From: a virus | Lineage: Duplodnaviria > Heunggongvirae > Uroviricota > Caudoviricetes | DNA length: 46,907 bases | IMG/VR virus record: IMGVR_UViG_2651869724_000014 | Reading direction: 5' to 3' (one strand) | In this document: positions 1 to 46,907 of the stretch, one piece after another | How the letters are laid out: the number at the start of each line of letters is the position of its first letter | Numbering within the stretch: the first letter of the stretch is position 1 | Made by a program: the position numbers and the translations under genes | The notes under the pieces: generated by a model | Seen by the model: the letters and a program-made list of their open reading frames with translations, nothing else | The model's database searches: none | Told to the model about the DNA's origin: nothing

Positions 1-507
1 CAGCAGGATCCCCGCGTTATTCGGGATATACGGAAGCAGTTTTTTGGCAATATGTAAGCCCTGGCCGACACAGCCGTACTGCCCTTTGCTCAGGTCTGCC
101 TTCGGATGATTCAGCGTACTCATATCCTGCACATCATGCAGGCAGTGGTCGGCCGGAATAATATCGTTATATCTGCAGGCAGCCCCACCCGGCGTCACTG
201 TACTGCGGCGCGCCAGCTGTTTAATGCGCGGATCCGGAGCATCGTATGAATCCGGCAGCGGAAGCCCTTCACCGTAAGCCATGGCATTGGACTGCCCGGC
301 CAGTACGATGACGTAGTACCAATCCGGCTCAGTTGCACCACTGACCACCACATCACCTTCTGCTGTAATCGCCTGCATCAGGGTATAAGGGGTTATGGCC
401 ACCGGACTACCAAACGGCTGCCAGCCCTCTTTCAGTTTGTGTGTCAGCTTTTCCGCAAGGTCTGACGGCGACGCCGCCCTGACAACATCATAATGTTTAA
501 ATGTCAT
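1..507 (-). CDS. Prophage NanS-p-like sialate O-acetylesterase, 5' part only (runs off window start)
   Basis: Minus-strand ATG at 505-507; translation begins MTFKHYDVVRAASPSDLAEKL and contains LAGQSNA, the GQSN block of SGNH/SASA esterases. Position downstream of Q matches where nanS-p sits in lambdoid phages. Confidence 0.5.
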   Translation of the reverse strand, partial: MTFKHYDVVRAASPSDLAEKLTHKLKEGWQPFGSPVAITPYTLMQAITAEGDVVVSGATEPDWYYVIVLAGQSNAMAYGEGLPLPDSYDAPDPRIKQLARRSTVTPGGAACRYNDIIPADHCLHDVQDMSTLNHPKADLSKGQYGCVGQGLHIAKKLLPYIPNNAGILL

Positions 508-550
508 TATTCCTCCCGGCCGGGATAGTGTATTAAATCAGATATGGAGT

Positions 551-595
551 GGGCTGTAGTCCGGAAGCCTGAATGACACACGGGGACTACAGCCC
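551..595. other. Perfect 12-bp inverted repeat (gggctgtagtcc / ggactacagccc) with 21-nt loop
   Basis: Seen directly in sequence; function unknown. Confidence 0.5.
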
Positions 596-721
596 AAGAA
601 ATGAAGAAGGCCACGCAGTTGCGCAGCCTGATAAACCCTGGTTAAAATCCACACGATAACAACACAACAATATCAGTATCTCATGCTATTGCCCGAACCC
701 ATTCGGGCATTTTTTACCCAT

Positions 722-753
722 AAAAAATGCCCCTCCGGAGAGGGGCATTTTTG
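722..753. terminator. Bidirectional intrinsic terminator-like hairpin
   Basis: atgcccctc-cgga-gaggggcat stem-loop flanked by an A-run upstream and a T-run downstream. Confidence 0.45.
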
Positions 754-1077
754 CATGCACATTCTTTTTCTTGCATGGTGCCGGGTGCCTCCCGGTGAAT
801 TCAGTATCAGCACCTGAATCCGCGATTATCACATATACCTACTTGCTGATTGCCCCTCCGCACAGGGGGATTCACCATGCAGTAGTATTTTTAATAAACA
901 GCAAATAAAAAAATCAAGCATTATGCAGGCTGTTTCTTTTTATCACCGGCTACAGCAATACCACAATGCCGCAGACCAGCACCCCATCCGCCAGCACCGA
1001 CATGATTCTGCTGGTGAAATCCACCATCACCACCAGAAACAGCAGGAGTGCAGCCACAGCCAGGCGCAGTTTTACCG

Positions 1078-1571
1078 TCACAGGTGATTCTCCAGACGAA
1101 GACCCAGAACACCGGCAATCTCTTCCAGCACCTTGCGCTCTTCCGGCTCAATTTCGCCGTCTGCCTCCGCAATGGCCACCGCCACATCCAGCACATCTTC
1201 CGCTTCACGCGTATCGTGTTTCACATCCTCGATCTCACGTAACGCCGCACGACGACCAGTTTTAAAGTTCGTATCCAGCTGACCGATAATGGTTGCGCTA
1301 ATCGCATTAATTTCTGACGTAAACGCGGACAGCGCAGGCTGATTACGCAGTACCTGTTCGATCTTCGCTTTCTAGGAAGCCTCACATTCACCATCTGCAC
1401 AGGCCACCAGGTAGGCAGCATTAATAACCGCCTGTGCCAGATCGCGTTTCTCAAACTTTCCTTTTTCCGGTTAACGTGACACACCAATAACTCTTGTCGA
1501 AAAAGCCAGCAAGCTGAAAGACCGGTATTCACAACCACCAGCGCGTTTACTGTACTGGCGTGATTTCAGTC
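1078..1571 (-). pseudogene. Decayed TerB-domain gene (in-frame stops / frameshifts)
   Basis: Minus-strand translation ends ...AEDVLDVAVAIAEADGEIEPEERKVLEEIAGVLGLRLENHL* with a second ADGE block upstream, a TerB-like signature. The frame is broken by TAG at 1372-1374 and a TAA further upstream; the ATG at 1571 gives only 8 codons. Confidence 0.3.
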
Positions 1572-1572
1572 A
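1548..1572 (-). terminator. Candidate tR'-like terminator downstream of Q
   Basis: Minus-strand RNA CCCGUCGCCAGGCGGG followed by UUUUUUU, about 100 nt after the Q stop. Confidence 0.35.
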
Positions 1573-1677
1573 TAAAAAAACCCGCCTGGCGACGGGTGTA
1601 AAAAATCTTCTAACGTCAGGCATAAAACGCCCATCGTTAGGGCAAATTTACCACAGATTCGGGAAAAATCAACAAAG

Positions 1678-2499
1678 CTATCTGGTCACCTTTTTCAGTT
1701 GTTGTTCTGCCCATGCTTCTTCAATATCAAACTGCACCACCAGCGTATCGTAAAAACGTTTAACTGTTTTTTTCCATGTATCAAGAGATATGGCATCGGT
1801 TACATTACATATGGCATTAAATGCCTCCGTTGAAGGTAATCTTTCATAGCCACGACCACCACAACGCTGGCAGTCTCTGATAACAGGCATACCACGTTTT
1901 ACCGACTCTTCACGATGAATGGCAACACCGCGCCCACGACAATCTTTACAGGCAGTGGATACCTCTCCCTTCCCTCCACACTCCGGACAGGCAACTTTTA
2001 CCACCTCCCTGACTTTTTTCCATTCCTCCCAGTAAGACGGATACACGCCTTTTGTGCACTTTGCCCACACTGGCGGCTTACCATCCGGATACTGGATCTT
2101 GTTTGTAAAAACCTCGCTTTCAATAAATTTTTTTCCGTGACAACAGGGGCACTGTTTTTTGCTCGCCGCGCTACGGGCATAATCTTCAAACGCATACGAA
2201 GCCATAATACGCATCACTGCCGGTTTTATTTCTGCCGGGAGTTTTCTTAACGCCGCCACGCGATCACACCGACTGAGTGCATATTCTGTCAGCAATTCTG
2301 TTGCCCGCTCTCTGTCATTCATACTAATGCCCATTTTCCCAAGGAACGCAGAAAACCCCATCTCAGCCCAATTCTGTGTCATGCCCTGCGCGGCCATCAC
2401 ATCAGTGATACTCAGCGTATCTTTCGACGTTGAGGCCGATGCATCAGTCAGGCCGAGGGATTTTGGGGAGTAGTATTTCGGTAAATCTTCCAGTTTCAT
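1678..2499 (-). CDS. Putative late antiterminator Q (QuuQ/YdfT-like, CxxC zinc-finger rich)
   Basis: 273-aa ORF with several CxxC pairs (CPCCHG, CPECGG, CKDCRG, CQRCGG), directly downstream of rusA and ydfU-like genes as in Qin/DLP12. Confidence 0.5.
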   Translation of the reverse strand: MKLEDLPKYYSPKSLGLTDASASTSKDTLSITDVMAAQGMTQNWAEMGFSAFLGKMGISMNDRERATELLTEYALSRCDRVAALRKLPAEIKPAVMRIMASYAFEDYARSAASKKQCPCCHGKKFIESEVFTNKIQYPDGKPPVWAKCTKGVYPSYWEEWKKVREVVKVACPECGGKGEVSTACKDCRGRGVAIHREESVKRGMPVIRDCQRCGGRGYERLPSTEAFNAICNVTDAISLDTWKKTVKRFYDTLVVQFDIEEAWAEQQLKKVTR

Positions 2500-2870
2500 T
2501 TTTTGACCTGCCCTTCAAGCATTATGGGGTAAATCTTCACCCCCAGACGTCCACCAGATACTGGCTGACCACGAACGATATTGATTTCATCAAACTGCTC
2601 ATCGTCCATTAACACTCCCGCATGCGTCAGCGCATCCAGCGGTGCTTTCAGGATATTGTCCAGGTCGCGACGACGCTTATCCGGTGGCTCTGCAATCACC
2701 TTTATCGCCAGCCTTCCGGACAGGATTAATTTCAGCCGCTGCTGGCGAACAATAAGCGCCACAGCCCGGCGATAACGCTTTCCCTCCTCCGAGATAAAAT
2801 ATGTGCTGCCACGACGTCGCCAGTAGGTGTTCACCGTTGGCGGGTAAGGTAAAACCAAATCTATGAGCAT
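2496..2870 (-). CDS. rusA: Holliday junction resolvase RusA
   Basis: 124 aa; LPYPPTVNTYWRRRG and DKRRRDLDNILKAPLDALTHAGVLMDDEQF match the RusA family; 4-bp overlap with Q. Confidence 0.8.
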   Translation of the reverse strand: MLIDLVLPYPPTVNTYWRRRGSTYFISEEGKRYRRAVALIVRQQRLKLILSGRLAIKVIAEPPDKRRRDLDNILKAPLDALTHAGVLMDDEQFDEINIVRGQPVSGGRLGVKIYPIMLEGQVKK

Positions 2871-2882
2871 CAGTCACCTCTT

Positions 2883-3932
2883 TTACCCAAGCACGCCAGT
2901 TGCAAAGGCGTGATCAAGAAAACGAAAAATTAAATCAACCTGAGAGCCATGCTTTTCTTCGAACGCCAGCGGATCCGCATGAAGCTCGTTGTGATGCTCC
3001 CGACACAGCGGTAGCGTGAAAATATCGTGAGATTTTGTCCCCATTCCGCCCTGACCATGACCAATCAGGTGATGGGGATCGTCGGCTGGCTTACCACAAC
3101 ACGCACACGGCTGAGTCTTCACCCAGCGTGTGTATTTCTCGTTAACCCAGCGGCGACGTTTAGGTCGTTTCATGAAAGATTCCGGAGGCTCAGGATCAAC
3201 GGCAATGCTGACCACCGTCTTTTCCTGTGGTGGGTTCTGTTGCTGGTGGGCGTGAGGCAGCGGCGCAAGATTTTTTGTGCGCTGCTTCAGTATGCTGGTG
3301 GCGGTCTGCTCTCCCGGTACGATGTCGCTTTCACGGTACATTGAGCGGATTTTTTCCGCACGCAACCCCAGCGAACGACGTAATACCGCTTCCGGTAGCG
3401 CGTCCGCCACCTGATTGCGGACCGCCCACCAGGATAATTCAGCCAGAGATAATTCACGCTCCTGCGTACCGCTTATTGCGTGACCGATGACGTCAATCAT
3501 CCATGCTGACAGGTTTTGATGAGCAAGTTGCTCGAGTGATTCGGATGTCTGGTCACGCAGCTGGTTGTCGCAGTGCCAGCACAACACCATTGCGCCGGTA
3601 CCATAACGGTGAATGACGGTTTCGCTGTGATGATAATCGCCGTGTGGCCACTGGCAGGATTTAATATGGCGCAACAGCCAGTCAGACAATGCACCAGCAC
3701 CACCAGCAGCACGAATCACCCGTGCGTTACTGAAAAACGGCAGCAATGTTTTGTCTTCCACCAGCGGCTGGCGAACGGCAGGAACGACCCCGGACGGCAG
3801 ATTACGCATGCTTTTCGGTTCCGGCTCCACCAATACCCGGGTATTGTGGAATACCGGCATGGATTCACGGCCCGGCTTAACGATCACCAGCCCGAGTTCC
3901 GGTACCAGAACAGGTCGAAGTAATACCCGCAC
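2883..3932 (-). CDS. YdfU-like prophage protein (DUF968-type, Cys/His-rich C-terminus)
   Basis: 349 aa, the same length as Qin YdfU; C-terminal CACCGKPADDPHHLIGHGQGGMGTKSHD...CREHHNELH. Confidence 0.5.
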   Translation of the reverse strand: MRVLLRPVLVPELGLVIVKPGRESMPVFHNTRVLVEPEPKSMRNLPSGVVPAVRQPLVEDKTLLPFFSNARVIRAAGGAGALSDWLLRHIKSCQWPHGDYHHSETVIHRYGTGAMVLCWHCDNQLRDQTSESLEQLAHQNLSAWMIDVIGHAISGTQERELSLAELSWWAVRNQVADALPEAVLRRSLGLRAEKIRSMYRESDIVPGEQTATSILKQRTKNLAPLPHAHQQQNPPQEKTVVSIAVDPEPPESFMKRPKRRRWVNEKYTRWVKTQPCACCGKPADDPHHLIGHGQGGMGTKSHDIFTLPLCREHHNELHADPLAFEEKHGSQVDLIFRFLDHAFATGVLG

Positions 3933-3933
3933 G

Positions 3934-4212
3934 TTACCTCCAGATGCGTTGCTGGAATGTGCGGGACGGACGCGGTGGGCGTTCAGAGTAAGGAAGCCTG
4001 ACGGAGATTATCCAGTGACGATAATCGAGGCTGAGGGCTTTCTTAATCTCGTATCCGTGTCTGCGGTAGCACTGAATTAGCCACTCGGCCTGTTCTTCAG
4101 TGCATGGGTCATGCTGGAACCAGTCAGATTTGAAAGTGCGGGAACGCCGCCCGTGCCTGCTGGCAAAGACGGCAAAATCATCAGAATTGTGTAATTTGGT
4201 ATCGTGCGCCAT
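3934..4212 (-). CDS. Hypothetical prophage protein (nin-region)
   Basis: ORF packed against ydfU-like gene; internal Met at 4210-4212 chosen as start; no recognisable motif. Confidence 0.3.
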   Translation of the reverse strand: MAHDTKLHNSDDFAVFASRHGRRSRTFKSDWFQHDPCTEEQAEWLIQCYRRHGYEIKKALSLDYRHWIISVRLPYSERPPRPSRTFQQRIWR

Positions 4213-4283
4213 CGGTTGTCTCTGCTGGCGCAGCAGGTGCCAGTTGTTCAGGCTGGCGTGCGAATTGTAAACCAGAATGCCAG

Positions 4284-4310
4284 GAAAAAACAAAACCCGC
4301 CGAAGCGGGT
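4284..4310 (-). terminator. Intrinsic terminator-like hairpin
   Basis: acccgc-cgaa-gcgggt stem with an A-run on the plus strand (T-run on minus). Confidence 0.35.
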
Positions 4311-4508
4311 ATGCTAAAACAAACTGAAAGTAATATACCGGACTTGTAAAGGAACGATAGAAGAATTATTGGATTAAACCCTGACTCAATCCAGATTTCA
4401 TAGGCAACAACTACGGACTAATCATCACAGTCATGTTTGATAGGCTTAGTCCACATTGGGTGAGGGTTTACGGCGTTTTCACTAATAATTTATCGTCCAA
4501 GCTATACA

Positions 4509-4901
4509 CTACTGCCCTGTTTTAACGAAGTTTTTAAAGGAAACAACTGCCTGATAGGGGTTTGGTTGACAGCCAAACATATTATCGCAAAAAGGCTTGA
4601 TGAAAATTCTTGAGGATCCATCTTCATTTGGCATTTTACTCACTTGATAAGCGAGGAATGGACTATTTGGAGAGGGATTATAAGTGGAAATTAGCGTGTC
4701 TGTCGCCGTTTGAATTTTCCATGAGGAATTATTAGCCAACCAGAATTGCGCTCGTTTCCAATAAAAGTCACATTGCTTTTCATCATTACATGTTAGTGGC
4801 TTCATTGCTTCTGCTTTCAACGCTGGATCGACCTTTGCTGCACACCCTCCCAACATTACTGTTGCAATCATTACACCTGCGACTAAAACAAGTTTCTTCA
4901 T
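4509..4901 (-). CDS. Putative lipoprotein (prophage moron)
   Basis: N-terminus MKKLVLVAGVMIATVMLGGC is a lipobox signal peptide; lower GC than flanking phage genes. Confidence 0.5.
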   Translation of the reverse strand: MKKLVLVAGVMIATVMLGGCAAKVDPALKAEAMKPLTCNDEKQCDFYWKRAQFWLANNSSWKIQTATDTLISTYNPSPNSPFLAYQVSKMPNEDGSSRIFIKPFCDNMFGCQPNPYQAVVSFKNFVKTGQ

Positions 4902-5044
4902 CTCCCTGCCCCATCAATAAAAGTTCGGTTCTCTAATAACTAGAGTTAATCAACGGAAAAAACGCCGAAGCGGGTTAAGTGCGGGTGCGTTGAGGATGCC
5001 TGACACATCAGAGGTGGCGAGGGATTTCTCCCCCGCCAGGTCTC

Positions 5045-5200
5045 TTACTCCTCAGGTTCGTAAGCTGTGAAGACAGCGACCTCCGTCTGGCCGGTTCGGA
5101 TTCGTACCTCGCAGAGGTCTTTCCTCGTTACCAGTGCCGTCACAATGACGGTTAAACAGATGACGATCAGGGCGATTAACATCGCCTTTTGCTGCTTCAT
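5045..5200 (-). CDS. hokD: Hok/Gef family type I toxin HokD (RelF)
   Basis: 51-aa translation MKQQKAMLIALIVICLTVIVTALVTRKDLCEVRIRTGQTEVAVFTAYEPEE matches HokD as recalled; ATG at 5198-5200. Confidence 0.8.
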   Translation of the reverse strand: MKQQKAMLIALIVICLTVIVTALVTRKDLCEVRIRTGQTEVAVFTAYEPEE

Positions 5201-5994
5201 AGCCTGCTTCTCCTTGCCTTTCGGCACGTAAGAGGCTAACCTAGATTTGCCGTTCATAGATTGAGCCTCAGATTAATGTTAAGCGTCTTGCAGGACGCGT
5301 AATGTTAACTGGGGCTTTTCTCTATCTGCCTTTGGTGTTCATGCCTGAGACAGATAGCCTCAAGCACCCGCAGCCATTCTACTTAACTCCCGTTACCTCG
5401 CCAATATGAAATCAGTCAGAAAGGCGATCCATAAGAACAACAGCAAGGCAATAAATTGCCATTAAGGCAGCAATAGCCAGCGCACATTTGAGAACCAGCA
5501 CCACAACCTCCTGTATTGGACGTACATCAGTCCTGATAAATATGAGGCTGTCTCGTCAGTGATTCAATACAACTATTGGGTATAGTTTCTGTGATTTTGT
5601 TCTGTAGAAATGGAACACAATAACCAGTCACCACCAGCACTTCTTTAAATACGCCAAGTCCGACGCAAGCTAACCTTCTAGCCCACTTTGAGCGAGAAGC
5701 AGACATTTACTTAACTGGATAGCAAGAGACTTCATATATCATGGTTGATCCCGGAGTTTTCAATAATGGAAAGACATTGCCCGTATGATCGGGCCGTAAC
5801 CACATTAGAAGCAGGTGCCCTTTGTGAATTTTGATTGTGTCAACCTATCTGTTTTGAATTTTTTATAAAAAATATTCGCAAATTTGTGAATTATGAGAGA
5901 CAAACGAGCATGGACAACCAATGTTACTTTCATACACAATGAAGCAACATGATAAAAGTACACTGACTTTAGCAAGTAAATTTAGGAGATTGCG

Positions 5995-7329
5995 ATGTTT
6001 AGCTTAATCATGGCCGGAGAACCGGACGTTTTTGACCGCTGGCCGTGTATGGACCCAGGGCTTACAGAAGGCGAGGAAAGATTCTCGATGTCCCGCATGC
6101 TGGAAGGCACCCCAAGCGATATTTACAGTAAATTAACACCAATAAGACCCGATACCTTAAGAGAACTCGCCAAGCTACCAGTATTGTTCATGACCGAAAC
6201 TTATACAAAAGATGATGAATATGATACAAACAAGTACATCAGGATCAGACTTGGGGAAATAAGAAATTTACGTAAAGATGGTGGCGATATTTTATTTTCT
6301 TTCAAGATTAATCATAATTTTGGAGAAATAACGAATCCCCAAACGACATTATATAAAGAAACCCTAGGGCTAGGATCTTTCGGGTTAAGCCGTACACATT
6401 GGGCAGTAAAAAATAAGGATTTAAATATTGTTCTGGAATCACTTGGTTTAAACAAACAAAATAGTCACCTCAAAGGTACAATCAAATTAAAAAAACAAAC
6501 ATACCCAGTAGTCGAGAATATTATAGATTATCTTAATTTCATAAAGAAAAACTTTCGTGATGGTCTCATTACCTTTTATCGTGGACACTCTAAAAGCTCA
6601 TATGAGCTTGTCCCCTCTCTTTACAGAAAAAATCAAAACGGGACGTACAGGCATCTTGCTTCAGAATCTGATTTAGTACGTGAAATACTCAGCGCAAGAC
6701 CAAATGAATTTAAGGAGGATAAATTTACGATTGATAAACTTGTCCGCATGCAGCATTATGGCTTGCCTACAAGACTCTTAGACATTACATCTAACCCACT
6801 GATAGCATTATATTTTGCTTGCTGTTCGAACCCCAATGAAAACGGACAGGTGATTTCGTTTTCAACAAATAGAAAGAAAATTAAATATTTCGACTCAGAT
6901 ACAGTGAGCTGTATAGCAAACTTATCACTTTTATCTTACGAAGAGTTGGAAAAATTGTCCTCCTCTGATTCCAGAAAAGGTAATATGGAGTTATCTGAAC
7001 TCACTGATAAACTTGCAGACCTTATACAGAATGAAAAATCATATTTTAGAAACAGAATAATTCCTGATGACTTAAGGAAAGTTGTTTTCCTTAAGGCTAA
7101 AATAAATAATGAACGCATACAATCTCAGGCAGGAGCTTTTCTTCTGTTCGGACTTGATCCCATTTTACCGGAAACAGATGCTGAGTTTCCTCTTAACAGA
7201 GTGGAGATAGCGAACAAAAATAAAATTCTGGAAGAGCTGGCGCAGCTTAATATATCCGAAAGCACTGTATATCCCAGCATGGAGAAAACGGCAGCAGAAA
7301 TTAAAAAAAAGTTTTTATCGGTATCATAA
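5995..7329 (+). CDS. FRG-domain protein, candidate prophage-encoded defence/abortive-infection moron
   Basis: 444 aa with FYRGHSKSSYELVPSLYR and MQHYGLPTRLLDITSNPLIALYFAC, the FRG-domain core; opposite strand to surrounding phage genes and AT-rich. Confidence 0.55.
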   Translation: MFSLIMAGEPDVFDRWPCMDPGLTEGEERFSMSRMLEGTPSDIYSKLTPIRPDTLRELAKLPVLFMTETYTKDDEYDTNKYIRIRLGEIRNLRKDGGDILFSFKINHNFGEITNPQTTLYKETLGLGSFGLSRTHWAVKNKDLNIVLESLGLNKQNSHLKGTIKLKKQTYPVVENIIDYLNFIKKNFRDGLITFYRGHSKSSYELVPSLYRKNQNGTYRHLASESDLVREILSARPNEFKEDKFTIDKLVRMQHYGLPTRLLDITSNPLIALYFACCSNPNENGQVISFSTNRKKIKYFDSDTVSCIANLSLLSYEELEKLSSSDSRKGNMELSELTDKLADLIQNEKSYFRNRIIPDDLRKVVFLKAKINNERIQSQAGAFLLFGLDPILPETDAEFPLNRVEIANKNKILEELAQLNISESTVYPSMEKTAAEIKKKFLSVS

Positions 7330-7567
7330 AGGGATAAACTAAAGGCAACGAAAACTAAGACTGCGCAGTCTTCAGATGGAAGTGCTCATTGGGAACGGTT
7401 TCAGGGGCAAAAACTGGAAGTTCCAGTGGGCCTTGAGCTGCTCCCTATAAATTAACATATCTCAATGTTATCAATGTCTGCTTTTGGCACAAAGCGGACA
7501 ACCACGCTAGCTCTACCCTGTGCCACAAAATGTCAATTTACATCTGAACTAATGCACTTTAATCTCG

Positions 7568-7990
7568 TCACTTCAAAAAATACCGAACATCCCCCTGATA
7601 AAACGACAATATCCGCTGCATAACTTCGCTTTTACGACACTCAGTACAAATTATATTATGACGCCTGTCGTAACGACGTATTTCTCCATCAGGTAATGAC
7701 CAGATAAGGTCCGGATCAACCGCAGATGGTTTCTTCAGCTTTGCCCTTGAGAGCTTTTTACGGGCATTTTGCCAGTCCTTACGCGCCTGTTCAGACGGGA
7801 ATAACCCGTAACCAGAGTTGTATACATCGCCGCTGGCAACCAGCTCTCTTGCGAGAACGCTCATCAGATATCTTGTCGCACCTGTCTTGACTTCCAGTTG
7901 CCGTAACGTCTCACGCCCACTCTGGCGTACGAGTTCAACAACCTGCCCTTTAATTTTTTCTCGCTCTTCTTGTGTAAAAACTTTTGCCAC
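7568..7990 (-). CDS. Hypothetical prophage protein (replication region)
   Basis: 140-aa ORF directly downstream of O-like gene; no recognisable motif. Confidence 0.35.
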   Translation of the reverse strand: MAKVFTQEEREKIKGQVVELVRQSGRETLRQLEVKTGATRYLMSVLARELVASGDVYNSGYGLFPSEQARKDWQNARKKLSRAKLKKPSAVDPDLIWSLPDGEIRRYDRRHNIICTECRKSEVMQRILSFYQGDVRYFLK

Positions 7991-8030
7991 AAGTCCTCCT
8001 GAAAATTACCTCATGACCAGAAATCAACAC

Positions 8031-9107
8031 TTACCCCCTGAAGCCCGGTGGAATTTCGGTATCTGGTTCAGAAATGTGATTCACGCAACGCTGGTTATTC
8101 GTACCGCTTACCGGGAGCAACCAGGGGTTTTCAAAATTCCGGTCCGGTCCAAAAAACGTCGTCGCTCGCTGAACAAATTCCGTTCCCGCTTTCCCGGTAG
8201 CCGCCAGATATCTTGCGTAACGCCTCACGCCATCCAGCATGGCCTCTGGTGGCACCCCCTCGCGTAATCTGGCCTTCCAGGCACTGAAAGCGGATTTCTT
8301 CGGGTTTGCCCCAGCACGCAACGGGTACTCCCGCCAGACCTGTTCGAACACATCCGGATAATCCACTCGTCCCACAGACTGCCCGGTGTTTTCCGGAACT
8401 ACCCGATCGGCTTCCCGCTGAATGGCGGAATCGGCTTCAGGCTGCTGCAGTTGGTGTGATTGCTCCGGCCTTGCGGTCATCACCTGCTGCACAGCGCCCG
8501 AATCGGCTTTCAGCGCATACGCTGAATCGGCTTCCGGTGTCGTGCCTGCTGGCTGACCAGGATTGACGGCCTGAACATCCCCTGCCTGGTTCGTGGCGTT
8601 TTTTACGCCATGGACCATAGTATTTTGATCTTCTTGATCTGTATCTTTATCTGTATCTTTATCTGTCGTGACTCGTCGTGACATGTGCGTGACATTTCGT
8701 GACGCGCCGTGACAATCGCCATTTTGTTCCCGCTTTCTTTCCCTCTCTCGCTGCGCCCTCTTGCGCTCTGCAGGAGATTTTGCGGTTTGCGATATATTGC
8801 CGTTGTCCTCTTTAAGCACTTGGCGTTTTTCCCATCCAGTGATTAAATCACCATCAAGTACCCGCCCCTGCATCGTCTGCAAAATTGAATCAATTACCTC
8901 TTCTGTTACGTCGAGCGCACTTGCCAAATCTTCTGTCGTGACATCAATGTGACCTCGCGTGACATTTCGTGACGCGCTCACCAGGAGGTGGATATACACT
9001 GCCATCACTGTTGCAATTGGCTGCCCTGACACCCTGGCAATTGTTCGCCACTTAGGGTCATTTGGCATGTCATGCCATAATCTGAGCCAGGCGTTAGCCA
9101 TACTCAC
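8031..9107 (-). CDS. Phage replication initiator / replisome organiser (O-like)
   Basis: N-terminus MANAWLRLWHDMPNDPKWRTIARVSG...VYIHLLVSASRN resembles the replisome-organiser N-domain; follows cro/cII-like genes; contains internal iteron arrays. Confidence 0.5.
   Translation of the reverse strand: MSMANAWLRLWHDMPNDPKWRTIARVSGQPIATVMAVYIHLLVSASRNVTRGHIDVTTEDLASALDVTEEVIDSILQTMQGRVLDGDLITGWEKRQVLKEDNGNISQTAKSPAERKRAQRERERKREQNGDCHGASRNVTHMSRRVTTDKDTDKDTDQEDQNTMVHGVKNATNQAGDVQAVNPGQPAGTTPEADSAYALKADSGAVQQVMTARPEQSHQLQQPEADSAIQREADRVVPENTGQSVGRVDYPDVFEQVWREYPLRAGANPKKSAFSAWKARLREGVPPEAMLDGVRRYARYLAATGKAGTEFVQRATTFFGPDRNFENPWLLPVSGTNNQRCVNHISEPDTEIPPGFRG
8625..8975. repeat. Candidate prophage origin: helically phased CGTGAC iterons inside the O-like gene
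   Basis: CGTGAC at 8667, 8677, 8688, 8698, 8708 (10-11 bp spacing), a tandem repeat atctgtatcttt x2 at 8641-8666, and a second CGTGAC cluster at 8937-8972. Confidence 0.4.
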
Positions 9108-9172
9108 CTCTTCTGATACCGAATCTTTTTACTCACGAGTTGCCGGAAGCGATTCGATATGGCTATTGTCAG

Positions 9173-9598
9173 TCAATGTACTGCCACAGCATTTCCTGCC
9201 GGGCCACCACGGTTCATCTGATTGAAACCGGCGATTGCCACTGCGACAAAATCATCAGCGTCTCTCACCAATCGCTCCCGCGTCTCCACCAGCTCCCGAA
9301 AATAAGCTGAACTGTGGCTGCGCATTCTGGCCACCAGCAAAGGTGGCATTGCCTTTTCGATCGCTGGTAACAACGCCTGAATTTTTTCAACTGCATCAGG
9401 GGTGTCTTTCTCTACCCAGCGGAAAATTTTCTGGGTATTGCGAGCCAAGGCTTCCGGATGGCTGTCGTCATACAGTTCAGGAAACGTCATACCCAACTCA
9501 AAATAAGCCTGGGTTATTCCAGCTGCTGGAACTTTTTCGCCATCAGGACGCGCCCAGGCATTCATCGCCATGCGGATGTGTTCATGCTTGATTTTCAT
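9173..9598 (-). CDS. cII/YdaT-like early regulatory protein
   Basis: 141-aa ORF directly downstream of and overlapping the cro-like gene; size matches Rac YdaT; assignment by position. Confidence 0.3.
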   Translation of the reverse strand: MKIKHEHIRMAMNAWARPDGEKVPAAGITQAYFELGMTFPELYDDSHPEALARNTQKIFRWVEKDTPDAVEKIQALLPAIEKAMPPLLVARMRSHSSAYFRELVETRERLVRDADDFVAVAIAGFNQMNRGGPAGNAVAVH

Positions 9599-9825
9599 GA
9601 ATCCTCCCCTTGGTTAGAAGGCGGATTATGATCAGAACCGGGAATGACAACCGTCGGTATGTGTAACTCATATTTGAGCGCCCCGGCAGTGACTGCCTGA
9701 ATTAGCAACGCCCATTTCCACGGAACCTCTTCCCCCCACATGCTGACTGTGGTTTTTGACGTTCCTAGAGCTGCGGCTGTTTTAACAACTCCGCCAAAAT
9801 AGCCTAATACTTCTGATTTTTTCAT
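9595..9825 (-). CDS. Cro/DicC-like HTH regulator
   Basis: 76 aa from ATG at 9823-9825 with GGAG RBS; MKKSEVLGYFGGVVKTAAALGTSKTTVSMW is HTH-like; divergent from the cI-like gene. Confidence 0.5.
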   Translation of the reverse strand: MKKSEVLGYFGGVVKTAAALGTSKTTVSMWGEEVPWKWALLIQAVTAGALKYELHIPTVVIPGSDHNPPSNQGEDS

Positions 9826-9916
9826 GAGTCGCTCCATAAAACTGAACGCCAAAAGTTTAATAATCAAAACCAAAGAAAGTCAAGAAACAAAACCATCTGT
9901 GTTTTAAAATCAAAAC
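9826..9916. promoter_or_regulatory. Divergent immunity-region promoter/operator interval
   Basis: AT-rich 91-bp spacer between divergent cro-like and cI-like genes; operators not resolved. Confidence 0.35.
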
Positions 9917-10555
9917 ATGAGCAAGCAAACAATATCTGAACGCATAACCCAACGTATGCATGCGCTAAACCTGAAAGGCAAAGACCTTGTCAATGCCACT
10001 GGCGCATCAAAAGGCTCCGTAAGTCAATGGATGAACGGTGGAGGAGCGCCGTCCTCGCGTTACATAAGTTCACTGGCAAAGATATTGAAAGTAAACGAAA
10101 ATTGGCTTCTTAATGGAGGAGAGTTAAATACAGGTGATTCGCTTGATCTATCTTTACCGCCGATAAAAACGGTTCCGCTACTATCACTTCAGCAGGCAGC
10201 AAGCTGGAGTGATTATATGAAAAATTCCTCAATAACCTCTTGTGTGCAGCTTGTCGGAGAAATCCCGGCCAATACCTTTGCAGTTGTTCTAGAGAGTGAC
10301 AGTATGTCAACATCTGGTGGGGGAGTTTCCATCCCAAATGGTTCAACAGTTTTTGTTGATCCCGATCGAACCGTACAACCAGGAAATATTGTCCTTGCCT
10401 TACCCAAAGGGACCACAACACCTGTCATTCGTAAACTGGAGATAGAAGGGCCGGATATTCTTTTAGTCCCCACGAATCCTCGCTACCCTTCAATTATGCT
10501 GGATGATCTATCTTGCATATTGGGCGTATGCTTTAAAATTCAACAAGATATTTAA
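9917..10555 (+). CDS. cI-type prophage repressor (HTH + LexA-like S24 peptidase domain)
   Basis: N-terminal HTH (LNLKGKDLVNATGASKGSVSQWMNG) and C-terminal S24-like segment (VVLESDSMSTSGG...IRKLEIEG). Confidence 0.75.
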   Translation: MSKQTISERITQRMHALNLKGKDLVNATGASKGSVSQWMNGGGAPSSRYISSLAKILKVNENWLLNGGELNTGDSLDLSLPPIKTVPLLSLQQAASWSDYMKNSSITSCVQLVGEIPANTFAVVLESDSMSTSGGGVSIPNGSTVFVDPDRTVQPGNIVLALPKGTTTPVIRKLEIEGPDILLVPTNPRYPSIMLDDLSCILGVCFKIQQDI

Positions 10556-10852
10556 CCAACCTCATCTATTTGATTAACTGTATGCCATCGTGGCGATGGC
10601 TTAACAGCTGCCTGCTTAAAATGTTTTGATAAAAAAACATTGACCTAAAAAGTTCATTTTTCTAAACTTCATTCATTCCCTCACCCCACCCCACCCCACA
10701 GAATGCAGGGCAATACTTCGAGTTACCAGGCAGTGGTCAGGGGTTAAGTAGCCAGCCCGAGGCGTAAGAACATGACGGCAGGGTTCAACTTTAATAACTA
10801 TGCAGCAGGTTTTTGTTCCGCTACCCCGGCGTTAAGGGGAAATGAGGTCAAC

Positions 10853-11008
10853 ATGGATACTATCGATCTTGGCAACAACGAATCTCTGGTGTACGGCGTG
10901 TTTCCCAACCAGGACGGCACATTCACCGCGATGACGTATACCAAAAGCAAAACGTTTAAAACCGAAAATGGTGCCCGTCGCTGGCTGGAAAGAAACTCAG
11001 GTGAGTGA
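10853..11008 (+). CDS. ydfA: YdfA-like small prophage protein
   Basis: 51 aa from ATG 10853 with GAGG RBS; first gene of a ydfA-ydfB-ydfC-dicF-dicB-ydfD arrangement like Qin. Confidence 0.6.
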   Translation: MDTIDLGNNESLVYGVFPNQDGTFTAMTYTKSKTFKTENGARRWLERNSGE

Positions 11009-11009
11009 T

Positions 11010-11138
11010 ATGGATTTCGACACAATCATGGAAAAGACTTACGAAGAATACTTCGAAGGCCTTGCCGAAGGCGAAGAAGCTCTCAGCTTCAGTGAGTTTA
11101 AACAGGCGCTTTCCAGCTCGGCAAAATCTAACGGCTGA
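11010..11138 (+). CDS. ydfB: YdfB-like small prophage protein (42 aa)
   Basis: MDFDTIMEKTYEEYFEGLAEGEEALSFSEFKQALSSSAKSNG; below the 60-aa ORF-track cutoff, translated by hand; position between ydfA and ydfC. Confidence 0.55.
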   Translation: MDFDTIMEKTYEEYFEGLAEGEEALSFSEFKQALSSSAKSNG

Positions 11139-11167
11139 TAAGCGAAGCAGCACCGCGAGGAATCAGT

Positions 11168-11386
11168 ATGCAGAAACGAGAACCCGTCATCATCGCGCCA
11201 GACTATACCGATGATGAACTTTATGAGTGGATGCGCCAGAAAATTAATGCAGCGCAGGATCTGAAATGGGCCAATGAAGCCAGGGCTAAGCAGGCTGAAA
11301 ATCTGTCCGCTCTGGAGCAGGATATCACCAATCTGGAAAAAGCAGCGGCATTAAGCATTGCCAGAATGATTACATACCCGCGTTAA
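11168..11386 (+). CDS. ydfC: YdfC-like prophage protein
   Basis: 72 aa, same length and position as Qin YdfC. Confidence 0.6.
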   Translation: MQKREPVIIAPDYTDDELYEWMRQKINAAQDLKWANEARAKQAENLSALEQDITNLEKAAALSIARMITYPR

Positions 11387-11726
11387 TAGCTAACCAACGA
11401 AGCTAAGGTTGGTAATTAAGGAGTTCTCCACGGGTGAGGTGGAGTGCGTGCGCCGGACACGGGTGAGCATCCGGCACTGACAGTTTACTGAAAGGATATT
11501 TCCATGAAAAGTCAGACCATAACGCGAAAGCGCACGGCGAGGTAGCTGGTTCATAGATAGCCTGTCGTTAAATTTTCGTCGACCGTGCGCTTCCGGTTGT
11601 GGCACTCCGCGAAATGGCGCGGCGGTAAGTATGGCGGGGTTATTCCTTCCCCGTTGAGGACACCGGGTTGTCAGGTTGACCATACGCTTAAGTGACAACT
11701 CCGCTGCAACGCCCTCTGTTATCAAT

Positions 11727-11784
11727 TTTCTGGTGACGTTTGGCGGTATCAGTTTTACTCCGTGACTGCTCTGCCGCCCTTTTT
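11727..11784 (+). ncRNA. dicF: DicF small RNA (ftsZ-targeting sRNA of Qin-type prophages)
   Basis: tttctggtgacgtttggcggtatcagttttactccgtgactgctctgccgcccttttt matches DicF as recalled, with terminal hairpin and T-run, between ydfC and dicB. Confidence 0.7.
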
Positions 11785-11953
11785 AAAGTGAATTTTGTGA
11801 TGCGGTGAATGCGGCTAAGCGCACGCGGAACAGTTAAAACCAAAAACAGTGTTATGGGTGGATTCTCTGTATCCGGCGTTAATTGTTAACTGGTTAACGT
11901 CACCTGGAGGCACCAGGCACCGCATCACAAAACTCATTGTTGAGGGCGCGAAA

Positions 11954-12142
11954 ATGAAAACGTTATTACCAAACGTTAATACGTCTGAAGGTTGTTTTGA
12001 AATTGGTGTCACTATCAGTAATCCTGTATTTACTGAAGATGCCATTAACAAAAGAAAACACGAACGGGAGTTATTAAATAAAGTATGCATTGTTTCAATG
12101 CTGGCCCGTTTACGTCTGATGCCAAAAGGATGTGCACAATGA
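11954..12142 (+). CDS. dicB: Cell-division inhibitor DicB
   Basis: 62-aa translation MKTLLPNVNTSEGCFEIGVTISNPVFTEDAINKRKHERELLNKVCIVSMLARLRLMPKGCAQ. Confidence 0.85.
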   Translation: MKTLLPNVNTSEGCFEIGVTISNPVFTEDAINKRKHERELLNKVCIVSMLARLRLMPKGCAQ

Positions 12143-12330
12143 ATCCAGTATTTGCACTTATTCTGACGGTTTTTCTTGTTTCCGGAGAGCCAGTTGATAT
12201 TGCAGTCAGTGTTCACAGAACAATGCAGGAATGTATGGCAGCAGCAACCGAACAGAAAATTCCAGGCAACTGTTATCCGGTCGATAAAGTTATTCACCAG
12301 GATAATAACGAAATCCCGGCAGGATTTTAA
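12139..12330 (+). CDS. ydfD: YdfD-like lysis-associated small protein
   Basis: 63 aa starting MNPVFALILTVFLVSGEPVD; ATG overlaps the dicB stop (caATGA). Confidence 0.65.
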   Translation: MNPVFALILTVFLVSGEPVDIAVSVHRTMQECMAAATEQKIPGNCYPVDKVIHQDNNEIPAGF

Positions 12331-12423
12331 AACAGCACCGTAATAAATATCCAGTTTCATTCTTATATGTCAGCAATGGCAGAGATTTGTTCACACTTAA
12401 ATCTGTGATGAGGTTTACCAATA

Positions 12424-14865
12424 ATGAGCACTGATAAAGAAGAATTTGCACTATATTGCGAAGCAAAAAATGACAAAGTAAGAAAACGCCTAGGAATTAA
12501 AGGTGGTTTTTACTGGACTACAGCAAAAAAATTATCTGTTGCAATCTCCCGCTGCATTACCGCAATGGATGACAACGATTATGATGAAGACGACTTTAAA
12601 AAACCCGTCCGCGTCAATTTGCCCGTTGTTGACGACCTTCCGCCAGAAGGCGTGTTTGATACTGAATTCTGCAACCGCTATGAAAAAGGCGGGAAAGATG
12701 GCATCACAATGACATTTATCGGCCCTTCCCCCTCTGTTCAGGACAAACCAGCCAGCACTGACAATACCAACATCAACGGCGAAGACATGACTGAGATTGA
12801 GGAGAGCATGCTTCTGCCTGTCTCCGGTCAGGAACTGCCCATTCGTTGGCTTGCTCAACACGGCAGCGAAAAACCAGTAACGCACGTTTCACGCGACGAA
12901 CTCCAGGCATTACACATTGCACGGGCTGAAGAACTACCGGCTGTTACTGCCCTGGCTATTTCGCATAAAACCAGTCTGCTCGACTCGCTGGAGATTCGCG
13001 ACCTCCACAAACTGGTTCGTGACACTGACAAAGTTTTCCCTAATCCTGGTAATTCAGACCTGGGACTAATAACTGCTTTTTTCGAAGCATACCTGGACGC
13101 TGACTACACTGATCGGGGTCTGCTGACAAAAGAGTGGATGAAAGGAAATCGTGTTTCACGCATCACCCGCACGGCTTCCGGTGCTAATGCTGGCGGTGGG
13201 AACAAAACCGATCGCAATCCGAATTTAGTACACACCCTCGACACACTGGATGTGGAGATTGCAGCAGCCACACTTCCGATGGATTTTAATATTTATGAAA
13301 TTCCGGGCAGCGTTTATCGTCGCGCAAAAGAAGTAGTCCTGAACAAAGAAAGTCCGTTCAAAGAATGGTCCGCAGCACTTCGTGCAACCCCGGGTATTCT
13401 GGACTATTCCCGCGCCGCTATTTTTGCACTTATCCGAAGCGCACACCCTGAATTTTATCACTACCCGGGACGCCTTCAGGGGTATATCAACGCCTATTTG
13501 ACGGAAACTGATCACGAGAACCCCAGCAAGGAAACTCTCACAGCTGCCCGGCATACGCCGGAAAAAGATATCCTGGAAAAAATTAACCGCGAGGTGGTTA
13601 CTGAGCGTGAAACAGAAGAAGAAAAACCACAACCATCTGACGCAATGGCAGGTGAACAGGCAACAACTGAAACAATGGAACCGGATACAACTGAACATGG
13701 CCAGAACGCGCAGTCGCTGGATGCTCAGTCGCAGGTGAGTTCCGCTAACCAAGTAAAAGTCACCGCTGACGAAGTAAACAAAATTATGCAGGCAGCCAAT
13801 ATCAGCCAGCCTGACGCCGATAAGTTACTTGCTGTATCGCGTGGTGAATTTGTTGAGGGGATTAGCGACCCTAATGATCCGAAATGGGTCAAGGGGATCC
13901 AGACTCGCGATTCTGTGAACCAGAACCAGCATGAATCGGAACGGAACGACCAAAAAGCGGAACAAAACAGCCCAAATGCGTTACAAAACGAGCCAGAAAC
14001 GAAACAATCCGAACCAGTAGCGCAACAGGAACCGGAAAAAGTCTGCACCGCCTGCGGTCAGAGCGGTGGCGGCAACTGCCCTGATTGTGGCGCGGTGATG
14101 GGCGACGCAACATACCAGGAAACATTCGATGAAGAGAATCAGGTTGAAGTTCAGGAAAATGATCCGGAGGAAATGGAAGGCGCTGAACATCCACACAAGG
14201 AGAACCCTGGCGGCAATCAGCATCACGCCAGCGATAATAAAACTGGCGAGGCGACAGATCCCTTAATTAAGGTGAATGGTCATCATAAGCTCACATCCAC
14301 CAGCAGAGCGGGGATTCATCTGATGATCGACCTTGAAACCATGGGAAAAAATCCCGATGCCCCGATTATCTCAATAGGCGCAATATTTTTCGATCCACAA
14401 ACCGGAGATATGGGACCGGAATTTAGCAAGACCATCGATCTGGATACTGCTGGCGGAGTCATTGATCGTGACGTCATTAAATGGTGGCTGAAGCAATCAC
14501 GTGAAGCGCAGTCTGCCATTATGACCGATGAAATCCCGTTAGATGATGCACTACTGCAATTGCGGGAATTTATCGACGAAAACTCCGGTGAATTTTTTGT
14601 TCAGGTCTGGGGTAATGGGGCCAACTTCGACAACGTGATTTTACGCCGTTCATACGAACGACAGGGTATCCCCTGCCCATGGCGCTACTGCAACGATCGC
14701 GATGTACGCACAATCGTTGAGCTGGGGAAAGCCATAGACTTCGATGCCAGAACTGCTATCCCATTCGAAGGTGAGCGCCATAATGCACTTGATGACGCTC
14801 GTTACCAGGCAAAATACGTTTCAGCTATCTGGCAAAAACTGATCCCGAGTCAGGCTGATTTTTAA
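12424..14865 (+). CDS. Full-length YdfE-family protein with zinc ribbon and C-terminal DnaQ-like DEDDh 3'-5' exonuclease domain
   Basis: 813 aa; CTACGQSGGGNCPDCG zinc ribbon; exonuclease motifs IDLETMG, WGNGANFDNVIL and HNALDDARYQAKYV. Confidence 0.6.
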   Translation: MSTDKEEFALYCEAKNDKVRKRLGIKGGFYWTTAKKLSVAISRCITAMDDNDYDEDDFKKPVRVNLPVVDDLPPEGVFDTEFCNRYEKGGKDGITMTFIGPSPSVQDKPASTDNTNINGEDMTEIEESMLLPVSGQELPIRWLAQHGSEKPVTHVSRDELQALHIARAEELPAVTALAISHKTSLLDSLEIRDLHKLVRDTDKVFPNPGNSDLGLITAFFEAYLDADYTDRGLLTKEWMKGNRVSRITRTASGANAGGGNKTDRNPNLVHTLDTLDVEIAAATLPMDFNIYEIPGSVYRRAKEVVLNKESPFKEWSAALRATPGILDYSRAAIFALIRSAHPEFYHYPGRLQGYINAYLTETDHENPSKETLTAARHTPEKDILEKINREVVTERETEEEKPQPSDAMAGEQATTETMEPDTTEHGQNAQSLDAQSQVSSANQVKVTADEVNKIMQAANISQPDADKLLAVSRGEFVEGISDPNDPKWVKGIQTRDSVNQNQHESERNDQKAEQNSPNALQNEPETKQSEPVAQQEPEKVCTACGQSGGGNCPDCGAVMGDATYQETFDEENQVEVQENDPEEMEGAEHPHKENPGGNQHHASDNKTGEATDPLIKVNGHHKLTSTSRAGIHLMIDLETMGKNPDAPIISIGAIFFDPQTGDMGPEFSKTIDLDTAGGVIDRDVIKWWLKQSREAQSAIMTDEIPLDDALLQLREFIDENSGEFFVQVWGNGANFDNVILRRSYERQGIPCPWRYCNDRDVRTIVELGKAIDFDARTAIPFEGERHNALDDARYQAKYVSAIWQKLIPSQADF

Positions 14866-14923
14866 TGTTCAACCCTAATTGCCGCTAACCGTATATAGTT
14901 AGCGGCGGTTATGAGATATAGCT

Positions 14924-15127
14924 ATGAGCAGCTTATTTTTAACCGAAGATGAATTGCTAATATTAACGGGCTGCAAATATGCAAGCCACCAGCGAAAATG
15001 GTTAATGGAAAACGGGCTTCCGTTCTATACCAATCGTAGTGGCAAACCGATTGTCAGCCGGGATCTATTTACCTGCAATAAAACTTTACCACCACGCGAG
15101 GTAGAGCCGAATTTTGGTGCGATCTGA
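14924..15127 (+). CDS. Excisionase-like protein (DUF4224-type)
   Basis: 67 aa, LFLTEDELLILTGCKYASHQRKWLMENGLPF, immediately upstream of int. Confidence 0.5.
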   Translation: MSSLFLTEDELLILTGCKYASHQRKWLMENGLPFYTNRSGKPIVSRDLFTCNKTLPPREVEPNFGAI

Positions 15128-16209
15128 TGGGAAGACGAAGGAAAAATCCTGAACACGAAAAATTACCTCCAAATGTATACCCAAATAAATATAGTTATGT
15201 ATGGAAACCAACATCCAGAGAATCTGTCACACTAACCGCCATCAAGGATGGTTTAGCTGCTTTATGGAAAAAGTATGAGGAAACTGTAAATAATCGCGAT
15301 CGTGCAATGACATTCGGTCGCTTGTGGGAAAAATTCCTCGCCAGCGCCTATTACAGTGACCTTAGTCCAAGAACACAAAAAGATTATCTGCAACATCAAA
15401 AAAAGTTGCTTGCCGTATTCGGTAAGGTACCAGCGGATTCCATAAAACCAGAACACATCCGTCGATACATGGACAAAAGAGGGGAGCAGAGTAAAACGCA
15501 AGCCAACCATGAAAAAAGCAGTATGTCCCGTGTTTACAGTTGGGGGTATGAGCGAGGGTACGTCAAGGCTAACCCATGTGCAGGTGTAAGTAAATTCAAG
15601 GCCAAAAACCGCGAACGATATGTAACCGACAAAGAATACCAGGCAGTATTAAGCGTTGCACCTCTTCCTGTTTTTATCGCAATGGAAATTGCCTATCTGT
15701 GTGCAGCGAGGGTTTCCGATGTGTTATCGCTGAAATGGGAACAGATTGGAAACGACGGGATATTCATCCAGCAAGGGAAAACCGGAAAAAAACAGATAAA
15801 AGCATGGAGTCCACGATTACAGGCAGCGATCGAAAAAGCAAAACAGTTACCAAAATCTGCCTATGTGATCAGCAATCAATACGGCAACCGATATATGTAC
15901 AAAGGCTTTAACGAAATGTGGGTAGAAGCAAGAAATCGTGCTGGAAAAATTTCAGGTATTTTAACCGACTTCACCTTTCATGATCTGAAGGCGAAAGGAA
16001 TTTCAGACTATGAAGGAAGCAGCCGGGATAAGCAACTTTTCTCTGGTCACAAAACCGAAGGGCAAGTGCTAATCTATGACAGGAAGGTTAAAGTTTCACC
16101 AACACTTGATGTCCCGTTACCTGAAAATATTCCAAGAAAATATTCCAAGAAAATATTCCAAGTAATTCCAAGTGTGATTTTTGTCACTGACTTAATGATG
16201 TGTAAGTGA
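15127..16209 (+). CDS. Lambdoid prophage tyrosine integrase
   Basis: 360 aa with tyrosine-recombinase catalytic region; ends 8 bp before the tRNA-Ser 3' end. Confidence 0.85.
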   Translation: MGRRRKNPEHEKLPPNVYPNKYSYVWKPTSRESVTLTAIKDGLAALWKKYEETVNNRDRAMTFGRLWEKFLASAYYSDLSPRTQKDYLQHQKKLLAVFGKVPADSIKPEHIRRYMDKRGEQSKTQANHEKSSMSRVYSWGYERGYVKANPCAGVSKFKAKNRERYVTDKEYQAVLSVAPLPVFIAMEIAYLCAARVSDVLSLKWEQIGNDGIFIQQGKTGKKQIKAWSPRLQAAIEKAKQLPKSAYVISNQYGNRYMYKGFNEMWVEARNRAGKISGILTDFTFHDLKAKGISDYEGSSRDKQLFSGHKTEGQVLIYDRKVKVSPTLDVPLPENIPRKYSKKIFQVIPSVIFVTDLMMCK

Positions 16210-16217
16210 TTGAATTT

Positions 16218-16307
16218 TGGCGGAGAGAGGGGGATTTGAACCCCCGGTGGAGTTGCCCCCACTCCGGTTTTCGAGACCGGTCCGTTCAGCCGCTCCGGCA
16301 TCTCTCC
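16218..16307 (-). tRNA. serU: tRNA-Ser (anticodon CGA)
   Basis: Minus-strand sequence GGAGAGATGCCGGAGCGG...CTCGAAAACC...GGTTCAAATCCCCCTCTCTCCGCCA: long variable arm, CGA anticodon loop, CCA end. Confidence 0.85.
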
Positions 16308-16400
16308 GTTCAGATGGTTGCCATGATGCCAGGAAATTTGGCATTTTAACAGTCCCTGTCCGTGCAATTTTGTTCAAGTGACGAGTTTGCGAGCAAAACG

Positions 16401-17198
16401 ATGATTAAGTGGCCCTGGAAAGTACAAGAATCAGCACATCAAACTGCCCTTCCCTGGCAGGAAGCACTATCGATCCCCCTTTTAACGTGTCTGACAGAAC
16501 AGGAACAAAGCAAATTAGTCGCTCTTGCCGAACGTTTTTTACAACAAAAACGGCTTGTTCCTTTACAGGGCTTTGAGCTGAATTCATTAAGAAGCTGCCG
16601 GATAGCACTTCTATTTTGCCTGCCCGTTCTGGAGTTAGGACTGGAATGGCTGGATGGTTTTCATGAAGTCTTAATTTATCCTGCGCCATTTGTGGTCGAT
16701 GATGAATGGGAAGACGATGTCGGTCTGGTGCATAACCAACGTATTGTTCAGTCAGGTCAGAGCTGGCAGCAAGGGCCTATCGTTTTGAACTGGTTGGATA
16801 TACAAGATTCTTTTGATGCTTCTGGTTTTAACCTGATTATTCATGAAGTCGCTCATAAGCTGGACACCCGTAACGGCGATCGCGCCAGCGGAGTTCCCTT
16901 TATTCCGTTGCGTGAGGTTGCTGGCTGGGAACACGATCTTCATGCTGCAATGAACAACATTCAGGAAGAAATCGAATTGGTTGGCGAGAATGCGGCGAGC
17001 ATTGATGCTTATGCTGCCAGTGATCCTGCTGAATGTTTTGCCGTACTTTCTGAATATTTCTTTAGCGCCCCAGAACTTTTTGCTCCTCGTTTCCCTTCAT
17101 TGTGGCAACGTTTCTGCCAATTTTATCAACAAGATCCTTTGCAGAGACTGCATCGCACTAATAATACAGACTCGTTTTCGGCGACGAATGTTCATTAA
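16401..17198 (+). CDS. mtfA: Mlc titration factor MtfA (YeeI)
   Basis: [28 protein letters not shown]... matches MtfA as recalled, including IHEVAHKLD zinc-peptidase-like motif; chromosomal GC content. Confidence 0.85.
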
Positions 17199-17298
17199 TT
17201 AACAACTTTGCAGATTAATTAACCAATTGAAATGGCTTATGAAATTTAGTGTTGACAGACAAGGTACCGCTAAGTAATATGCGCCCCGTTCACACGAT

Positions 17299-17374
17299 TC
17301 CTCTGTAGTTCAGTCGGTAGAACGGCGGACTGTTAATCCGTATGTCACTGGTTCGAGTCCAGTCAGAGGAGCCA
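17299..17374 (+). tRNA. asnT: tRNA-Asn (anticodon GTT)
   Basis: TCCTCTGTAGTTCAGTCGGTAGAACGGCGGACTGTTAATCCG...GGTTCGAGTCCAGTCAGAGGAGCCA, 76 nt. Confidence 0.85.
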
Positions 17375-17375
17375 A
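17352..17375. repeat. Island attL: direct repeat formed by tRNA-Asn 3' end
   Basis: gttcgagtccagtcagaggagccaa recurs at 45796-45820. Confidence 0.6.
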
Positions 17376-17553
17376 TTTAAAGAAAGCAGACGTTCACTGA
17401 CGTCTGTTTTCTGCATTTATATCAACTGGTTATCCCCTTCTTCAGGTTCACCCTCGTTCGTTAAAAACCGCTCGAATCCACACTACTTTGCTGGTAAAAA
17501 TGCTGGTAAAGCTGGTTCGATTTGCGTTTTACCAGCACGCGGAGGGAACCGTC

Positions 17554-18822
17554 ATGTCACTTACTGATACTAAAGTAAAAAATGCCAGACCAGCGGAAAA
17601 AGCCGTCAAGCTCACTGATGGATTTGGTCTCTACCTTCTTTTGCATCCCAATGGTTCAAAATACTGGCAGTTAGGCTATCGCTTCGATGGTAAACAGAAA
17701 GTGTTTTCCATTGGTGTTTACCCTGCGGTTTCTCTTGCTGATGCCAGACAACGACGTGATGAAGCAAAAAAGCTGCTTGCTCAGGGAATCGATCCTAACG
17801 CTAAAAAACAGGCTGATGAAAAAACTCTGCAGGAAAAGCGGGATAAAACCCGTTCGTTCCGTGTCGTCGCCAGAAGCTGGTTTGCCACCAAAACAAAATG
17901 GTCTGAAGATTACGCCGATACGGTATGGAAGCGCCTTGAGACCTATGTATTCCCGGATATTGGTGACAGCAACGTTTCAGATCTGGATACGGGTGATCTG
18001 CTTGTTCCGGTAAAAAAAGCAGAAACGCTTGGCTATCTTGAAATTGCCATGCGGATCAAGCAATACATCACTGCCATCCTGCGTCACGCCGTCCAGCAAA
18101 AACTTATGCGCCATAATCCTGCTTACGATATGGAAGGTGCTGTGCAGAAACCAGAGACTGAGCACCGTCCCGCACTGGAGCTGGAAGAGATCCCCCTGCT
18201 ACTTGAACGTATTGATGCCTACAAAGGCCGTGGACTTACCACACTGGCGATTAAACTCAATCTGTTGATTTTCATTCGTTCCAGTGAACTCCGCTATGCA
18301 CGATGGTCAGAAATCGACTTCAACAGTAAGTTATGGGTGATACCAGAAAAGCGTGAAGTGATTGAGCGCGTCAAATATTCCACGCGTGGCGCAAAAATGA
18401 AACGCCAGCACTTTGTTCCCCTTTGCAGGCAGGCTCTTAAGATACTGAAAGAGATCCGTCAGCTTACCTATGAAGAAGGTAATGACGCCGGATTAATTTT
18501 TACTGGATGTTATGACTCATTCAAACCCATGAGTGAAAACACCATCAACAAGGCGCTGCGTAAGATGGGCTATGACACCACGCAGGACATCTGCGGTCAT
18601 GGTTTCCGAACACTGGCATGTAGTGCTCTGATTGAATCAGGGCTATGGTCTAAAGATGCGGTAGAACTTCAGATGAGCCACAAGGAAAGCAACAGTGTGC
18701 GTGCTGCCTATACCCATAAGGCCAAACATCTTGAACAGAGAAGATTGATGTTACAGTGGTGGGCAGATTATCTTGATGCAAATCGGGATGGGATGGTCAG
18801 GCCGTTTGAGTTTGCTCAATAA
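17554..18822 (+). CDS. P4-type tyrosine integrase adjacent to tRNA-Asn
   Basis: MSLTDTKVKNARPAEKAVKLTDGFGLYLLLHPNGSKYWQLGYRF is a P4-integrase N-terminus; ATG 17554 with GGAGGG RBS. Confidence 0.85.
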   Translation: MSLTDTKVKNARPAEKAVKLTDGFGLYLLLHPNGSKYWQLGYRFDGKQKVFSIGVYPAVSLADARQRRDEAKKLLAQGIDPNAKKQADEKTLQEKRDKTRSFRVVARSWFATKTKWSEDYADTVWKRLETYVFPDIGDSNVSDLDTGDLLVPVKKAETLGYLEIAMRIKQYITAILRHAVQQKLMRHNPAYDMEGAVQKPETEHRPALELEEIPLLLERIDAYKGRGLTTLAIKLNLLIFIRSSELRYARWSEIDFNSKLWVIPEKREVIERVKYSTRGAKMKRQHFVPLCRQALKILKEIRQLTYEEGNDAGLIFTGCYDSFKPMSENTINKALRKMGYDTTQDICGHGFRTLACSALIESGLWSKDAVELQMSHKESNSVRAAYTHKAKHLEQRRLMLQWWADYLDANRDGMVRPFEFAQ

Positions 18823-18888
18823 AAGTAAACATGGTGGTCAAAGGTTGCTTCAACTTCAATGCGGCTAAAGATATTAGCCGCATTAATA

Positions 18889-19605
18889 CTAAATCGCTAA
18901 CAGTTCTGTTTTCCAGTATTCACTACCACTTTTATCACAGACATGTGAATATAATATCCTATCCATAATCCTAACAATTTCTTTAACATTATTTAGCTTA
19001 TCAATAACAGTATCTTTTGAAAGATTAATTGAAGAATATGAATGGGCTAACTCCGTGCGGCTATCAGAGAAAGACTGGAGCATGAACTCATAATCTTTTT
19101 TACCTTTCGCAGTCATTGCTTTTAATATATCTTTGATACCAAATCTATTAAAAAGAAGTTTGATATTTTTTTTGGAAGGATATTTTTTATCCATTATCAG
19201 CTGTTTTGGGACAATAACAGGCTTTACAGGAGAATTAGGTGACGATAACGCCTGAAGTTTATCCTTACACTTATTTAAGTCACTCATCATTATTGACTCA
19301 GAACCATGAGAAACGTAATTTATAAAATTTTTCTCTTGGTTTTTGAATAAAGAAAACAAGATAATTTCATCAGGTAGATGCGAAAGGCATCCGTTATTTT
19401 GGTTCAGCATGTCAATCCAATCTTCCAAAACATCTTTAATATAATCTTCGAATGCAGCAGAAACTCGAAATATCGCGTTATTATAAACACTATGTATAAT
19501 ATCTGTTCTTAATTCTTTTATTTTTGAAACATAACGAACCTGTTCAAGCAAATTGGAATGAATCTGCTCGAATTGTTTTCTAGATGCGCTTTTAATATAT
19601 GCCAT
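18889..19605 (-). CDS. Hypothetical partner of DUF262 protein (has an Rx4H motif, possible HEPN-like)
   Basis: 238 aa; start overlaps stop of upstream DUF262 gene at 19605; contains SRTELAHSY (R-x4-H); no HNH/DUF1524 motif seen. Confidence 0.35.
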   Translation of the reverse strand: MAYIKSASRKQFEQIHSNLLEQVRYVSKIKELRTDIIHSVYNNAIFRVSAAFEDYIKDVLEDWIDMLNQNNGCLSHLPDEIILFSLFKNQEKNFINYVSHGSESIMMSDLNKCKDKLQALSSPNSPVKPVIVPKQLIMDKKYPSKKNIKLLFNRFGIKDILKAMTAKGKKDYEFMLQSFSDSRTELAHSYSSINLSKDTVIDKLNNVKEIVRIMDRILYSHVCDKSGSEYWKTELLAI

Positions 19606-20720
19606 CAGTTGAAATACCGTTCAATGAAATTTTTCATTGTGCTAATACGATAATGAACCGATTGCGTCGCCGAAGTGCCAGAAGTAATCGACTCATTAAA
19701 ACGCTCCTCTGATGTTATTCTTTGAAACTCTATTAAGAAATCCTTAAGTTTTGTTGCATCAAGTTCGTTTATCATATCCTGATTAAATTTTGATACCATA
19801 AACCCGACAATTAGAGCATCAAATAAAGCAGAATTGAAATTTCTTACTTGAGGCTCTAAGTTTTCATTTAGAATTCTAAATGCTTTTTTACCAAACAATT
19901 TATTAATACAGTTTAATGCACCAAGAAATCTACTACGCCACTCCAAGGCAACATCAGGTTCAATATTTTGTTTTTCAGAACTAAAATCATTAAGGAATTT
20001 CTTTAATGGTTTTTTATATGGTGTCACAGAATATGAAAGTGCGAATGCTCTCAATATGAGTTCATTATTCTTCATTCGTGTGTCATTTTTAATTCCTGTT
20101 AAGTCTCTCCATACTTTCTCCTCACTTATTTCGTCAATCATAGTAAATAATGGACCATGATAAACTCCATGACGTACCTCCTGAGGATTTAATTGTACTG
20201 CACCTGTATTTATTCTTTCAAAAACATCAATTTTAATTTGAGGGTGAGTTTCTTTTAATATGGTTATGCATCTCAATGTGCGATTTAAAATATGCCTACG
20301 GAATCTCGCGTCCAGTGATGAAAACGAATTCCCCTCCAATTCTGGATATGCTGTCAATCCCTGTAATTCAAAACCATCCTCAATAAATAGTTTAATTGAA
20401 GTCAACCGTTGATTACCATCAATAACAGATAAACTCTCATCTTTCTCTTGGTTTAAATAAATAACAGGGATAGGACACTGGATTATTAAAGACTCAATTA
20501 ATCTTGATGCCTGCCCTCTACTCCAAACATATTTCCTTTGAAAATCAGGAATAAACACAGTACCATTTTTCAAATAGTCGACGAGTGTTGATATTGAAAA
20601 ATCGTAAGTCTCGGTATGCAATCGACGCTGCTCAGGGGGAATATCAACGATAGAAATATCATCATCATCAAATATTGGGAAAAGTTTATCCGCAAGTTTT
20701 TTGGCATCATTAACAGACAT
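19605..20720 (-). CDS. DUF262 (ParB/Srx-like) domain protein, GmrS-like
   Basis: IPDFQRKYVWSRGQASRLIESLIIQCPIPVIYL and VIDGNQRLTSI are the DUF262 signature blocks. Confidence 0.6.
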   Translation of the reverse strand: MSVNDAKKLADKLFPIFDDDDISIVDIPPEQRRLHTETYDFSISTLVDYLKNGTVFIPDFQRKYVWSRGQASRLIESLIIQCPIPVIYLNQEKDESLSVIDGNQRLTSIKLFIEDGFELQGLTAYPELEGNSFSSLDARFRRHILNRTLRCITILKETHPQIKIDVFERINTGAVQLNPQEVRHGVYHGPLFTMIDEISEEKVWRDLTGIKNDTRMKNNELILRAFALSYSVTPYKKPLKKFLNDFSSEKQNIEPDVALEWRSRFLGALNCINKLFGKKAFRILNENLEPQVRNFNSALFDALIVGFMVSKFNQDMINELDATKLKDFLIEFQRITSEERFNESITSGTSATQSVHYRISTMKNFIERYFN

Positions 20721-20921
20721 AATAGAACCTCATAAAAATAATTTTAATATATATTACATTAATGATCATTAATAATAAACACCATCAGTAAAAGATAAAA
20801 ATTACCCGCAAACTATAAATGCGCTTATCATTGCATATGTTATATATATCACAATAACAATAAGTATTTCAATACCTTAGATTACCTTCTACATGCGAAA
20901 TTCTGATGTTGATAAAAAGTA

Positions 20922-22199
20922 ATGTTAAAGAATACCAAGGAATGTGCCAACTCTGTATCAAGTGTGACGAATGCCATTGAAAGGGCCAAGGAACTATCAG
21001 GACTCGTCGTATCACGATTAAAATCCGAAGGCATGTATGCGGTTGGTAATGTGGATGGTTTATACCTTCGCATCCGAAATCAGTCCCGTGCATGGGTTCT
21101 TTGCGTGGCTATGGGAACCCGAATCAACAATCTCGGTAGAACAGTTCCAAGACGTTTGAATATGGGGCTTGGCCCTTACCCGGAAGTCTCCTTAGCCGAA
21201 GCGCGTGACAAAGCGCGTGAGCTACGTAAACAAATCCGTAATGGTATTAATCCCCTTCAAGAAAAACACGAACAAAAAGCCCGGCAGGAAATACTGGCCC
21301 GGAAGAAAAAGACCTTTGCCGAATGTTGTGAAGAAGTGCTGGAGGTCAAAGACAGTGAGATGAAGAACAAAAAACATCTCGCGCAATGGCGTTCCACACT
21401 GGAAACCTATGCCTACCCTTTCATTGGCAAAAAGGCCGTTAGTGAAATCACCAAAGTCGATCTTCTGGCAATACTGGAACCTATCTGGTTAACCAAGAAT
21501 GAAACTGCCAGTCGTCTACGTGGACGTATTGAAACAGTGATCGATTACGCCAAGGCCAAAGAATACTTTGAAGGTGATAATCCTGCCGCATGGAAAGGTA
21601 TGCTGAAACCTCTGTTGCCTCAGCCAAGTAAAGTTCAGATCACCAAACACCATGCGGCCCTTCCCTATAACCAGATCGGCTCTTTTATGAAAGAACTACG
21701 TGAACGAAGCGGCGTTTCTCCTCGTGCGCTTGAGTTTGCCATACTGACCGCAGCACGCTCAGGTGAAATTCGTGGTGCCGAGTGGTCAGAGATCGATCTT
21801 GAAGGTAAAACGTGGACCATACCTGCAAGCCGAATGAAAGCAGCGAAGGAGCATCGAGTTCCTCTGTCTGATGCTGCTGTTGCCTTGTTAAAAGCTTTAC
21901 CACGCTTTAAGGGTATCAGTTTTGTATTCCCTGCCACTCGGAAGGGACAACTCTCGGATACGGCTTTACTGGCAGTCCTAAAGCGAATGGGATATACCGA
22001 TTTAACACAGCATGGGTTTAGATCGACATTCCGTGATTGGGCTGGTGAAACGACCAACTATCCGCGTGAGGTAATTGAACATGCGTTAGCTCACCAGTTG
22101 GCAGATAAGGCAGAGGCTGCGTATCAACGTGGGACGTTATGGCCTAAGCGGGTGGCGTTGATGGATGAGTGGTCGGGGTTTTGTCTTGCCAATGTTTAG
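20922..22199 (+). CDS. Second tyrosine integrase (int2) of the nested element
   Basis: GLYLRI...YPEVSLAEARDKAREL arm-binding N-domain and a recombinase C-domain; distinct from int1. Confidence 0.7.
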   Translation: MLKNTKECANSVSSVTNAIERAKELSGLVVSRLKSEGMYAVGNVDGLYLRIRNQSRAWVLCVAMGTRINNLGRTVPRRLNMGLGPYPEVSLAEARDKARELRKQIRNGINPLQEKHEQKARQEILARKKKTFAECCEEVLEVKDSEMKNKKHLAQWRSTLETYAYPFIGKKAVSEITKVDLLAILEPIWLTKNETASRLRGRIETVIDYAKAKEYFEGDNPAAWKGMLKPLLPQPSKVQITKHHAALPYNQIGSFMKELRERSGVSPRALEFAILTAARSGEIRGAEWSEIDLEGKTWTIPASRMKAAKEHRVPLSDAAVALLKALPRFKGISFVFPATRKGQLSDTALLAVLKRMGYTDLTQHGFRSTFRDWAGETTNYPREVIEHALAHQLADKAEAAYQRGTLWPKRVALMDEWSGFCLANV

Positions 22200-22208
22200 C
22201 GGTCTGAT

Positions 22209-22503
22209 TGAAAACATGATCAACAAGGCGCTGCGTAAGATGGGCTATGACACCACGCAGGATATTTGCGGTCATGGTTTCCGCACACTGGCATGTAGTG
22301 CTCTGATTGAATCAGGGCTATGGTCTGAAGATGCGGTGGAACTCCAGATGAACCACAAGGAAAGCAACAGTGTTCGTGCTGCCTATACACATAAGGCCAA
22401 ACATCTTGAGCAGCGAAGGTTGATGCTACAATGGTAGGCAGATTTTCTTGATGCTAACTGGGATGGGATGGTCAGGCCGTTTGAGTTTGCTCAGAAACAA
22501 TAA
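22209..22503 (+). pseudogene. Displaced 3' fragment of an int1-like integrase gene
   Basis: Encodes INKALRKMGYDTTQDICGHGFRTLACSALIESGLW...HLEQRRLMLQW*, paralogous to int1 C-terminus, with a premature stop. Confidence 0.6.
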
Positions 22504-22533
22504 TCGCCTTCCAGCAAGCAGACAATCGCAGTA

Positions 22534-22566
22534 AATAAAAAACGCAGGGAGGTTTTACTCTCCCTG
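22534..22566 (-). terminator. Intrinsic terminator-like hairpin
   Basis: cagggag / ctccctg stem followed on the minus strand by a T-run. Confidence 0.35.
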
Positions 22567-22573
22567 TTACTTA

Positions 22574-22825
22574 TCACTTACGCCCTTTGTTTGATTGTGC
22601 CAAAACAGAGGCTGCAAGTTGCTTCGTTAACTTGCTGGAACGTGGATTATCAAGAGCTGATGATGCCTTATGCTCCATTTGCCCACTTGTCTGGTTTGAT
22701 GTCCCACGTTGCGAAAGCGCAGAACCAGCGAGGCTTTTCTGGATGGCAGAAGCATTAGGATTAGCCAGCGTTTTTGCAGCAGTAGAAGCCACATTTTCAG
22801 AAGTCTGTTTTACGTTTTTACTCAT
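22574..22825 (-). CDS. Hypothetical Ala/Ser-rich small protein
   Basis: ORF only, MSKNVKQTSENVASTAAKTLANP...; low complexity. Confidence 0.25.
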   Translation of the reverse strand: MSKNVKQTSENVASTAAKTLANPNASAIQKSLAGSALSQRGTSNQTSGQMEHKASSALDNPRSSKLTKQLAASVLAQSNKGRK

Positions 22826-23176
22826 GAAACGAATCCCCAAGAAGTTATGAATATCCCTTATGTAGTACTTACATTCCTAAAGAAACACCACATACAGTGG
22901 CATCAACAGATTTTATAATCCTTTGTTTTCCTAAAAACAAGTCTAAAACTGTATAAAAACACAGTTATGATATAGTCTATTGTTTTTAATGAATAAAAAT
23001 AACTAATCGCGTTTAACGAAGAGAAACTAAAAGTTAGCCACTGCTATGAAAAAGAGCTCCTGACAGCAAATAACTTTCAGAAATCTATAGCGATCTTCAT
23101 CTTGAGAGAGGCTTGTACTTAACCCGCAAAAGGTATAGGTATATAATTATTATCAGCTTATACCAAATGGCTATCA

Positions 23177-24097
23177 ATGATAGGAATAAAAATGATTTTA
23201 GTTATAACATCTAGCTTTGATAAAACAATTGATTACATAGTAAAAAAACATAGCATTAACAATTTTTACAGGTTAGATGTTGATAATTTCTCTGAATATA
23301 AATTTTCTTACACTAAAAAAGGATTCAGTATTGTTAATAAAAATAATAATGAATTGCTCGAGAGTGAATGCAGATCCATCTATTATAGAAAACCAACTCC
23401 TGAGAATATTATCAATAAAATTGATTCAAAATATCATAATCATTGCTTTCGAGAAGTATTCGCTTTTGTTGAAGGGATTGCTGAGTCGTTTACTGGAAAA
23501 TGCTTATCCAAGCCATCAATTATAAAAAGAGCAGATAACAAAGTATTGCAAGCAAAAACTGCAATTGATATTGGATTCACAATTCCTGATTTTATATTGA
23601 CAAATAATTTCGATTGTTTCAAAAACACTTTGACAATCAATAGCATTGTCAAACCGTTATCAAGTGGATTGATAGAAAATCAGAAAGAAAAGGAATTTGT
23701 TCAAACAAATATGGTTGACATGAATAAAAACACAGAAACATTAAAATATTGTCCAGCTTATTTTCAATCGTATACAAAAAAAGAATTCGAGGTGAGATCA
23801 ACATTCATAAATGGTAAAGATTATTCGGTAAAAATAATATCTAAAAATAAAATTGACTGGAGAAAAGACAATAACGAAATATTCTATTCAACAATAAAAA
23901 TGCCTGATACTATAAAAGAAAAATGTCTGAGGTATATGTCAGTCATGAATATTTCTTTTGGATGTTTTGATTTTATAGTTTTTGATGGTGAATGGTTCTT
24001 CTTAGAGATGAATGCAAATGGTCAATGGGCATGGCTAGAAAATGAAACGAATATTAATGTGTCAAGTGAGTTAGTGAGGTTTTTAAATGAAGTATAA
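23177..24097 (+). CDS. ATP-grasp family ligase
   Basis: VKPLSSG and C-terminal FGCFDFIVFDGEWFFLEMNANGQWAWLE are ATP-grasp-like blocks. Confidence 0.55.
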   Translation: MIGIKMILVITSSFDKTIDYIVKKHSINNFYRLDVDNFSEYKFSYTKKGFSIVNKNNNELLESECRSIYYRKPTPENIINKIDSKYHNHCFREVFAFVEGIAESFTGKCLSKPSIIKRADNKVLQAKTAIDIGFTIPDFILTNNFDCFKNTLTINSIVKPLSSGLIENQKEKEFVQTNMVDMNKNTETLKYCPAYFQSYTKKEFEVRSTFINGKDYSVKIISKNKIDWRKDNNEIFYSTIKMPDTIKEKCLRYMSVMNISFGCFDFIVFDGEWFFLEMNANGQWAWLENETNINVSSELVRFLNEV

Positions 24098-24941
24098 TTT
24101 CATTTACTTTATTATAAAATTATTAAACTTTTCATTATTATTCCACACATCATTAGATGAGAATTTTGATACTATTGAAAAAAGAAATGTTATTAATTCC
24201 ACGTCATTAAGAGTATCTTTATTATGTTTTCCTGTGGGGAGTAAAATAATATATTTATTAACTTTCAATAAAAAATCAAACCGTATTTTGGATAAATCTA
24301 ACTTCCAGTTTTTTACGAGCATACACTATGATACACTTTGCCCAAGAATATCGGGCACAAAAATTGAAGAATATGTCATGGCGTATAGTCAATATATTAA
24401 ATCAATTCTACCTAAAAGAAGGAAGGAACAAGAAGATTTTTTAAAGCAGCGCCTTTCCGAAAATAACGATAGTTTATCTAATCTTCAAAGTAAGATAACA
24501 CATTATACTACTATCACTATTGCCCTCACAGGGGCAGTGGTTTATCTACAAACCATTCTACCATCCGCAAATACAAATTTTGCAATAAGATTTATTTCCT
24601 ATTATTTATTTTTTATATTGCTTGTTGATATAATTAATTTATTTCTTTTTCTAAGAAAAGGAATGATGGTAAGTAGTTTTTCTCAATCAAGTTTTAAATC
24701 ATTAAAATTTGATAACAGTAATTATGCCTTAACGAAGGCTATATATCGTGACTGGATAGCAAGAAAAGATGACGTCAGATATTTTGCAGGTATAGTTAGA
24801 AATGCCGAAAAATATCTATACAGATCGATTTTAGTTGGAATCACGCTATACATGTTTTCCATTTCACTGCAATATTATAGCGATAATCCAGTGAATGAAA
24901 TCATATTCACGCCGTCAGGCATGTTTTTAGCTGTAAATTAA
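24087..24941 (+). CDS. Polytopic membrane protein, translationally coupled to the ATP-grasp gene
   Basis: 11-bp overlap with the ATP-grasp gene; hydrophobic segments (TITIALTGAVVYLQTILP, FISYYLFFILLVDIINLFLFL, ILVGITLYMFSISLQYY). Confidence 0.45.
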   Translation: MKYNFIYFIIKLLNFSLLFHTSLDENFDTIEKRNVINSTSLRVSLLCFPVGSKIIYLLTFNKKSNRILDKSNFQFFTSIHYDTLCPRISGTKIEEYVMAYSQYIKSILPKRRKEQEDFLKQRLSENNDSLSNLQSKITHYTTITIALTGAVVYLQTILPSANTNFAIRFISYYLFFILLVDIINLFLFLRKGMMVSSFSQSSFKSLKFDNSNYALTKAIYRDWIARKDDVRYFAGIVRNAEKYLYRSILVGITLYMFSISLQYYSDNPVNEIIFTPSGMFLAVN

Positions 24942-24952
24942 AAGGATATAAT

Positions 24953-25297
24953 ATGAAACCGTATACTATGCTCTATAGTGAATCTTTCGAAATAAACGCA
25001 TCAACAATTTCAAGTAAAACAAACTCTACCGTAAAAACATTTACCACAGAACCTAATGATGAAGATTATCTCAACACTTGGACAACGCATACAAGAGTCA
25101 TAGAGAACCAAGATGAGGATTACAGTTTAGCCCCCAGCAACTGTGAAAGAAAATACGAAATATCTAATGAAAAGCAGTCTGCTATGGATACATTTTTTAC
25201 AGAATCTATTGAAAATAATGATGATGATTTTATAGTATGTAGAACATTTGTAACAAATGTCGTTGAATCAGGTGATGATGATTTCTATTTTAACTAA
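24953..25297 (+). CDS. Acidic Thr/Asp/Glu repeat peptide, candidate graspetide precursor
   Basis: 114 aa with repeated blocks TFTTEPNDEDY, ENQDEDY, TFFTESIENNDDDF, TFVTNVVESGDDDFYF; AAGGA-type RBS; terminator follows. Confidence 0.4.
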   Translation: MKPYTMLYSESFEINASTISSKTNSTVKTFTTEPNDEDYLNTWTTHTRVIENQDEDYSLAPSNCERKYEISNEKQSAMDTFFTESIENNDDDFIVCRTFVTNVVESGDDDFYFN

Positions 25298-25330
25298 ATA
25301 GATTCTGGTGAAACAAACGCCTTAATTATA

Positions 25331-25354
25331 AAGGGCCTTCTTGGCCCTTTTAAT
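25331..25354. terminator. Bidirectional intrinsic terminator
   Basis: aagggcc-ttct-tggccctt hairpin then T-rich tract, between convergent genes. Confidence 0.5.
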
Positions 25355-25411
25355 TTACCATGACATATGATAATGGCAATTATCACCATTTAAATAAAAT
25401 GGACAGAAACA

Positions 25412-26875
25412 TTATCTACACGCATATAACCTTCTTATATTACTATAACAGTGCTCGTTCTTACTACCACTACAACGTCGTTCATCGTATTCAGCGATTA
25501 AAGTTCCAGATATATAACCAAACTGAGGACTATACGTTGATCCCGGGCAGGCACATGTCCCAGTGTCACTATTCGGTATAACGCATTTATAACCAGAGAT
25601 TTGATCTGTTATTGTGATAAAAATACCTTTCAGACCATCACCACTTGCTGTCTGCCATTTACCACTGACACACGATAACATCCTACCCGCACTGTCTCGC
25701 CCCACCAGACCATTAGGCGTATATTTCGCATTTAACGTTGCCTGACCATTCAAATGAAGATATTCACCTGCTTTGATTCTGCCTGTTGATTCAATTGTTC
25801 CGTTGGATTTTATCGTTCCGGCAGTAAGATTACCTGAAGCATAAATATTACCCGCATTATTCATGTAAGCTTTAACTGTTTTCCCGGTTCCTACACCAAC
25901 AGTCCCTGACGCATATAAATCATAGGTGCGAACACCGCCAGCCCAGCCAGCAGGCAGATCGTTTGGATTAAGTCCATTCGTCGCGATACGACTACCAAAC
26001 TTCGCCAGACCTGTTGTTGAAAGCGTGTTCAGATAGGTATCGGATTTTACCCTCAGATTGTTGTTGATATTTACAGGACCATTAAGGGTCGAGGTTCCAC
26101 CCACACTCAGATCTGATGCAACAGACGCATTACCCGTTGTCTTAAGTGCTCCCGTTGTTGTTGTTCCTGATGCCGTCATATCTTTGATGTTTTTGATGCT
26201 CTTACCACCAAGATTCAGATCACCCGTCATCGGCAACGTCCCATCACGGCGCAGGTAAACAGAATACATTGAAGAGTTATACCCCACGCGGTAAGCCAGC
26301 AATCCACCACCCGTGATGTTATTGTAGCTGTTAGAGTTCTCACTCCACTGACCACCATAACCAGAAGCGATCTTGGTGCTTCTGCTCATACCACCATCAA
26401 CACCTGCCGCCTGAACCGCTTTACCTAACAGGTCATAACGAATACGACCACCTTCTTCCCACGGGCTGGCGGTTGTTATAAGGCCATTAATCACGTAATT
26501 AGGCGCGGTTCCTGAACGCTTTAACACAATTTTGTAAGATGCTTTTTGCGCGTTAGTTCCTGTATAGCCTACAGGCAACAAACCTTCATTAATTAACGTC
26601 TGGTAAGTGATTTCACAGCCATTAGACGTACAGGTTCTTGGCCCCGGATCGCTGCTTTGATTATTGGATGATGACAGTGTGGATATCTTGTCATAGCGAA
26701 TACTGATATAGCGGTTAACCGCTTCTCCAAGCTGTTTAATCTGTGTTCCGACATTATCAGCCAATACCGCTTCCTGATTGTTTCTCATATCCTGAAATTT
26801 CATAAAAGCGATAAGCGTTCCAATACCTAAAACAATACTGACTTCCAGTAAGGTAAATCCTTTATTCTTTATCAT
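25412..26875 (-). CDS. pilV: Type IVb minor pilin / tip adhesin PilV-like
   Basis: N-terminus MIKNKGFTLLEVSIVLGIG is a prepilin motif; 487-aa Gly/Thr/Ser/Asn-rich protein directly downstream of a pilS-like gene. Confidence 0.65.
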   Translation of the reverse strand: MIKNKGFTLLEVSIVLGIGTLIAFMKFQDMRNNQEAVLADNVGTQIKQLGEAVNRYISIRYDKISTLSSSNNQSSDPGPRTCTSNGCEITYQTLINEGLLPVGYTGTNAQKASYKIVLKRSGTAPNYVINGLITTASPWEEGGRIRYDLLGKAVQAAGVDGGMSRSTKIASGYGGQWSENSNSYNNITGGGLLAYRVGYNSSMYSVYLRRDGTLPMTGDLNLGGKSIKNIKDMTASGTTTTGALKTTGNASVASDLSVGGTSTLNGPVNINNNLRVKSDTYLNTLSTTGLAKFGSRIATNGLNPNDLPAGWAGGVRTYDLYASGTVGVGTGKTVKAYMNNAGNIYASGNLTAGTIKSNGTIESTGRIKAGEYLHLNGQATLNAKYTPNGLVGRDSAGRMLSCVSGKWQTASGDGLKGIFITITDQISGYKCVIPNSDTGTCACPGSTYSPQFGYISGTLIAEYDERRCSGSKNEHCYSNIRRLYACR

Positions 26876-26927
26876 AATTATCTCCCTGTTTTAGCAATAA
26901 GAAAGAAAAGGGCTTACGCCCTCTTCA

Positions 26928-27485
26928 TTAAATAGACGTGAAAACTAATGTATTACTTGTGGCATTCGTACATGCTGCTGCCGTAGCTGCCACATCGAGT
27001 GTTCCTCCTGCGGCTTTAACAACCTTGGTTCCAACCGTGGTAATGTAGAAATTACCTGCTGCCGCTGTTGCAATCTTCACACATTCCGCTGCTGGCACAT
27101 TATCGTAGGTGATAGTGAAAGAAGAGCCAGTCGCTGATGACGGACCAGTCGCTGCCGCAGCCAGCGTCACATTACCTTTAAAGGCATTGATGGGTTTAGC
27201 TGCCGTTCCTGACCCACTTAACATATTGTCAGGGAATATTTTTGCCTGAACAGCCACAGTATTTGTCAGGCCAGTAAAGCTTGATGCCGACGTGTATAAC
27301 GCTTTAACACCTGCCTGTATGGTGGCAATGTTATTGGATTCTGCCTGTGCTCTTTGTGAAGCCTGAACCTTGGGATACACAATAAAAGCCGCTACCACTA
27401 ATGCAGCAATGATGCCCAAAACAAGTAGTAGTTCGAGTAGTGAGAAACCTTTCTTGCTTTTTCTTTTGTTATTTAATAAAACCAT
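26928..27485 (-). CDS. pilS: Type IVb major prepilin PilS-like
   Basis: Long leader then KKGFSLLELLLVLGIIAALVVAAF prepilin motif; 185 aa. Confidence 0.65.
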   Translation of the reverse strand: MVLLNNKRKSKKGFSLLELLLVLGIIAALVVAAFIVYPKVQASQRAQAESNNIATIQAGVKALYTSASSFTGLTNTVAVQAKIFPDNMLSGSGTAAKPINAFKGNVTLAAAATGPSSATGSSFTITYDNVPAAECVKIATAAAGNFYITTVGTKVVKAAGGTLDVAATAAACTNATSNTLVFTSI

Positions 27486-27882
27486 TATTATCTCCTTTTT
27501 TGTTTTAATGATAACTTCTGTTATAACGCTTCTCTCATATCTGGCAATAGAAATAACAAGATATATTTAACTCTGTCTGACAGACGGATGAATTAAAAAA
27601 GGCAAAGATTTCTCTTTGCCTTCCGGGAGATTTAAAAACAACATTTGTTATCACTACTACTGTCATTATTACTTCCTCATGGGATATTTATCATATCTGA
27701 TAAAAAAGAAATAATAACGTTCACTACATAAAGATAAAAATTAACAGATTACTGGTCGAACAGAACGCATGATTGAAAAGGAAAAAATATTAATAAAGGA
27801 TTATCCTGCGTTCTGTTCTTTTATATAGATAACAGATAATAATCAGATATCAATACCTGACTCAAAATAAATTTAAAGATTT

Positions 27883-28197
27883 TTATTTTTGTCTTCCCTC
27901 CATTTGCGCGAGAAACTTCCTGCCTGCTTTTATATATGTTATTTTTTCAATATCATTCAGGTCAGATGCTGAAAGCAAAATCCCCATAACGAGTTCTTTA
28001 TCCACCTGTTCGATATCGCAATGCATAGCTTTAGCTACTTCCGCACCAAGTATAATCTTTAGCCTTGTTTCAACTTTCTTTCGCTCTGATTTCTCCAGAG
28101 ACTTAAGGCGATTAAGTTCAAGCTGAGCAAAAGCAACCTTTTGCTTTAATGTTTTTTCTGTTCTTGGTCTTTTTATATTATCATCCATAGTTATCAC
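27883..28197 (-). CDS. Hypothetical protein divergent from mobA (possible mobilisation accessory protein)
   Basis: Assignment by position only. Confidence 0.25.
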   Translation of the reverse strand: MITMDDNIKRPRTEKTLKQKVAFAQLELNRLKSLEKSERKKVETRLKIILGAEVAKAMHCDIEQVDKELVMGILLSASDLNDIEKITYIKAGRKFLAQMEGRQK

Positions 28198-28479
28198 CTC
28201 TTGTTGTTTACACGTATTTAATTATCACAAAGAGAAATAACGTCAAATTTACACCATTTTGTTAGAGAGAATGATTCTGATACATTTCTTTATAAATATG
28301 TGCAACGCATATGATAGTATTCACTAACCAAAAACATCTGGCACTCTCCGCGTTACTTATTTTTACGCATTTGTGCTTTTATTTTCACCTGTCAATTTTA
28401 AACTCTATTTTCCAATCTCAACCTGTAAATTGTGCAACACATAACACTCTCTGTTTTATTAGTTTTTTTTCATCAAATT

Positions 28480-28560
28480 TAGCTATCCCGCCTTACGGCG
28501 GGAATAATTAATACTTCTATTGCCCTTACGGGCCTTTTCTTTACTCTTTTTGTCCTGTGG
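28480..28560. promoter_or_regulatory. Candidate oriT region
   Basis: Inverted repeats cccgcc-ttac-ggcggg (28485-28502) and gccc-ttac-gggc (28531-28542) upstream of the relaxase gene. Confidence 0.25.
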
Positions 28561-28834
28561 ACGTGAAACCTACACCTTTAATCCAGTTTGCGCCGCTTAA
28601 CCCGGCGTATTATTTTACAACCATACATATATTTCGTATTAATTAATAAGAGGGGCATTTTACATTGGCTTATTTTCTTAAAGACAATGCCCACCTATAC
28701 ACTGCTACGCAGTGTGTGGGGTCTACCGACGGTTGCCTGCCGCAGGCTAAAAGCAAAACCAAGGTCAACGTCAACCCCGAAGTTTTTCTGGCGAAAAACT
28801 AACAGCAGCATTTTTATTTGAGGTTATATTTTTA

Positions 28835-30304
28835 ATGGCGATTTTCCATCTGGATTTTAAAATTGTGAAACGAAGCGAGGGCATGACTTCCGTTGCGAAA
28901 GCTGCCTACCATGCCCGTACACGTATTACAGATGATCGCATTGGCGAAACATTTGATTTCAGCCACAGAACAGATCTTCATGGTCATATTATATTAGCGC
29001 CCGTTTCCGCACCTGCTCATATTATTGAAAGCTCCTCAGCACTCTGGAATGAAGTTGAAAGAGTGGAACGCCAGAACAACGGTCAAACAGCCCGTTATTT
29101 TGATGTCGCTATTCCCGTAGAACTCAACAATGATGACAAGAAAAAATTGGTTGCCGAATACTGCCAGAAGAACTTTGTTGATAAAGGAATGATTGCTGAT
29201 ATCGCATTCCATGACTTAGACAGTAAGAACCCACACGCTCACGTCATGTTAACCCTGAAAACCATCGGGCCCGAAGGCTTCGGTAAAAAAGACAGAACTT
29301 GGAATGATAAGAAGATGGTTGTTCAGTGGCGTGAGTCGTGGGCCACGATGTCAAACAGCTACCTTGAAGCCGCAGGCAGTGAAGAACGTATCGATCACCG
29401 TTCTCTCAGAACTCAATGTGCTGATGCCCTTGCTCAGGCAGAAGAAGCATTCAGTGCTGAAGAGAAAGCATTCTGGCTTGCCAAAGCAACGGAAACAAAC
29501 CGCCCGGCAATGCAGCGTGTTCATCGTGCTAAATGGAATGATACCGAGTCTCAGGAACAACGAGCTGCTGAACAAGCTCAACGCGATCATCAAATTGAGG
29601 AAGCAAAGAAGGTCTACGCCACATTCAGTGAGCTACCACTGGAAATCGTTGTTGATGTTCGCTCTTACTCTGTTTACCAGCTTCCTGAACCGGAAGAGAT
29701 CGTTCTCCCTGACTACCCGGCAACAACAAAGCAGCAACCGATTCATGCAGAGTCAGAACCATACAGAAGACCAGCCGTAAAATCTTACCATGCCCCCAAT
29801 AAGGTCAGTAAAGTTGGTGCTGCAGCTAAGAAATCCCCTGTTCTGGTTGCACCTGAACCAAATAAATCCACTAAACTGAAAAACCCTTCTTCTCAAAACA
29901 CCAGAGCGATGAAGCGTGCTCCTGTGAGGAGTAGGAAACAGACCAAGCCCCGCCAGAATGGTTTGTTTAAACGTTTCACGCTACTGATAGTAGGATATAT
30001 AAGAGAGAAATTTATATGGGCCAGAATGAAACCCGATACCACTGATGCTGACCATGATAAGCGTATCGCAGAGAACTATGTCTATGATGAAGTGCTGGGT
30101 GTCAATGTTCCACGCTCAGAGTTTGAAAAACGTACCAAATTTAACGATAGTAACTATAAATTAACACCTAATGAGATCAAGCGTTTCCCAAGCCGTCCTA
30201 AGCGAGTTCAATTAGAGTCAGAGAGCGGTATGGATGTCCTCCCTAAAAATAATCAATTTAACTCGTCAAAAATAAACTTCGTCAAACCAAATTTTAGATC
30301 ATAA
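28835..30304 (+). CDS. mobA: MobA/MobL-family relaxase
   Basis: MAIFHLDFKIVKRS...AKAAYHAR (catalytic Tyr context) and NPHAHVMLTLK (His-rich motif) parallel RSF1010 MobA. Confidence 0.7.
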   Translation: MAIFHLDFKIVKRSEGMTSVAKAAYHARTRITDDRIGETFDFSHRTDLHGHIILAPVSAPAHIIESSSALWNEVERVERQNNGQTARYFDVAIPVELNNDDKKKLVAEYCQKNFVDKGMIADIAFHDLDSKNPHAHVMLTLKTIGPEGFGKKDRTWNDKKMVVQWRESWATMSNSYLEAAGSEERIDHRSLRTQCADALAQAEEAFSAEEKAFWLAKATETNRPAMQRVHRAKWNDTESQEQRAAEQAQRDHQIEEAKKVYATFSELPLEIVVDVRSYSVYQLPEPEEIVLPDYPATTKQQPIHAESEPYRRPAVKSYHAPNKVSKVGAAAKKSPVLVAPEPNKSTKLKNPSSQNTRAMKRAPVRSRKQTKPRQNGLFKRFTLLIVGYIREKFIWARMKPDTTDADHDKRIAENYVYDEVLGVNVPRSEFEKRTKFNDSNYKLTPNEIKRFPSRPKRVQLESESGMDVLPKNNQFNSSKINFVKPNFRS

Positions 30305-30412
30305 AATTACAGATGATTATCAATTGCAATATGAACAAGATTTTGTTATGTTTTATTTCACATGGATCTTGAATGCCCCCATCTTATTCAAAGATAGTAT
30401 CAAAGGAAAATT

Positions 30413-31933
30413 ATGATTAGTGAAATCACAACAAATGGCACTAAAATTAAACTAAGAAATAATAGTGCTAATGATATTAATATTTATGATATGGATTCTT
30501 TATCTTTACTTATTGGTATAAATGGTTCAGGGAAGACAAAATCCTTATGTAGCATAATTAACTATTTCTTTCCTAAAAATAACATGCAATTAACAGGCGA
30601 TTGTACAATATTAAACTCTAGCGGTGAAAGAATAGATCATACTGAAATTAGAAACTGGGGAGTTATATATTTCACCCCATTACCATTTAGACCAAAGTTG
30701 AATATTAGAGATAGTAGGTTTATTAACGCATCTCCAAGCTTGAATGGAAAAAATACTGTATTTGACCTTATCGAATACAAGGATTTAATATCTGACTTTG
30801 ATATTTATCCAAAAGTTGTTGCCATGAAGATGACAAACATTAGCAAAGTTGCAAGATTAATACTTAATATCGCTTTAAATAATAAAGATCTTAATCAGAA
30901 CAGCATACTACTGAATCACGGTCTCCTTGATATTTTGTCATTACGTGCAAAAATTGATGATAATATAGATAATGACGATTCAGACACTATAAAATATAGT
31001 ACCAATAAAAATATTCAAGCAGAAATTGATTCTATTATGCAGCGTTGCTCCGCGCATCTGATTGATGAAATACTTCATCGCGCAGGTGAAGAAAAACTCT
31101 TTTCCATATTTAGCATAATAGATTGGGCAAGTACAAAAAAACAGTTCAGTGATAACGTAGTAATTCCATTATTAAACAAACACTTAAATTTAAACATCCG
31201 TTCAAATAGAAAACTCAGAGAGACTAAATTATATTTAGAATGTGAAAGCAAAATAGATAGTTTACTTAATATTATAAAATATGAGGTAAAAAACCATGAA
31301 ATCATAAAGGATTCAAGACTTAATGAATCAACTTTAAGGTTAGAATTCGAAATAGACCCTTACGAAGGACAAAGGTTATTAACAAGATACAATTTGAATG
31401 ATATTTTTAAAATTGATTTTTCTGATATGAGTTCTGGGCAAATTGCTATTCTAGCTCAAATTGGCGCCATCTCTGACTCTATTACTAAACTGTCAGATAG
31501 AGGTATCAGATCAATACTACTATTAATAGATGAAGGGGACGCTTTTTTACATATCGATTGGCAAAGGAAATATATTTCTAATTTAAATAAAATGCTAGGC
31601 TCATTAAAAACATCTCTGGGCATAGATAATTTACAACTTATTCTAGCCTCGCACTCTCCATTGTTAGCCACAGACGTTCCCAAAGACTTTATAACTAGAC
31701 TACCAATTGAAAATGCTACGTTAAGTGGTTTTGCATCTCCTCTTTATATTTTACTAAATGAATCTTTTGGAACTAAAACCATTGGAGAATTTGCAACAAA
31801 TAAAATTGAAACCATCATCGACAAAATACCTAATAGAATACTGACTGAAAAAGATTATTACCTTATAAATAATATAGACAACCCTCTAATAAAAAGCGAA
31901 ATCGAACGCTTAATTATGCAGCATAAGGATTGA
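30413..31933 (+). CDS. ptuA: Septu PtuA-like ABC/SMC-type ATPase
   Basis: Walker A GINGSGKT, signature-like MSSGQ, Walker B LLLIDEGDAF, followed by H-loop ASHSP; 506 aa. Confidence 0.65.
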   Translation: MISEITTNGTKIKLRNNSANDINIYDMDSLSLLIGINGSGKTKSLCSIINYFFPKNNMQLTGDCTILNSSGERIDHTEIRNWGVIYFTPLPFRPKLNIRDSRFINASPSLNGKNTVFDLIEYKDLISDFDIYPKVVAMKMTNISKVARLILNIALNNKDLNQNSILLNHGLLDILSLRAKIDDNIDNDDSDTIKYSTNKNIQAEIDSIMQRCSAHLIDEILHRAGEEKLFSIFSIIDWASTKKQFSDNVVIPLLNKHLNLNIRSNRKLRETKLYLECESKIDSLLNIIKYEVKNHEIIKDSRLNESTLRLEFEIDPYEGQRLLTRYNLNDIFKIDFSDMSSGQIAILAQIGAISDSITKLSDRGIRSILLLIDEGDAFLHIDWQRKYISNLNKMLGSLKTSLGIDNLQLILASHSPLLATDVPKDFITRLPIENATLSGFASPLYILLNESFGTKTIGEFATNKIETIIDKIPNRILTEKDYYLINNIDNPLIKSEIERLIMQHKD

Positions 31934-31945
31934 AGGTCTTCATAT

Positions 31946-32878
31946 ATGATTATTTCAATTAAAAACAACTGGGAAAAAGCAATAAAATTACATACACATT
32001 ATTTAAATAATTTGATATGCAACTTTTTAAATAAATCCATTCCTAGTTCTGAAGGACGAGACGAAGCTAAAAAATTTATTCTAGATGTGCATCACCTATT
32101 AATACTTGCCGGTAAACAAGATATATTGGAGAGTATTGATATATATAGAGAGTACAAACACAGATTGTCAATAACGCCGGATATATCGAAGCAATTCGAC
32201 AAAGAAATAAGATCTATTTTTAATTACAATAAGTTTGTTAGGAAAACAGGATCATGGAATGCATATACTCTATGTAAAAAATCAATAAGCAGAACATGTC
32301 CGTATTGCAATCAAGCATATGCTTTTTCGATACAAAAAAAGAATCGCGGTTTTCGTCCTACATTAGATCATTTTTATAGTAAGGATGACTTTCCTCACCT
32401 TGCATTGGTAATTAACAATTTAATCCCAAGTTGTAGTTCATGTAACTCAAGCCTTAAAGGCACAATTGATTTCTTCGCAAATGAACATTTAAACCCACTG
32501 TGGGATGATGAAGTTATAAATTTCGTTTTAACTCATGAGGATGGTGTTTTAACATTAATAGACGGAATGATTTCATCACCAGAAAAAATAAAAATAAACA
32601 TATCTTACGATACTACAAATATTTCAATTAAAAACACAGTAAATACTTTTTTGATAAACGAAAGATATCAAGAAATGACAATAGAAGCAATAGAATTTGC
32701 AACTGCCAAATTAAATCTTGAATATGCCGTATCTACTGGAATATCATATTTCAAAAATAACTCAGAAAGTAGTATATTAAGATTTGACAAAAGAGAATAT
32801 AAAAAATATTTGCTCGGTAAATTATATTTAGATATATATAATAAAATGCCAAATGCAAATATAGTTAACACTCGTTAA
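31946..32878 (+). CDS. ptuB: Septu PtuB-like HNH endonuclease
   Basis: HNH-type motifs CPYCNQ, LDHFYSK, NNLIPSCSSCNSSLKG; 13 bp downstream of the ATPase gene. Confidence 0.65.
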   Translation: MIISIKNNWEKAIKLHTHYLNNLICNFLNKSIPSSEGRDEAKKFILDVHHLLILAGKQDILESIDIYREYKHRLSITPDISKQFDKEIRSIFNYNKFVRKTGSWNAYTLCKKSISRTCPYCNQAYAFSIQKKNRGFRPTLDHFYSKDDFPHLALVINNLIPSCSSCNSSLKGTIDFFANEHLNPLWDDEVINFVLTHEDGVLTLIDGMISSPEKIKINISYDTTNISIKNTVNTFLINERYQEMTIEAIEFATAKLNLEYAVSTGISYFKNNSESSILRFDKREYKKYLLGKLYLDIYNKMPNANIVNTR

Positions 32879-32910
32879 CTTCACGAATGAATAAGAAAAA
32901 ATTAAATTCA

Positions 32911-32936
32911 TATGAGGGCAGCAACTCGCCCTCATA
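32911..32936. terminator. Hairpin between convergent genes
   Basis: tatgagggc-agcaactc-gccctcata; weak T-run. Confidence 0.3.
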
Positions 32937-32977
32937 AGCCCCTAGCCATGCTCGTCACAGATCTTTAGAGGGAACTG

Positions 32978-33508
32978 TTAATTGGCTCTCCAGCCATTGC
33001 TGGTTTTAACAAGATTCATGGCACCATCAGCAGAATCATTCATTCCTTTAACGCTGGCGAAGGCTTTTTTGTCAATCCAGCCCGGAACGTCAACCAACTT
33101 CCATGTATAAGTCACGCGAACTACTTTCTGATTACCGTTTCCCGGCTCCGTCCATTCCTTAATCTCATCAACAGCACGACGACCAACACAGGCACCGTCT
33201 GCTGTGCTCCAGACTTTGGCTTTTTTGCCTTCCTCTGTTATCCCTAATACGTTCGAGTCATAGCCCTGTTCAAAAACCATCAGGCCCTGCTCAATAAAAC
33301 CGTCGAGGATCACTGAATTGGTCCCTGTGCCAGTCGAATCACGTAGTGGCTTGGCAAGACGGATGGGGAAGCTGGTGTTATTGTTATCCAGCGAGAAGCA
33401 GTATTTGCCCTGCCCAATCTTGGCATTAATCGCTTTCTCAAACTCACCTTTCTCACCACATCCCGCCAGTGCCAGAGCTGCGCCAGCAACGAGTAAAATC
33501 TTCTTCAT
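32978..33508 (-). CDS. Putative lipoprotein
   Basis: MKKILLVAGAALALAGC lipobox; higher GC than neighbours. Confidence 0.45.
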   Translation of the reverse strand: MKKILLVAGAALALAGCGEKGEFEKAINAKIGQGKYCFSLDNNNTSFPIRLAKPLRDSTGTGTNSVILDGFIEQGLMVFEQGYDSNVLGITEEGKKAKVWSTADGACVGRRAVDEIKEWTEPGNGNQKVVRVTYTWKLVDVPGWIDKKAFASVKGMNDSADGAMNLVKTSNGWRAN

Positions 33509-33925
33509 CTGCTTATCCATCCTGATAATCAAAGTGCCTAAATTTTTGACCTAATCCGGTCAGGGCTAGAGTTGTTGCGGGGTCCGGCTGATATCACATG
33601 GCAAAATCACCGCTTAACCAATTGATAGGATTCAATTCTTTTAGCGTCTCGTCATATCGTTTAAAACGATCAAAAACAACCTTATAATAGCTTCCATCTA
33701 TCATAAATAAATATTCGATCGATTATAACAATTAATCACCGATCGATATCGCACATTCAATCGCTATAATCTATCAATAACTCATTATCGATCTTTTATA
33801 TCGATCGTAATTTCAAGTTCTGATAGCCTTGCAACGCCGAGACCGATGCCATGAGTTTGGTGCTGTAGGACGTATAAAACGTAGCAAAGCTCTGTGAGCG
33901 GGTTCAGTCTCTTTAACTCATTAAC

Positions 33926-34414
33926 ATGGAGGAAGTAAGAGTGGAAGCAACAGGTATCGTATTTTTAGTAGTGCTCTTCGTCATTATCATGACCGCAGCG
34001 GATATACAAAAGAAAAAACACTACAACAGCTTCACGGAAGTTCTGGACGGCGACATTCTTTCGTATGAATGCCAGCAGACAGGTATTGTAATTGATACTC
34101 AAAAACATACTGTCCGTATTTTCAATAAAGATAAAGACAGCACATATACTTTTGATCAAATTCGAGAAATAAATTATACGCTTTCAGAGGGGGGTAAGTT
34201 TTATGGCAATGGAACATTACGAGGTATGAATAATGCGGCTATTGCTAACTGGAGAGAACAACTTTCAGCTAATAAACGGTCTGGCCTAAATATTTTAACC
34301 GATGATATTAAAAATCCCATGTGGAAAGTTAATGTCCCCTTGAAAAATAAAAGCACTTCAAATCACGAACTTTGCGAGCGATGGATGCTGGTATTTAAAA
34401 AGTATGTTTTCTGA
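33926..34414 (+). CDS. Membrane-anchored hypothetical protein
   Basis: N-terminal hydrophobic helix GIVFLVVLFVIIMTAA. Confidence 0.35.
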   Translation: MEEVRVEATGIVFLVVLFVIIMTAADIQKKKHYNSFTEVLDGDILSYECQQTGIVIDTQKHTVRIFNKDKDSTYTFDQIREINYTLSEGGKFYGNGTLRGMNNAAIANWREQLSANKRSGLNILTDDIKNPMWKVNVPLKNKSTSNHELCERWMLVFKKYVF

Positions 34415-34445
34415 GTCTCACCTTTCATCTATTTATGGAACAAAA

Positions 34446-34823
34446 ATGAAAAAATTATTACTTGCTATTTTTATCATATTACCACTTGGTGGCTGTACCG
34501 TTCATGGTAATAAATCCCTAACTGATGAAAATCATCAGACGGTTAAAGTTAAAATCGTCAATGGAAAAACAACCCAACAAGAAATTCTTGCTGCCTTGGG
34601 AGAGCCTCAGACACGCGCTACGAATGATGGACAGGAGATGTGGAACTACTCAAGTATGACGGGAGAAAGCCAACTATCTAACTACATACCGGGCCTTGCT
34701 CTGTTGACCAATAGCAGCACGGCACACATTAAATCACTGGATATCTGGTTTAAGGGTGATGTTGTGGAACGTTATGATTTTCGTCAGACCGCAAGTAAGA
34801 CTTCTCGCGGTTTGATGGATTAA
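34446..34823 (+). CDS. Putative lipoprotein
   Basis: MKKLLLAIFIILPLGGC lipobox. Confidence 0.4.
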   Translation: MKKLLLAIFIILPLGGCTVHGNKSLTDENHQTVKVKIVNGKTTQQEILAALGEPQTRATNDGQEMWNYSSMTGESQLSNYIPGLALLTNSSTAHIKSLDIWFKGDVVERYDFRQTASKTSRGLMD

Positions 34824-34907
34824 AAATACTATTACCATCATAACGTATTATGCGTTAATTATATATTCAGGAGTTAGACACTAACTCCTGCATTAAGTAA
34901 TCCTATT

Positions 34908-35930
34908 TTAATTCCCTGTTATTATTTTGCTTAGAATTTCGTCAATATATTCGGTTGTAACTATAAACGCATTTTTACCAATCTCACTTCGAAATATTTG
35001 GCATTCATCACTATGAAATTTACTAATGAAAAAATCAAATGAACACTGTGCTATAGCCTTATTAATACCATCCACGTTTGGTTTATCTTCTGGATTTGGC
35101 GTTGCATAAAGTAGCGAATATGAATCTAATGGAATATATATACATTTTAAATCATCATTACTTTCATAGAATGGCTTAAACTTTCGTTCCCCAGACACTT
35201 CAAAGATTACAATACTATCTCCTAAAATCAAAGATTGATTTGTTTTCAATACTTTGTAATGCATATTCTTATAAATATTACTTTTCTTATCCTCAGATGA
35301 AACCAAAACATCTAACTGAACCTTTTTTACTATTTCAGGTATTTTTGATATTATTTCTTGCTCAAACTTCGGAACTAATGTTGATAGCATCTTTTCTGCA
35401 GCATTTGGTAGCCATAATTGAACGTTATCAAAAAACATGGAGTTATATTGCTCATGTAGACTTGCTGGTATTGGTAGTTTATTTAACTCATTTTGAAGTA
35501 ATTCTTTGATTGTTTTTGGATTTCTTTGGAAATAATCAATAAGAGTTTCCTTGTCTAGCAATCTGTTTTTTAATTGCTCACCAAAATATGCCCATGAATC
35601 TATCATGTTTTCTCTTAAGTTTTTTGTTCTAATCTCCATATGATAAATAAACTCGGCTAAATCTTTCCTGTTGTCTAGGTTGTAAGTCCCATCGACTAAA
35701 CTATTAAGTATGCGTGAATAACTGTATGTTTCGTTTTCTGTTATTTTTTTATCAACGCTTGAATCGCCATAGTGAGAATAAAACTTGTTTTCCAAACCAA
35801 TATTCTCTACTATCATGTTTTCCTTGAAACAATCTTTTCTATACCAGTTAGTAAAATACTTCCCATTTTTTTCGTTAGAAAAACCTCTTTGTAAAAAACG
35901 TGGAATAAAATGTTGCCTATTCCCTGCCAT
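34908..35930 (-). CDS. DUF4238-like protein (candidate single-gene defence)
   Basis: N-terminus MAGNRQHFIPRFLQRGFS resembles the conserved DUF4238 block; GGAG RBS upstream of ATG at 35930; AT-rich. Confidence 0.45.
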   Translation of the reverse strand: MAGNRQHFIPRFLQRGFSNEKNGKYFTNWYRKDCFKENMIVENIGLENKFYSHYGDSSVDKKITENETYSYSRILNSLVDGTYNLDNRKDLAEFIYHMEIRTKNLRENMIDSWAYFGEQLKNRLLDKETLIDYFQRNPKTIKELLQNELNKLPIPASLHEQYNSMFFDNVQLWLPNAAEKMLSTLVPKFEQEIISKIPEIVKKVQLDVLVSSEDKKSNIYKNMHYKVLKTNQSLILGDSIVIFEVSGERKFKPFYESNDDLKCIYIPLDSYSLLYATPNPEDKPNVDGINKAIAQCSFDFFISKFHSDECQIFRSEIGKNAFIVTTEYIDEILSKIITGN

Positions 35931-36174
35931 TATCTTCTCCTCATAGCAAATAAATATGGACAATATATTACCAACATTCTAACTATCATCAATGATTAAA
36001 ACAGAGGAACAAAAGGATTCTCTCTCAGCGAATGGGAACAATGGAACAGCAGCGGTTTCTTCGTAATCGGACTGAAACCGTAGTATTGCATCGGAACAAA
36101 AAATTAACTTACCTTCCATCGCTCATCCTCCTCCTGTAGTTATCAGACTAAATATTTTACCAGAACATAGGTTG

Positions 36175-36597
36175 TTATCGCATTTTGATTTTTACTGATT
36201 CATATTCGTTGATGTGATCCTTAAAAGTGCTTATTGCTTTTAGCAATGACCTGTTAAGTAAACCATTAATCTCCTGTGATGTTTTCCCGTTTCTGACGAC
36301 CACTATATATCCAAGAGTCAGATCTTGTCTTATCATTGGATTCAATGGCTCTATACCTATGCTAATCCCCGTGTTTTTGTATTTAGCAACCGGATACCCA
36401 ACTGAACTATGGATAACAATATTGCCGCTATCTGCAAGCCTTGATAACATTCTGTCGCTGTATATCGTTTTTCTTAAATCCTGTAAAACAGGGATATAGT
36501 GTTTATCCATGTTTCCTGTCAAAGCTGTAGGCAAGTAGATTTTTGTTTTTATTTTTCGCATGATATTTTTCCTGTTATTGTTTTTATTTAATACCAT
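36175..36597 (-). CDS. Hypothetical protein
   Basis: ORF only. Confidence 0.25.
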   Translation of the reverse strand: MVLNKNNNRKNIMRKIKTKIYLPTALTGNMDKHYIPVLQDLRKTIYSDRMLSRLADSGNIVIHSSVGYPVAKYKNTGISIGIEPLNPMIRQDLTLGYIVVVRNGKTSQEINGLLNRSLLKAISTFKDHINEYESVKIKMR

Positions 36598-36989
36598 GCA
36601 ACTAATAATAATATCAAAAATATTTATTATATTTTATAGGTGTTTTATAACATCTGTGATTTTATAGTTTCTTCACTCATCTGTGTGAGTTCTGAAACCA
36701 GACGAATATAAATATTTTTCAACCTGTCTTTATCACAACGACGTACAGACTCTGATAACAGATAATGACTATAATTATTGACACAAATGTTGTTGCCGTT
36801 TTCAATAGTTAATTTCAATCCAAGTTCTGTATCTTCTACTTTTTTATAATACAGATCATAAATGGTGTTTTATCATGTGGATGGAAGAGTGTGATCATTT
36901 TGATATTGTTCATTATATTTTTCTTTTATTATTTTATTACTACTTAATACTCTATCGTAAGTGTAAAAATCAAATATATCTGTGTTTTC

Positions 36990-37930
36990 CTCATGCTTTT
37001 ACTTATTATTTTTAAACTACTTTTTGAAAAAATCTTTATCTCTGTGCTGACGCACGGCTACGCCCTGACACTGATATTTTTATTTTATTCATCTCCTGTC
37101 TTTTAAATAAAAAGAAAAGTACTCGATCATTGTTTGATCTCTTTTCCTCATGATGCTGAATTTAGATCCTATGTTTAAACATAGTTTTTCCCTTTAGACA
37201 TATAGCATTTGCTCTTAAACGTATAGGAAAACTATATCTTTGATAGCAGCACTTCGTGATTGTTGCGAACAATCACTCTGCTGAACAGGGCTTGTTCCTG
37301 TTAATGATGGATTTTTCAATTAATGATTTTTTCCATATAAATTACTGCCTGTAATCAATTACAAGCGTTTTAAGTATGAAGATAGTTATATGTGTCACCT
37401 TCATGCTTCCAACGTCTTAGCAAGCTTCCTGTGCGGTTTATTAACAGCTTATAGAAAACTATTACTTATATTTATTCTTACCTGATACATTCAATTATTT
37501 TTTTGAAAATACATACATTGTGCTGGCGCACGGCTACGCCCCTGATACTGGTATAAAAATATTTTCCTTGTTCATCTATAATGCATTAATGTTTTATCAG
37601 TGAAAAATAAATAGATCAGTATAAAGATTATTCCCTCCACCGAGTTAGAACTCAGATCTTATGCTTGAATATAACATCTTCCCTCTGACATATAGCATTT
37701 GCTCTTAAACACATAGGAAAACTATATCCTTAGTAGCAGCACTTCGTGATTGTTGCCAACAATCACTTTGCTGGACAGGGCTTGCCCCTGTTAATGATGG
37801 ATTTATCCAAAAAAAGATCGCGTCGAAGACGCATATAAATTAAAAGGAATATTAATTAAGCTCTCACACTTAAAGCAGCGGTTCGTGATTGTTCGAAACA
37901 ATCACTTCGCTGATAGCAGTTATTAAGGAA
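36990..37930. repeat. Tandem duplication of an about 480-bp noncoding unit with conserved imperfect hairpin
   Basis: 37022-37075 parallels 37502-37550; 37190-37320 parallels 37680-37810 (about 90 percent); hairpin core gtgattgttgcgaacaatcac recurs at about 37250, 37740 and 37880. Confidence 0.55.
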
Positions 37931-38060
37931 TACAATGCCCCCTGTAAAACCACTAAAACATAACGCAAAAGTAAAGCTGGACTCTCTTAACTTCTTACTA
38001 ATTATTTAATTATAAGCATAGTCCCGGACCAGTAAAATCGCGGCTTCACAACTTTTTTTC

Positions 38061-38144
38061 CTATGTTCGAACATAGCAAACTCCTATGTTCAAACATAGA
38101 TCCGTCCTATGTTCGAACATAGCAAGATCTATGTTCGAACATAG
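38061..38144. repeat. Four tandem 16-bp palindromes CTATGTTCGAACATAG at 22-23 bp periodicity (iteron/operator array)
   Basis: Copies at 38061-38076, 38084-38099 (one mismatch), 38107-38122, 38129-38144; a related copy at 37169-37184. Confidence 0.6.
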
Positions 38145-38268
38145 TTTTTTTAACATATAACATTGTCATAAGAATATACTTTCTATTTTATTTATAGTTC
38201 TACTATTGACTTTCACTTTTTTGCATAGTATTAAAATAGATATAACAAAAATAATAAGAGGGAATAAT

Positions 38269-39003
38269 ATGAATACACCAGATGCTGATCTATTACACTT
38301 ATTTGAATCATTAACTACCGAGCAAAAGATTGATATCGCAAGACGCTTACTACAAAACAAAGAAATAAAATCAACGACAGTTATTTCTTCTGAGGAAGAT
38401 AAAGCTATTTCGTTTTCACAACCTTATGTATTTGCTTTTACTTCCAACTTTCGTGTGTTCTCTGATCTTGACATATCCAAGAATGAATTCCGTGTATTAA
38501 CCTATATTTTGGAGTATATGGAGTTTGGAAATCTGATCAATCTTTCACAATCATCGCTGTGTAAAGCACTGAATATCGCCTCCGGTAATATGTCTAACAT
38601 TTTTAAAAAACTCAGACAGAAAGGAATACTTGTAGAGCATCATGGTCATCTCTATATCAACTCTAACATTTTCGCAAAAGGGATGAGTCATCAACTGGAT
38701 CAGAAACGTAAAGAACAGTTGAGCAACGCTCGCAATCTTTGCGCAGAAATAGAACAGTATCCAGAAAGTTATTCAGCTATGTCAAAAAGTGAAAGAAGAA
38801 CCCTATCCTTAGAAACTGAGACCAAAGAAATCTATACTGACGCATTTGTTTTCAGTAAGAAGAAAAAGAATAACGCTGTTCCTAATCCCAATAACAGCAT
38901 ACATATTGATAAACCACGAAAAGTATATAAAAGAACAAAGGAAAACGAGGAAGCAAGGAGGAACTCTGTTGACGCAGACTCTCATATGCAGAAAGTATCC
39001 TGA
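38269..39003 (+). CDS. Winged-helix DNA-binding protein, possible Rep-like initiator or repressor acting on the upstream palindrome array
   Basis: FRVLTYILEYMEFGNLINLSQSSLCKALNIASGNMSNIFKKLRQKGIL is wHTH-like; ATG 38269 with AGAGGG RBS. Confidence 0.35.
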   Translation: MNTPDADLLHLFESLTTEQKIDIARRLLQNKEIKSTTVISSEEDKAISFSQPYVFAFTSNFRVFSDLDISKNEFRVLTYILEYMEFGNLINLSQSSLCKALNIASGNMSNIFKKLRQKGILVEHHGHLYINSNIFAKGMSHQLDQKRKEQLSNARNLCAEIEQYPESYSAMSKSERRTLSLETETKEIYTDAFVFSKKKKNNAVPNPNNSIHIDKPRKVYKRTKENEEARRNSVDADSHMQKVS

Positions 39004-39030
39004 TAAAATAACAACAACAAGGAAATAACA

Positions 39031-46907: not shown

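Follow-up and report, generated by a model that had tools for sequence, protein, structure and literature searches.

A divergent DUF4238 protein carried alone in an exchangeable slot of a serU-family island of Escherichia coli: a candidate defence gene

When a gene bears the name of a protein family with a validated anti-phage member, but its product stands far from that member in sequence, what argues that it has the same role? The question is raised by a gene in the window studied here (the whole stretch of DNA that was analysed, 46,907 nucleotides), which a first-pass annotation had described as encoding a DUF4238-like candidate defence protein. The point of reference is pFR101, a single DUF4238 protein from a P2 prophage hotspot of E. 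coli TA007; the cloned protein gives strong resistance to T7 only, and its molecular function was given as unknown (Rousset et al. 2022, PMC9122126). Later papers keep DUF4238 among the defence systems whose mechanism is unknown, and a full-text search of the literature returned neither a mechanism nor a structure for it. The annotation had also called the family a single-gene anti-phage system in satellite hotspots. The single-gene organization and the activity against T7 agree with the published account, but the hotspot there is that of a P2 prophage and not of a P4 satellite (PMC9122126). Nor does a satellite-hotspot setting apply to the window gene, which lies in neither a P2 nor a P4 hotspot but on a mobilisable island at a tRNA-Asn gene.

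The open reading frame extends from 34908 to 35963 (minus strand) and opens at an upstream TTG. A Shine-Dalgarno sequence, GAGGAG, can be read at 35937 to 35942 (minus strand), 6 nt 5' of an ATG at 35930; consequently, 34908 to 35930 (minus strand) are the right coordinates of the coding sequence, as the annotation had given them. The product is a soluble protein of 340 amino acids and 39.9 kDa, which starts MAGNRQHFIPRFLQRGFS and has neither a signal peptide nor a hydrophobic segment of transmembrane length. (Its pI, 5.97, is near neutral and does not suggest a classic nucleic-acid binder.) The frame is intact and is equipped with translation signals. A 99.8%-identical allele, WP_000918421.1 of E. 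coli E2348/69, is annotated in RefSeq as a 'DUF4238 domain-containing protein', so the DUF4238 name itself is not new; the 4 kb around the gene are 99.9% identical to the chromosome of E. coli O127:H6 E2348/69, and the window is chromosomal DNA of that strain or of one closely related to it. As the annotation had noted, the gene is AT-rich, with a GC content of 30.1% compared with 36.7% across the island and ~47% in the core genome on either side. Its description as isolated on the minus strand is largely correct: the 3' neighbour, a lipoprotein gene at 34404 to 34823 (plus strand), is convergent, and the gene is exchanged alone (see below), but an ORF on the same strand, 36175 to 36597, lies 244 bp 5' of it. 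Between the convergent stop codons, at 34869 to 34889, the sequence contains an inverted repeat with a 9-bp stem, AGGAGTTAG-tgt-CTAACTCCT, which may be a bidirectional terminator. Because the repeat has no T-run, it was passed over by a consensus terminator scan; the output of the consensus promoter and terminator scan as a whole was no better than that of shuffled controls.

The first-pass annotation had proposed an HMM search against DUF4238 as a check, and this search upholds the family assignment. Pfam PF14022 (DUF4238) matches the window protein with 48.2 bits (E = 1.3e-12; gathering cutoff 27), well beyond chance, and residues 5-287 correspond to profile positions 1-248 of 281, leaving the last ~33 positions unmatched. 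The alignment thus begins at profile position 1, in accord with the claim that the N-terminal block resembles the start of DUF4238, and the N-terminal block of PF14022, H-x-x-[PS]-x-x-[FY]-L-x-x-F, is present in the protein. Nevertheless, within the family at large the score is modest, 48 bits as against 137 for the validated protein (136.7 bits for pFR101 on the Pfam profile, and 718 bits on the PADLOC model DUF4238-Pers, PDLC03000). The window protein falls outside that defence-system model: none of the PADLOC profiles, DUF4238-Pers included, matches it at E <= 1, and a scan of NCBIfam gave no match either.

Direct comparison with pFR101 (sequence taken from the supplement of PMC9122126) shows how large the distance is. 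A BLASTP alignment of the pair falls short of significance (E = 0.16), and an HMM of the validated clade, built from 30 sequences, scores the window protein at 2.0 bits; in the reverse direction, an HMM of the window clade scores pFR101 at 26.5 bits, over the N-terminal ~127 residues only. Among these comparisons the sole link between the clades is profile-profile alignment, in which hhalign pairs the window clade with the validated clade at 90.6% probability (E = 1.3e-6) over 249 columns, the greater part of the length, at ~16% identity. Within this alignment residues 5-17 of the window protein, RQHFIPRFLQRGF, lie opposite RHHHFLSQCYLKGF of the validated clade. Judged by these profile comparisons, the window protein does belong to the DUF4238 family, as a remote member. 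Since the homology is too remote, function is not transferable from pFR101; the annotation was right about the family, while its label of candidate defence protein comes to rest mainly on the evidence of context and not on the family name. (That the defence-system HMM misses the clade, so that homology transfers no function, is an observation that counts against a defence reading.)

The clade to which the window protein belongs is large. An exhaustive profile search retrieved 2,888 cluster representatives with E <= 1e-3, 877 of them reaching E <= 1e-30. Nearly all clade members are standalone proteins of a uniform length, ~345 amino acids each; the nearer relatives come from E. coli, Salmonella, Pectobacterium, Erwinia, Lonsdalea and Yersinia, and more distant ones from cyanobacteria and metagenomes. 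The clade is widespread in environmental bacteria and cyanobacteria. Neither a TIR domain nor any other recognised defence domain was found in the window protein or in the 150 best-scoring clade representatives, and in the extra length of the few longer members no domain can be recognised, save for a dubious beta-propeller fragment. This sets the clade apart from the E. coli TIR systems that contain a DUF4238 domain (Nat Commun 2024, PMC11350192). Those systems likewise provide an experimentally supported link between DUF4238 and phage defence in E. coli, but they require a TIR NADase domain, which the window protein does not have. A tblastn search with the window protein and a prophage-borne clade member found no match in 50,697 phage records; this absence of the clade from phage records speaks against the defence reading. 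A search of plasmids returned only one chromosome-sized mislabelled record and one cyanobacterial plasmid.

An alignment of 140 clade members, whose median identity to the window protein is 28%, separates constrained from freely varying parts of the protein. At least 95% conservation is seen at M1, G3, H7, P10, L13, G16, F17, F50, Y51, D60, I63, T64, E67, H97, R101, R106, L236, G237, D238, P267 and S297; one position that is glycine in at least 95% of the clade is alanine (A276) in the window protein. Column entropy is lowest over residues 1-20 (1.06 bits), the most constrained part, and reaches 3.0-3.4 bits over residues 121-200. The most conserved block, RQHFIPRFLQRGF, starts with R5-Q6-H7 (codons at 35910 to 35918, minus strand; from the alignments and hhalign). 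H7 is conserved in at least 95% of the clade and R5 in 85-95%, and both align with conserved residues of the validated clade. By hhalign column mapping, R5, H7, D60, E67, R106 and D238 are all conserved in the validated clade as well. A second motif, L236-G237-D238-S239 or 'LGDS' (codons at 35214 to 35225, minus strand), aligns with 'T-D-N-P' of the validated clade, D238 being conserved in both.

AlphaFold2 models of the window protein (pLDDT 89.4) and of pFR101 (pLDDT 89.0) agree in the succession of their elements: from the N terminus a strand and a short helix, then a beta-hairpin, a long helical insert and, on the C-terminal side, a beta-sheet followed by a helix. The insert comprises nine helices in the window model and six in that of pFR101, and the window protein has extra C-terminal helices. 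Residues 121-200, which are helical in the model, form the most variable part of this insert, as judged from column entropy and the model together (codons at 35331 to 35570, minus strand). No solved relative of the window fold was found: profile searches of PDB sequences with both clades gave matches at chance level only, and for the PF14022 family neither an assigned activity nor a solved structure was found. In BFVD there was one significant match, an uncharacterised protein of Stenotrophomonas phage Smp131, which is uninformative as to function.

The window protein thus resembles the pFR101 system in several respects. Both are PF14022 proteins of 300-340 amino acids that stand alone, without a partner; both have the N-terminal pattern R-x-H-[FH]-x-x-x-x-[FY]-L-x-x-G-F, conserved D, E and R positions and a D-containing turn motif; and both share the predicted order of secondary structure and are exchangeable cargo on a mobile element. 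They differ in that the turn reads 'TDNP' in pFR101 but 'LGDS' in the window protein, in that H97, T64 and S297 are invariant in the window clade only, in the larger helical insert of the window protein (9 helices rather than 6), and in the carrier, a P2 prophage hotspot in the one case and a tRNA-Asn mobilisable island in the other.

These features bear on how a defence protein of this kind might act. One possibility is that it works without catalysis, by binding, sequestering or blocking a phage component (for example a polymerase, a DNA mimic or a structural protein) and without killing the host. Such a binder would be consistent with the absence of a recognisable catalytic fold, with a large variable helical domain that could serve as a protein-binding surface, and with the resistance of the validated relative to T7 only, a narrowness that fits a specific target. 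However, a set of H, D, E, R and S/T residues that stays at least 95% conserved at a median identity of 28%, six of them also in the clade at 16% identity, is seen more typically where a site catalyses a reaction or binds a small ligand than where a protein surface co-evolves with its partner, and we regard a non-enzymatic mode of defence as distinctly unlikely.

The E. coli alleles show what selection acts on the gene. Between two E. coli alleles dN/dS is 0.40, compared with 0.02-0.2 for the flanking backbone genes, and 0 of the 27 substitutions between these alleles falls at a residue with at least 95% conservation. The gene is under purifying selection. This has to be weighed against the idea that the gene is a passenger, silent or in decay, which does nothing at present; in favour of this idea one could cite the 30% GC of the gene together with an H-NS paralogue on the island, which make silencing plausible, and the adjacent island genes that are pseudogenes in the reference assembly. 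With a dN/dS of this size and unaltered conserved residues, a strong Shine-Dalgarno sequence, and a frame that 89 genomes keep intact, with an ordinary CDS annotation, a passenger without function is very improbable.

The element that carries the gene is an island of ~28.4 kb that lies between the two copies of a direct repeat, 25 nt from the 3' end of tRNA-Asn. The tRNA-Asn gene itself (17299 to 17375, plus strand; ARAGORN) supplies attL with its 3' 25 nt (17351-17375), and the right copy of the repeat, attR (45796 to 45820, plus strand), is an exact match where 0 are expected by chance. Among its genes are one for a tyrosine integrase (17488 to 18822, plus strand) with Pfam domains Arm-DNA-bind_3, Phage_int_M and Phage_integrase, annotated as such in RefSeq, and those for a GmrSD_N/DUF262 protein, matched by PADLOC as NsnA (277 bits) and PD-T4-2_A (148 bits), and its HEPN partner (18889-20720). 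A pair consisting of an AAA_21 ATPase and an HNH protein matches the candidate system PDC-M62 of PADLOC, and more weakly Septu PtuA/B. The island also encodes a second integrase ORF, an ATP-grasp protein, PilV and pilins, a MobQ/MobA-MobL relaxase, two lipoproteins, a DUF4755 protein, RepL with iteron-like repeats, DUF4756, the H-NS paralogue, a PIN_12 protein and DUF6387. The DUF4238 gene is positioned between the transfer and the replication (RepL) modules. In E. coli Nissle 1917 the same backbone carries tcpC, TcpC being the virulence factor for which the serU island of extraintestinal pathogenic E. coli is known (PMC8147327); it is this copy of the backbone that assigns the island to the 'serU island' family. 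The element is therefore a tRNA-Asn integrative mobilisable element of the serU-island family.

Comparison of such islands shows that the DUF4238 gene occupies an exchangeable cassette. Three related islands are collinear with the window as far as 34821-34843, around the stop codon of the convergent lipoprotein gene, and again from 36039 or 36291, with flanks that are ~91-95% identical across islands; what is swapped is a 1.2-kb single-gene cassette. The breaks in collinearity delimit the cassette, here called slot 2, to 34824 to 36038, comprising the gene, 84 bp of downstream sequence and 108 bp of upstream sequence. Since the DUF4238 gene is alone in the swapped segment, the single-gene architecture that the annotation had put forward is confirmed. 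The ORF at 36175-36597 was considered as a partner and rejected, being retained in islands that have no DUF4238 gene, where the breakpoints are at 36039 or 36291; it is part of the island backbone, outside the cassette.

Genome counts, made at a coverage of at least 80% among 5,426 complete E. coli genomes, show how slot 2 is filled. Part of the 4-kb neighbourhood is matched in 557 of these genomes, and 89 carry the DUF4238 gene, always on the chromosome, as in the window and in E2348/69. At least three other cargos fill the slot elsewhere: a ComEA-like HhH protein and a 320-aa protein in Nissle 1917 (an arrangement found in 196 genomes), two small ORFs in NWU_4 (45 genomes), and a pair of 305-aa and 327-aa proteins in EC42405 (5 genomes). 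The six alternative slot-2 proteins gave no match in PADLOC, and their sole Pfam match is the HhH motif; because these cargos match no known defence family, slot 2 is a variable slot, and a defence slot only as a candidate. A second variable position, slot 1, follows mobQ. It contains the AAA and HNH genes in the window island, TcpC with TIR and macro proteins in Nissle, and a PARIS-like pair of AAA_15 and DUF4435 proteins in Pectobacterium, and so holds modules that resemble defence systems (PDC-M62, TIR/macro, PARIS-like).

The same comparison allows a different role to be weighed, in which the gene serves the serU-type element itself, through addiction or stabilisation, or in competition against rival islands, plasmids or satellites. 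Two Pectobacterium homologues, at 40-50% identity, are found at the same position in the same backbone, where the neighbours are kept (the 228-aa upstream gene, the 125-aa and 184-aa lipoproteins, MobA/MobL and DUF4756). This conserved position suggests a long association with the backbone, and the location between the transfer and RepL replication modules would also suit a backbone function. Yet the majority of E. coli islands of the family are without the gene and have other cargo at the same point, so that the element can dispense with it. Homologues also occur in unrelated settings (prophage edges, defence islands, a cyanobacterial element), and no antitoxin-like partner recurs. A function for the island backbone is thus unlikely, though we would keep it in mind. 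As for cargo that is shuffled between islands, it may be noted that the Pectobacterium gene, at its shared backbone position, looks long-resident, which does not favour this description.

More distant members of the clade recur in neighbourhoods of defence and prophage genes. A Yersinia kristensenii homologue (39% identity) and another (35%) adjoin the CI repressor/replication module of P2/186-like prophages, where they sit at the junction with host genes; this locus differs from the P2 hotspot of pFR101. Some homologues at ~30% identity lie among two ThsB-TIR genes, a NYN gene, an endonuclease gene and a gene for a 1,730-aa helicase with a match to DpdF/GajB, and others neighbour an Old/GajA-like ATPase, a PIN-MazE pair and type III R-M-like genes. 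One homologue neighbours a second DUF4238 paralogue, which belongs to a third clade, along with HEPN_LA2681 and ApeA (PDC-S58). A cyanobacterial homologue is next to a KAP NTPase (PDC-S20, PifA-like) and KilA-N on a mobile element, and an Erwinia homologue is next to HicB and an IS3 element. No partner gene recurred across the 10 contexts examined; a 450-aa gene and the 228-aa gene, found upstream at other loci, were considered as partners and rejected, as neither is conserved from one context to the next and PADLOC matches neither. By guilt of association, these neighbourhoods suggest a one-gene defence module, the evidence being one of association only.

Such contexts also bear on whether the gene has nothing to do with phage and is instead an accessory gene of a pathogenicity island, with a part in host interaction or physiology. 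The serU island is, after all, known for TcpC (PMC8147327), the strain is an enteropathogenic E. coli, and the neighbouring genes include lipoproteins of unknown role. But a protein with neither a signal peptide nor a transmembrane segment, from a clade that is widespread in environmental bacteria and cyanobacteria and whose neighbours elsewhere are defence and prophage genes rather than virulence genes, is hard to accommodate in this role, to which we give a slim chance.

Slot 2 can also be compared with hotspots that have been described on other elements. Like the P2/P4 hotspots (PMC9122126) and the hotspots of the Pseudomonas PAPI-1 island (PMC12629846), it has conserved flanks and mutually exclusive cargos, and recognisable defence modules are present elsewhere on the same element. 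It differs in its carrier, the integrative mobilisable element of the serU-island family, and in that its other cargos match no known system. None of the papers searched presents this slot of the serU-island family as a hotspot for defence genes.

Of the readings weighed here the best supported, with about an even chance of being right, is that this standalone cytoplasmic protein, a member of a divergent DUF4238 clade carried as single-gene cargo, acts in anti-phage or anti-mobile-element defence. It is the context (a variable slot, a mobile island, and neighbourhoods of defence and prophage genes) from which we infer the defence function itself, and which makes the gene a credible candidate. 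How such a protein might work can be sketched from the types of conserved residues, from the pattern of conservation and by analogy with other single-protein systems. The protein would combine sensor and effector in one chain, with a role against phage or, more broadly, against mobile elements. Its effector site, polar and invariant, would be made up of R5 and H7 in the N-terminal strand and helix, D60, T64 and E67 at the start of the helical domain, H97, R101 and R106, and the turn LGD238 in the C-terminal sheet. The site would most plausibly carry out a hydrolytic or phosphoryl-transfer reaction, with a nucleotide or a nucleic acid as its substrate; because the fold has no solved relative and the clade no informative domain fusions, this proposal is read from the conserved residue types alone. 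The hypervariable helical insert, residues 121-200, could be the sensor or specificity region, recognising a phage cue and gating the site, and the outcome would presumably be growth arrest or abortive infection.

Since the DUF4238 annotation of the gene exists already and lists of defence systems already include the family, this is not a new kind of system. What is new is a large clade outside the reach of the PADLOC DUF4238-Pers model, with a variant motif set and an expanded helical insert, and a previously undescribed exchangeable slot in the serU-island family. The findings also permit a wider reading, possible though doubtful, which joins these points: a second and much larger DUF4238 clade (~880 clusters at 50% identity), missed by defence annotators, would be a distinct one-protein immune enzyme, its fold and chemistry without solved precedent; slot 2 would be an unrecognised defence hotspot, the other cargos of which are new defence systems; and the slot of TcpC would be a defence slot as well.

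If the clade is active, the recognised DUF4238 defence family would grow well beyond the clade that DUF4238-Pers detects, and H7, D60, E67, R106 and D238, together with the variable insert, provide concrete targets for mutagenesis. If instead the clade is inactive against phage, it would serve as a warning about 'defence' labels that are carried across a Pfam DUF at 16% identity. Islands of the serU family are frequent in extraintestinal and enteropathogenic E. coli, and TcpC is what they are best known for. On the wider reading, the ComEA-like HhH protein with its partner and two further pairs would be new systems, giving several further candidates, and in uropathogenic strains the 'virulence factor' TcpC would lie in a defence slot. 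An active clade would also mark the serU-island family as one that carries exchangeable immunity cargo in two slots, which would offer another view of a classic pathogenicity island.

Relatives of the DUF4238 protein are also found outside the E. coli island. Two clade members, one in Yersinia kristensenii and one in another enterobacterial genome (L004 6994-9119; L005 5774-9035), lie at the prophage-host junction of P2/186-like prophages, directly after the CI repressor, with an uncharacterised 450-aa gene intervening in one of the two. This position differs from that of the P2 hotspot, which in phage P2 itself carries old/tin. In a metagenomic defence island (L013 8001-13162), two tandem DUF4238 paralogues of different clades adjoin HEPN_LA2681 and ApeA-HEPN genes, and in two related loci (L006 and L012 2594-9038) the DUF4238 gene is divergent to a gene for a 1,730-aa fusion of DEAD and UvrD helicases, which matches the DpdF and GajB models.

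The island itself looks composite within window 17488-22199. There, integrase 1 precedes a GmrSD_N/DUF262 gene (PADLOC scores of 277 bits for NsnA and 148 bits for PD-T4-2_A) and a HEPN_RiboL-PSP gene on the opposite strand, after which comes another integrase ORF (20922-22199), which is intact in the window at 425 aa versus a split pseudogene in the E2348/69 assembly, NC_011601.1. Window 16203-17383, 39310-41935, and 45796-46813 were compared with the reference E2348/69 locus. The two island copies are 99.8% identical and occupy different tRNA-Asn genes; the site in the window is the one on the side of mtfA/serU, and an invasin-like pseudogene lies past attR. In addition, a 2.6-kb segment containing DUF4756, an H-NS paralogue, and a 212-aa ORF is present in the window and absent from NC_011601.1. 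The different tRNA-Asn site, together with this extra segment, suggests that the island has recently re-integrated or has recombined between tRNA-Asn copies.

The H-NS paralogue is full-length (40545-40949, with Histone_HNS_N and Histone_HNS domains), and it might modulate silencing of the AT-rich element. At 41292-42644, the 212-aa ORF, which is without a family match, is followed 3 nt on by a PIN_12-domain protein; neither has a PADLOC match, and the two may constitute a toxin-antitoxin or defence pair. At 23177-25297, a stretch with a GC content of about 29%, an MvdD-like ATP-grasp gene precedes two ORFs for which no family match was found; this may be a cluster for peptide modification of the graspetide type, or a further cargo module. 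Upstream of repL (38206), the region 37043-38147 is rich in repeats. In particular, it contains a 160-nt duplication (37158-37317 and 37648-37807), a 40-nt unit in three copies, and, at 38059-38147, the palindrome CTATGTTCGAACATAG within a unit repeated four times in tandem at a spacing of about 22-23 bp. These repeats resemble iterons or operators at an origin of the RepL type.

A second variable slot lies directly after the mobQ relaxase gene. In the window (30413-32878) it holds an AAA_21/AAA_15 ATPase and HNH-like pair, which corresponds to the PADLOC candidate PDC-M62A/B and matches Septu PtuA/B weakly; in Nissle 1917 (L008 2596-5133) it holds tcpC with genes for a TIR protein and a macro-domain protein, and in Pectobacterium (L002 1-1004; L003 11799-14024) a PARIS-like AAA_15 and DUF4435 pair. 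Comparison of these contents thus places TcpC, a 'virulence factor', at the position of defence-type modules in sister islands.

At the slot of the DUF4238 gene, other E. coli genomes carry different cargos: a ComEA-like HhH protein with a 320-aa protein (196 genomes; L008 7405-9600), a 166-aa and 200-aa pair (45 genomes; L009 4533-5706), and a 305-aa and 327-aa pair (5 genomes; L010 4385-6452). No PADLOC model matched these cargos, which are candidates for new functions.

Follow-up and report, generated by a model that had tools for sequence, protein, structure and literature searches.

Organization of the locus

The window analysed here is a 46,907-nt stretch of E. coli DNA (IMG/VR virus record IMGVR_UViG_2651869724_000014). 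Between positions 36,598 and 39,003 it carries an AT-rich spacer, two tandem hairpin-bearing units, a conserved region (CR), four phased palindromic repeats and rep, a gene encoding a winged-helix protein. This rep module sits within a 28-kb island at tRNA-Asn that is 99% identical to island IE3 of E. coli strain E2348/69, which the authors of the EARL family themselves list as a member. All of the hallmarks of that family are present, namely insertion at tRNA-Asn with direct repeats, a tyrosine integrase (int), a MobQ relaxase, a TraD-like protein, type IV pilus genes (PilV/pilin) and an H-NS homolog, and the island belongs to the EARL family, as does Salmonella ROD21. An earlier note on this DNA had suggested an integrated mobilisable element, and the excisable, mobilisable island of the EARL/ROD21 type found here bears that out. 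Membership among the PIME (Pseudomonadota integrative mobilisable elements) was rejected, as these form a different family with RepA, AlpA and IncP helpers. The landmarks of the island and the parts of the module are as follows.

17299-17374: tRNA-Asn
17351 and 45796: attL/attR, 25-bp direct repeat
36598-37020: AT-rich left end of the spacer, 75% A+T
~36645-36913, minus strand: decayed gene remnant, annotated as a frameshifted pseudogene in E2348/69
37021-37318, plus strand: repeat unit 1
37043-37065: GC box of unit 1
37169-37184: solitary fifth copy of the palindrome, CTATGTTTAAACATAG, 2 mismatches
37197-37237: conserved box of unit 1
37247-37283: hairpin A, first copy
37284-37302: hairpin B of unit 1
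37500-37832, plus strand: repeat unit 2
37519-37541: GC box of unit 2
37659-37674: degenerate lone palindrome of unit 2
37687-37727: conserved box of unit 2
37737-37773: hairpin A, second copy
37775-37791: hairpin B of unit 2
37798-37809: hairpin C of unit 2, with the DnaA-box-like TTATCCAAA
37820-37832: GC hairpin D of unit 2
37876-37912, plus strand: hairpin A, third and origin-proximal copy, 68 nt upstream of the CR, z about -3.6 to -4.0
37981-38018: CR, ACTCTCTTAACTTCTTACTAATTATTTAATTATAAGCA
38059-38146: four iteron-like repeats with a 22-23-bp period
38061-38076, 38084-38099, 38107-38122 and 38129-38144: the 16-bp palindromes of these repeats, core CTATGT-N4-ACATAG
38183-38262, plus strand: predicted rep promoter/operator region
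38183-38197: degenerate palindrome CTAT-N7-ATAG
38206-38211: predicted -35 element, TTGACT
38229-38234: predicted -10 element, TATTAA
38256-38262: ribosome-binding site, AAGAGGG
38269-39003, plus strand: rep, an open reading frame of 244 aa
40545-40949: H-NS paralog gene

The features described in the earlier note were all located where it had placed them, with minor corrections. The spacer (36598-38268) is indeed AT-rich, at 62-81% A+T, but the truly non-coding part measures ~1.35 kb rather than the ~1.5 kb proposed, since its left end is a pseudogene in E2348/69. A tandem duplication is likewise present, although the repeated unit is not ~480 bp: gapped alignment of 37021-37318 with 37500-37808 gives 75% identity, placing ~300 bp of repeated sequence within a 480-490-bp period. 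The longest good ungapped block spans 160 nt at 84% identity with 490-bp spacing, and a 23-nt GC-rich box recurs in both units at 96% identity and 476-bp spacing. The conserved hairpin reported for the duplicated unit occurs in three copies rather than two. This hairpin A consists of GTGATTGT(N5)ACAATCAC with an outer CAGCR/YGCTG stem, which reads CAGCG/CGCTG in the origin-proximal copy versus CAGCA/TGCTG in the others. Unit 2 forms four successive hairpins (z -4.7), and hairpins C and D of unit 1 are decayed.

The number and spacing of the four palindromes were as claimed (23, 23 and 22 bp from start to start), but only three are perfect: CTATGTTCGAACATAG is found at 38061, 38107 and 38129, and the copy at 38084 carries one mismatch (CTATGTTCAAACATAG). 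Allowing ≤3 mismatches, five matches to the palindrome were observed against 0.26 expected per window, a count reached in 0 of 100 shuffles. The winged-helix gene is also confirmed, its product being 244 rather than 245 aa long.

A candidate oriT, CACTGCTACGCAGTG, lies beside mobQ at 28700-28714 and is conserved in a related island with an unrelated Rep allele (L026) too. For the GC box (GTGCTGACGCAC GGCTACGCCC) we considered a role as another oriT or as an imitation of the oriT of a helper plasmid; its blastn matches were confined to EARL-like contexts, and the idea was dropped, the better oriT candidate being the one beside mobQ.

Rep resembles the initiators of pHW126-like plasmids

The rep gene has a good ribosome-binding site, and its product, built around a winged-helix core, is named 'replication/maintenance protein RepL' by PGAP (NCBI). 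In profile searches, Rep passed the Pfam RepL model (PF05732) marginally, with 21.5 bits versus a cutoff of 20.3 (E 1.8e-4, profile positions 22-145 of 164), and scored 23.2 bits with HTH_36. The Rep_3/RepA family, against which the earlier note had proposed a search, gave no Rep_3 match, and the protein is pHW126/RepL-like instead. Proven initiators of the pHW126 family score equally marginally in Pfam RepL, at 22.1 and 19.8 bits. PHROGs and NCBIfam contained no family for Rep, and no relative with a solved structure emerged when the PDB was searched by sequence. An AlphaFold2 model from 17 sequences was of low confidence (pLDDT 54), so a fold search was not justified. The Rep family has no defined catalytic motif to check.

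A tblastn search of PLSDB with Rep revealed relatives on 55 small plasmids of 2.3-3.7 kb, of which the eight examined have one to three annotated genes each. E values were 2e-27 for pIGMS31, 6e-15 for pIGRK and 7e-12 for pHW126, three plasmids whose Reps are initiators proven by experiment. By BLASTP, Rep is 45% identical to RepM of pIGMS31 over 114 aa (E 5e-37) and 38% identical to RepR over 150 aa (E 2e-22), and a multiple alignment of the island and plasmid Reps exposes the common motifs FGNLI, SQ and NSNIFAKG. Overall, the sequence comparisons identify the island Rep as a close relative of proven plasmid initiators. Rep also shares a 90% protein cluster with proteins of Salmonella Enteritidis and Dublin.

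Origin-like elements upstream of rep are conserved across genera

The modules of pHW126-like plasmids comprise an ssi, a CR, four 20-bp repeats with 2-nt spacers, an IR/DR operator, a TTGACT promoter and rep. Their minimal origin is the CR plus IT1-4, and their Rep, a dimeric winged-helix protein, binds both the repeats and the IRs and represses its own promoter (PMC6854812; bioRxiv 10.1101/2022.12.05.519187). MAFFT alignment of the island and plasmid upstream regions returned the same order and phasing of elements, with common sequence in the CR, in a CCAGCCC..AAGGCTT spacer and in the CTATTGACT promoter, and the four island repeats align in phase with IT1-4 of seven plasmids. The first 17 nt of the island CR, ACTCTCTTAACTTCTTA, match the pIGMS31 CR, ACTCTCTTACTTTCTTA, at 15 of 17 positions and occupy the equivalent place upstream of the repeats; TCTTA-rich CRs are found in the other aligned plasmids as well. 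The island CR is the counterpart of the plasmid CR that belongs to the minimal origin. Promoter-like hexamers are present in the CR on the minus strand and, as read by eye, some on the plus strand too. The origin-proximal hairpin A occupies the place of the ssi-like palindrome of the plasmids but shows no sequence relationship to their GC-rich ssi. In the plasmids ssi is dispensable for replication, although multimers form when it is lost.

The CTATTGACT block aligns with the mapped rep promoters of pHW126-like plasmids (TTGACT-N15-TATAAC in pIGMS31), and it is from reading of this region that the island rep promoter is predicted. The 17-nt spacer between its -35 and -10 elements holds GCATAG, and the half-sites CTAT-N7-ATAG and GCATAG flank or overlap the predicted promoter. 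Both CTATTGACT and TGCATAGTATT are invariant in 14 loci.

Selection on these elements was evaluated as mean pairwise identity among 14 loci from about 10 genera. The CR is nearly invariant (0.97), followed by the repeats (0.86-0.95), the promoter (0.89) and the origin-proximal hairpin A (0.89), versus 0.58 at 4-fold synonymous sites; the rep ORF is intact in 13 of the 14. Across genera, strong purifying selection acts on the origin-like cis elements, comprising hairpin, CR, repeats and promoter. The repeats lie at about -208, -185, -162 and -140 from the ATG in every one of the 15 full-length homologous loci, to within 2 bp in 14 of them and with a 10-bp shift in one. The outer hexamers of the repeats are almost invariant, and changes at the centre are mostly symmetric (TCGA, TTAA, GCGC). 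Related islands with unrelated Rep alleles possess their own repeat sets in the same place, with four palindromic repeats (GTTTCC..GGAAAC) in L026 and four to five direct repeats together with a CR of the plasmid type in a second such island (L027).

Taken together, the repeats, the palindromes and the winged-helix gene appear to constitute a complete copy of a pHW126-like plasmid replication module. A plasmid origin or a repressor-operator array had been offered earlier as the two readings of this region. Homology to the pHW126-like REP module supports both, and they are not alternatives because the plasmid Rep dimer acts at the origin repeats and also represses its own promoter. The island repeats are, however, palindromes rather than classical direct iterons.

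A proposed silent replicon and its alternatives

We favour, at a probability of roughly 0.6, the interpretation that the module is a conserved, autorepressed and conditionally active replicon of a mobilisable island. Reasoning from the plasmid relatives, Rep dimers would occupy the four palindromes as well as the CTAT...ATAG sites close to the promoter, and low Rep occupancy would suffice to shut off Rep's own very strong promoter. In the integrated state the module would be silent through autorepression, probably joined by H-NS-type silencing of AT-rich DNA. In the free circle, after excision or conjugative entry, Rep on the repeats would start replication together with the CR, and the island would pass through a temporary plasmid-like stage before integrating again, as do SGI1, PIME elements and several integrative conjugative elements. 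Against this reading count the deletion of the Salmonella ortholog described below, the failure to find an island-type Rep on a genuine plasmid in PLSDB, the absence of the plasmids' GC-rich ssi from the island and the presence of a single DnaA-box-like site (8 of 9), ~250 bp from the repeats.

One alternative, which we regard as rather unlikely, is a domesticated regulator. Here a pHW126-type descendant would no longer replicate and would serve as an autorepressed transcription factor with ordinary operators, and host genes, for example oafB in Salmonella, would be among its further targets. Deletion of SEN1990, the Salmonella ortholog, left ROD21 copy number (~1 per chromosome) and the excised circle (~3%) unchanged, and it lowered oafB expression and organ colonisation (PMC10655114). 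Furthermore, autorepression by binding to IRs at the promoter of their own gene is proven for Reps of this family, and island-type Rep (>60% identity) is found on no genuine plasmid in PLSDB, its single match being a 4.8-Mb record, so that natural evidence for autonomous replication by an island-type Rep is lacking there. In the deletion experiment, however, 97% of the island was in the integrated form, a state in which a repressed replicon would be expected to stay silent regardless. Operators alone also leave unexplained the near-invariance of the CR (0.97 versus 0.58 neutral), given that the plasmid CR is required in cis for origin function and not for autoregulation, and they do not account for the full set of four phased repeats kept ~70-150 bp upstream of the promoter at 15 loci.

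Two further explanations concern the repeated DNA itself. The hairpin cassettes could be small-RNA genes or encode other transcribed regulatory RNAs rather than act as DNA-level signals, either as a plus-strand RNA running from the conserved box (TTGCTC-N18-TATATY) through hairpins A-D or as a ~190-nt minus-strand RNA running from a promoter at the right edge of the CR to a terminator at 37833-37819. On the minus strand, a promoter-like site does exist at 38036-38009 (10 of 12 matches), and 37833-37819 holds a terminator-like hairpin with T7 behind it, but this T-run is poor outside Escherichia and Citrobacter. The succession of four hairpins, the compensatory changes in hairpins B and D and the retention of the cassette beside different Rep/repeat sets also speak for RNA, whereas hairpins A and C have stems that stay invariant and do not covary, which argues for recognition of sequence, and the conserved box is kept over its whole 38 nt, beyond the promoter hexamers. 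Rfam gave no match in the region, whether its gathering thresholds were applied or E values as high as 5 were admitted, and the searched supplements of an EPEC Hfq RIL-seq study contain no coordinates falling within it. We consider an RNA function unlikely. Far less probable still is that the array of palindromes functions in partition, as a centromere-like site, or as an incompatibility/exclusion decoy, and that it titrates the Rep of related plasmids or tethers the excised circle without initiation. The repeats of pIGRK and pIGMS31 do act as incompatibility determinants and the PGAP name includes 'maintenance', but no adjacent ParA- or ParB-like gene was found, and CR, repeats and promoter are arranged as in an origin. 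Repeat sequences also differ among Rep alleles, making cross-titration of other plasmids unlikely. A Rep_3/RepA-class iteron theta replicon was rejected on the missing Rep_3 match, the palindromic nature of the repeats and the position of the single DnaA-box-like site (8/9, at 37803), ~250 bp away from them.

Upstream hairpin cassettes

The ~300-bp upstream units are cassettes of four hairpins (A-D) that are independent of the Rep/repeat set, being kept in islands that differ in both. From their position and conservation, we tentatively propose, at somewhat less than even odds, that the cassettes are signals for single-strand initiation or complementary-strand priming, similar in function to the plasmid ssi. 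Such signals would serve DNA made single-stranded in transfer or in rolling-circle replication. The ratio of G-T to A-C mismatches in the hairpins (8 versus 5) was uninformative as to their functional strand. A broader and more doubtful proposal is that the cassettes, including the conserved box and the GC box, are novel cis elements specific to EARL-type islands, in which they are kept almost unchanged beside three unrelated Rep/repeat sets. They might then work on single-stranded island DNA, as priming sites or as single-strand promoters from which, in a new host, synthesis of the complementary strand begins and rep, DUF4756 and the H-NS paralog are expressed early. If so, the block would be the establishment region of the island.

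Implications

EARL islands, among them ROD21, IE3 and ICEKp258.2, occur widely in Salmonella, pathogenic E. coli, Klebsiella and plant pathogens, and virulence is affected when they excise. A pHW126-type origin under selection changes the reading of SEN1990, so far treated as a regulator unrelated to replication, and the finding matters because the one published study of the gene denied it any role in replication. The pHW126 replicon type lacks an HUH motif and combines rolling-circle and theta features. If the replicon interpretation is correct, this type extends from tiny cryptic plasmids to integrative elements, and the island would be a further instance of what is emerging as a rule, the presence of silent replicons in mobilisable islands.

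Comparison with known systems

The pHW126-like plasmids (pHW126 from Rahnella; pIGRK and pIGMS31 from Klebsiella) share with the island a winged-helix Rep that is homologous over its core and the same order of parts, from hairpin and CR through four ~22-bp repeats and a TTGACT promoter with repeat-like sites to rep. The nearest of them have palindromic repeats as well. In contrast to these plasmids, the island module is chromosomal, within a 28-kb integrative island, and its Rep is extended at the C terminus by a lysine-rich stretch of ~85 aa. The plasmids' GC-rich ssi is missing, and the islands instead possess one to five copies of the unrelated four-hairpin cassette.

SEN1990 of Salmonella Enteritidis ROD21 falls in the same 90% protein cluster as the island Rep, and the Salmonella loci retain the whole module at ~90% DNA identity, with the CR, all four palindromes and hairpin A in triplicate. 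The study of SEN1990 concluded that it is a regulator not involved in replication or maintenance, having compared it with staphylococcal RepL proteins only, to which its identity is <19%; its main text does not mention a palindrome, inverted repeat, operator or origin of replication (PMC10655114). Nor did we find a link between SEN1990-type genes and the pHW126 family in the surveyed papers that name pHW126-like plasmids. Relative to the staphylococcal pSN2-type RepL (PF05732), the island Rep passes the Pfam model marginally, as the pHW126-family initiators do, and the authors of the pIGMS31 work regard pHW126-like Reps as distant relatives of RepL. The pSN2-type plasmid origin is too poorly characterised for comparison.

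Other integrative mobilisable elements for comparison are SGI1, with RepA/oriV, and the PIME elements, with repA-oriV, which likewise combine a plasmid-type initiator and a repeat-bearing origin in an excisable, helper-mobilised island. Their initiators, which are of the Rep_3/RepA type, are unrelated to the island Rep and go together with direct iterons and a DnaA box; their helpers are IncC or IncP plasmids. Replication of SGI1 and PIME elements stays silent until a helper induces excision (PMC7433901, PMC7826253, bioRxiv 10.64898/2026.01.12.698999).

Palindromes, repeat units and a winged-helix gene

The earlier note described four perfect 16-bp palindromes spaced 22–23 bp apart ahead of a gene for a 245-residue winged-helix protein, and the observation as a whole is real. 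Their number and spacing (23, 23 and 22 bp) held, but only three of the four are perfect, the second reading CTATGTTCAAACATAG, and the gene, hereafter rep, encodes 244 amino acids. Matches with up to three mismatches are expected by chance at 0.26 per window, and a lone palindrome at 37169 carries two mismatches. The tandem duplication was borne out by two repeat units that align at 75% identity (84% over a 160-nt core), as was the conserved hairpin claimed for these units, which occurs three times (hairpin A) and keeps its 8-bp inner stem, GTGATTGT/ACAATCAC, unchanged.

Features of the ROD21-like excisable (EARL) island in the window
17299–17374, tRNA-Asn
17351–17375 and 45796–45820, 25-bp direct repeat GTTCGAGTCCAGTCAGAGGAGCCAA: tRNA-Asn 3′ end and its copy, attL and attR
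28835–30304, intact MobQ relaxase ORF, 489 aa
37021–37318 and 37500–37808, repeat units
37981–38018, conserved region (CR)
38061, 38084, 38107 and 38129, starts of the 16-bp palindromes
38269–39003, plus strand, rep
39908–40387, DUF4756 gene, 3′ of rep
40545–40949, full-length H-NS paralog, 3′ of rep

Rep is related to initiators of pHW126-like plasmids

The HMM search suggested in the note gave marginal Pfam matches to RepL (21.5 bits, cutoff 20.3), HTH_36 (23.2 bits) and MarR-type helices, while NCBIfam and PHROGs profile searches found no family. Relatives in a large protein database were confined to Enterobacterales and included short proteins of ~165–200 aa on contigs of roughly 2–3 kb. 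The decisive evidence for the identity of Rep came from tblastn against PLSDB, where a relative is encoded on 55 small plasmids of 2.3–3.7 kb; on the eight of these that were examined, between one and three genes are annotated. Among the 55 are pIGMS31 (44.7% identity, E 2e-27), pIGRK (E 6e-15) and pHW126 (E 7e-12), and pairwise BLASTP of Rep gave E 5e-37 with RepM of pIGMS31 and 2e-22 with RepR of pIGRK. The characterised part of the pHW126-like family consists of these three plasmids, whose Reps were established by experiment as dimeric, trans-acting replication initiators that bind origin repeats and promoter inverted repeats and repress their own promoters (PMC6854812; bioRxiv 10.1101/2022.12.05.519187). 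Pfam RepL scores of proven initiators are just as marginal (22.1 and 19.8 bits), so the weak score is a family-wide trait rather than a sign of misannotation.

The upstream DNA is colinear with plasmid origins and conserved

In plasmid REP modules an ssi-like palindrome (ssi, single-strand initiation signal) is followed by a CR of ~20 bp, four 20-bp iteron-like repeats (IT1–4) separated by 2 nt, short IR/DR operators, a very strong promoter (TTGACT-N15-TATAAC) and rep, with CR and IT1–4 forming the minimal origin. When the island's upstream region was aligned to those of eight plasmids, the parts were colinear and the four repeats in phase. The CR reads ACTCTCTTAACTTCTTACTAATT... in the island versus ACTCTCTTACTTTCTTATTG... 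in pIGMS31, a CCAGCCC...AAGGCTT spacer is common to both groups, and the island's CTATTGACT promoter block ahead of the ATG is colinear with its plasmid counterparts. Repeats of the nearest plasmids are palindromic too (e.g. AGTTATGTAAACTCATAACT), so dyad symmetry is normal for this branch. The iteron-type origin or operator array proposed in the note is supported and can be specified, by Rep homology and colinear DNA, as a pHW126-family REP module; on sequence comparison, this homology is established for the region, which lies inside an EARL mobilisable island.

A survey of one genome per species yielded 15 full-length loci, in Escherichia, Citrobacter, Brenneria, Pectobacterium, Buttiauxella, Dickeya, Mangrovibacter, Phytobacter, Enterobacter and Symbiopectobacterium. 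All 15 carry four palindromes at about −208, −185, −162 and −140 relative to the start codon, deviating by at most 2 bp in 14 loci, with a 10-bp shift in Buttiauxella. Their outer hexamers, CTATGT/ACATAG, hardly vary, and changes at the centre are mostly symmetric (TCGA, TTAA, GCGC). Mean pairwise identity in a 14-locus alignment was 0.97 for the CR, 0.86–0.95 for the repeats and 0.89 for both the promoter block and the origin-proximal hairpin, with 0.55–0.69 in the spacers beside these elements and 0.58 at 4-fold synonymous sites of rep. The cis elements are constrained like the non-synonymous codon positions of rep (0.96), and 13 of the 14 loci have an intact rep ORF.

The host island and the SEN1990 link

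Region 36600–39003 matches E. coli O127:H6 E2348/69 at 99% identity and has a match in 551 of 5426 complete E. coli genomes, always on the chromosome. Its E2348/69 counterpart sits in a 26-kb island adjoining tRNA-Asn that encodes an integrase, PilV, a type IV pilin, a TraD-like protein and a MobQ relaxase, with one gene labelled "replication/maintenance protein RepL" by PGAP (NCBI). The integrated mobilisable element that the note proposed is correct and already in the literature as IE3, listed among the Enterobacteriaceae-associated ROD21-like excisable islands (PMC6035254); attL and attR bound ~28.4 kb in the window. E2348/69 differs in that its mobQ is an annotated pseudogene with an internal stop and in having three palindromes, one 22–23-bp repeat being deleted.

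Upstream of mobQ, at 28686–28750, the inverted repeat CACTGCTACGCAGTG, with TGTGGGGTCTACCGACGG after it, is a plausible oriT candidate; it is kept nearly exactly between TraD and MobA in an EARL-like island of K. pneumoniae plasmid pINF177.2 and is loosely similar to the GC box CACGGCTACGCCC found at 37053 and 37529. The interval 39031–40949, 3′ of rep, also holds an ORF of 263 aa that matches no family. The divergent rep of pINF177.2 likewise precedes DUF4756 and then H-NS, which suggests a conserved block in the same orientation as rep. Cargo at 18889–20720 and 23177–25297 matches E2348/69-annotated genes for a HEPN-domain and a DUF262 protein, likely a defence pair, and for an MvdC/MvdD-family ATP-grasp protein with two neighbours. 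Outside the island, Rfam matches at 654–906, 5195–5369 and 11728–11779 (AgvB and STnc100, sok antitoxin RNA, DicF) show that DNA from a prophage or cryptic prophage lies on the left side of the tRNA-Ser/tRNA-Asn locus.

Window Rep is identical to E2348/69 protein CAS09647.1 and shares a 90% protein cluster with Salmonella Enteritidis and Dublin proteins; loci that encode the Salmonella representative share the CR, the four palindromes and three hairpin A copies at ~90% DNA identity, which together make rep an ortholog of SEN1990 of Salmonella ROD21. Hoppe-Elsholz et al. modelled SEN1990 as a winged-helix protein with <19% identity to staphylococcal RepL proteins, and found that its deletion lowers oafB expression and leaves ROD21 copy number (~1) and excised fraction (~3%) unchanged (PMC10655114). 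Palindromes, inverted repeats, operators and replication origins go unmentioned in that text, and among literature naming pHW126, pIGRK or pIGMS31 we found no work on ROD21 or EARL islands; within the searchable literature, the link between SEN1990/EARL rep and pHW126-like replicons is new.

Hairpin cassettes upstream of the CR

Of all parts of the module, these cassettes are understood least and may be the most novel. In a full unit, either a GC box or a lone iteron-like palindrome comes first, then a conserved box of 38 nt (ATATAGCATTTGCTCTTAAACGYATAGGAAAACTATAT) and hairpins A and B (the latter ACAGGG/CCCTGT). After these come hairpin C, which is short and bears the sole DnaA-box-like sequence (TTATCCAAA, 8/9), and a GC hairpin, D. 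Islands carry two to five copies of hairpin A in a single orientation. Compensatory changes occur in hairpins B and D, and A and C have stems of invariant sequence, save for covariation at one outer pair of A (A-U in 14 copies, G-C in 10, G-U in 3, other combinations in 5).

The pINF177.2 island (122000–142000; Rep 233 aa, 26% identical; four GTTTCC..GGAAAC palindromes) and an EARL-like island of Y. pseudotuberculosis pYPSE1-1 (RepL 168 aa, ~16% identical; direct repeats, plasmid-type CR) both retain the same cassette and GC box despite unrelated Rep alleles and repeat sets. The cassette is thus independent of Rep specificity, which implies a conserved recogniser, be it a host factor or a core protein of the island, and the Rep and origin cassettes seem to be interchangeable modules. 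A 310-kb IncFIB/IncHI1B conjugative plasmid carries one of the two islands.

Our leading guess is a single-strand initiation signal, as the cassette occupies the same place upstream of the CR as the plasmid ssi. The cassettes may instead be small-RNA genes: a minus-strand promoter-like site (TTTACT-16-TATAAT, 38036–38009) at the right edge of the CR points away from rep, and with a minus-strand terminator-like hairpin and T7 run ~190 nt downstream (37833–37819) could yield a divergent small transcript containing the hairpin A complement, although Rfam gave no match in the region. A hairpin may also act as a protein-binding palindrome; wobble counts single out no functional strand.

A probable, conditionally active replicon

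We consider the module probably a conditionally active replicon (probability about 0.6), its activity being predicted by analogy with RepR and RepM. Rep dimers would sit on the four palindromes and on promoter-proximal CTAT-N7-ATAG and GCATAG, shutting down the TTGACT-N17-TATTAA promoter, and on the free circle Rep and the CR would start replication. The strongest argument that origin function, beyond autoregulation, is still selected is the near-invariance of the CR, since in pHW126-like plasmids the CR is needed in cis for replication and not for rep repression. That the module is a domesticated regulator seems to us doubtful on the same grounds. An island-type Rep on a genuine plasmid was not found by PLSDB tblastn, which counts against the replicon proposal. 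The unchanged ROD21 copy number on SEN1990 deletion is compatible with a replicon, because ROD21 was ~97% integrated and an autorepressed replicon would be silent there.

The pHW126-family assignment revises the function published for SEN1990 and offers a directly testable origin. The module belongs to two known kinds of element, mobilisable islands bearing plasmid replicons and pHW126-like replicons. While integrated, the autorepressed replicon would lie silent within AT-rich DNA, much as the replicons of SGI1 and PIMEs are silent before a helper plasmid triggers them.
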